Below are positions 1-64,000 of a stretch of DNA of 64,000 nucleotides, one piece after another (the stretch's first letter is position 1; every line of letters begins with the position of its first letter). Source of the stretch: Paramecium tetraurelia (Eukaryota); contig CT868252.1 in NCBI GenBank assembly GCA_000165425.1, positions 310,001-374,000 on the forward strand, given 5' to 3'. The notes below the pieces were generated by a model. That model did no database searches. It saw only the letters and a program-made list of their open reading frames with translations, and had not been told where the DNA came from. The translations under genes and the position numbers were made by a program.

Positions 1-855
1 AATGAGTGGATGTGTTGTTATTATAACTTATGTTTTAGAAATTTAATTTTATTCTAATGTATTTTATAATTATTATAAATATATATTAAAATATAATTGT
101 TATACTTCTAGAAGAAAGAAATATCTAATTTCAAAAATAGTTTTAAACTAAATTTTATGAAGAATATATTTGAATAGAAGGTAATCATATCTTAATAGCA
201 TTAGTTGCAAGTGCCAAATTATTAAATAATAGGTTCAGTAAAATATCGGATTGCAATCACTTTACACTATAATTTATTGGTCCTTGTTTAGTATATCAAA
301 TAATTCACTAAATTTCCTAATAAAATGGTCTAAATATTTTATTGTGAAACCTCATCTATAAAATAATCGAAAGTTGTGTAATAAAATCATGATTATTGTT
401 AAGGTCATTTTGAATTGAAATCAATGAGGCTAGTTTTATATTATTTCAAGAAGTAAATAAAAGAAATTCATTTAATCTTTATATTTATTAATTATTTTTA
501 CTATAAAAAATCTAAATTATTAATTAAATTTCATCATTTTTCATCCCATCACATTAAATTTAATTCTAATGTGAAAGCTGTGTTAATTTAAGTAGGAGTA
601 ACGATCTCAATCATATTATGCACTTTGCCTGGTACCTCAGATGAAGAAGGAAGAATAATAAGTTTGGACATTCTTAGTTATGACAACCCAGAAGATAAAT
701 TATTATGTCCTATAAAATTTAGACTGAATAATTTATTTTTTAATGCCTGAAAAATTATTTGAGCTTCAAAAGATTGATGGAATTTGGATATTTAAGTAAA
801 ATTCAATGAGTTTAGTAAAATTAATAATAATACATTTTAGATTATTTTATTTAAA

Positions 856-2332
<1,477 letters not shown>

Positions 2333-2371
2333 TCTAAAATTTATATTTATTTTATTTCACATAATAAACGA

Positions 2372-3475
2372 ATGAATTAATCTCAATCTACTCATACTAA
2401 TAATTCTAGATTTGTGTCATTGAATAAGGATCCTCTTGAGAAGTACAAACAAGGATTAAGATAAAAGTTTATGTAGATGTACGATTAAATTGAAGAATAA
2501 AGATTTCATTAGCCAATAACTCCATAAGAAGGAACGATATTTTTAACTGAATAACAATCTCTTAGATCTCTATTAAATTCATCCAGAAGACCATCAGAAA
2601 TTGAATCTTTTCAAGAAGAGTGTCTAATAATACAAAAAGAAAATTAGTTGACGGATCTATATTAAGCACCAAAAGAAATATCATTATCATACACTTAAAA
2701 AAGACTTAAAAATAGGATTTTTGATCCAATACCTAATGTTAATCCAATTTTCAAGAGTCTAATTGGTAGATCTCTATTGTAGCAATCCAATACCAAGTTA
2801 CTTTAATAAGAATAAAGTTGTTAAACTAGTTTTAATATTGAAAAAGAAAACAAACTCTAAACTCAATCAGTTAGTCTCCTATTACCTAAATCAACAATAG
2901 GTATCTAAACTGCAGATATCCCAATTAAATAAGAAAATGTTTAGGTCTAATGTAGTTTTCGATAAAGCAGATGTGATTCAGAGATCGTTAATATTTAATC
3001 ATATTTAGACCGACATTATGATTATCTATAATATTAACAACATTCAAATTGGAATCCTAATATCTCTGAACTTAAACTATTAAATATGTCAGATGATTAT
3101 TAATACTCCTTTTGCAATATCTGTAAATAATTTGTGAAAAATTATATCAATTAAAATAATAACCATTAAAAGTCCTGCAAAGTACAGACTTATGAAAATT
3201 CACTATCGGAATTGATTGGAAAGTTTCAATACCTTCTATCCTCTGAAACCAATTTATTAAGAGATTTTGATGAAATGTGCAAATGTACTAGAAGATATTG
3301 TTACGCAGCATTGGAAATATGTACGTTATTAAGACAAACTCAAATTCAAAGAAGGATAGAATAACTAAGATAGGATTTGATTAAAGTTAATTAAGAAATT
3401 CAAAAAAATAAGAATAAGCATTCTCTAAAAATTGCTTAATTATTCTAATTTTTAATCTTACAATTATAGAATTGA
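2372..3475 (+). CDS. Hypothetical protein, single exon, about 367 aa, with CxxC..H..C motif and C-terminal coiled coil
   Basis: Open ATG-to-TGA frame under the ciliate code; contains FCNICKQFVKNYINQNNNHQKSC. Confidence 0.75.
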
Positions 3476-3549
3476 CTTTATTCATGATTCTTTTTATGAC
3501 TAATTTTTATTATTATTCTCTCAATTCTAAGTATATTATAATAAAATAA

Positions 3550-6500
3550 ATGGAAATAATCAAAATAGGTTCGATCGTGAGTATTTCTCATTTATAAGAT
3601 GATGATGCTCTCATTGGTGGAGATGGATTTATCAAAAAGTATTAGTAAATCACTAAAGTAGTGCTGTAATACTAAAAGGTATGTCTCCTTTAAATAAATT
3701 GGACACTAAAGATTTTAACATTAGCTATTTTAGTCAAATGAAGTATTTATAGTTCTCATAATAGCATTCCTAATTGCTTATTTGTAGTATGTCCAAGAAC
3801 ATCAAATGGAAAGAAAGTAGAAGTTGCCAAAATCTTCCCTTAGAGAAAAAAGAAACCTTTTGGATCAATAAATGATGATGTAACTGATCAAAAAAGTGAG
3901 GTTACACCTGTAAGATCATAAGTACTATTGTATTATGTATGCTAATAGATTAAATCAGTAACCCACTCTGTGCAACCATTATTGAGCGAAAAGTAGGTAA
4001 GAGACAATCAGATGAATTTGTTTAATGAATTTAAATTTAATGTAGATGGGTTTGAGAAAGAGAAAGGCAATTATGTTAAATATGAAGAGCCAATCTAATT
4101 ATTGCATTTAGCGTCATCTAAATGGCTTTGTTCATTGTTGGATGAGGCCAAATTTGAAAATTAAAATTTTAAATTGGCTTTGAGTGATTATACTAGCGAT
4201 GAAACTCTATTTAAAATAGTAGCCACTTATAAATATTAAAAAGAAGGAGATCAAATAGTATATTCTCAAGAAATCGTCAGGATTATGCGTATGATACCTT
4301 TTCTTGGGAAACCCACTTATTTACATTGTTCAGGTGAGATACCATAGAAAGCCATTAAAGAGTATAGAGAGAATAGTGAAGTTAAGATTTAGAAGAGAGA
4401 AATTAATGCATCGCTTGAAGAATCAACATCTTGGAAAATTAATCTATTCGCTGAAGAACTACCCATTGATGGTGATTTGGTATGGATTCATCACTCTGAA
4501 ACTTGTTCATAATTGGCTGTTGATTATGAAAGAGATCTAAACAGAGCTAAGATTTCTGTGTTTCAAACAGATTTAAGTGAATTATCATTTGATAATTACA
4601 GTGGCAATGCATATTCAATGTGGATAATTGAAGGTGAAGATTATAAGAAAGGAGGACCTTATTTATATTCTAATAATTATAGATTAAAGCATTTTCATAC
4701 AGGGTTGTATTTAGCTTGTGTCAGAGTAATCCCAAAGGAACAAGAAGATATTAAGATTGATCCATATGGCAAAAAGAAAGTGATTATTCCAAAGAGTAAG
4801 AAGGTGCCTGCCACTTTTGCCTTATAAGTCTAGCCTAACAAGGATTCTTTGTTTAGATTTGAACCCTTAAAATCAGTTAATAAGGATGAAATTTAATCTG
4901 ATTTTATTTAAATTAGAAGTGTCACTTAAGGAAAATATCTAGATGTTATTAATAAATTCCATCAAGATGAAAATACATTGAAACCAGTAATATTAAATCA
5001 AAAGAATGAACATGCAGTCTTTAAGATCTTCAGAGCAAATAAATAAGAAACCTAAGAAGTACTATTTTTAGATTCATGTACAAAATAATTAAGAAAGTAT
5101 TAATTTTATATCAATTTGCTTTTTAAGTTTGAATAAAATTAAATGTATTAATCATTATCTGATGATGTAGAGCTATTGAAAATAAAGACCAAAAAATTGG
5201 CTACTGCTTAAAGATGCATTTAAAACTTAGATGATTTTCTTAGATAAAAAATATACAATTCAAGTCCATCTTAAAAATATGGATTTATATCTCCTAAAAG
5301 GTAGAAACTATTGAAAGATCAACATTTCTTTGATGTGCTGTTACAAATTCTTACATCCACAGTCACTAAATAAGAATTAGAAATATGGTCGAATAAAAAG
5401 GGAAATCTCAAGGCATTAGAATAACCATCCATGACTGAAAAAAATCAAAGAAAATAATAAACCATCTCTGAGAAGGATAAATTAGAGCTGTCCAATTCAA
5501 AGGTTGAGGTTTGCAATATGATTTTCGTGTTGCTACAAACTAGTGTAATAAATAATACAAGCAATTAACTTTATCTGTTTGAACGATTGCCAGATTATCA
5601 ACATTATTGTAAGTATCTACCATAGACTATTAACTTTTTGATTGAGATGGTGAAGAGCAATGAGAAAATATTAATAAACCTATGCAACAATTTAAAGATC
5701 GAATTTGATTACATAAAAAAACAGGAAATTGAAGATGATCTTAAAAACAAAGTCAAAGTGTTAATAAATTTCTATGAGAAAGATGCAGGAATACAGTAGG
5801 ATGTTTCAATTCCTGTAAAAGTGCATGATCGTATCATTACAAGACCAATCAATATAATACAATATTTCTTCAACTTGATTATTGATGACACTGCCAAAAA
5901 CAATGAACATTATTTGAGATTTTTGAGACATATTTGTAGATATAAAAATAATGCCATTAGTATCAATTAGGAGAATTTGTTTAAGTTGTATAAGAAATAT
6001 AATAAATAAACTAAATTGTTACAAATTGAAACTAATAATGGATGCATAATTGATAAGGAAATCTCATTTTAATATGAATTATTACAATTCTTTTCAGAAG
6101 TATCTTATGGTAGAAATTATTTATGGTAAGCAGAGTTGAGTCCATTGTTTGAGAAGGATATTCTAATAAACTAGATCTGGAATCCAAATCAGGTTGAGGG
6201 TAATCAAATAGATGATAAATTAAGGTCATATTGGTGCAGATTAAGTAGAACTCTGTATATTGATTAATAACCATTCTAATATTTGATTGTTCCTAATTTT
6301 TGTCGATTGTATTCCCCTTATCAAGACTAATTGAAAAACAGGAATGATGAGGAAATTGAGAAGCAATTCAAATTGAAAAAGATGTTTAAATACATAAAAA
6401 CTAAGAGAAGCGAAGTCTATGAGGCAATAGCCAGTCGTGCATCTAGTGATTTATTAAATGATGAATTGGTCTATAATGCAGCTGATTAAATCTTAACTAT

Positions 6501-9500
6501 GTTATAATTAGACATCATGCCAAATAAGTATTACAACAAAATAATTAAATATATGTCAGAAATGTTCATATATGATAGAAAGAATCTTGATTATTTGAAT
6601 GCTGCAGTCAAAAGCTATCAAAAAACAGTTACTGAGAGGAAGAGTAAAAAAAGTATAGTGATCAATCAATTTGGAAATGTCTTTAGTGGAATGAAAGATC
6701 TCATATAGTTAAAATAAGAGGATAAGGAAGAAATTGCAGAAGAGGAAGAAGACGAAGAAATTAATTTATATGATTAACCGAAATTGTTTCTTAATCCAAT
6801 AATGAAAGGATTTATGGCAATGAGTAATCAATTGGAAGGGTTGATAACTTTACCAAAATCATAATAGGAAATTGAATTTAAATTGAAAGTGTGTTCAATT
6901 CTTGATCATTTCTTAGATCGAAGACAGAACTTCCTTATTTCTAACATTTTATTATTCTTCTTAAAATATTAATATACAAATGACGATTTGTCAGATGAGG
7001 ATGATGATTAAACTATTAAGGCTGCACCTAAGATATTTAATAATAACTACAAAACATTGATTCCCACTATTGCTAGAACTGGAATCGATGAGATTGATGA
7101 ACCAGAAGATACAACTTAGGATTTCCTATAGATGGCAGTTAAGAAGCCACCTACATTTACTAACTATTTCCAATAATATAACATCAAATCTGAAGATGAA
7201 TTCTAAGAATTAGATTACTACTTGAGTTAAGCATAAAAGTTTGATAATAATGAGAGATTGAGTGAAGATTAATTAAAGGAGAAATAAGTGGCAAGTTTAT
7301 TACCCTATTTGATGTCAACTTACTTTTTAGTTAAGGATTAAGTTTTAGAGGAAAGGTGTCTTAATGTAATTATGAGAGTTTTTAATTAAAGAGAAGAGTT
7401 GCGAGAAAATATGAAAAAGCTGTAAATCTTATTTGATGATGATAATATAAAGATATACGAATTTGTTGAACATCTCCAAAAGGATTTAAGAGTAATGGTG
7501 GAGAAGACTGAAATTTGGTTGACTCAATTTAGGGCTGGATATGATGTTGAAGAACTAGATAAATGTGCCCAAATCATTAGACAATTAACCCTGTGTATGA
7601 GATAAGGAGTTCAAGTGAATGATCGCGAGCTAGTAGTTGAAGTAGTCAATAAAGAGATCAATGATTCTGAAAAGTAATCTATAATGACATTTCTAAAAAT
7701 TCATGAAATAGTAATCAATCTCATTTAAAATGGTATGGCACATTTTATTTCTGTTTTGAATGATGAATTCATCAAAATAGAAAGAAAAGAACAATTATTA
7801 TTGCTATTTTCTAATGCATTTAAGTTTCTCATTTGTTATTGCACGAATAACAAGGGAAATCAATTAATACTCTATCAATATCTAGAGATATATTTATAGT
7901 TTATATAATATGATGTTGGACAATGCAAACTTTTAATTGAAATATTTAGAGACAATCCAAGACTATTAAACACTGGAGTTAAATCCTTAGTATAAAGATT
8001 AATCGAAATAATAGAAAGAGAAGGAAGACAAGTGAAGTTTGTTGAAATGTAAGATTTATGATATTCATTTAGACTATTAAATTTAATTAGTATTGCAGGA
8101 TAATATTTACTGGAAAATTAAATTCTGATCTTAAATACTTTCTTGCCTATGAGATCATTGAAGGAAACGGAACAAAGACTATTATATGCAGAAGGAAGTT
8201 AATAAAAAGATCTTCGTTTTTATTTTGATGATTAATTTTTGGAACCTGAAGAGAATTTGATAAAATAATTGGAAGCTATTGATTGGAAAGATTGTTACAG
8301 AGATGAACCATTTTTATATCATTCCAAGATTCTAGATTTGCTATTGTAAACATCTTTGATTGATAATACTGTAAGAGAATACAATCCTTCACTCATGCCT
8401 ACGGATAATTTTAATATTAGTGTATTTAAATTAAAGAAAATGATCAAACCAAGTTATCTATTGGAAATCTTAAGATTAGATGATGATATGGTATCTCTCA
8501 AGCAAAGATTAGCAAGAATGCCAACTCAATTTATTAAGGGTTAAGCTAGTTAATATCAGGATGAATAATTTAATAAAAAGAAAGGTTATACAGCTCTGAA
8601 ACCAATAGTATGCGAATTCTTGAGATTAGTACACATTGTGAGTGAAAAAAATAATGCTTAAGAGGGATTGCTATCCTAATTAAGCAGACAATTTATACAT
8701 TTTGTTGAATTCGAAAGCAAAAAGTTAGAATTTGTTGCAGCTGGAACGGATTATTAAAATTGTTATGTAGATTATATTATAGGCTAAGTTATTCCACTTA
8801 TTTTATGTTATCATTAAAGAGTGTTAAGTGTTTAATAAGAGGATGTTAAAAATGCATTAATAGAATTTTCTAGTTAGTTTGCATAAGCTCTTTGCTCAAC
8901 TTTCTACTAGAAATTGACTAAGTATGAACAGCTAGAAATAATATCAAAGTTGAGGGAATATTATCAAAATGAATACTATGAACCTGCCTATAGGTAGGAA
9001 GGAGAGTAATCAATATTACATCTATAGCATATGCAGTTTTAATTAGAGGATGGTGAGGACTTATAGCAGCCGATTGAAGAATAGCATGTCTAATCAATTT
9101 AAAAGAAATCTTAATCCAAATCAAAGAATTTATTAAGTTAATTTGCTTCCTTGAATTTATCATTGATTAATAAAACTAGCAAACACAAAAGAGGCGATTT
9201 AACTCCAATTAAATTACAGGAACAATGGAAAAGATTTGCCGAGGAGTTGTTCAGATCTCCTAAGTTGGAAGAGCAAATAGACATTGAGAAAGAAGCATTG
9301 GCAGATGCAATCATTGGAATAGATAAATTAATATAGGAGCCTTGTGAAATTAAACCATCTTTGGAATCCATATTAAAGAAATTCATCACATTTCTTTAGA
9401 CTGCTGTATTACAATAGGACAATAAGGGAACTATTGTCATATTATTAAAGATAATGTCTAAGATTATTGAGAAGCAAGATTCAGATGAAAAGAAAGAATA

Positions 9501-12368
9501 CTATTAGAAATTATTTGATAATTTGGGAGCAACAAGAATGGTACTCAATGTGATCACAGATTATTCTAAATTACTAAGTAATGAAATGCTGTATTATCTA
9601 ATTTCCTTTATTAATGTACTTCTTAGAAATGGTAATTCACAAGTACAGAACACAATATTTACGTTTTGTCAGACTCAATAGAAAAGTGAGGTGATGTTTT
9701 AGACATTTGCTAAGTATTTGGAAATTGCTGCTACTTCAGGAAGAGACAAGAATGAAGATAAGGAGGAAGCTGAAGTTTAGAAGCAAATAGTAAATTGTAT
9801 ATTGAAGTTCTTTTAAAATTGTACTGAAGGACATTATTAAGATATGTAGAATTACATTAGATATTAATATAATTCAAGAGCATCTAAAGATCTCATCAAT
9901 TTAGTAGCAGATTTATTTAAAAATTATGACCGAACTAAATAGAATTTCAGTAATTTAATGTGTTGTTTGGATACACTAAATGAATTAGTTTAAGGTCCTT
10001 GTGCTGAGAATCAATTAGCAGTTGCAGATTCTAAATTTTTTGATGTGGTCTAAGAGATGTTTCCTTTAAGAAAAGGTGCTGTATCATAATAAAAAGCAGT
10101 TAAGTCTGCAGCAACAAAAAGGATAAGTGTGTTGCCATCCCAATCGGTTTCTAATCTTTTAACAAGAGGAATGAAGGCACAATTGTAAAACAAGATTTTA
10201 GTGTTGGTTCTGTCATTGTTGGAGAATAGGGAAATCAAAGGAAAGAATTCTATAATAAAAAGGATTATGAGAGTATTGCCAATGAATGTTTTAGAAAGAC
10301 ATTTGAGTAAGATTTATAAGAAATGGTTCAATAAATATACAGGTGATTATAATATGCAAGCATTTGAATTACTGAAGATAGATGCAATGGATTTAGATGA
10401 AGAAAGTTAGGAATTCAAGGATTGTGAAATTATCATATAGAATGGATTCTATATCATGTTCTTGATTTGCTATTATATGGAGAGTGATGAAGAGATCGAT
10501 TCAGTCTTTATGGGATACAACAAATAATATTTAAAAAGTTAAATTTAATAGAATTCGTTGTTTGATCCAAACTCTACCTTAGGCTAATTGTTTGCTTTAG
10601 GTATGGAATTATATGAAATGTCCTTATTGAAAACCTAATAGATGTTTAATGAATTGAACAAGACCAGAAAGGATGATCCAGAATTCATCTTAGAATAGTA
10701 GAAGCGTAAATAAGAGGAAAAGAAGAAGAGATTGAAGAAAGCTTTTATGTTCTTCAGAGCTAGAACAGCTCACATAGAAGTAGTTAGAGATGATCAAATA
10801 GAATTAGTGTTCTTCCCATTATTACCTTTCAGTAAATTAAATAAGGATGAGAAGCAGTCTTTTCAACAAACAGTCGATCGTTCTTCTGCTAAATCTAAGG
10901 TTCAGGATCTCATGGAAAAGAGTCCCGAGTTAATCTAAATCATGAGACATGAGGAAGAGATGAACAGATTCTATAAGCAATATAAACTCATTGGATTCTT
11001 TGCCAATTATATACAATTGTGGAAGGACTTAGCCTTCTATTTGACTCTGATAATCAACACAATGATCATAGCTTCCTTTTCACATCAATCGGATCCAGAC
11101 AGACCAAAAGAGGATGTGAGTAGTGAAGCTTTGGATGAATACGTATTCTTTAGGAAAGATGAATGGACTTAAGCATAAACTAAAGAGTTAATCAGTGCAC
11201 TAGGATATGCCATGATGGTTTGTTCCTTGTTTGTTGTATTGTTTGTCTTAGCCAGAATAGCTCCCCTTATTATCAAAAAGGCTTTGCAAAGAAAACCCTT
11301 ATTAGAAGGACAAGGAATGATAAAGCTATTAATAAATTGGTTGGCCAAATTCTTTTTCGTGCTTTTTTATTGTTTATAAGATTTCCAACTTAGTTTACTA
11401 TTTGGGATATGGAGCATTATCTGTAATTGGTACTTTAGTACATCCCTTTTTCTTTTGTTTCCATTTGACAGTCATACTAATAAGATATCCCACTTTGAGT
11501 AATGTTGTTAGAGCAGTCACAATGCCTTGGCAACAATTAGTGCTGACTCTATTGCTAATTATTATCATTACATACATCTTTACACTTATTGCTTTCTATG
11601 CTTTACAAGATCCCTTTGGATTGGATTGCAAGGAAGTAAGTATCTGCTTCTTATAAATATTTGATAAGAATTTCAAAATCCCTGGAGGAATAGGAGGTGA
11701 TATTACGAATAATAATCCATCTCCTACTTATGAGATTTTTAGATACCTTTATGATCAAATTAATAATCTATTGTTAGTTATTATCATGGTGAGTATTGCA
11801 TCAGGTATTATTATCGATACCTTTGGATAACTAAGAGAAGACGAAAACAAGATGAATAGTGATATTAAAGATAAGTGTTTCATATGCGGTTAAGAGAAGT
11901 AATTACACATTAATAATAATTTAGTATCATTTTCGAAAGAAGTTCAGATGGATCATCGGGGGGATTTAAGAATCATATAAGACAGAATCACTATATGTGG
12001 AATTACTTATATTGTAAGATTTTAGTTATTAACTTTTATTAGATATTGCTTATTTGTAATGGAAGGATCCATAAGATTATTCAGGCATCGAATCCTATGT
12101 TGATAAAAAAATAAAAGACACAGATTTGAGTTGGATTCCTTTTGGAAGGGCTAGAGAATTAGACAAAGGAGAGGATGAATCAGAAAAATAGGCTAAACAG
12201 ATGGAACAATCATCCAGTAATATTGCATCATTGTTGACTCATTCCAGTGATATAATTTAAGCACTTAAAGAGAAGAAAGAAAAAAGAAAACAACACTTCA
12301 CTTAATAAACTTAACCAACACAATATAAGGAGTAAATCTTATCCCAATAATCAATGGCATTATTATGA
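3550..12368 (+). CDS. Inositol 1,4,5-trisphosphate receptor / ryanodine-receptor family Ca2+ release channel (Paramecium CRC type)
   Basis: N-terminal MIR-type segments (IQLLHLASSKWL, YRLKHFHTGLYL), RIH-associated motifs (FFQNCTEGHYQDMQNYIRYQ, CLDTLNELVQGPCAENQ), TM region (LVHPFFFCFHL..PTLSNVVRAVT), pore PGGIGGD, SGIIIDTFGQLRE, C-terminal KCFICG and HIRQNHYMWNYLY. One frame break near 11359-11390. Confidence 0.95.
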
Positions 12369-12371
12369 ATA

Positions 12372-13833
<1,462 letters not shown>

Positions 13834-13850
13834 AATATAATTTATAATAA

Positions 13851-14260
13851 TCACATTATAGTACAACAACCTGTCTAATTAATTCTCCTGCAATTATGAT
13901 CTTCTTACATTCGATGCTTTAAACAAACCTCTCGATGACAATGTCGACATTCAAACTTGTTCACCTCATTTAATTTGATTTTGCATTAAAGACATTTTGA
14001 TTCCTCTTTCTTTACTTATTCGCATACATGTTACTTTAAAATCTCATTTTCTGATTAGTTTGATAGGTATTGTATAACTTTGTTGCATTTAGAACATTGC
14101 ACTGCCTTCCTTCAGCAAATTAATATGGACATTCATGATCTTTAAGATCCTTATGTTCGAGACAAAATTTCTTATGACAAAGTGTACATTAAAATGGTAA
14201 GAAATCTCTTCTTTTACAATATTCCAAAGCACATCTTTCCATTTGATCATCTAAGTTCAT
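13851..14260 (-). CDS. Tandem AN1-type zinc finger protein (AIRAP/ZFAND2-like) ending in a CaaX box; one frame break
   Basis: RCALEYCKRRDFLPFQCTLCHKKFCLEHKDLKDHEC, then after a shift near 14105-14120 AVQCSKCNKVI...FECRHCHREVCLKHRMQEDHNC..GCCTIM*. Confidence 0.8.
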
Positions 14261-14509
14261 GTAAATAGTATTTTTTCAGTATTTTATTTTCTATTTTATT
14301 TGATAATCTCTATTTTTATAAATTTAAATAACTTATACGTATATATATACTTATTTTCAGTTTTCATCATCTTTATATATGAATAAACTCCATCAATTAT
14401 CAGATGTAGATTATATATGAGGATTGAAATTTAAATCTGTAAATAATATCTCCTTTAATATATTACTTTATAAATTAAGGTTAGATTTATTATTTTTATT
14501 TTGTCTCCA

Positions 14510-15150
14510 ATCAATTTTTATTATCTATTAACATACTATCGATTATTTAATTAATTTTTTTGAATTTCTTTATTTTTAAATGGTCATTTAGAATAATTAT
14601 ATGTGAAATTGAATTACCAAAATATTTATGTTTTGAAAAACTCTTTCCGAACTCCTCCATTCTTAATAATTCTCAGTTGAAAGTTGAACTCAGAAAAATT
14701 AATCTAAAATCTTAAACAAAATATTATTAGGCTCAGACCTTGTCTTAATTAAAGTAATCCTGCCTTTCAGGCTTTCGATAAAATAATTTTCACTGAAAAA
14801 TTCAATAGGCTTTTATTTATACTTAACATAAACATATTATTAGTGTTGATATATTTCTATCTAAATATTTGCAGTTTTGAGAAGTATTTTTAAAGAAATG
14901 CCTAGTATTTTTTTCATTTTCTTAAAGAATAAAAGTCAAAGAATGATTAGTTACCTCTAATTAAATATTATAGTTTGGAATGAAAAAATTGTCATCTTTA
15001 ATAGCTTACTATATTTTTTATGATTAACCTTATTGTAATTCATTTTTTTGTGGAATCCTAACTTTATAAAAGAGAAGTTCGAATAAATAGTTTTGCACAA
15101 ACTTATTTTTAGGGATATGTTGATAGAATTATATTTATTCATTAAATAGG
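14510..15150 (-). pseudogene. Possible decayed coding relic
   Basis: Coding-like stretch (ELLRMEEFGKSFSKHKYFGNSISHIIILNDHL) interrupted by in-frame TGAs; no intact frame. Confidence 0.3.
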
Positions 15151-15422
15151 TTAAATATCACATATATTTACTGATATAATAATAAAAATATTCTAAAGTT
15201 TAGTTAAAAATAATTGATAGTATTCATCTTTTTATGATTTTCTTTAAAGAATCATTTTAATTATTTTACTAATTATATTATATTAAGAAAGCATATTTAA
15301 GGACAAAATATTAACTTTATTCTCTCTTAATAATAAATCTATTAAAGTCGATATAATACTAGTCTTATTCAATTTATTTCAGAATAATGTTTTTAAATAA
15401 ATTATATATATGATGCATATGA

Positions 15423-16252
15423 TCATTTAGATGCAGTCTTTGCGCTTGTATTCATGTTGCTAGAACTATCGGATGCCAAAGATCCTTTGACTTAATCTGG
15501 AGTCATAAATTTTCCATCATCCAATCCTAATGCTGATAATACAATTAAAACTATGATGGCGATAAAAATTAGGCCAATCAAGCACATTAACAATTTGTCA
15601 GTATAAACTTATCTATTCAATAACTGTAAAAAGAAACTTTGCAAAATATTTTATTTTTTCAGCCGATCTTTTCAAAACTGATTGAGTGTCCTTTACTTTG
15701 TCATACATACTATCCAATTGGGCTATTTGTTAATCAATATCCATTATGATTTTTTCTGCCAAATCATTACCCTGCTAAACTATTCCTATGGTGCGGTCTA
15801 CTATTATTGATGCTAAATTTTTTTGATTCTATAAAATACCATCTTTCTATAATTAATCTCCCATTTCAATAACTTATTAGCTATTCATATCCTCCAATCC
15901 TTAAGGTTACTAATTTGACCTTCCTTTAAATAGATTATCATATTTCTACGCTTCATTTTTTTTAAACTTTAGTTCAGATTACAATTGCAAAAATCTTTAG
16001 TTAATTGATTCTAACAAATCTTTGTACCTAGAGTCGAACATCAAAATACTTTACGCTTTAGGCTTTATCTAGTAAATAAATCTCTAGTTGATAACTTTCA
16101 ATTTTGGAGGAAATTATTTTAACTTGAGCTTCACATTGTTTAATTCCATCTTATTTTTGGCTATATTCCTTTTTGCTTAAGGAATTTATTGTTTTTTATA
16201 ATTCATCTAAACCTTCATTGAGAGTACGATTATATTCGTTCAAATAAATCAT
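15423..16252 (-). CDS. Qb-SNARE, NPSN/Vti1-like
   Basis: Helical N-terminal domain, SNARE heptads (IDQQIAQLDSMYDKVKDTQSVLKRSAEKIKYFAKQVYTDKL), one TM (LMCLIGLIFIAIIVLIVLSALGL), luminal tail; introns of 22, 25 and probably 27 nt. Confidence 0.8.
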
Positions 16253-16388
16253 TTTTAATTTAAAAAATAATGAATTTATCAAAAAATATTGTTTAAATAG
16301 AAGAAATTAAAATTCTCATTAAGAGTTTTTCATAATAATAGAAAATTCAAAATAATATTGATTAAATTAAATTAATAATTATTAAAAT

Positions 16389-19300
16389 ATGTCGACCTAT
16401 AAATATTATAATTATTAATTAATACTAAATAAAGAATAGACTCTATGCAGGTTGTTAATTATGTTAAATAACTGGTTAAAATTTTATTGAGCTAGTTTAA
16501 AGTAAGTCTAAATATATAGAAAAATAAATAAACACCAGATAGTTAATATATCAATAATTATTCAGTTACATAATAAATTTTAGCAAATAATGCCCAAAAT
16601 GGAGGGGAATATTTAAAAAAAATTCACATCTCAGAACATGGATTTTTATAACTAGAAGAATGAGACCAAAATAAAGAGAGATATTTTTGCTATAAGAGAA
16701 TTAAATGCTAATCAAATTGAAAAAGTCTTTTTAAAGGAAATCTTAATGACTGAATGCTTAAGGTATTAAAAACAATCCTGAAATCGATTTTAACCATAAT
16801 CAGTCCAAGCTTATTATTGAAAGTGGAAATATATCTCAAATAATAAGCAGGTCGTTTATGTTTATTCTATTTAGTAATAAAAGAAAACCCAAAAGAAATA
16901 AACTGCAATACATATGTTTAGACATATATGAAACAGTGTTTTTCTATTTTGATAAGTTATTTGTAAATTGAACTTATCATCAACTTAGAGAGCAAATTTA
17001 GAATTTTTATGTCAAAAAATATTTCTGAATGTTTTTCACAGTATCTTTATTTAATTTTCAGTGCGAAGTAAATTTAGAAAAAGGCTTATAAAGGTAGTTG
17101 TTTAAAGGATAGTTCTTTAAATTCATAAAGATAACTTAGTAAATAATTGTTGGATAGTGTTTATGCAAATTTTCATTAACTTTTTTGTAAAATAGTGAAT
17201 GACATCGTAAAAAACTGATGGTGAATTTTTCAATTAAGAGAATTACATTGTAATATAATAAAAAATTAAAGAATTGACAATGTAATAAAATTTTGTTGCT
17301 TGAAAATTACTGATTTCATTTTATACACCTAATTTGAATATTCGCATAAAATAAAATTTAATCAGCAATTATTTTAGAAAAAATATTGGAACTTTGTAAA
17401 TAGGATTTCATCCTCCCTTAAATATCTTCAGCATCATTTAATCTATAATTTAGATTAGTCTTTTTATAAGCTTAATCTTCTATAAGATTTTAAATTTATA
17501 AAATCTCAAGATTTCTCCAAATTTACCCCATAATTTAGGAGCCATCAAACTAAAGATGTGAGCTTTCAAACAAATCCATATTACTTTACTACCTTTTTCA
17601 AGTAGAAGCTTTGTAAGAAGTTAACTATTTATACCCCCTTCATTCAGATAGAAAAATCTAAACCCTTAAGATGTTTGTAATCAAATTAATTTCAGTTTAA
17701 TGATTATATCTGCAGGCTTCACAATTTCTAAAAATATTACTTTTCGCTTGATTTTCTTTATTTTCATTCGCGGATGATTAATATATTGTATTCTTAAAGA
17801 ATATCAAAAATAAACAAATAACTAAAACTACTCACATCCATGGAAGTTTCTTAATATACTTTGTATTTCAGATTCACAATGAAACATCTTCTCTAAATTT
17901 TAAGCGTTTAAAGAGTAATTCGTGGCAATGACTCCAATGATGATTTAGAAATGCTACTGGAAAATACCTACTTATTTAGTAGGTAATTATGACTAATAAA
18001 ACTTCAATTCAACTTTTGTTAGTAGTAGAGATCAAGTTGCATGTGAACAGCTCCTAATTTGCTATAAGACAAAATAAATCAATTATCACATTAGTAGTTG
18101 TTTTCCTTTTAATTACTTTACATTAAATATTTAATCCAAGGAACAATAACATTTCTCATTCATCGGTTACCTTAATCCAATGACATATCATCTCTTACAG
18201 CTTTGATGGTAGTTAAAAACCTTTGGATTTTAGGTGTGTGAATATAAAAAGTAAATATGTATTTTGTTTAAATTATTTAAAAACACACTTTATCATGATT
18301 TAAGAAGTTCAATAATTTTCATACACTCAAAATGCTCAAAAGTTTAAAACAATTATTAAAATTATGATTTAATTGCAAAAATTCAAATATTATTTCCTCG
18401 ATCTATGCACTAGCCCATAAATATACTAGAACAATAAAGTTCCTTATTTGATACATAGTTCCATTATGAATTATCAAATTATAATTCCTTTTTTAGTCGT
18501 TGTGAATTCTTGTCTTTAAGAATATTGTAACTAATTATGATTTAGAATTATTGTTATTGTAATCTTTGTTTATGTATTTGATAAAAGTGAGTATTTAAGC
18601 CTACCTAAATTTTATCTAAGACAATTGAATCACACTCTACAAGAGTAATACCCTATATAGAAAGAAAGTTAGGAATGATTCCTGAGCTTTTCTAGTCTTA
18701 GAAGTTAAGGTAAACAATAAAAGTATACTTAAAGTCAAAGAAGTGCTATCTCCTTATTTTGGATAGTTGGGAAGTAGTGAAAAATAATGTGAAGGTATGC
18801 TATTAATTATGTTCTCACTAATACTTAAAATTTAGGATTAAACTGGGGATAAAAAGATCATCAATCAGAACTTCAATTTCTCTTTGAATTCAACACATTT
18901 GTTTTGCTTTTGAATTGTTTAATGAGTTAAACTTCTAGCCATTGGTTGATTAATTTTTCATTAATACTTTCAAAATAATGTTGAAGATAAAGTGATTACT
19001 TAATCTATTTATATTAATAATCGTATTATATTTGGGATTATGTTTGTTTAAGCTGATTCAGCTTCTAAAGCAATATAAACTCTAATAATTAATTGATGTT
19101 GAAGAACTTAAGAGTAATAACTATACTATAACTTTATATATGATATATACACATTTTAGTAAAATGCTTCATAAAGACAGATTTCCTTACTTTCTCCTGT
19201 CCTTTTGACAGGCTATACTTACATTCTCTTATTGTTCTCTTCTATTTAAATATTATACACAACTATATAAGCATGCTCATTAGTTTCTAATGACTACAAA

Positions 19301-20085
19301 TATATAGATTTAATTGTAGCCTATCCACCTTGAAGATTATGCCTAAGAATAAGCAGATGAAATTTAAGTAAAAATTTTCAAAACTTACAAAGTGGTTGGT
19401 ATTTCACTGACCTCATAAATTTTCTAAACTCTACTTTAAGAATAAATTTAAGAAAACTCAAGAAGACGTTTTAATAATCCAATATAGTCTTCTTCCATCT
19501 AATGATTAAATTATTTCATTACTTGAACAAAGTTTTGGTTTCACACGCATAAGTAGAATATTATTATCCTGTCGTGGTTACTTTTAGTGCATCTTAAGCT
19601 ACTTTTGATGAAGTCTTTGGGTCAAAAATTACTTCTGATCTTTGTTCTTCGCTGTAATCTCAGTGATTTATGTAATAATAACCTCAAAATGCTGAATGGA
19701 TTTAGAATAACAGTAGCACACTGAAAACTATGGGTGATTATCCGCAAGTTCATGGAAAAAAGATATAAACATCTTACACAAATAATAATCAGTTATATCA
19801 GAAGATAAAGCAATATGTTAAAATTATTTATAAATTGGTAATTATAAAAGTTCAAACGTACTCTAAAATTCGAATGATGAATTATATTTAAACAAACGAA
19901 AATTTTATTAATTTTGCCACTCTGCTCAAATAAATGTCCAGGAAATGGAAATATGGTATTTTGAATCTAAAACCTAATTTTAGTCCATTTAATGCAGGTC
20001 TTTTTTAATTTATAAAATATAAGTTGTATATTGTAATTGTAATTATAAAACAACACAAAACAAGTCAGAAGCATAATTAATTTAC
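16389..20085 (+). pseudogene. Large decayed gene of unknown family
   Basis: ATG after an A-rich context at 16389, then about 3.7 kb of coding-like segments repeatedly broken by TGA and frameshifts. Boundaries approximate. Confidence 0.55.
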
Positions 20086-20112
20086 TCTAAATCTTATCGT
20101 TTATGATTTGAT

Positions 20113-21060
20113 TCACTTATTCATTTTTAGATACTCAAGTCTTTAGAGCGAGTGTTGCATGATCTACAGTAATTCACGCTTAATGGAGCTGTAAAAAGCT
20201 ATTATTTACCTCAAAAAATCTTTAGGAAACAAAGTTTCTTTTGGAAAATTTCCTACTCATTACTAACTGCAGACGTAAGATTTGTTCTTTTTATCCTCTA
20301 TAATTCCACTCCCAACTTTAATAGCTCCAGTTAATCATTTTCTATCTTTAGACTTACTCATCTTATTTTTTTTCCTCCTTTCCAAGCAAATATCATTTGT
20401 TATATAAAAAACTTGTTCTGAATTTTATCTTTCTAGTATGTTTAAGATTCATGATTTCCTATTATATTGGTCAATCAATGTTAATGATCAATTCATATTG
20501 GGGGAACGATTATTTTATATTATTTTGAAACTTTTTGTTAGATTAACATCAATTAGAATGATGGATAATGCTATTTTGCTAATTTAAGTTATTTTAATTC
20601 TTTAATGAATTCTGGTGGTTTAAACATTTAATTCATTCTCTCTAATCCTTTAACTAATTAATTAATTCGGTAAGGAAAGTCATAATGTGATTTATGAATA
20701 TTATTTTGTACATACTTTTATATTTGATAAAATCCAACTCAAAAACTTATTTTGAATGCAATAATTTTAATCTAAAAGATTCTGAAAGTAAACATCCACT
20801 GAGAATTGATATCTTCTCTTAAATTAAATTACTAAATTGACTCTGATTTTAATAATTTAATCACTATCTTAGATGCTCATTAGTTCTTTTTATTAATTAG
20901 ACAGGAAGAATTGCAAAATTATTATAATAATTTAAGGTTTTCAAATTCTCGAACCATCAAGTTGTTAATAAATGCTAATAAATAGATAAGGGCTAAGAAT
21001 AATTAAATGAAAAGAGGCGATATTTTAATGTAAAAATAAATCTAACCTATTATTCATATA
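20113..21060 (-). pseudogene. Decayed gene of unknown family
   Basis: Minus-strand frame GAIKVGSGIIEDKKNKSYVCSQQ*VGNFPKETLFPKDFLRQIIAFYSSIKRELLQIMQHSLQRLEYLKMNK* with internal TGAs. Confidence 0.5.
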
Positions 21061-21439
21061 CAAAATTAATTTTAATCAATATAAAAATTAATATTCTTAA
21101 AATTTATCAATTTATTTAATAATTTCATAGAAAGAAAAACCTATCTTATTTTAGAAATTTTAACTTTAAAGAAACCTAAGAATTTTTAGAAAATTCAATT
21201 AAAAGATATTAATTAATTAAACCTAGATTTTATAAAAAAGCAATAAGATATGATTTACAACTTAGTCTGAATACAATTAAATGGAATATAAGATATTTGT
21301 AAGGAGAGACGTTTCCAAGTATATACAATTCCAAATTTTGATTTTTAATAGCTTTATCAAAATCTAGTCCACCCCTGTAGAAAGAGCTTAAAAGTTATTG
21401 ATAATGTTCAATATTGATAAATATAATTTTATTATTAAA

Positions 21440-23639
21440 ATGTCAGTTATGAGTTAGAATAATGATCCCTCTATGAAATAAAGAGACAATAATCGCCAAC
21501 AAATCACATCACTAAGTAAGCATTTATAGGTTCATAGTCTAGATCAATTATCAAATATGTATGGAAAGTCAAAGCCAGGTGAATTGGCATAATCACTAGT
21601 TTATGGTGATAAACCCAAAAAAGAAAACAATCGTCCCTCAAAATAAATGTAAACTGCTGTTTCTGAGAAACCAAACTAATGGTAAACGCGAACTTTGGCT
21701 GTGTCTCCTTCCAAATTTACAGTTCTCGCCTAATAACTTTATAATCATATCCCAGACACATTGGAAGCCCATAAATCTTAAAGAGCATTCCATGTTAAAG
21801 ATTAGAAATTGTTGTTGTCTCCAGAGAGATTACATTCACTACCTAATTAAAATGGAGATAAAACTCCAGAAGTCTGTAATAGACTCCTTGAATACAAGAC
21901 CTTTGTAAGTGACAAGAAACAAACACTCAAAGAATAATTGGATGCTGAATACTTGAGTCAATGCAGCTTTTAACCACAAATAGATGAGAAGAGTAGAAAA
22001 ATGGCCATAAAAGCTACAAATCAAGAAGTTCGTTCTGCAGATGAATTTCATGAATAATAAATGAGACATCTTCAAAAAGTCAATGAAAAGAGAGAAGTCC
22101 TCTAGAAACAATAAGAGGAAGATGAATAGGCTGAATTATCTAGTCCAAAATTAACAGTTAAGACTTAGAAATTAACATTAAAATATTGCGAGTAGCCTCT
22201 TGTTGAAAGATTGCATGAAGTCAAGTCTAAGACTTAAACATTACCTGATTCTACTTTAGGTCATTCATTCAAACCCTAGATATCCAAGAAATCCAAGGAA
22301 ATCAAAAGAGAAGAGTCAGTCTAAGATTTCTTATACAATGATGCTAAAAATAGGTTAGAATAAAAGAGATAAACTGAAACTATGATTCCATAATCAGTCA
22401 TAGCTCCTACTGACAAGAGTTAATCTTGGTTTGTTCAAAGATTTATCAAGGAATTCTATTACTAATTGAGTGGTTTAGATAGAGTTCAAGAAACAAAGGA
22501 TTATTCTAAGATATATTAGGATGACTTCTAAAAAATATTGGGAGGTCTAGGTTTTGGATAATGTGATATGTTGTGGAATGAGTTGAATAATGGATTTTAT
22601 GTTTTATCAAGAAACTTACTGGTTATCCTATTAGCCATCCAAGCAGTACCATAACACTTAATAGAAATACCATTGTATAAGCCTAAAGTGGAAGAAAACA
22701 TTTAAGTTAAGTCTAAATATTAATGTGATGAGAATGGAAATCTGATATTGAGTGTTGGGGATTGTTAAGAATTACACAAGATGTTCTACAAATTATATTT
22801 GAATACTAAACAACAGAATGGAAATGGAGTTAGAAGAAGAATGGCTCGTTCTCCATAGCCTGACATCAGATGTGGATCACCCAAGATATCAGATAGAACT
22901 AAACAATTGGCTGAAGCCAAGAGATAAGATTCATCATTGTTTGAATGGTTCACTCAATAAGAGGAGAAGAAGAAGTAGGGTTTGGAGGAGTTAAAGAAAC
23001 AAGTAGAGGAGGAAAGGATGAAGGAGTGTAAATCTATCTAGAGAGAAATTACAATAGATTTACAACAATTAGCCAAGCCTCTCTAAAAGCAAGAGGATAG
23101 AACAACTGTGGATGTGGAATTTGATAATCAATAATAGCATTGCACATTCCAACCATAGATTAGTAAACCAGCCTCAAAGACTTAAGCAAGTAATTATGCT
23201 TCTCAAGAGATGGAAAAATAGGCTGCAAGAATGAAGGAAGCTAGATTGAGATAGAAGACACTTGCAAATTTAAAGAACAAGGGAACCACCACTAATAATA
23301 CCATTAGAAGAAAGGAGAAGTGTCTTACTGAGAATGAACTCAATAATGAACCAAAATAAAAGAAGAATAAGAGTAGACCAATTAGTGACAAGACCACTCC
23401 CATGTTGTATGTAGATGTTAAGATTGAGGATGGCAAAAGTGCTAGAATTGTAGTGTTTGAAGGGGATACTTCAATCAGTTTGGCCAATAAGTTTGCTAAA
23501 GAACATAGTAATAATATTTATTAAACATTAATTAGAATTGGATGAGAATATGAAGGAGAAACTTAAGGACTTGTTGGATTAATAGATTAATTCTTATTTG
23601 ATGAAGATTGAAGAAGAGTAAGAACAGGAAGATGATTGA
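21440..23639 (+). CDS. Hypothetical coiled-coil protein with (C/H)xFxPxI repeats and a C-terminal LYVDVK..RIVVFEGD domain
   Basis: Open frame with two introns; CSFQPQID, HSFKPQIS, CTFQPQIS repeats; PMLYVDVKIEDGKSARIVVFEGDTSISLANKFAKEH near the end; TGA at 23637-23639. Confidence 0.8.
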
Positions 23640-23680
23640 TTTATATATAGATACTTAAAATATAAATTTTATATATTAAA

Positions 23681-26600
23681 ATGTATGTCAAATTTTTGAC
23701 ATAGTGACAAGTTCACAATTAAATAGTATCGAATTAAATAATTTTACAGTAATGTTTAATGAAGAACTAGGAGTCATTGATTATGAAGTAGAAAGTGATG
23801 ATTCAATTGAGATGATTGATAACCCAGAGGATATTGTTATTCCAACTCCAATATAAGAATAGAAATAAATAACTTAATAGATTATAGAGTAACAACCACA
23901 GCAATAACTAAATATAGAAAACACTGAAACCATTGAAAGACAATAACTTGAAGAAGAGTAAATGTTACGTCGACCTTATGCATTAAGATGGAAAAAGAAA
24001 TCAATTAAGAAATTAGAAAAAATCACCTCTAAATTGACTGATTAAGATTACGATGAAATTAAAGATGTTTTAACTAAAAAGATAGCAATGTCTGAATCCA
24101 AAATTAATAATAGCAATTATTACAACAAAAATAATACTACCACTAATAATAATACTAATAATGATGTAATCATATCTGGATCGATCCTAAAAAATCCATA
24201 AACGACACTCAATTAAGTGCAGAAATAGAAACAATTCTAAGTTCTTGTTGAGCATTTTGCAAATAAACCAGACTTTCTAGAAGCCATTATTGCTTAAGAT
24301 CTTGAATAAGAAAATGAAAACCATGACGGAGGAATACTCAAAAAACCAATGATAGTACCACCAAAGGCAGGACTAAAGAAATAATAAGGCAGAAAGAAAG
24401 TAAATGTTACTTTTGAAGATCAATCGTAACCACCAAATGGAGGAATTTAATTCATTAAAACCAGTGTGTTACCATAAAAGTAGCCTCCTCCCCCACAACC
24501 TCAATAGCAAATTCAAAATATACTCTCCAAATTCTAAGAAATTAGAGAAAAATCTGCTGCCCCTCCATAAACCTAATATACAACTGCTGTCTAAGAGTCT
24601 TCTAATATGCCTTTAGGCACAGGAGCCTGGTATCCTAATAAATAGGATAGAAAAAGTCAGCCTTTTGTTCCTCCTCATGCTGGATCTAACCCTAAGATGT
24701 TACCAACTGTTAGTTCAGTTTAAATGATTTCCTCATCTTAGGCTGCCCAATAGTCTTTAAATCATAAATTTCTTGAAATGAACCAGAATTAATCAAGAAT
24801 CAGTAATAGTCCTTCCAGAATTAGAGACATGATTACATTATAATATACTTCTTCATATTAGGTTGATCGACCTCCCATTATGCCAAGTCGATAACAACCT
24901 GTATTCTAATAATAAACGTTGGAGAGGAATATCAATTATGAATTGAATCAAGCAAAAAAAAATAAGGAACAATTGAGTGGTCATTAATAATCTTAACTTA
25001 GGGAGTCCTAAATCAAATTATAAGCAAAAATATAAGAAAGTGTTAAGAGACAAAGTGTTGTTTAGCCAACTATAGAGGAAAACGATTCTGATTTTATGGA
25101 TGACGGTATGGATAGTCAACCATTTATAGATTTTAAGAGAGCAGGCAACATACCTTGTGCATCTTAACAATAAACATATTAATAATATTGGCAGGAGATT
25201 AATTTCAATACAGATATTCCTAAGGATTATTATATGAATGAGAAGTTCAGAGTGGATTTGGAATAAGAAATAGAAACAAGTGATCCTTATGAACTATTTA
25301 AATTATATTTTGATTAGAGCATTTTCAAATACATATGTCTGATATCAAATAAAAGATAATGCATAAGAATTGATGAAGATATTTTGGAATCATTTATTTC
25401 AGCACTGATCTACATTTTCTATATCCAATTATTAGGCATGAGAGAGATCAAAAGAGTCAGATTTGATCATATACTTGATTATGTGACATTTGGTCATATT
25501 TGTAAGGAAATCCGTATTGATGAATTAGAAGATTATTCCTTCATTTTTGAAAAGATAAGTAAGAATTTTAAATCCCATTACCAACCAGAGGAATTCTTAA
25601 CCCTCGACTCGCCTATATTTTATTAAAATCACAGTGTCGATGGTCTCATATCACTTTCAGATGGAATGAAAGGATATGTGTTGGACTTTATTTATGGAAT
25701 TAAAGAATAAAAGATTCTTCAAAGTTTATAGATCTATTAAGGAAAACACCATAAACTGTATTTAGGACCTGATGTATCATCTCTAAATCTGATCATCCAA
25801 TTAAAAAAGAAATAATTTGGTGCATTGGCCAAAGTAGTAGACAAATAGGTATGTATTTTATTATATTTAGACCCAACTTACGCAGGATTAGATTTAAGAA
25901 GTAAAATAGAATGCACAAAAGGGGTAGAGCACTCAATTTTTATCATCTGACAATTAGACAATAATGCTTATTTTTGCAGAAAGATAATAACATTTATAGT
26001 AAGTTGAGGGATTTGTATCTTCTTTTGCTGACTTCACAAGACTTAAACCTCAAGATACTAAAATTAAGAGTGATGTCAATAAGCCGATCATCTTATATCT
26101 CTATGATAAAATTAAGACATAATATGATAAAAGAGGTAAAACTTATTAATATTCTCAAATACCTCATCAAAATGGCAATTAACATTTAGAAATATTAGTG
26201 TAATTAGTTTATTCTAGTATTTATAATGCTAATATTTTAAATAAAATAAAAAACTAATCAGCCTCATTAACACCTGAAAAAGCGAAATAAATGTATTTAG
26301 AATTTGTTAAACAATTATTACACTCATTCTATGTACGTAGTTTGAAAAGAAGAGGCATTAATTAATTTCCTTAAAATCACACTTTGGAATCGGGAGACAC
26401 AGGAACCTTTAGTTGCATTGAATGTGGAGAATCTAGTTAAACTATTTGTAGAGAATGTTCAAATCATTTCTAAATGTTGATACCCGTTTGCAGAAGTAAG
26501 AATGAACAATGCTTAAGATCACACATAGAAATGTTAGCAAGTCAACCAAAAATCACAAATACTAATAGAAAACTAACTAATAAATAAGCTATTGTCAAAT

Positions 26601-27031
26601 TTGAATTTTATCGTTCTCAAATTGAGGCTTCTAAAGATTCAAATGCATAATCTGCGTTGCCAGTTATTGAAGATACTTTATAGTAGTTAGACACTTTGGA
26701 TCCTGATGAAGAATTATCAATAGGAATTCAAACTTTATTGGTTTCATTGTCAGACATGATACAAAAAATGTTCCAATAACCTAACGTCTTAGTTCCATAG
26801 AAAATTCAACAACATAAATAAGAAGTCTACACTTTAAGTTAAATAGATCCCCCTATTAAATCAGTCTAGCAATTATAAAAGTCAATCTCTTAGGTTTATA
26901 ACAATTCATAGGAAGTTAGCCATAAGTCCTAAATAGTGCCTCAAATATATAAAACAAAAATTGGAGAATAAATGAACATAGAACCTTCAATTCAGAAATT
27001 GCAAGCTAGAGTTGCCAGAATCAATAAATGA
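23681..27031 (+). CDS. Domesticated piggyBac transposase, PiggyMac-like (PgmL family), about 1085-1100 aa, degenerate catalytic triad
   Basis: DDE_Tnp_1_7-like core (SDPYELFKLYFDQSIFKYICLISN; SKNFKSHYQPEEFLTLDS; LSDGMKGYVLDF; GKHHKLYLGPDVSSLNL; KPIILYLYDKIKTQYDKR; SSIYNANIL; YLEFVKQLL), Cys-rich domain at 26378-26524, intron 25849-25870. Start is 23681 (with intron 23704-23726) or 23752. Confidence 0.85.
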
Positions 27032-27253
27032 TATATATCATCATATAATTATTATTTAATTTTCTATAATCCATTAACATTATCAAATGCTACAAAAAAT
27101 ACTAATTACTTAAGAACTATATATCTTATACAACAGAAGTCAGTTCAATTTAATTGTTTATGCAGATGACTAAATTAGATTACCATATGATCAATATATC
27201 CTGATGTTTTTGTAAAGTATTTTAATTAATGAAATCACACATATTATTATTAT

Positions 27254-27671
27254 ATGCTAAAAAAAGCATTAACTTATTGTCTTTAAGATGATGACCCAGT
27301 TCAGGTTTCTGAATTAATCGGCGTTAAAGAATATTAGAAATAACCAAAAATATGTCAAAGCAACTTTGTGACTTCTTCCGATCTGAAATAGATGATAATA
27401 AACCAAAAGAGGGACAACAGTGTTTAATCATATCGCAAAATTTAGCATTACGATGCTGACTTAAAACCAATCAATCGAACATTTGATTGCAGATTGCCTT
27501 TGAATCAACATACTTGCAAAAAATACATCAATCTCAAAATGATCCAAGAACCTACTAAACCTAAATTGTACTTTGGAATCAAGCATTAATAATTTAAAGT
27601 AAAAATATAATTAAAATGAACATTAGATAAAAATCAAGATGCAAGGCAGACGATTGGAAGACATGTTCTGA
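27254..27671 (+). CDS. Small hypothetical protein
   Basis: MLKKALTYCLQDDDPVQVSELIG...; a 28-nt intron 27599-27626 joins to IKIKMQGRRLEDMF*. Confidence 0.6.
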
Positions 27672-27717
27672 ATATAAAAACTTTGACTAATTAATTTATT
27701 AATTTTTTTATTTGCTC

Positions 27718-28257
27718 ATGAATTTTAACAGATAGGAATTACTTAATTTGTAAAATAGAATATTAAATCGTCCGAAGAGATTGAATTCTGTCTATGTGGC
27801 ACCAGCATTTGATGATATAGGAATCTTGGCTGAATTACCTAATAATAAAGTCCCAAGCTTAGGATTCAAGCAATAAAGTGCATTAAGAACCTAAATCAAA
27901 AAATATCGAAATTTATATCTATATGACAAGAAGCTATTTAGAAACAAGAAAGAATCCAGAGACTTCAGAGAAAACATTGAAAACAAAGGATCCACTTATT
28001 ACATCAATAGTTCGAAATTATCTGCTTAGCCTCTTTGGGAAGATGATATGAAAATTACTAAATTGAGCATCATAAAATCAGAAATATTGAGAAACAAAGT
28101 TCCCGATATTCCAAAATTACACAATAATTCCTAATCCAATTGTCCCAGAAGATTATCTAATATCAACCCAGAACCAATCTAATTTAAAAACCTAGTAGCG
28201 TTACCCTCTATCCGTGGTTGGGATGATAACAATCAAAACACCTAGAGATCAAACTGA
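27718..28257 (+). CDS. Hypothetical protein, 179 aa, single exon
   Basis: Open ciliate-code frame MNFNRQELLNLQNRILNRPKRLNSVYVAPAFDDIG...LPSIRGWDDNNQNTQRSN*. Confidence 0.7.
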
Positions 28258-28307
28258 ACTATGTCTATTTATTATTAATTTCTTATGTAAAATATAACTA
28301 ATTATCC

Positions 28308-31300
28308 ATGGATTATAACTTCCTAAAAATCATGGTAACATAAATTAATAATCACTTTTTTGAGTGATGTAGTCCAAGCTTATAAATCCCTCGACAAAGA
28401 AAGTGGAAATTTCAATTCGAAAATTGAGCTTACTAATTATAATTAATAACTACTTATGATAAATAATAGAGTTTGTTAGTTAAATTTTCATGCTTCAAAA
28501 AGTTAGGCTTTATCAATTCCAAATATCTATCTAGCCCCAGGTGAATATAATATTTATTAACATACGGATGTTAATAAAATCATCATAATTATGTTACTCA
28601 CTATTATGAAAAAAATTTATGGTAGATTAAACCAAAGTTACTCGACATTTCAATGAAAAACACTGTGGGTTAAAAATTCATTTTTAATTAACCGTAAATA
28701 TGCCAAGATTGGAAGTAGATTACTTTACTTAAATCAATACTAATAGACCTTAAGTAGACCTTAAGAGTAATTAAAAAATAATTAAAGGAAATATCAAAGT
28801 ATCCAATCACTTTACTTAATACCATTACAATGTTTCATGATGAATTCAAAGTCGAATTAATATTCCTAGTTGATATAATATACATTTATATGTAATTAAG
28901 AAATTTTCATTAATAGAATTTACAAATTGTCATTAATCAACGAAAATTTGTATTTCCATGCTTTAATAATGAAAATTGATATTTTAATATCATTATTATT
29001 TATTAATTATACTAATGATGTTTGCGTTGTCAAAGTACAATGAGACTTTGAATTTGCAAAGCATAGTCTAAAATCAAAAAAATAACCTATTTTCTTCAGA
29101 ATAGGTCTTTGAACATATTATAAGTTAATTCCTTACAAAATTGAAAAAGTCAAATGATAGAATATTGGCTATCGAGTATCTCATTTCAAATTTTCCAAAC
29201 AATAATTACTTTATCAATTACAAAGAACAATTAGATGGAAAACTGATTGGTAAAAAATGGTAGAAATTCAATGATCATGGATTATAGAAAAACTTTGAAT
29301 ATTTTGTTAAAAGAAAAAAATTGCATGATGTACATTAAAGTTTTGATTGGAAAAGGCTAAATTAGCTTCTAGAAGATAAAGAATTTGTATTAGCTTGTGG
29401 ATTCCCCACTTCTTTAGATAAAAGAAAACATATTTTCGAGAAGCTACAACATCATGGTTTCAGAATAATAGATTTAATGAGGCAATGTAAATAGAAAACA
29501 TTTTAATTAAATTCTATTATATTAAAAAATTTGATATTCTTTTTCTTTATACCTTAAGAATTGGAAATAAGTCATTTGGAATAATAAGAATTATTTTAAA
29601 TATTAGGAGAAATTTTAAGCTAATTTTGGATTTAATTTGAATATCATTATTAATAACTACAAAGTTTAACTTAAAACTTAGACAATGACTCTAGTGCAAG
29701 TCAGTTAAAAAATCTAAAAGACTTGTTAGATTTTATAAAGCAAGGTTCAAATGTATAATATAATTCAATATAATAATTAGTTAAGATTATATTACAGAAA
29801 AATCATATACATTCCTTAAATTTAACTAATATTGAGATTTTGATTGACAAATTATTACCAATTGATTTTGATCTTTAACATATTTTCTATATGATGTGCT
29901 TCTATTGTTTCCAAAAATTTGCTCAATATTATTCAACATAGTTGGATTTGCAAAATCCAAATGTAAAATTTATTAACATTAAATAATACCTCTAAAGAAT
30001 AATGAGCCCAAATGATCAACTTAATTAAAACTTAATGCTTTAGTTATAAGAATATAAAGATAGGCAAATTTAACTGATCACCTAATAGAAGATATGTCTA
30101 AATTAGTCTATTAAAGATTTGTTACAATAGATTACTAAAAAAAACTGGTATGAACTGATTAAAAAATTGCATGTCATAAACTTGAATTCATATACATAAT
30201 AAAATGCAAAATTTTTTAATTTGCTGACAAATATAAGTTCTGAAAAGATATACGAAGTAGCAAAACTATTAGAAACGCTTATTATGGAGGATAGTTTAAT
30301 TAAAGTTGTTTTGATATTAGAATAATAAAAATAAAATTTTTATCCTCAAGAATTAGAAAGTATTCTTAGAATTGTTTTAGAAAATTCATATCAAAGCATA
30401 ATTAATTTTTAACTACTTTATTCTGTTTTATCTTAAGATAGGAGTCAAACTGAGAAAGAAAATATTCTAAAAGTGGCTGAATACGATGAAAATTTACCAC
30501 TTGAATAAAAAATTTAAATGCTTTCCAATTTTTCTTATGATCAGTTGAAATTGGTTTTTAATTAAGATGTGCTCATCAATACTTTAATAGAATCATATTT
30601 ATAAAATTTAACTTAAAATCATTTCTCACTCCTTTGAAGTTTTAAAAAGATTGTTTTAAATAAACTAACAGTTAGAATAGGAGAATTAATACACCAATTT
30701 TTTCTCTCCTCTTTTTTAATACTTGTAAATTGATTAAATACATCTATTAATATATCAAAGAAATTTAGATCAGATTTCTTTAGATGATTATATTACAACT
30801 ATAACAATATTATATAAGGTTTTCAGGTAATCGTAAGGATAAAATCAACAGAAAAATTTTAAGAAAGCCATAGAAAGTCTTTCAATATTTCCATCAATCT
30901 ATTGTTTCAATCATTTTCTTGAATTATTTTTAAGTGAAAGTAGTTTGGAATAAATAATAAATATTTTTAAATTAGTTTACCTTTGGTAAAATAAATTAAT
31001 ATAAAAATTACAGATTGATGCTGAATTGTTTTGCAAATAAAATCCCAATATGTATAGTGAAAAATTCTCAAAAATTAACTATTTTGGCATAGATTAATTA
31101 GAAGTTACAAAGCTACAATAAAAAATTATGAGTGATATTTATCCAAGATCTCTAAACATATCTTTAGAAGATTTTAATATTTCATTGACTTTGTTAAATA
31201 AGCAATAATAGGAAGAATTGGTGAAGAATTGGATTCAAAAGGTTAAAGACCCTGAAGCTTTTAAATAATTAATACCATTCTTCTTTAATATTATAAAAAG

Positions 31301-33690
31301 AGGAGAACCATCATCTGAATTCTTAACTATTATTAATGAGTAAATAATAAAGGAAGAGGAATTAAGAACCAAATATGGTTGTTTTAATTAAAAGTCCATA
31401 TTTTAAATATTTTATAATAATGCTGATGAGGAATTGAAAGTGATGCTACTAAAACTTATTAGTAAACAATATCCGATTCCATTACTATACAGAACTTCTT
31501 ACGATACAAAAGATGGAGAATATGACAAACTAACATTTAATTTTAATACATTCTATGTATTTGAGGAAAACTATTCTATTATTAATTTAAGTTTGGCCAA
31601 CTAACATAAAAGTATAGGAAAAACAGAATTAATTAATAAAATATTTTATAAACAATATAAATTTGAAATATCAGACAACAATTATTTGAATAAGCAAACA
31701 ATAGATATTATGTATGATTTTGAATTTAATGGATCAAGAAATTTATCAGTTGCAGACGCACATGGTTTTATCCCTTATGAAATTTTAGATGATATCCTAC
31801 CTCTATTTAGGATGTGGATTATTTAATTAGATACTGAGAGAGAAATTAAAGAAACAATATAAAATTTATAAAAGTTGAAATCTTTTAAAAATAAATAAAA
31901 TGTTATTTGTTTTTTAATTCGAAATTCAATAAGGGATTTAGATGAGAAAGAAACTGCAGAATTATAATATCTTAATATTTAATTTAAGCAAATAATTGAT
32001 TTATCAGATAATGATCTAAATAATTAAATGAAATAAGCTGAAATTGCATAAGCATCATAATTTTTATTTGATTTAATCAATAAAAATAAATCCTTCACAT
32101 TGAAATAAGAACAATACATGAACTAAATATTTAACATGGTAAGTTGTGTTTAAGATCAAAAAATTCAAATTCAATAAGCTCAAGATCTATTTTAAGATAT
32201 TGGAAAAGAATTGCAAATCTAAATGGAGCATGTGGATGGCTTCTATAATTAGAATGCTTTTCCATTAAGAAGTATTGAATGGTAAATCAAAAAAGAGAAA
32301 GATGAATACTAGAAAGTTTAAAAGAGTCATTAACACAAATAAATTGAAGAAAAACTCGATTAAATAAGTTTAAAAATAAAACAATTGTAAAGTTCAATTA
32401 GTTTATAGAAACCTACATAAATTTTAATTTATTTTTGTAATATTTTTAAAAGACCAAACTACTATATATTATATCTACATTTTGTTGATACAATTTAGAA
32501 AATTTAATGAAAAAAGTACCTAAGAACTATATAGAGAAAATTAGAATCTAAAGGAAGAATTCTTAAAATTAAGAAGAGAATAGAGGAATTTATAATTTCA
32601 AACAAAGAATGGCAATAATAATTATTCATATGAATAAATAAATTAAAAGCAAAAATAAATAGATGAATAAATTGCTTAATTTAAATAGAATTGTGATATC
32701 ATATCAAAAAGAAAAGTTGGAATAGAATTATTTTGGAGAGAAGTCATATCCTAAAGAGAATAATGTTAACAATCGCATATTGATTTTGATCCTTCTAAAG
32801 TTGTTAAGGAAATGATCTCTAAAGCAGAACCTTTCGAATTCTTAAATGGTGATTCCTTAAAAATCGATTTACCATTTCTAAGAAAACTAATATCAAATTT
32901 TAAGGAGCAAGGATAAGAACGAATTTTAATCTTAAGTGTTTTAGGTCCACAAAGTGTTGGCAAATCAACATTATTAAACAAAATGTTTGGATGCCATTTT
33001 TGGACAAGTCTAAACGGATGCACTAAAGGAATATAATTTTAACTATTGAAAGTACATAACAAAGCATAATTTAATAATTTATTTGACTACATTATTATAT
33101 TGGATACTGAAGGTCTTTAGAGCCCAAACTAAGAGGATTCGGAATTTGATATAAAAATAGCACTTTTTGTATCATCAATAAGCGATATTATTCTTGTAAA
33201 CGTTAAAGGAGATATAACAATAGGATTTAGATAATTAGTTGAAATGTTCATATATAATCTAGGATAAATGAAAAGTTTTACAAGTAAAAAATCAATTACT
33301 TGGTGTTTTAATTAAAATAATCATGTCAATGATCGCGATCCTTTTTTAGCCTAGTTATAGTCAATAGCTACAAATTTAAATAACGAATTAAGCAATTAAA
33401 TTTAGGAGAATGAATAAATAGATTATAATGAAATTCTTGGAATTACTGAAGACAATGTTAAGATATTAGGGTTTGCATCAAATGAAAAGTTATGGAAAAA
33501 AAATGATAGTGAAGGGGTGTATGCAGATTGGCGCCAGTTAATTCTAAATGGCACGTTCTCTTCAGAAGCTTATGAATAAGGAATTCGAATAATTCAAGCA
33601 TATGTAAATTAGATTGGAATAAATTAATTGAAAAATCTAAATTAATTCATATAAGATTGTGAAACAAGTTGTTCAATTTTAACTTGATTA
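28308..33690 (+). pseudogene. Very large inducible GTPase (VLIG/GVIN/URGCP-type) gene, disrupted and 3'-truncated
   Basis: VGIELFWREVI, EPFEFLNGDSLKI, ILSVLGPQSVGKSTLLNKMFG (G1 at 32944), CTKG, IILDTEGLQS (33103), FDIKIALF..SDIILVNVKGD. In-frame TGA at 30635, frameshifts near 28360 and 32494; the frame dies at about 33690. Confidence 0.8.
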
Positions 33691-34285
33691 TTATTTTTTA
33701 GAATTTAAATGTAATTGCTATATATCATCTCAATATTGTTATGCCAATTTAATCTATTATTTTTTTACTCAAGCTTTAAATTGAGAATCAAGGATAAATA
33801 TTTGATATTCTAATTCAAAGTATTTAATTTGCATAGTTCTAACAGAAAACTCACTTAATATGAATTATAACTTTGGCATATTTCTGAAAAATTTTTGAAC
33901 GAGAAAATTAATAAAGTAGACATTCAATCTATATTTAACAATAAATTGTAATAAGATTTTTAAATTACATATTGAGAAGTGGATACAATCACAAAATATT
34001 TAAATAATAATTTCATTTTCCTCTATACTAAATGGATTATATATCATAGTTTTAAAACATTGATAAAGCTCAGTAATAATTATTTAAGATAGTTTTAAGT
34101 TGAGAATAGGATAGATTTTCTTCCAAATCTAATATATCATTTTTTAATTAAAATTCAATCATATATTTTCTTAATTTAAAATTCCCTCTATTAATTATAA
34201 ACTTAAGCTTATCAAATGTCTTAAAATGAATCACTTTTGTTTGTATTAAGTAAAAATAATTAATAATTTATATATAAAAACGGAA

Positions 34286-34617
34286 ATGAGATTATTATTA
34301 GTTCTTCTATTGATTGGAATAATATCAGCAATAATGGCTCCTCCTATCACAAACAATGATAAGAAATGGGTTAGATCAACAGCTGAGAATGATTCATGTC
34401 ATAAAGATTGCAAAAATTCAGATGGTCATGTTTGTGCAGGATTACATAAATAATAATGTTGTTAGAAGCATTGGTGTATTAAAGATGAAAAATTGCATGA
34501 TGTATGGAATTGCAGAAGTGGATTGTAAAAATTAATATTCAAATTAGTGAAATTCATGTTGATTCATGTAATTCATTCCCAAAAAGAGATGCTGGATTCT
34601 TATAAGAAGACGATTGA
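34286..34617 (+). CDS. Small secreted cysteine-rich peptide precursor (102 aa, 8 Cys)
   Basis: Signal-peptide-like MRLLLVLLLIGIISA; removing the 23-nt intron 34525-34547 gives a clean 103-codon frame ending in TGA. Confidence 0.85.
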
Positions 34618-34734
34618 GACCAAATATAAATTTATTAATTATTATCATTCTTTCCTTTTTCACAAATTTTAATATCATTCTATTTATTTTTATATAATAT
34701 TTTCTTTAAAATCTTTTTAGCAATTGACTTAATA

Positions 34735-35760
34735 TCATTTCGATTTTGTATTCAAAAACTCCACTTTAACAGTGAAGCCATTAGGAGGACATAGAATATT
34801 CTATAATTAATATTAATATATCAATTGATGATTTAATTTATTTAATAATATTAACTACTTGGATATATATCTGAGAGTTATTGAAAAGATCATCTTAAAG
34901 TTGATAATCTCTACTTTTCTATTCTTTAAGTAATAATATGGTCCTTCTATGTTTGCAAATAATATACCGGAATATTGAAAAATATCCTTCAAACTGAATT
35001 CCTAAAATCCTCTATCAATTTAAGCTTAGAACTAATCCTAAATCTTTATTATATAACATTTTAGTGCTACTCTACATTTTAATTCCTTAATGTCCATCTA
35101 GAGAGTTACTTCTACAAAAAAAAAAGCAAAACTTGTTTCTTAGGATCCACATTCTATTGTGACCTTGGATTCTTGATTTAAATTTTCCCTTGTCCTAGAA
35201 TGTGTAATTCAAAAGTCTTCTTCTCTACTGTAAATTTGAATAAACTCATATGGTTTGAAAACTCTAAAGCGCTTATAAATAAATATAAATTTGTTTTAAT
35301 AAGGAGCTTTTGATTCACCCAAAAGTAGAATCAAAGAAACACATAAATATTTTCCTTTATTAAAATTAAAGATTATCTTTGAAGCCATTCTACCAAACTT
35401 AACCTATCTCTAATATTGATTTATATCTAGTTTTTTCTAATAGATTTTCCCCAAAAAAATACAATAACATAAATTCAGATTTTAACTAAGAATGATAAAG
35501 AGAATTTTATTTATTCAAATGTTAGAAACCAAATTTCGTATTATTTAATTGAAATGATTAAAAATAATAAATAAATTAATTTTTCTTTTTGGATAATTCA
35601 TCTAAAATTTCCTACACTTTTGAGCAGCTGACTATAAATATATACTCAGTTAAAAACTTAACTTGGAAAAAAAAAGTTCTCCAATACTAAATGTGCTTAT
35701 GATAATAGGACTTTAAAATGGTTGAGTAATTTTCAATTTTTATAATTGTATAATGATAGC
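34735..35760 (-). pseudogene. Decayed gene of unknown family
   Basis: Minus-strand coding-like pieces (QYSGILFANIEGPYYYLKNRKVEII; NILCPPNGFTVKVEFL) separated by TGA stops and shifts. Confidence 0.4.
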
Positions 35761-35854
35761 TGATATTCTAATTTAGATTATATAATTTTTGAATAACTAT
35801 AACCTTTAAATTCATTGTTAATTAAAATATTTATAACATAATCGTCAATTGAAA

Positions 35855-36906
35855 ATGGGTACTTGCGGTGGAATATGTGGACAGAGCAATCCTGAGAATA
35901 CGATTGTAAAAATTTAATAAACCAATATGGGGGATGTAGATAATTAAATTGAGATGGGATTATAAATGGCAGATGAAGGTGTTTTAATAACAAATTAATA
36001 AAGAGTTCAGGAAGTGTAGAATTAAACAAATTTAAATCATGAAAATCAATTAGACGAGACTTAAAAGAGACATTCTTTCAATTTTGATGAAATTAAAACT
36101 TAAATATTATAGATGTCAGTTCTCGACAAATTTGAACCTGTTACTTTAGAATCTGGGGCCATTTTTATCGGATAATGGTAGAATGAACAGAGGCATGGTT
36201 GGGGGAAATAGCTATGGCCAGATCAATCAGTGTATGAGGGAGAATGGGTTAATGACAAGGCTTGCGGAAAAGGGAAACTGATTCATGCTGATGGAGATGT
36301 GTATGAAGGGGAATGGGTTAATGACAAAGCTAATGGATTAGGCAGATATTGTCATTTGAATGGAGCAATATATGAAGGAGAGTGGAAGGATGATAAATAA
36401 CACGGTTATGGAGAGGAGCAATGGCCAGATGGTTCAAAATATAAAGGATAATATGAAGATGGTAAGAAACATGGTAAAGGGAAATTATAATTTGCCGATG
36501 GATCATTTTACAATGGAGAATTCAATCAGAATGAAATACATGGGAAAGGTAGTTTATTATAGGTTATATAAGGTCGATATGTTTGGGCAGATAAAAGGGA
36601 GTATGAAGGAGAATGGAATAACAATAAAATGCACGGGATTGGAATAACGAAATGGCCAGATGGGAAAATATATGATGGGGAGTAAATAATTGGATATAAT
36701 TTGTTACTAGATATAAGAATGACAAGAAAGAAGGTTAAGGCTCCTTCTTTTGGCCAGATGGGAGAAAGTACATAGGGTAATGGTTGGATGGCAAACAACA
36801 TGGGAGAGGAACCTTTACAAAAGTAGATGGAGAAAGTCGTCAAGGAGAATGGGTGGATGGAAAAAGAATCAGATGGTTAGAGGTTGAGGAACAATAATCA
36901 GATTGA
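35855..36906 (+). CDS. MORN-repeat protein with N-terminal MGTCGGIC acylation motif
   Basis: Repeated YEGEWxNDKxxGxG units; two introns; TGA at 36904-36906. Confidence 0.92.
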
Positions 36907-36979
36907 AATATTTTCTCAAATATATTATAAGGTTATTTCGTTAGACTAATATTTATACTAGAATTATATTAAGAATAAT

Positions 36980-37809
36980 ATGTCCTAAGGAAATTAAGAT
37001 CCACAACTTTAAGCCGAACAAATTGATATCATTCGAAAGAAACCGAGTCTTAAGTTTCAGCCTGTGGAGAATTATCCAAAAGACTAGTATTTCTTATTTT
37101 ATTTTCTAAACTCTAATTAGAATTGAAATCTAGAGTGTTAAAAACAATAAGTTAGAACCTATTTTTTTCCAAGACCCTAGAGTGGAAGATAAACATTGCC
37201 TATTAGAAATTATAGTGGTTAAATAGATAGAATCCAAACAATTGGCCAAATCGTAAACTCGATATTTATTTGATATTATTTAGAATTCATTCGTCTCATT
37301 AACTGGGAGGAGTGTTTTTATTTATAGTAACTGCAATCAAACTACTCGGCTTAAATAAATTTACTACTATCTCATTTACAATAGCCATTTTGATCATAAT
37401 ATCGTAACAAATAAATATTTTACAATGAGTTCTCTACTTTGGATTTTAAGTGTCGCCATTGGGACGATTGGAATCAGAAGACAAAAATATAATCCTCTTA
37501 TATTCTATTTTCTGGGAATATTTGTGTCATTTACTATTGAGTTTTCGAGTACTATTGTTATTTTGGCAACAAATCACATTGCTGATCATTAATTAGGGAT
37601 TTATAACAAAAATGGACTAGTCAGGTTATAATGATAATCGTATATCTCATAGGATAATTATTTTTATGACACTTGAGTTTATGGTACTTCTCTTTTAGAT
37701 CATGATGCTTAGGTCAGTAAGATAAATAAGACAATTATTTATTGACATCGAGAGATTGTAAATAGAGAATCAAAGTAATAATTAAATCGAAATTGAAAAA
37801 ATGTTATGA
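36980..37809 (+). CDS. Hypothetical multi-pass membrane protein
   Basis: ATG 36980, three tiny introns, about four hydrophobic segments (LTGRSVFIYSNC, IFYNEFSTLDFSVAIGTIGI, YILFSGNICVIYY, IIIFMTLEFMVLLF); internal frame not fully verified. Confidence 0.6.
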
Positions 37810-37903
37810 TATTTAATCCATTCTTTATTTTCAATCCAATTTAATCAATAATCATTTATTTTCCTGATTCATCTTTTTTAATATTAATTTATAGTTTTAA
37901 TTT

Positions 37904-39393
37904 ATGGGTAAAAAAATTAAAAAGGGAAAGGAAGGACCAGTCAAAGAATATGTATCCAGAACCAAAGCTCTCAAAAAACTATAAGTCAATCTAAAGGATT
38001 TCAGAAGACTTTGCATCTTAAAAGGAATTTACCCAAGAGAACCACCTCAAAAATTGAGAAAATAACATAAAACCTATTACCATAATAAGGATATTGCTTT
38101 CCTTAAAAATGAGTCCATACTCGATACATTCAGACAAAGACAGGCTCATTTAAAAAAAATAAGAAAAGCATTAACAAGAGGTGATAAACTGAAGGCTGGT
38201 AGATTACGAAGAAATTAACCAAAAGATAAATTAGATCATTTGGTCAAAGAAAGGTATCCAACCTTTATTGATGCTTTAAATGATCTTGATGATCCATTAT
38301 GCTTAGTAAGTCTGTTTGCTTCATTCCCTACTCACAAAGAACTCCACATTCCTAACACATTAATAAGAAGCTGCTAAAAATTGATCAATCAATTTTTCTT
38401 ATATGTGTCAGCTCATAACTGTTTGAGAAAAGTATGATTCCCTACTATATCACTTAGGTTTTCCTCTCTATCAAGGGTATCTATTACCAAGCTGTAGTCT
38501 AAGGAGCCACAATAACTTGGATAATGCCATACCCCATTCAAGCCTCTTTGCCATTGGATGTTGATTATAAAATAATGATGACCTTCCTTGAATTCTATTA
38601 AGTTTTGATGAAATTCGTCAACTTTAAGCTTCTTGGTTAAGAAATCGAAATTACTGATTTTAGCGAAGAAGTTATGAAATTGAAATCACTTGCATAAAAC
38701 AATTAGTATTGTTATTAATTAATATTAGAATTGAGATCGATGAAGCATTTAAAGAGGATCCAACAATACAATAAATGGATTAATAATAATAGGAAACAAA
38801 AAAATATTCGGAATTATTCAAAGGATTAACATTTTTCCTGTTTCCAGAAGTACCCAAATCCTCTTTGGAATTTGTAATATTGAGTTTTGGAGGAGAAGTT
38901 ATGTGGGAGAATGACAACAAAAATTCATAATTGACTGATCCAAAGATTACACATGTGATAACTGAAAGAACAGTTTAAAAGAACAAAAAGAGAGAATACA
39001 TATAACCATAATGGGTTTACGATTCCATTAACTAATTAAAACTATTGAGTGTAGCTGATTATGCTCCAGAGTCAGTAAGATTTATAAATATTATTTTAGA
39101 CTCTCCCTCCTCATTTAAGTCCATTTGAATAATTGAATCTAGAGGAAGTACAATCTGAAAGCGATGAAGAAGATGGACAATAGAAGGAACATAAACCATA
39201 CTAGAATAATAAAAAACAAAAGGAGAAATAGGCTAAACAATAAGAAAAAGAGACCAAGAAGTTAGCTGAAACAATGTTGAGCAGAAAAAATAAGAGATTA
39301 TACGATATGATTAAGAGAAAGGAGGACGAAGAATAATAAAAGAAAAACAAATTGTAAGAAAAGAAGAAAATGATACAAAGTAAGTAATAATGA
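37904..39393 (+). CDS. PES1: Pescadillo / Nop7 ribosome biogenesis factor with BRCT domain
   Basis: [99 protein letters not shown]. Confidence 0.96.
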
Positions 39394-39458
39394 ATTATAA
39401 ATATTTAATGTTTATAAAATTACAAATTAAAATAAATTGTTTTTGTATAATTAATAAA

Positions 39459-40606
39459 ATGGACCAGGAACTATTGTTTTGGGAAAGGTTTCTACATAAT
39501 TAAAATGAGGTAAGTTGGGATGAATTTAGTGCTTCTTTTACATAATTTGTCAAAATATTAGAAGAAATAGAATTGGACAATGATTAGTTACTTTTCATTA
39601 AATGTAAAATAGATCCAGATTATAGAAATATAATAAAGAGAGCAGATTATGTAATATTCGTTGAAACAGTATTACAATAATATATACCTCTTAGTATTGG
39701 AAATCTAAGAAAGAGAGATTAAACTTATTTCAAAACTTGTTTACTTTATAAACATTTTCTATACCAAAATAAACATTAAAGCATATTAATCTAAAGGTTA
39801 TATATATAGCAGATGGCTGTCCTACTTAATTTAAGGATATTCAAATAACAAGAACAACTTAGAATAAAATACCTTTGAAATAGGAAGAACTCTTCACTCT
39901 CGGTTATACAAAAGAATGCGATCTCTAAATCATTAATGATAGACAAGTGAATCCTATACATTTGAAGATAATTTGGACTCCATACAATGTGTTTTTAATT
40001 AGAGACACATCAAGATCATTTCGAACTTGCTAGCGTATACATTAACAACTTATACTTGATGCCCTAATGGTTATTAGGCTTAACCAAAATACTTTTTTTA
40101 AAATCAAATTCATCTAACCTATGCCTAAAATTACTACGCAAATCTCAACATATGAAGATAATAGGAACCCTTCCATTATAGATTTAGTTAAATCTCTTGA
40201 GTTATTTAAATCTGTCAAAGATTACAGAGAGAAATTCAGGTTACCCAATTATAATGAAGATACTCCTATATTGGTCGTTGAATTTATAGAAGGAGTCCTT
40301 AAAGGGAAGGAATTCCTATTAAAATCAGAGTAGGAATATATGTTAGGATCAGGTAAAAATTGCTCAATAGTTATTCCTGATTCTAGTTTGTAAAGGGAAC
40401 ATTGCAAGATATTATTTAAAAATAGCTAGTGGTTGATTCAACCAAATGAATCCTAATATTTAGATCCAACACAATATGGTACTTTTGCCTTACTTGCTAA
40501 TCAATACCAATATGATTAGTACATGCCAAGCAAATGCCATGTGTTACATGATGGAATGAGAATAGTAGTGGGACCTATTCTATTTTAAGTTCAATATTTC
40601 AGTTGA
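39459..40606 (+). CDS. Protein with EF-hand-like N-terminus and two degenerate FHA domains
   Basis: FTLGYTKECDLQIINDRQVNPIHLKI..FLIRDTSRSFRT and EFIEGVLKGKEF..YMLGSGKNCSIVIPDSSLQREHCKI..YGTF..LHDGMRIVVG; one intron near 39797-39808 region. Confidence 0.7.
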
Positions 40607-40908
40607 TTATTATTTTATTTTTGGATATATATGTAAAAATAAACGCTGCTAAATTCAATAATAATCTTTTTTCGTTAAATAAGACTTTAGGGCTTATTTA
40701 GAGTTTAAACTTGATGATAATAGGGTTTTTATGTATAATTGAAGAACGATTTCAAGAAATCCATTCAAATATGAAGGTGATATTATTATTTTTTTGGGAT
40801 AGAAAGTGATATAATGAATGAATGGTCTAAGTTTTAAGAGAAATAAATGAATATATTTATTAGTTATATTGTTTCAATATTTGCACAAAAAAAAAATTGT
40901 TTATTAAT

Positions 40909-41178
40909 TCAAAACATTTCGTATTTCCATTATTGATAAACTTTATATTGCGGATATGGTTTGGTTTTGCAGCAGCCATGCAATAGAATAAGAAGAAATA
41001 GCACAAAATAGATCTAAATTTATATAGTTAATGTTACTATGGATGAAGTATATAAAGCATTTTGTGTGGTTTGTCTATCAAGCATCTTGAACTTCAAAAA
41101 GGGCATTTGAATTTGAACCAAATATCCAAGAAAACCCAAAAAAACAGTTCCAAAGAGAGCGATGGAAGCACAAAACAT
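40909..41178 (-). CDS. 81-aa two-TM micro-protein, RNASEK / V-ATPase subunit f-like
   Basis: MFCASIALFGTVFLGFLGYLVQIQMPFLKFKMLDRQTTQNALYTSSI|IYFVLFLLILLHGCCKTKPYPQYKVYQQWKYEMF*, with canonical GTA..TAG intron 41014-41037. Family call is by resemblance only. Confidence 0.65.
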
Positions 41179-41190
41179 AATTAATTAAAA

Positions 41191-44100
41191 ATGAATATTA
41201 CATAACTAGAACTCTTTAATCAAGCATGCCATTAATATAAGGGTATGGTGATTTCTTCTGATTTCATACAGGCAGCTCTTCTTAGTAAATATCAAATAAC
41301 TCCTGCAGAATTCTTAAGACCCTTTCTACCAAGAAAAATACAAAGATTGAAATTGGGTTTGAGAGAGAAAGAAAAAGAGCTAAACATAAAATTGTTAGAC
41401 TTGAGAGAATATGACTAGATTGGAAATGTCAAGTTGGACAAACATTCACGTCTTTTGTTGGAGGATGCCCAAGTTGTGGATCAAGTTTAAATCTCAAGAA
41501 ATTGTAGCAAACAAACATTAGATCAAATATGCGAATAAAATAAGATGGCTGGGTTCTAGTAATTGTAATAAGTAGTGGGGGATTGTTTAGGATTCTAATA
41601 TCATTATAATTTCCTAGATCACCCAATTGTATTATTTTATGTGGTTAGTGGGTAAGAGAAAAATTTAATATAAGAGATCAACAAAATAAGAAGTGAATCA
41701 AATAGTTTGATTAAAATGATTTTTAAGAATAACATAAGTGATTTTGATATGGTGAGTAAAGTAATCATAATATTGAATGATGCCTAAGAGGCAGTGCAAA
41801 GTGAATCTCTGGATTAGAATAAAGATTTAAGTAAACTTCGGTCTTACACTCTCAAATATAATTTGCCTAATCCTATTGAGCAGACTCACTGGTCTAGATT
41901 TGCATATCAGAGATATAATTATGATGGAGAAGTGCCTAAACATCCATTAGGAATTTTGGATGAATAATGGACTAAAATATATAGACAAGTTCTTGAGGAA
42001 GTCATATTATAACAAGCAGTGATTATGTTGGAGAGACAAATCAATATATAGACACAACAATATTAAGAAATGAAATAGAAAACATTCGATACATTTTTGA
42101 CAAGCATATTCACCACAAGAACAGGTTAACCAACTGAAACTGAGTATAAGATGAGTCAAAAAGAATAACTTTTGAGATTCTTGGGTGACAATCATTATTT
42201 AATGAATGATTATGAAAGTGCTGCCATCTATTATAAAGGACTTATAAACGAACTTAAAAATAATAAGACCAATACTACTATTGCTACTTTAAATGCAACT
42301 GAATATTATTTGTATTCTCGATTATTGTCATAATAGAAAATAGATAATTTGAAGAACATTTTCGATGAAATCTAGATGGGCTATCATAAGATTGTTCATT
42401 TCCCATACATGTTAAGAATCATGTACTTTTATATTATTACAACTCACATGTTTGGAAAATACAACAAGGAGTAAATCTATTTCCTTTAAAGATTTCATCG
42501 TTACTTTAAGGATTTAGGAAGCACTACAAAAAAAGATTATTTTGTTGTGTATCAGATATTAGTCTATGAATAAATTGCATTTATACATTTGAGATTAGAT
42601 CCACCTGAATTCAGAAAATTTGCTCACAATTTAACTTTAGTAGCTAATAAATATGAATCTGAGAATTTCAAGAAGCATGCATTGAGATGTTTCAAAATAG
42701 TTGAATAATTGTATTAATAGTCTAAGTGGGTTCCATTATTGTTCTGGTTGGAAGGCCATATTGGAGCTAATTGTTTGGAGAATCAGAGAATTCAAGAAGC
42801 CATTGATTCATTTAAATTGGCATTTAATCAAATAAATGAAAGATAGAGTTAAGAATAGCATAATCAATTAGTTGTAGACTGGAAAAAAGCATATACATCA
42901 ATTGAGCAACTTTAAGATCACAGAAAAAAATACTTTACACAGTCCAATACTGCTCTCAAGATACCAATTATTAAAGGACCTGTAGATATGTTAACACATG
43001 GCTAAGATGTACTTGATTCAATAGTTCTTAAAAATATCAAATAGAAATTTAAGAATTTATGGAATACAGTTTCTAAAAATGAATCATTTTATGAAGATGC
43101 ATCAATTAGAAGTTTTGATTCCCTCTATTTGGAAGAAAGAATAGCATGTTTCAATAAAACACCTTGTATTTTAAACATTGACAAGATCTCAGACTTAGTT
43201 GACAAAATTAACAAGTTTGGAAGACAATGTTTTGCTGAAGACACTATAACATTAAGATTTTTCATAAATTTACCTCTTAAAGTGCCCAGTTACATTAATG
43301 GCCTATAAGTTATGTATTAATTTTATACACTCAAAGAGAACCTATTAGAAATAGATACTAATAATGAAAAAGAATATGTACTCACAAAAATAAATACTTT
43401 AGAAATAAAGGACATTCCTTTTTAAGGAGCCATTCAAGAATACTTAGAAGTTTCCATAACTCCCCCTTAAGCAGGATATTTGATAATAACAGGTTTGCAA
43501 TGGAATTTCATTAATATTCCTGCCTAATTATAAATAAATTATGATGCTAAAGATTAATCAAAAAAGAAGAGTGTCAATTTTTACAATAAGTTTAGAGTGT
43601 TTCCTAAATTTATACCAATTAATATTGAGTATTACACAAAACCAGTAATAGCCTATGGTGAAATACGACCAATTCTATTCAAATTCACAAATAAGAATCC
43701 TGAAGAAATTGTTATTCACATAACTCCGATAATACCATATCATTTTGGTTTTGAAGTGAAAAAGATTGTTTTAAGTGCCTTTTAAGTTTTGGAATATCAG
43801 TTTTATTTGAGATGCAGTTTTTAAGAGGAATTTGTTGGTTAATTATTATTTAAGTATTAATAAGGATAAAGTGGTGGAATTAGAATTTAGAAATTGGAAA
43901 TTCCAATGAAAGTGGAGCCTAGTTTCAAGATATCACTTTAAACAGATTTGATTGTCGACTATTGGAAATTCACATTGTAAGTTCAGGATTACTTTGGAGG
44001 TAAAGGCAAATTGAGATTCGATAGAATCCTTTGTTTGAATGAGAATTGGTAATACTTTGATGTTCCATATCAATCAAGTGGAGATCCCTTTCTTTTGACG

Positions 44101-44827
44101 ACATTTAAAATGAAGAAGATTTAGACAAAAGATTATAGATATGAAGAATATCAAAATAGACTAAAAGAGAGGTTTTATAGGGATGGTGATAACTTTAATG
44201 AGATAGTTTTGGGTGATTAAGACATCCCAGCAGGCGTTGCAGTGGACTTTGTGAATTTGGATATATAGCATTACTTCAATGTTTTCTATCAGAAATTGTC
44301 TGATTAAAGAAGAGAGGAATTCCCTCTATTTATTATAGCAAGATGGACATATAGAAATGAAGATGAAATAGTGTATGGATTGCATGAATTACCAGTTTTG
44401 CAATAAAACTATTTGCATAGGGATGTGAAAGAATTCCCAATGACTTTTTCGATCTCAGCTCCGTATGAAATAGAGCACCAAAGTATGATTACGATGGTTC
44501 CAATTAAGATAAGTTTCAAAAACACTAAATATTTAGAACCAATTACTTTTACTGTGACATTGTTTAATGGGGATGAACCTTTGAAGTACAATAATTTAAT
44601 TATTAAGGTCTGTCAATGACATTTAGTAACCATTCTTTTTGTGGGAAGGCACCTTGCAACACAAAATCACATTGAAGCCATAAGAGATGAAAGTTCTGAG
44701 TTTAGAAGGTGTGTTTACAGAGAAAGGAGTGTATGATTTAAGCAGATTTAGATTGACAATGCACAATAAATAGTAAAACGAGTATTACTCGATTGATCAT
44801 GAAACAGTTATAATAAAAATTATATGA
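41191..44827 (+). CDS. TRAPPC8: TRAPP III subunit TRAPPC8/Trs85-like
   Basis: QITPAEFLRPF at the N-terminus, TEYKMSQKEQLLRFLGDNHYLMNDYESA, FRKFAHNLTLVANKY..KKHALRCF, RQCFAEDTIT, C-terminal FLWEG...GVYDLSRFR. Confidence 0.8.
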
Positions 44828-44852
44828 GATATATTTAATAATAAATAATATT

Positions 44853-45535
44853 ATGTCGAAGAAAGGAAACAAGAAGAAAGGAGGGGATGATGGAGAGAGA
44901 GAAGAGGAGGAAAAGGTTATGGTTTTGGAACATAAATGCCGAGCTCTTTAGACTAGATTTGGTAGAACAATTAATTTAAAATTAAGTGGAGGAACAGGAA
45001 AGAGGTGATAAAGCCAAAGCAGCTGAAAATGAGATCAGAGCCAGAGTCATGGAGATGGAAAATGATTTGAAGAAGGAGAAAGATAAATTATTTTGCATTG
45101 TGTATGGGGGATTATCTATTCAAAATATAGATCAGATATGACTAGATAATATAAATAAATGCAAGAAGAATTACTAAAATAAATTACTGATTTAAGATCC
45201 ACTGATGTGGAAAAAGAGGAAATCATTAGTAAATTATTAACCTCAATCAACTTTAGAGAACAAAGAACAATATATTCAAGACATGGTTAAAGATTATGAA
45301 TATAGATTGAAGAAGAAGGATGATGAAATTAGTGAGTTGAAACGTAAAATTGAAGAGATGTCAGCTGAATTTGCTCGAATGCTCAAAGTATTATGTTGAA
45401 GTTTATCATACTCAGGACACTCTTGATAAAATGTAAGAGAGAATATAATTGGCTCAATGGGATAATGATACTGATCCTCAAATCATGAAGAAGATAAAAG
45501 ATATTGCTGGAATGTAAACTCATCAATAAAATTGA
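44853..45535 (+). CDS. Coiled-coil ciliary protein CCDC153 / DRC12-like
   Basis: MSKKGNKKKG, SDMTRQYKQMQEEL, KDDEISELKRKIEEMSAEFARMLKDTLDKM; four tiny introns. Confidence 0.75.
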
Positions 45536-45583
45536 ATTCATAATATATATTTGCATATAAATTTTATTTTAATAGAATCACCC

Positions 45584-46175
45584 ATGAATACCATCACTTT
45601 CAATAGCAATATTGATTGTACTATTTATATATATAAGATCGATCACATCCCTAAGCCACCTTTCCTACTAGAAACATAAACAGAAATGCCACCTAGCAAT
45701 CTCCTTAAAAGAATCCTAAAAGGTTAATACATTGATTATTTATAGAGAATTCGATTACAAACTAATCTAATCACAAACTTAGAATCTTAATACATCCTCT
45801 CATTCTTTATCAAGACTTAGATCAGACACTCCTATTACTATTAGAGGATAAAATTATCGCTATGTCGGTTAAATGAATGGAAACTAAAAAGAAGGAGTTG
45901 GTTCCTATTATACAAATGAACTAGAATATGAAGGATAATGGTTCAATAATGTTTATCATGGATTTGGAAAATTATATTAAGAAGGCAAACTATCATATCA
46001 AGGGTAATTCAAAAAAGGTCTAAAAAATGGAGCTGGAATTGAATATTATGAAGATGAATCTTATTTCGTAGGCAATTTTGAAAAGAATCTTAAAAATGGT
46101 ATTGGAACACTTTATAAAAAAAATGAAAAATTATAAGGAATATGGTAAAATGATAAATTATTTGAGAAATATTGA
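45584..46175 (+). CDS. Short MORN-repeat protein
   Basis: YVGQMNGNQKEGVG, YEGQWFNNVYHGFG, YQGQFKKGLKNGAG, FVGNFEKNLKNGIG; two introns. Confidence 0.85.
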
Positions 46176-46200
46176 TAATTAAATATTATATACTTATTAA

Positions 46201-47118
46201 ATGGTTATTCCAAAATAATTATCGGTCTTTGTCAATCTAACTATTGGAAAAGGATATGTTTTGAAGAAATGGAATAAAGCAAAAGCCTTTCTTGATAAGT
46301 TCAAAATAAAATATCAAGTCATTTTGACATAATATCAAAATAATTGTCATGATTATTTATTAAAAGAACATCTTTGAAATATTTATGGAGTTGTACTTGT
46401 ATCTGAAGATGGATTACCACATGAAGCTATCTTTGTTGCAAGATAAGATTGTAAATAAGTATCTTACTTTATTACAGTTGGAGTAATCCAGTAGGGAGTG
46501 GAAATGCATTTGCAAAAAACCTTGAACAAATTATCACAATTTGAATGTAATCCAGAGAGTTGTGCTTTTTTAATTGTCAAAGGAATTACAACATAAATTA
46601 TTCTATTCGAAAAACCTCTAAAAAAGTTGTTTCTTCTCTATGTTTATCCTAAGCTTTCATTTCTGAAGTGGATTTTGGATCTGAATCATTAAGATTTTTG
46701 GGAGGTGATGTATACGGAACATGGAGGCTCTATAATTTAAAAGAAAAATTAAGTTAAATATAATAATCCATAGATGACTTTTAGATATTTTTGAGCATAA
46801 ATGATACCTTACATTTGCGATAATAATGTATCAGGCCCAGGAGCTAAAATTGATGACGAATTGATAGATGTATCTTGAGAATGGAGATTGGGCGCAATTA
46901 ATAAAGTGATCATTCAAAAAATATGATGGTAGTCATGTTGAAATTAATGAATATTGAAATGTGAAAACCAAAGGAAATTGCAAATAAGAAAAAGTGAAAG
47001 AATAAACTTTTGAACCAATCACTAAATGTCCATTGATCATAGATGGAGAAAGATACCCTTCTCAACCAGTGAAAGCAAAGGTATTTACCCAAAATTTTTG
47101 AAAGTATTTTGTTATTGA
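46201..47118 (+). pseudogene. Sphingosine kinase / DAG-kinase-family pseudogene
   Basis: Broken motifs SEDGLPHEA (cf. SGDGLxHE), PVGSGNAFA, EVDFGSESLRFLG and IDGERYP in different frames with internal stops. Confidence 0.8.
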
Positions 47119-47140
47119 AAAAATACTGTTAATTGAAAAC

Positions 47141-50100
47141 TCATACATTCTTTCCTTTAATTTATTCTAATAAGACTTTTGAGTAGTTTTCAAACATTTC
47201 TTTGCTGCAATTTATCACTATTTTTTCTATTAATTATAAACATAAAATTCATACTTATATCTTCTTCGCTAAGTTGTGCCTATGATTGCTCCATCATTCG
47301 ATTTGTCTATTGTTCTGGCTATTCCTATTTTCTGATTAATTATATAGACTTTTATAAATTATTCAAGTCATCATCTATTTCCCTTAAAACATTATCTTTA
47401 ATCTATTAATCTTTAACCGAATTTAATAAGTTTGTTAAATCAAGTAATTCTACTTGAATCTGTCTAATATGATGTTTAGCCAAGTTAGTTTATTAAAAGA
47501 TCTACAATGATAAGGAAATAATTACCTATTATTAGGTTGGATCAACTGATTATTGATGATAGTGCTAATCGTAAGCATAAGAACTATTCAAATTAATAGA
47601 ATCCTTTGAAATTGGACCTATCATCTATTTGATATGATCTTATGTTTAGGTAGCATTATTAATATATAAACTAGATTCAGTTGGTATAGATTATTTATTT
47701 TGTGGTAGTTGATAATCGGCATAAGAATTAATATTGGAATGCAATTAACTGCTATTTATTTAAGTATCCTAATCCATTCTCTTTGTTTCTAACTATGTTG
47801 TATCTCTTTAAGTTTGATCAACTTAACTTTCTTGGGTAACCAAATTTTGTTATAAAGCATCATGTTTTCTATTAAGTTATTTCAATTTATCCTATTTGAT
47901 TTCTTCTCTAGTTCTCTTTCTTTATACTTAACTGTCCACACTTTGACTTCGTGAGGATTATTAGTATTGTGATTTCTCATAAAAGAAATTTAGTTAACTC
48001 TGTTCTTCAAGTTGATTAGCTTCTTAAATGGTTTCTTAGTTTTTGTGAATTTAGTATTTATTTTATTGTTTTTCATTGACTTTGTTAAGGTTATTCTAAA
48101 CAATCTGCAATTGATTTTAAATAGTTTTGATATCATCCTTATCGAATTTTTAATCCTTATAGTTGAATTATGAATTTCCCAAAGGAGATAAAGCATTTTC
48201 AATTTATTTAGAGGATTTTGGATCCATATCATTATCCGATTCGAATTTAAACAATTCTACTTGTTCCTCCTCTTACTTCTAACTTTGTTATTGTTATTAT
48301 TATTATTATTGTTATTTATTATTGTTAAGGAAGCCTCTCAATTCATCTTCAATCCACAAACTATTGATAGTCCATTCTTTTGAACTCTTAAGATCTTATT
48401 AAGCGAAGACTTACTTCAACTTCTTTCCGATTAAACCCAATTATTTTTTCTTAAATATTTTATTTAATTTCCAAATGATAATACAACCTTCATGCCCAGC
48501 AGTAATGAAATGCTTGTTATCCATAGCAAATCCCATAGAAGTGAGTTGATCATGCTGAAATCTTTAGATTAACTCAAATTTGTTATTATAAATTTTGATG
48601 TTTTTATCAGAATATGTAGCAATTTAAAGACAGTTCTGATCATCCTTACTGTAGAGTAGAATTTTCGAATTTGCATCTGTTTCAAAAGACTACTTCAATT
48701 TACCAGTAGGAATATCATAGATTGATATTTTTTTCTCCAAACAAATAAATAAATTGTTGAAACTAACATCCATTGAGTATATTTTTGAAATTTACTCTTG
48801 ATGATATATTTTAAATTTCTATCCATTGAATTCTCTAAAGATAATGGCTTTATCTAATCCACAACTTATGAGTTTATTCTTGCTGAATTTAACACAAGTA
48901 ACTGAGCTAGTATGTTCTTCTAAAGAACCTATTTTTTGGAATTGATCATCATAGACATTTATTATGCGATCTCTGGATCCAGTGGCGAGTAAATCTATGT
49001 ATTCTGAGAAATCCAGAGTCATAATATCTTGATCATGAGCTTGGATTTGCTTATACAATGTGAATGTTTAAGTAGAGAATATTCTCAGAATTCCGGCTGA
49101 ATCTCCACATGCAAGATAATTACCATCTTTCGAAACTCTTACACATCTAATTTGAAGTTATGCTTATTGATTGGCTTTGAAGTGTTGATATTAATCACCA
49201 ATATAGATAATTTTGGAGAGATATTTACAGTAAGCATTTCTCCTCAATCCTAAAGGCTGTTAGTCATAAATATGCCACACTCTTAAAGTTTGATCAGAGG
49301 AGGCTGTAACAAAGAATGTGGCTTCGATTGATGATTATTAAGTCATTATTTAAAGATCATTAATGCTGGAACTGTGATTGAGAAATGAACGTTTTACAAC
49401 AATCTTTTCAAAATTACCAATATCCCATATGAACATTGTTCTATCACTATAAGCAGCAACTAAATGATTCTAATAGATTTGAACTGCCATACAATCGGCA
49501 AATTGATCACCTTAGACTTTGAGTTTGGTGACTCCTTTTTCAATATTGTAATTTCCTAGATTGGGAGGTTTTGAGAGTGTTACAATGTGTTGCATGTTCA
49601 TATTGAATATTCTTATTATGGCATCAGAACAACCTGTAATTAGATAATTTAAATGACTAGTTAATGAATAAGAATTAGCAGCCTTGAGATCCATCCATTT
49701 TTCGAATTGTTTTGTTTGCAAAGAAAATACAGTTATTAAAGAATCAAATGTTAATGCAAAAACTTAATATTGAGTAACATGAATATCAATAAAGTTTTTA
49801 TGCATGAATTGCCCATTCAACAAAAAAGGTTTTGGATCCATCATATTGTCATATGCAATTACACTTCCATCATCTTTAAATTACCAATATTTTAAATGCC
49901 CTTATCCAGCACTTATTAAAAGTCTTCCATTATCATTGAATCGAATTGTATTAACAGGTTTCGATAATTTATTCACAGTTAATTTAGTGCCCTGAATCCA
50001 ATCCCATACAAACAACCCTTTATCAGGTTCAGATCCCAAAGACACTAAATATGGTTTAGCTGGTGATTCAACAATCTAAGTGATTCCAAATTTATGTCCC

Positions 50101-50372
50101 TTTAATTACTAGCTAACATTTATCTCGCGATCTTCAGTAAGCTTAAATATGTTAACTGCAGGATTCTTAGTAGCTTGCTCTCCAGTAAACACATGCGTAC
50201 CATCTCTTGATATAAGTATGGCATGTACTTATGCTTTCCCAATCAAATATTTCTCTTATTAATTTTCCTTGTATGAGTAATATACAACTATAGACCCTGC
50301 TGCATAAGCCAGATTTTCTTTTATAGAAATTTAATGTTTCTATGTGACAGACATTCCTATAATGTAATTCAT
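47141..50372 (-). CDS. WD40 protein, WDR62/MAPKBP1-like, with coiled-coil tail
   Basis: LAYAAGSIVV, SRDGTHVFTGE, LKGHKFGI, HFKYW, FFVTASSDQTLRVW, IRCVRVSKDGNYLACGDSAGILRI, AHDQDIMTLDFS, LLATGSRDRIINV, HFITAGHEGCIIIW. Confidence 0.88.
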
Positions 50373-51828
50373 TTTGAAATTTTAAATTAAATATATTAGT
50401 TATCAATCAACTAAATTATGACAAACAAAAAAGTGATCAATTCATCATCATACAACAAAAACAACTCAAATTCATTCATATATTGATTACTTAATCTAAT
50501 ATAACATTATTTGATGCATAACACACTTTAATATTTTTCATTTTGATATAAAATCCATTCCATGTATAAATAAACATATTTTTATCAATAAGATTCTGTA
50601 CTTAGCTGGATTTAATTATCTCCTTAGGTTGTATGAAAATTATAATTTTCCTATAAATAATTTAATAATAAAAATGTTATTTTTTATTTCCTATCCATAT
50701 TAACACATTCTTCTTTTATCACAAAATTAGCTATTGTACATAACTAATTAAGACATTGCTTAAAATTCCCTTAATAACGATTTATTAAAATGTATTTCTA
50801 TGTTTTCAATAAAAAAATACTACCAATATGAACTTAACTCATTAAACATCCCAGCTACGGGGAATATATAGAGCAGAGCAAAACATGGTTTTTTGACGAA
50901 GAAGCGCTAAATTTTGAATAAAAAGGATTTAAAAAATATATACTCAAATTTTCAGAACGGAAGAATTATTTTTTTTCAAATTATTATAAATTAGTACTAC
51001 TACACACAAATAAAAAGTCAAAAAAATTTCAAATAAATGAGCACGAGTTAGTAAATTCTTTTAATGTAGATTTAATTCTGTTGTATTTTTCCAATATATA
51101 ATTTTCCAAGTCAGTTCTAATAACTATTTTTTCTGCTTTTAATTTTCTACCCTTAATTTTAATCTCTTTAGGTATGTAATTGAATTCCTTCCAGTTTTCA
51201 ACAATGTGAACGGTATCTTATTCACTGAATTAAACTGATCTTTTTTATTGATTGACCATAACTATTGAAGTATTTGGCATTTTATCTATTGTTTTTCTGG
51301 TTTATTTAAAATTAATTAATATTAAGAATTCTTTTTTCCAAAAATTCTTAAATAGCAAAAAGTTAATAAAATAACACTATTAATTTTAAATATAATATAT
51401 TAGATATTATATAAAAAGAAATAATCAGAAATTACAAAGTAAGTAGAATTTTAAAGAGTATCAGGAAATCATTTAATGATAAAACTTAAAAATAATGACA
51501 TTTAATGGTTTATAAATATATTATCGTTTCAAATTATTAACGAAGTTCAATAGAAATATCTCATTGTTATTCTACAAAAAGATCATATAATTTTGTCTCT
51601 TAATCACAGAGTTACGAAAAAAAATTGAAAACAACATCCTCTATTTTTTATTCAAAATAATTTTATCCTTAGGATTTTATAAGTATAAAATGAATATAAT
51701 AATAATATTAATAAAATTTATCAGATCCTTCTTTTCAATAAGCATATTCAACATGAAAAATGAAATTTCAAGAAATCCAACTTTTGTAAAAATATATATC
51801 AAACATTAATTATATTGTATATGAATTA

Positions 51829-52825
51829 TCAAGCTGATTTATATTCCTTAAACAAATCGATCAAAGAACCAAAATTAAATCTCACAACCTAATGCAATAT
51901 TTATTCATCATTTTAATTATGTTTCTATTTCAATTTCAAAATGCATTCCTATGAAAATTACATTTGCTTCTTTATCTTATTCAGTAGTAGAGTCTTCTTC
52001 ATTGACTACCTTTATTCCAATGATTTACCTATTGTTATTTCTTCTTTTTTGGATCTAATTGCTAAAATTTTACTTAAAACATCTCTCTTATAATGTTCTT
52101 CTTCTTTTAATATTACTTCTTGATTTTCTTAGTGTTCTCTATGATATGAGCATACTTATTGCAACTTTCCACAGAGTCATTTGAAATGAATTAATCTGAA
52201 TCCATATGATTTATATTTGTGCATCGACTACAAATACATTATTTGCATTTGATAGGACAACTCCAATCAGGTCTGAGTAATATCTTAATTGGGTTTATCT
52301 AATTAATAAAATAATTTAAATTTGTACCTTAAATTTGAACATCAAACAATCAAAACAAAATCCATGTCTACAATCTGTCGATCGATAATTACTGAAACAA
52401 TAATAACACATCTTCCCATTCTTATTGCAATAATGACAAAACCCTTATTTTGTAATAGATCCCACTTGATCTTTAATTTATTGTTCAGTTAAGGTCTTTA
52501 AGTTTGTTTTCTGCATTTCTATCTACTATTGCATAATTTAATTAGGTTGCTATTTAACTGCTTATTGTTTTTATTATTTGAGTTCCTACTCTTTTGTTTT
52601 CGGTTGATTGCATTTGATTCTTTGAGATTGCTATTATTATTATTGCTATTGTTATTATCCAATGTTATATTAATACATGGCTGGATTTTAGGGATTCATA
52701 TAATAAAATTAAGGAGGTTGCATAGATTAAGGGAATACGTAATTTGGAGGTGGATGAGGATACATATATTGTTAAGGATACATGTAACCCTATTAATTGT
52801 ACATAAAGTTATTTTAAGGGTGCAT
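51829..52825 (-). CDS. Q/Y/P-rich N-terminus plus zf-4CXXC_R1-like (RING-related) zinc finger
   Basis: FCHYCNKNGKMCYYC...CRHGFCFDCLMFKFK|INPIKILLRPDWSCPIKCKQCICSRC; one intron near 52299-52328. Confidence 0.75.
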
Positions 52826-52911
52826 TTGATGTATTATTATAATATTTAATATATATTATTAACACTTTGTATTTACAAAATACAAAATCAAAAAAATGAA
52901 TTAATAAAAAA

Positions 52912-54048
52912 TCAATAAACTTTATCCTTGATCAATTTCTCATGTTATTTAATGAAATTTGTGAACATTTCAGTCTAATCACCTTAATTTCCATCTTCCT
53001 TATCATCCACTTCAAAGTCGTCTTATTAAACCTAATTTGATTGAAATCTTCTCAAATCCACAGAGTCATCACTATTATTATCAGAATATTATTCTTCTTC
53101 TTCCATTGCCTCTTATTGTGAGGATTCTTCATCCAAACTATCATAATCATCATAATCAGTTCTTTGAGAATCCTCACTATCAAAACTCTCCTCAGCATCG
53201 CTTCCATATTATTACTCTGCAATCTGCTTCTCTATTTATTTAGTATCAATTTTCATTGTGATTTAGGATTTTGCTTTTTCTTTCTCCACTTTCTATATTA
53301 TATAGTAGTCCTCGTCGAACTCATAATTCGCTTTCTCATTAACACTCGTTAAACAATTCTTATTCTATTCTAGTTGTATTATTATCTCATATATTTATTT
53401 ATATATACTTTTTTTCTATTATTGGATAACAAGGAATCCCTAAAATCTTTTCTAAACTTTGTTACAAATCTGTCTCTTTTAAAGTATATTAAGCTTTTTT
53501 CAGCAGTCTCCTTAAATTCTTAGTTTTAGTCAGAATCGATATTTTATAGTGGTATTCTTTGTAACCCCACACTAATTAAAGAGTTGACAATTAATTTTAC
53601 ATTTGTTAATTCTTCTCATTTAAAGAAAGATTACCCACTAGTTCATCTAAATTTAACCTTTTTTGCTTTCGAGAATACAGAAAATTGAGCATTTCTTCCT
53701 CATTAGAAAAAACTATTAATAATCAATTTCTTGATGATACATATGTTATCAAAGGCTTAATCATTGTGCCTTCTTTTAATGCTGAAGATTAGTTATGGTT
53801 AGTTCTATATCTCCACTTTCTTTTTATTCTTAGCAATGATTTCCTTTCTCTGAATCATACCAAAATTTGACTTTATTTATTAAACTAAATTCATTAAACA
53901 ATTCTGTTATATAAAATTTAATCTAAAAATGGTCTCAAATTATTTTTCCATAATTCATCGCACTTTTTATGGTTGATTCCTGCTTTCTTGAGTAGACTAA
54001 AGTATTTATTCTTGTTAAACTCAAAAAAAATTATTATTATTAATTCAT
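52912..54048 (-). CDS. Hypothetical protein with acidic C-terminus; frameshifted at 5' homopolymers (possible young pseudogene)
   Basis: Long D/E-rich tail ending ...FTNFIKQHEKLIKDKVY*; the 5' part needs shifts at the A-run near 54023-54030 and T-run near 53943-53947. Confidence 0.5.
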
Positions 54049-54129
54049 TTTAATAATTATCTCACTGTTGCAAAATCAATAATCTTTATATTGAATTGTA
54101 TTAAAAATTCATTAAATTAAATTTAATTT

Positions 54130-56110
54130 ATAGGCATTAAGAGTTTGTGGATGGTTTAATATCGTCATCCATTAGTATGTGCCTCAAAGTGAATTCTAGA
54201 GTATAATTTGCTGATCCTCACTTATATTGGGTATTTGTTGACAACTCTTGAACAAAATCTATCAAAATTATGTTTGGCTAACAAACTCTTTAGATCTTTG
54301 CTAAATGCAGTATTTAAAGCACGTTAGCTCATAGTAAATAAAAGAGTAGGAAGACTTTCTTCTTTTTAATATTTGCAACACTCTTTTCACTTAAACTGAT
54401 TAAAATTAAAATTTGTGATACTCATTTCTATTTGCTTGAAGTCTTTTGTAATCATTGATATCTGAATGCTGTAAGCCATAATAAATTGCAAAACTCAAAA
54501 GTCTTTCATTCAGTTTAGCTAGTTTAAGTTCAGCATTTTGATAGTGTTTTAAGATACTGTTTGTTTTTTAATGGTTTTTATTTTTAAATTATGTTTCTTG
54601 TTTATAGTATTCATATTTATATGTAATCCTAAAGATTGATTGAATATCTGTATTTTTTTGATACTATTCTTCAAATGATCTTATAAAAATTAATAATTTT
54701 AATTTAATTTCAGCACCACAAAAATGAAGGAACATACAAACATCTCAATAATTTGTATTTAGATAAAAATTTGATCATTTATTATATTTGAGTATAATCT
54801 TCTTTAAATTTATTCATTGAAACAAAGAATTTACTAAAAATAGAACGATCATTAAATTTAGTTTGAGAATACTAAGATAGTATCAATAGCTAGGAGTAAA
54901 AAGTACACAAGATCTGCAATTAATTAAAAATTGTATAAATTCGAATAACATAAATGAATTCAGAATTACTTACGATGAAATATTCAAGTATTAATACTTT
55001 AATAAAAGAAACTAAGAAATTCTAATGTTTCTTTTTATAAACCTTCTTCAAATTCATTACTTGGATGAGCAAATAATCAATAGCCATTCAGATGGGTGGA
55101 ATCTACTTTTCATTGTCTCACAAATTCTTTAAAATACTTACCTATGCTTTTAAATGTAATTTAGAGTAAAGTAACATCGTATTAGTAATTACAATAATAG
55201 TTTTATTGTATTAATAGATAAAATTTAATCTGTTTTCTCCTGTCGAACTGTAATGAAAGTACTGTGAATGAGATAACTATCCTATCATTATAAGTAGATT
55301 TTATATATTATATTTACTTAAAATCATAAAAAATTCTGAATTCTTAGCTTTATGATCTTCCTTGTATATGAAGTAGATAATTTTACTATAGAGACCAGCT
55401 TAACTTTGTTATTTTTGTAAAATAAAGGTGAGAATTGAGTAGATGACCAATGTATAATGAAATTTAACTATATTTTAAGAATCGGAAATGAACTCATCTA
55501 AATTTATTGCTTCATTAATATGCAACATATGCATTTTGTATTATTATAAAAATGTTTTCATATCTTAATTTATGTTTATATTAAAAATAATATTAATAAT
55601 TCATAATGCCTCATGTATTAGAAGATTTAAGGAGAGTTTTTCCAAAAAAGTCTCTACTACTCCAAACCTATATGTTAGGTTGTTTCTACTTAATACATTA
55701 ACAATTGAATTGTGATGAAAAGAAGAAAGAGAAACAGACAATGCCAATATGGAGATCAAAATTAATTGAAAATCAGCACTAGCGACATTTGAAATAATTT
55801 TAATTGAAAATCTTAATTGATTAGCAAATACCACTCAAACCTCAACTCAAATCATCATATGGCTTGATGGAATTTAGTAATAGATGGTCATTTATATTTT
55901 AGGAACACCGTAATTTGTTGGGTTTCCAAACTTGGAGTAGCCAAATTCAACATCATAAGTGGTATTATTTGAGTAATTCTTTAGCATACTTTATAAATTG
56001 ACTCAAAGCAAATTCAGAATTTCAGTTTGGATGACTTATCAACTATAGAAAGTGAATTTGTCCCAGATTTGAAGACAGATTTACAAATACAGAAATCTGT
56101 GGACATGACA
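54130..56110. pseudogene. Two probable decayed genes (minus about 54130-54700, plus about 54724-56108)
   Basis: Coding-like fragments (minus NAELKLAKLNERLLSFAIYYG; plus FSLDDLSTIESEFVPDFEDRFTNTEICGH) broken by stops and shifts. Confidence 0.45.
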
Positions 56111-56227
56111 TAAAGTTGTATTTTTTGATTTGTTTTTTTATTACTTCTCTTATGTAATATAATCTATATATATATAAAGAAATATATATATTTTAAATTG
56201 TCTATTCAATCAGTTATTTATTTAAAA

Positions 56228-57792
56228 ATGTCTTAAAAATCAAAAACACTACTGCAACTACTTCAGCAATAATAGCATTTCCATGATGATATCAACACAT
56301 CTTTGGAGTCTAATTACAGACATAGTTCAGAACATACAGAAAAGAAGTTTGATCTCAAATTACAAAAATCCATACTCGATCTCTATTCATAAATTAAGAG
56401 CAACATCCTCAAAACTGAAGATCATGTACAAATCCTATTCCAAATTAGTTGTTATTATGCTAAATAAGAAAGTTAGTGCCTTTGGACAAACCAGAAGATC
56501 TCTACACAGATCCAAATAGTTTAATTTGTTATATAGGCTGCATTTTCACAGTCCTAATGCAAGATAAAGTATTTTTTAAATCTTATTAGTTAAATTTAGA
56601 ATAATAAGTAGAGGAACAAAAAATTAGAGATTAAAGTGATTATGAAGAATAATTGATTAAATTGGAAGCCGAGATTAGATAACACATAAGAGTAATTTAC
56701 ATTCTTAAAATATTAGATTGAATAATAATTGAAGTTGTTTGCAGAAAATACACAATCAAAATTGGAAGATGCTTTGAAAATAAAAGAAGAATAAGAAGAA
56801 GAATTATAAGCAATCAAAAGTGATTTTTAAGTCTTATATGAAAAGAACAACGCCTTGAATCAGAAACTAAAATCATAGGAGAAGGAAATCTAAATGATTA
56901 AAAATAATAGTACAATAGACACTACAAACCAATCTCTTAAATCTACTTTAAATAATCAAAAGTCTTAATACAAAAAGGAGAACATTGAAAATGAACATCC
57001 AAAATAGCAATCTATTACAATAAATTTATAAGTTGATAAGTAGAAGCCTCCTCTTTAAGATTATGTATGATTTATAACAATTCAATAGCAAGACAGAATC
57101 TAAACTGATCCATAAGATGATTATTTTAAGCCTAGAAATGATTCTCATAAAAGAATTATTTCAACTCATGTTGCAAATACTCAAAATAACAAATCTACTT
57201 ATTTAGCTTCAAGAACACAAACAGAATCATGTGAATATTAAGAACGAAAAAGAAAACATAATTCATCTCATTATGAAACTTAAAATGTTTAAAAACACCA
57301 GAGAAATAAGACAGCTTAAAATGTATTAAATCTGATAAGTAATAAATATTCATATCTCAGAAGATCAGGAACTAAAGCGTCAATAATCAGTAAAAGCATG
57401 TTAAGATAAAGCTTAAAGTAATTAAAATAAAGTTATGAAAAAACCATCAACATCTTAACATGCTGAACCTAATAGGTCCAACAATTCTGTTCATAGTTTT
57501 CGTAAATAGCCAACTGAGGTGAGTCAAATTCCTCGACCTTTTTCATGCGCTGAATAAATTGAAGAATCACATCATTCCGTAAATTGTTTAATTATCTTAG
57601 TTTTAAAAGGATCTAAGTATGGATATGGGCAATTATTAGAAACAAAATGGAGATTATTAAGATAATTAACAATAAATTAAGAAGCTATTACAATAATATC
57701 AATAGAAACATAGTCTAAATGACACTTTAACCAAAAAATTACTTTAAGAATACAAAAAAAGATAAGGATACAACTGTAAGACAATCTATTGA
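56228..57792 (+). CDS. Hypothetical coiled-coil protein
   Basis: LQKSILDLYSQIK; DYEEQLIKLEAEIRQHIR|IEQQLKLFAENTQSKLED; several tiny introns; TGA at 57790-57792. Confidence 0.8.
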
Positions 57793-58019
57793 TAATTAAT
57801 TAATTTTTATTCATATTATTTATAGATTAGATTAGAATTGAATTTTTCTTATTATTAAATATCAAAATAACTTAGAACTCTGAAATGTAGATGTTTTATT
57901 TTGATTTTGATTTTATTATTCATATAACACTATAAAATATTTAATAAATTCGTATGTTATAAAATTTGATCAACAACTTTTAATAATATGAACTTGAAAT
58001 TATATATTTATATATGATA

Positions 58020-61000
58020 TCATAATGATTCTAATCTTCTTGCTGTATTTTCTTCTAACCACTTTATAAATGTTTTATCTTGGTATTATCCAAACTTTTC
58101 TTATTCCAAAAATTGAGAGGCTGCTGTTGTTGCAGCAGATTAATATTCTTCCAATATTTTGACGTCCGTGCAATCCAATTAAGCTTGACTTTCTATAAAA
58201 ATCATTTGGTAATCTTACCTGGTAAATCGTATTCTGGAACAATACGTAGATATTTTCCTTAATTTTTCTTCAATTCTAAATCTACAAAATCTTAGTTGCT
58301 CTCTCCAAAAGCATCTAAAATCCTTACTACTCCCATTATACCTTCATCAACTTAAAGATGTTACTTCTATTTTGATACCTAATGATATATATAAAACCCT
58401 TACCCCAGTCGATATACTGAGAACGAAGAAGTTATCTTTATCTTTATTGAGCATGCCCTTTTTTAAATCATCTAAAACCAAATTTGCAGGATTGTTCTTA
58501 CCAACACCCCCGTCAATAAATTAATACTCTTTGCCAGCTAACGACTTAATTTAAGCAGCTGGGAAATATGTTGGTGCTGCAGAAGTTGCTCTGCCAACAT
58601 CTTTAATAAGGAAGTTTTCAGTTAGATCTAATTTAGCTTTTCTTGAACTGAACACTTTGGCCATATTATCTCCCTTATGTTTTTATAGTTTTACTGCAGT
58701 CACTATTACATTTGTGTGAGGCAAAGTCTCACTCAATTTGGCAGTTCCAGTATATCTAAAAATCTAACCATTCTTAATAAATACCTTTACAAAACTGATT
58801 CAATTCCTTTGGCATCATACTTTGATTTATTAATCAAACTCCAAACACCTCTCTTCTATTGATCAAATATTATCTTGCCATCCTCTGTAAAGAATTTCAC
58901 AAGTTAATCCTTGTCTGCTAATGGATGAACTCCATCTTAAGTTCCAGTCATGGCCAATGCCAAGATTCCTCCAATAGAAGTACCACCAACACAATCAAAG
59001 ATTTAATAGGGCTCTTTTTTAATCTCACTACATATATAATTTATAATAGTGGCTGGCATCAATCCTCTGATACCTCCTCCGTCAATTGATAAACCCATTT
59101 AACAATAATCTTATACATCTATTCTCAAAGTGTCTTGTTTGTAAAATGGATCATAAAAGTATATATCTTTATTAGATTCCTCCTTAATTTCCATAATGTT
59201 CTTTATTTTCGAAAGTCCAAGTTTGTAAAAGGTTCTTTACTTAATATCATTATTACTAATATTCAATTTAAATTTAACCAAAGAAATATTTGATTTAAGT
59301 AGTTCAACTAATTATTTCATCTCTTCCTCAGTTATAATAGGTAATGTTATTTCTAAGTTTTTTATACTAGAATAATTGAAAATCTTCAAAAATTCTTCGT
59401 CATAATGTGCTTGATGGGATAAAATAATCTCTAAACTATTAAGATGAGTGTTTTTCATAATTTCTTAAATCAAAATTGCTTAGCTTGTTTTTTAATTGTT
59501 CTAATAGTACAATGTTGTTAATGATTTACTTTTTCCAATTGATTTTGATAGCTATTACATTCCTTCTTCACTAAAACTATTTTTTCTTAAATCCAAAATT
59601 TATAGCATGTAACTTTAAGCGACAAAATCACAAAAAGGTTAAATATCCAAATTCTATTCAAAACAATTTCGTAAGATTGTACTCTTTAAATATAACATAT
59701 TCTATTCTTTGTTCTACCACTACTTCTCTTCAATTTCAGCAAGAATCTGGAAATTTGCATCTCCTATCAAATTCTCACTAAGATTAATATTATTCAGAGG
59801 AATCTTGGCTAAATTTCTTCCATCTTCAAATAACTTATTCAAGCTTTTTTTGGTCAAATGATTTTAACTCAAATCAATTAATTTTAAATTCTCACATTCC
59901 CAGAAATACTCTGCTATTTCCAACAAAATTTTATCATCAATGCCTGCATTTCTTAATATTAATTATTGAATATTGACTTATATGATATTATTAACTTAAA
60001 ATATGTTCTTTAAATTTTCTCTCTCAAGACTATTCCCTGAAAAATCAATCTATTGTATATGGATTTATTTATCATTCCTTTATATTTTTTCAAAGAATTT
60101 GCCAATGATATCATTACCTATTACCTTCAGGTTGGTAAAACTAATATTTAAAGTAGTTCTATAATTTTAAATTTATCTAATTAATTAGGCTACTTTATCT
60201 ATAATATCTTCTTTTGAGCAGGGAATTGTAAGTGATTCTACTTTTAAAAAGAATTCTTTTGCAATTTATTTAACTTTGGAATCCTAATCTTCTATTGTTA
60301 AATGGATTGCTTAGATAAAATCACCTAAGAATTAATCTAATATTTTTATCCTTTCCTAGCCTCTATTCTTTAACATCGATTTCAAATCAAGTTGTTTAAT
60401 TTACTCATTCTAAAACAAGCATGTGAACAAGCACTACAATATCTTTTTCTTATTCTATTCATCAAATTTGTTCTGGAGAAATCCTCTAAATTAGAATTCA
60501 AAATCATCACTAATAATCCCATTTTTCAAAAAGAATTAAGGGAATGGAGATTTTATATATTGATCCTAATGTAATATTTTATCATACAAATCACTCAACA
60601 ATTAAAATATCAACTCTAAATAAATTTTATCGTAATTAAATTCCTTATCTACATCTATTATTAGTTATGGCTAAACAAATCCTTTCAAAGAACCTTAGGA
60701 TGTATGTTCATCAAATAGAATCCTCACTCCTTAGATTATCCAAAGTTAAACTATCTCTAACTGTAATGATACACAACCTTTAGCTTAAACTCGTGTTAAT
60801 TTGATTTTGTTTGTGTATACTGTTTAAAGATTCTTGCAGTAATTGACATTTAAATTTTATAGAAATTGTCCACTAATCTCAATCGATTTTACATTTGGTA
60901 AATTCTAAGCAATTAATGTTTTTAATCTCTAAAATTAGAGTTGCTTTTAATTTCCAATATTTAAGATATTCGAAATCTATCCAATTTAATGCACATTCTA

Positions 61001-64000
61001 ACATCCACTCAGATTTAAAACATGTAATTCAGTACAATGTTAAGCAATGTCAAATAGAAAATTATCATTTACAGCATCAACGTATGATAAATTAAGAATT
61101 TTGATTCTAATTAATTACAAAGATTGAAATAATTGGGGAAATTATTTAGATTACAATTCTTTAAAGTTAACTAGTTCGAAAGGCTTATTAAAATCTTTTG
61201 AATAATCAGACAATTACTAGAATGCAATTTGAATTTCATTGTCTTTGAAATTTCTCCATTCAAAACTTTTCATTAACATTTAAAAATGTTATTGTTTCTT
61301 TATTACAGCAAGCTTTTTATGGAAATTCTACAAAGTAGTCGTTGACAGCAATCTGGAATATTTGAGAAACATTTTCAATCCTTTATAGGGACCAATCATA
61401 TTCCTTACATTAAATCCAGATGGATATTTCATATAAGCAAAACTCTCTCTAAAATTTATGAAATCAGACAATATTAAACTATCAGAGTTGGTAGAGAGTT
61501 GTGGTAATTCAACAAATTTATTAATTAAATTAAGAGTATGATTTTCTATTAAGATTTAATAAAATTCTCCTAAATTCTTATCGCATAATTTCAATAAGTC
61601 CAAGTATGTAATATGAAAGTTGGGTTTTGTGATTAAATTTTAAATTATGGTAGCTCTCCTAACTAACTCAATCATATTCTCCTTATATAATGGTAATAAT
61701 AATAGTCCAGCTGATTATGATGCAGTAGCTTCAATTTAACTTAATTGTTTGAGCCATTGTTGAATAGTTAATGTAATATTCTAAAAGTTTTGTAAGAGTT
61801 AATAATCTATTTTTTCCTTCATAAATTGCATTAAGAAGTAAATATTATGACAACATAGCTTAACACTCTCACCTTCTCTTTCAAAACCATGGGAATTGAT
61901 GAAGTTATCAAATTGAGGATTGAAATAGAAATTAGTAGAAACTGGTGACAAGTAATTTCCACAAGGGACTAATAACTCTTCATCAGGAGAGGTATTTGTA
62001 GATAATAATAAGATACAGAGTACAATTTTATTAGCCAAATTATAATTTCCAATACAATTTCTTAATCTTTACTCATTGTATTCATTGTGTTACAAAAATT
62101 GAGCAATTGTTACTTTTGATCTTTTGTTGTTATTGAATTGATTTATTACTTAATAGACTGAATAGATTTATTAATCATTTTGAATTAATTCAACCCTTGA
62201 ACTAAATTAATCTAACTGTATTAATTGATATAATTAGGAAGCCATAAACTTTTATAAGGGGAAATTAGGTTGAATAAACAATAATTAGTTAATGAATGGA
62301 TCATTAACTTTTAGAACTGAGTAATTCTTATTATTATTCTTGTTAATCTATGCAATTAAACTCAATTCCAAATAACTAGGAATTTCTCCCTAATTCCCCA
62401 ATTGGTTATTAACGAATATCTATTTATATTACTCTTCCTTTAAACTCCAAAATCCACGACCCAATATTTTTAGAGTATGATCTCCAAAGTTTTTAACTAT
62501 TTAATTCCAAAAATGATCCCATCTCAATCTTCCTTCCAATTAGGGATGAATCTTTGCAATCTAATCAAATATTTATTCATGATATTTTGTATCATTCTCT
62601 GATAAATTTGAAAAATATGCAGATTATGAAAATAGATTCTAAGTTTCATCCAGAAGGTAATTAAAATATTCAAATCTAATCTTCTATCCTTAATTGTTTT
62701 CCAATAATTTTAATAAAAGATAAAATTTCTTATGTTTCAATGCACTTTCCACTAAAGTGATGTGTTTTCCAAATCCTAAGTCTCCCTTAAAACATTTATT
62801 CATCAAATACAATATTAAGATATGGGAATTTCTTTCATTTTCTTAAACTTACTCTAAGGATTCAAAAATATTCAAATTTAACTTTGTGTAGTTTTCTTTA
62901 AAAAATAATATTGCCAATAGTTCAACAAATAGAGTATTATTAAACTAACATTACGACTAGATAGAATAGTTCGCTTTAAATGCCTACTTCCATAAATCTA
63001 ATTCAAACCAAGAATCATTAAACCCTTTGACAATTGAATCATATATATGCTCTTATTAACTGACAAATTGTGTGTCTAAATGGAAATTCAGATTTGCCAA
63101 AAAGTCCAAAAGTTTAATCCTATTCGTTAAACTAATTTCGTATTGGATATCTATTTTTTAACAGCAATTTATGATAATCCATTTTGGTCCTTGCAGATAA
63201 TATTGGGACAACAAATTGGGATTTTATGTTTATTTTCCAACTGATTTCTCATGCTACTATTCCAATTGATTTAGATCTTATTTTATCTATCTAATTTAAT
63301 TATTATATTTAGTGATATGTTTTGCATCTATAATTTTATGAATTAATTCCTCTAAGTTTATTTTACCCAAGTATTCTTAATATTCACTTAATGTTGAAAA
63401 TCTACTTGTGTCCAATCTTTAAAATTAAAAGAACACCTAATTCATTTTTTCAGTTATTTAAATTAATCGAACACATAATTACTAGGGAAAGATTACTTCT
63501 TGAACTGTTATTAAGGTATCCTCTAATTTCTTAATTTTTTAGTATGTCAATTGCATCATATCATAAGTTACTTAAAGTGATTTGTATCTCACCACTTCAT
63601 TCTTTTCTTCTTACTTGTAATGAAAATCATTCAATTATGTATCTGAAAGGAATTAAAAGAAATTCAATAAATTTTCAAAAATGTTTTATGGTTAAAATTT
63701 ATCAAATTCAGCTGGTTTATAGGTTTCTTCAAAAATGTATTTTTTATAATACAAGAGTGGGTTTTTAAATTGTTCATACATAGTTAATTGAGGGGATATA
63801 TCTTTCGAAAAGGAAGCCTATAGATCCCCATAGTATTATGGAATAACACTATCTAGATGATCAGTGCATTGTAAAGCCAAGTAGTGTTTGGCAAACTCAA
63901 TCTTATCGATGACTAAATCGGATTATACAACTTTTGCAGTAATGAAGAAATAAGAGTACTATTTCCTCAACTCCTTGTTTTTTGATTCATAAGACGAAAT
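58020..64000 (-). CDS. Large LRR + patatin-like phospholipase protein, 5' end outside the window
   Basis: Patatin motifs GLSIDGGGIRG, GGTSIGG (GxSxG), RATSAAPTYFP, LIDGGVGKNNP at about 58080-59100; LRR-like units (IDFSGNSL, LILRNAGI, IDLSQNHL, LDLRKNSF) upstream; the frame appears open to 64000 where checked. Confidence 0.88.

Follow-up and report, generated by a model that had tools for sequence, protein, structure and literature searches.

The closest described system is the Pgm/PgmL excision complex of Paramecium, where Pgm is the catalytic IES endonuclease. One of the partners, PgmL4a, is well documented in print. Bischerour et al. (eLife 2018, Supplementary file 2) assign GSPATP00012475001 / PTET.51.1.G0340197 to PgmL4a, and the same paper describes it as the longest PgmL, with 1085 aa, D619 and D785. 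Published data show that PGMLs are induced at T5–T11 of autogamy, that PgmL4a-3xFlag and PgmL4a-RFP are in the developing MAC, and that HA-PgmL4a co-precipitates with MBP-Pgm at 500 mM NaCl. Upon PGML4 knockdown ~75% of the nuclear Pgm signal is lost, and the a+b double knockdown has a stronger effect than single knockdown in the rows of Supplementary file 6 (eLife 2018). Double knockdown of PGML4a and PGML4b results in retention of all IESs, an essential phenotype. PGML4a and its ohnolog PGML4b are together described as required to keep Pgm stably in the nucleus and to excise all IESs, and an architectural model of the PgmL role has been proposed in print. A 2025 preprint reports TurboID proximity to Pgm and co-precipitation with condensin I.

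The locus analyzed here, within a window of 64,000 nt (the whole stretch of P. tetraurelia DNA studied), is almost certainly the macronuclear gene PGML4a, a domesticated piggyBac transposase of 1085 aa; this reading explains the locus best as a whole. The spliced translation is identical to P. tetraurelia XP_001444348.1 / CAK76951.1 (GSPATT00012475001) at 1085 of 1085 residues. Since this accession is named PgmL4a in print, the gene is PgmL4a itself and not a new paralog. In Supplementary file 1 (eLife 2018), 11 "PgmL4a-Ptet" rows are non-empty, and by eye the window translation agrees with every one of them. The length and the positions D619 and D785 counted here equal the printed figures. 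PGML4a is already known and published, and nothing contradicts the identification. The gene itself, its broken triad, zinc domain, expression, localization, Pgm binding and knockdown phenotype were all published in 2018–2021. For PGML4a the literature thereby already covers the checks by autogamy expression, localization and RNAi with IES-retention sequencing that the first-pass annotation had proposed. The value of the present case is one of calibration. The first-pass annotation, reading raw ciliate DNA, recognized a piggyBac gene that is domesticated and impaired in catalysis, and named the right subgroup; the same reading placed the gene start off by 1.48 kb and overlooked the kept third Asp.

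Gene model and transcript of PGML4a

The gene lies on the + strand and is made of two exons:

23752..27031, + strand: PGML4a CDS, ciliate code, 1 intron, 1085 aa
23752..25848, + strand: exon 1, codons 1–699, ciliate code with TAA/TAG read as Gln
25849..25870, + strand: sole intron, 22 nt, GT..AG, sequence GTATGTATTTTATTATATTTAG, absent from RNA contigs
25871..27031, + strand: exon 2, codons 700–1085 plus TGA stop at 27029–27031, from translation and RNA depth
23752..25191, + strand: N-terminal extension, aa 1–480, Gln/Pro/Asn-rich, no family match
26567..27028, + strand: C-terminal extension, aa 932–1085, from ortholog alignment

The exon-1 reading frame runs without a stop from 23605 to 25950, and ATG 23752 is the start both in the orthologs and in the NCBI model XP_001444348.1. 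All 1085 codons are intact and there is no in-frame TGA. The gene had been annotated at 25200–26530 with roughly 40 nt of 5' spacer. That span covers the core and the zinc domain, and it falls short of the full gene (23752–27031). The spacer is wrong because ATG 25234 encodes the internal residue Met495, with 494 coding residues upstream. RNA contigs cross 25200 unbroken, X4 at 23997–25506 and X9 at 23863–25506.

The transcript is seen in all four RNA data sets (contigs X4 and X9; raw oligo-dT reads X22 and X23), which carry coded stages, so that autogamy-specific expression is a matter of the published data only. The stranded oligo-dT reads cover 23.67–27.02 kb with the + strand as sense, and RNA depth drops to about 0 beyond 27018–27151. 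In X4 and in X9 the one contig that crosses the intron lacks it (depth 23.3 of 23.3 and 99.1 of 99.1, respectively), which confirms that the piggyBac core sits in an intron-containing gene, as first annotated. The published PgmL4a alignment row over the exon junction reads VVDKQ-TQLTQDQ. At the intron, raw reads have a depth of 5 each in X22 and X23, and none records the missing 22 nt as a deletion; in three X22 reads, letters of exon 1 remain as loose ends at 25868. The evidence for PGML4a splicing is in the contigs, not in read counts.

From the N- to the C-terminus, PgmL4a consists of an extension of ~480 aa, a piggyBac RNase-H-like core, a PiggyMac-type H-C6-H binuclear zinc domain and a C-terminal extension. 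Within aa 1–480 no Pfam family scores above its cut-off, and an ESM Atlas search with the same residues gave no usable match. DUF5617 was considered there and discarded as chance (E=0.039; 14.5 bits, below the cut-off of 26.3). The N-terminal extension is 85–95% identical in 5 aurelia orthologs. The C-terminal extension is 83–95% identical in orthologs and is predicted in eLife 2018 to be coiled-coil-rich.

piggyBac core, catalytic triad and cysteine-rich domain

The domain features, all on the + strand, are the following:

25282..26230, + strand: piggyBac transposase core (PF13843, DDE_Tnp_1_7), aa about 511–819, by Pfam, split by the intron
25606..25608, + strand: D619, triad position 1, kept (LTLD), by alignment to 9c0f_C and the published alignment
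25765..25767, + strand: G672, triad position 2, Asp to Gly (LYLGPD), by alignments
25771..25773, + strand: D674, acidic residue at D2+2, by alignment A2
26126..26128, + strand: D785, triad position 3, kept, by alignment to 9c0f_C
26378..26524, + strand: cysteine-rich domain core, H869..H917, H-C6-H, 49 aa, by regular expression

PF13843, which the first-pass annotation had proposed as a check, matches exon 1 alone at 38.3 bits (E=1.3e-9), above the gathering score of 22.4, over profile positions 1–198 of 349. Full-length orthologs match in three of three cases and up to profile position 348 (E=2.2e-13 to 5.2e-13, 49.5–50.7 bits). A 5-sequence profile aligns aa about 580–823 with the piggyBat transposase 9c0f_C (E=7.5e-4), and such a profile was required to reach both 9c0f_C and the Pgm structure 6zop_A. 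When the P. octaurelia ortholog was searched by phmmer against 1.84 billion representatives, 6 hits reached E<=0.001; three of them carry Paramecium source names, and none was shown to correspond to Pgm or to a canonical piggyBac protein. Searched by phmmer against the PDB, the ortholog P0001 hit 2qg8_A at chance level (E=0.038) and, weakly, a CRD (E=0.46). Word-based searches returned PgmL4-group sequences only (3 of 692 candidates; self only among 2705 candidates). The tie of PgmL4a to canonical piggyBac comes from profile methods only.

The triad is D619–G672–D785, in which D1 is kept, D2 is changed to Gly and D3 is kept; a complete DDD is absent. D619 is in register with the Asp of LSLDE in 9c0f_C and of ITIDE/LTIDE in the published alignment of Pgm and T. 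ni PB. At position 2, LYLGPD lies opposite IYMDNY in 9c0f_C; its counterparts in the published alignment are VVMDN in Pgm and ITCDN in T. ni PB. D785 is in register with the Asp of KGVD in 9c0f_C and of GGV-D in Pgm and T. ni PB (published alignment). The annotation of D1 as kept (LTLDS, 25606) and of D2 as replaced by Gly (LYLGPD, 25765) agrees with these codons. It also called the D3 region diverged; the motif has indeed changed, from YNxxMGGVD to YDKIKTQYD, but the Asp is not lost, D785 being encoded at the very position given for that region (26126). Gly occupies D2 in all six aurelia sequences. D1 is Asp in all six, and position 785 is Asp in five of them and Glu in P. octaurelia. Both D1 and D3 are acidic in 8 of the 8 rows covering both positions. 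The distant relatives P0005 and P0006, only 27–33% identical, have Glu at both D1 and D3, and the triad positions in two distant PgmL4-like proteins read E-D-E and E-N-E. The D2+2 position, D674 in PgmL4a, is Asp or Glu in 9/9 rows of alignment A2, while canonical piggyBac proteins have Trp, Tyr or Phe.

The cysteine-rich domain follows the core. The pattern H-x11-C-x2-C-x7-C-x2-C-x10-C-x6-C-x3-H, noted in the first reading, is matched exactly by regular expression at residues 869–917. The 5-sequence profile aligns with the NMR structure of the Pgm CRD (6zop_A) with E=1.1e-6, and all eight zinc ligands are aligned. The CRD construct PgmL4a(856–931) of the Mob DNA 2021 study corresponds to nt 26339–26566. 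In that study the PgmL4a CRD did not bind DNA and bound the H3 tail weakly.

With D2 missing, PgmL4a would have an architectural, non-catalytic role as a subunit within the Pgm/PgmL excision complex. It may belong to a condensin I-interacting subset formed by Pgm, PgmL2, PgmL4 and PgmL5, and it may aid the assembly of Pgm, or hold Pgm on chromatin, at TA boundaries. Only PgmL4 among the PgmLs retains two of three catalytic Asp. In a rival reading the RNase-H-like pocket is live: D619, D785 and the clade-specific D/E674 would bind metal and contribute to IES cleavage and not only to a scaffold. The pocket might act in trans, to complete or regulate the active site of Pgm, or it might cut one strand. 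The uniformly acidic D1 and D3 and the acidic D2+2 position, aromatic in canonical piggyBac, are in its favor, and E-D-E and E-N-E in the distant relatives hint at selected acidity at positions 1 and 3 and drift at 2. PGML4 knockdown, moreover, ends all cleavage (published). However, cleavage loss upon knockdown is accounted for by the loss of ~75% of nuclear Pgm. Gly is invariant at D2 in the aurelia sequences, and eLife 2018, citing Mitra et al. 2008, notes that T. ni PB loses its in vitro activity once a single triad residue is mutated. The whole core is 92–98% identical within aurelia, so conservation of any one core residue is weakly informative there. We regard a live pocket as improbable and prefer the architectural reading.

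Orthologs, flanks and transposon hallmarks

Orthologs in P. octaurelia, P. pentaurelia, P. primaurelia and P. sonneborni are 85–98% identical, and in the five orthologous sequences of four species every region is about 83–99% identical. The published dN/dS of P. tetraurelia–P. octaurelia PiggyBac orthologs is 0.02–0.11. The flanking genes are ordinary cellular genes: an IP3R/RyR-like channel, a kinase, a GTPase and MORN, TRAPP, WD40 and patatin genes. Conserved orthologs, purifying selection (by the published dN/dS) and host-gene neighbors are the marks of a domesticated transposase, and PGML4a carries them.

Terminal inverted repeats were searched for in 22500–28500. Of 55 inverted pairs, the 25 longest were examined, and none convincingly brackets the gene; these 25 are 15–37 nt long, AT-rich and 70–94% complementary. 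The first-pass annotation had likewise seen no terminal inverted repeats. TTAACCC is present 6 times within the window (5.55 expected) and is found 0 times at the gene flanks. One inverted pair, I12 (23715–23735 / 27137–27157, 21 nt, 76% complementary), lies close to both PGML4a ends. As a candidate TIR it was rejected, being AT-rich and no better than dozens of others.

Autonomous piggyBac elements also combine a PF13843 core with a cysteine-rich domain, which would fit an active or recently immobilized piggyBac transposon copy, or a decaying pseudogene. Such an origin is extremely unlikely here. It is opposed by flanks that lack TIRs and TTAA-CCC ends, by the incomplete triad, by the intact codons free of in-frame TGA in a spliced and polyadenylated transcript, by orthologs in four other species whose identity includes the non-transposase extensions, by the low published dN/dS and by the essential knockdown phenotype. 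The chance of a previously undescribed PiggyMac-like paralog is virtually nil: the first-pass annotation had proposed a catalytically inactive PiggyMac-like partner, PgmL4/PgmL5 or a new paralog, and identity at every residue with an accession published as PgmL4a upholds the PgmL4 part and removes the new paralog.

Comparison with known systems

The piggyBat transposase 9c0f_C shares with PgmL4a an RNase-H-like core over about 250 residues, with D1 and D3 in register. PgmL4a differs from the autonomous piggyBac elements (piggyBat, T. ni piggyBac) in that it has no TIRs or TTAA ends, lacks D2 and carries long N- and C-terminal extras. Its CRD is of the Pgm type, different from that of T. ni PB, and without DNA binding (Mob DNA 2021).

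Vertebrate PGBD5 is similar to PgmL4a at D2. In the published alignment both have G-P in place of D-N, followed by a similar xxSLNL stretch (IIFTGP--SITSL in PGBD5, KLYLGP--DVSSL in PgmL4a). PGBD5 has His at D1 and Cys at D3 in this alignment, whereas PgmL4a keeps both Asp. The resemblance at D2 may be convergent. PGBD5 is not known to act in the elimination of DNA in ciliates.

The six phmmer hits (E<=0.001) include no Tetrahymena proteins. Tpb2, Tpb7 and Lia5 of Tetrahymena are, like PgmL4a, domesticated piggyBac proteins of programmed DNA elimination. Pgm has a domesticated piggyBac core and an H-C6-H cross-brace zinc domain, as does PgmL4a. Pgm keeps the full DDD, with VVMDN at D2, where PgmL4a has Gly, and the similarity between the two is below the reach of phmmer, which with P0001 gave the weak CRD match only.

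PgmL4b (PTET.51.1.G0480099), the ohnolog from the last whole-genome duplication, has the same architecture and a redundant function, and its triad is reported as D617 / - / D783. It is another locus, outside the window; the single row compared, which lies around D1, shows three differences (KNFKNNY...SVEGL in PgmL4b, KNFKSHY...SVDGL in the window). Between published PgmL4a and the present locus there is no difference: all 1085 residues, D619 and D785, the CRD at 856–931 and both extensions are the same.

Identity, structure and transcription of the gene

Judged by sequence, the gene is macronuclear PGML4a, which is already known in detail. The window has a G+C content of ~27% and shows long open frames only if TAA and TAG are translated as Gln, as in the ciliate code. 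With this code, the locus contains the following features.

23605-25950, + strand: first of two open frames (ciliate-code translation)
25793-27031, + strand: second of two open frames (ciliate-code translation)
25849-25870, + strand: PGML4a intron, 22 nt, GT..AG, joining both open frames in frame
23752 (ATG) to 27029-27031 (TGA), + strand: PGML4a spliced coding sequence, 1085 codons

The in-frame codons include 91 TAA or TAG and no TGA. The span 25200-26530 marked in the first-pass annotation therefore takes in just the central part of a 3.28-kb gene, and the ATG at 25234, taken there as the gene start, is Met495 of the protein. A word-indexed search with the core retrieved three proteins among 692 candidates, from P. 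octaurelia (98% identity), P. sonneborni and P. primaurelia. They are 1078-1087 residues long and confirm the start, splice junction and end. Four proteins make up the 90% cluster that includes the P. octaurelia protein, one of them P. tetraurelia XP_001444348.1/CAK76951.1 (1085 aa, 'uncharacterized protein GSPATT00012475001'), and the spliced translation of the window is identical to it at 1085/1085 residues. GSPATP00012475001/PTET.51.1.G0340197 is PgmL4a in Bischerour et al. (eLife 2018, PMC6143343, Supplementary file 2). All 11 non-empty 'PgmL4a-Ptet' rows of Supplementary file 1, including the exon-junction row, equal the translation when compared by eye; the single row compared for the ohnolog PgmL4b, around the first catalytic Asp (D1), differs at three positions. 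The same paper places the Asp residues of PgmL4a/b at D619/617 and D785/783 and gives 1085 residues for the longest PgmL (PMC6143343), and our own counts agree with D619, D785 and this length. The complete identity and the published accession, rows and Asp numbers thus identify the gene as PGML4a and the window as macronuclear DNA of P. tetraurelia, and homology searches for relatives returned PgmL4-group sequences only.

Two raw stranded oligo-dT RNA runs, X22 and X23 (1208 and 768 reads placed), cover 23.67-27.02 kb, and depth falls to ~0 past 27.02-27.15 kb. The first mate lies nearly always on the minus strand, so by the usual convention the RNA is in + sense. RNA-derived contig sets X4 (23749-27030) and X9 (23863-27014) cover the gene in pieces, and both lack exactly the 22-nt intron. 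At the intron, where each run has depth 5, no 58-nt raw read carries the 22-nt deletion as such; in X22, three reads have loose ends at 25868 that read as exon 1. RNA differs from the window at 25515 (T>G, CGT>CGG, synonymous) in the one covering contig of each set and in 4/8 X22 and 8/14 X23 reads. Minority variants are seen at 26458 (5/53 and 10/31) and at 26786 with 26788 (2/33 and 9/27). These four variants could be cross-mapped PGML4b reads or strain differences. A poly(A) loose end at 23673, 78 nt 5' of the PGML4a ATG, marks where the upstream gene ends. That gene has a frame at 21254-23545, which carries on in frame as far as 23639. Loose ends of 11 and 6 reads suggest a short intron around 23506-23535, and no Pfam family matches the gene at E<=1e-5.

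piggyBac core, triad and zinc domain

PGML4a exon 1 matches Pfam PF13843 (DDE_Tnp_1_7) with E=1.3e-9 and 38.3 bits (cut-off 22.4 bits) over profile positions 1-198 of 349, confirming the piggyBac core. The second half of the profile falls past the intron, and 3/3 full-length orthologs match with E=2.2e-13 to 5.2e-13, one stretch extending to position 348. A profile built from five PgmL4-group sequences and searched against all PDB chains matches piggyBat transposase 9c0f_C with E=7.5e-4. In this alignment LTLD of PgmL4 lies on LSLDE, which holds the first catalytic Asp, LYLGPD lies on IYMDNY, and TQY(D/E)KR lies on KGVDRA with the third Asp. Gly thus occupies the position of the second Asp (D2). 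The published alignment with Pgm (PiggyMac, the catalytic IES endonuclease) and T. ni piggyBac has an identical register (Supplementary file 1, PMC6143343). As the two alignments agree, the triad of PGML4a is D619-G672-D785. The first-pass annotation was right that D1 is kept and that D2 is replaced by Gly. It treated the third Asp (D3) as lost; D785 is present at 26126, the very coordinate it gave, and only the flanking motif has diverged.

The zinc-ligand pattern it proposed is found exactly at residues 869-917 (49 residues). The PgmL4-group profile matches the NMR structure of the PiggyMac cysteine-rich domain (CRD), 6zop_A, with E=1.1e-6, and 8/8 zinc ligands are aligned. In Pgm this domain is a cross-brace of His-Cys2-His and Cys4 from H701 to H749 (Mob DNA 2021). 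For PgmL4(856-931), the same study describes an acidic pI, as in the Pgm domain, no DNA binding and weak binding of the H3 N-terminal tail. Of the first reading as a whole, the core, D1, D2 and zinc motif stand, while the gene start and D3 do not. Its interpretation as a catalytically inactive PiggyMac partner is supported.

Cellular setting and published function

PGML4a is a gene and not a transposon. As first noted, no credible pair of terminal inverted repeats brackets PGML4a. TTAACCC is the piggyBac end motif. It occurs six times in the 64 kb (5.55 expected) and not at the PGML4a flanks. One copy lies inside the gene (25597-25603), over the F-L-T-L-D codons that hold D619; the count is close to chance, so this copy is a coincidence. 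The genes around PGML4a are ordinary cellular ones, encoding an IP3R/RyR-like channel, a protein kinase, a URGCP-like GTPase, a MORN-repeat protein, TRAPPC-Trs85, a WD40 protein and a patatin-like protein. Two adjoining long frames at 3742-11664 (+) carry Ins145_P3_rec, MIR and RIH_assoc domains and are probably one IP3-receptor/ryanodine-receptor-like calcium channel gene.

Published experiments have shown the binding, localisation and requirement of PgmL4. As described in eLife 2018 (PMC6143343), all PGML genes are induced together with PGM during autogamy (T5-T11), PgmL4a-3xFlag and PgmL4a-RFP are in the developing macronucleus, and MBP-Pgm co-precipitates HA-PgmL4a at 500 mM NaCl. PGML4 knockdown leads to retention of all IESs and lowers the nuclear Pgm signal by ~75% with total Pgm unchanged; double knockdown of the ohnologs is harsher than either single one (including Supplementary file 6 and 7 rows). 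In a 2025 preprint, PgmL4 is named as Pgm's closest relative, each of the two proteins appears in the other's proximity proteome (PgmL4a-TurboID and Pgm-TurboID), and Pgm, PgmL2, PgmL4 and PgmL5 are grouped as a condensin I-interacting set. PgmL4 would act as a scaffold; the eLife authors suggest that it plays an architectural part in an excision complex made of several subunits (PMC6143343). Among the papers searched, we found none with D619 or D785 mutants.

Comparison with relatives and other systems

Five aurelia orthologs are 85-95% identical to the window protein in the N-terminal extension, 92-98% in the core, 92-99% in the zinc domain and 83-95% in the C-terminal extension. A preprint gives dN/dS of 0.02-0.11 for PiggyBac orthologs when P. 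tetraurelia is compared with P. octaurelia. P0001, the ortholog from P. octaurelia, has Glu as its third triad residue (TQYEKR), and the other five aurelia sequences have Asp. The residue at D2+2 is acidic in 9/9 PgmL4-group rows; canonical piggyBac proteins have W, Y or F there (alignment of Bischerour et al., PMC6143343). P0004, a P. sonneborni protein of 366 aa annotated 'Transmembrane protein', has three broken PgmL4-matching stretches (47% identity) and looks like a second copy of PGML4, either decayed or mis-modelled. At the triad, two distant PgmL4-like proteins carry E-D-E (P0005, 469 aa, 27% identity) and E-N-E (P0006, 274 aa, 33%). P0005 has a zinc domain that matches 6zop_A with E=1e-10, far better than PgmL4a, and this match bridges PgmL4 and Pgm.

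Vertebrate PGBD5 shares with PgmL4a G-P in place of D-N at D2 (published alignment, PMC6143343). Together with the Glu of P0001, the acidic D2+2 and the E-D-E/E-N-E relatives, this leaves a residual chance of a chemically active pocket. That the PgmL4a pocket still does something chemical is very improbable, and the verdict on PGML4a is unchanged. In PGBD5 the G-P is followed by an S(I/V)(T/S)SLNL stretch resembling LGPDVSSLNL of PgmL4a (25765-25800), and the likeness at D2 may reflect convergence or shared ancestry.
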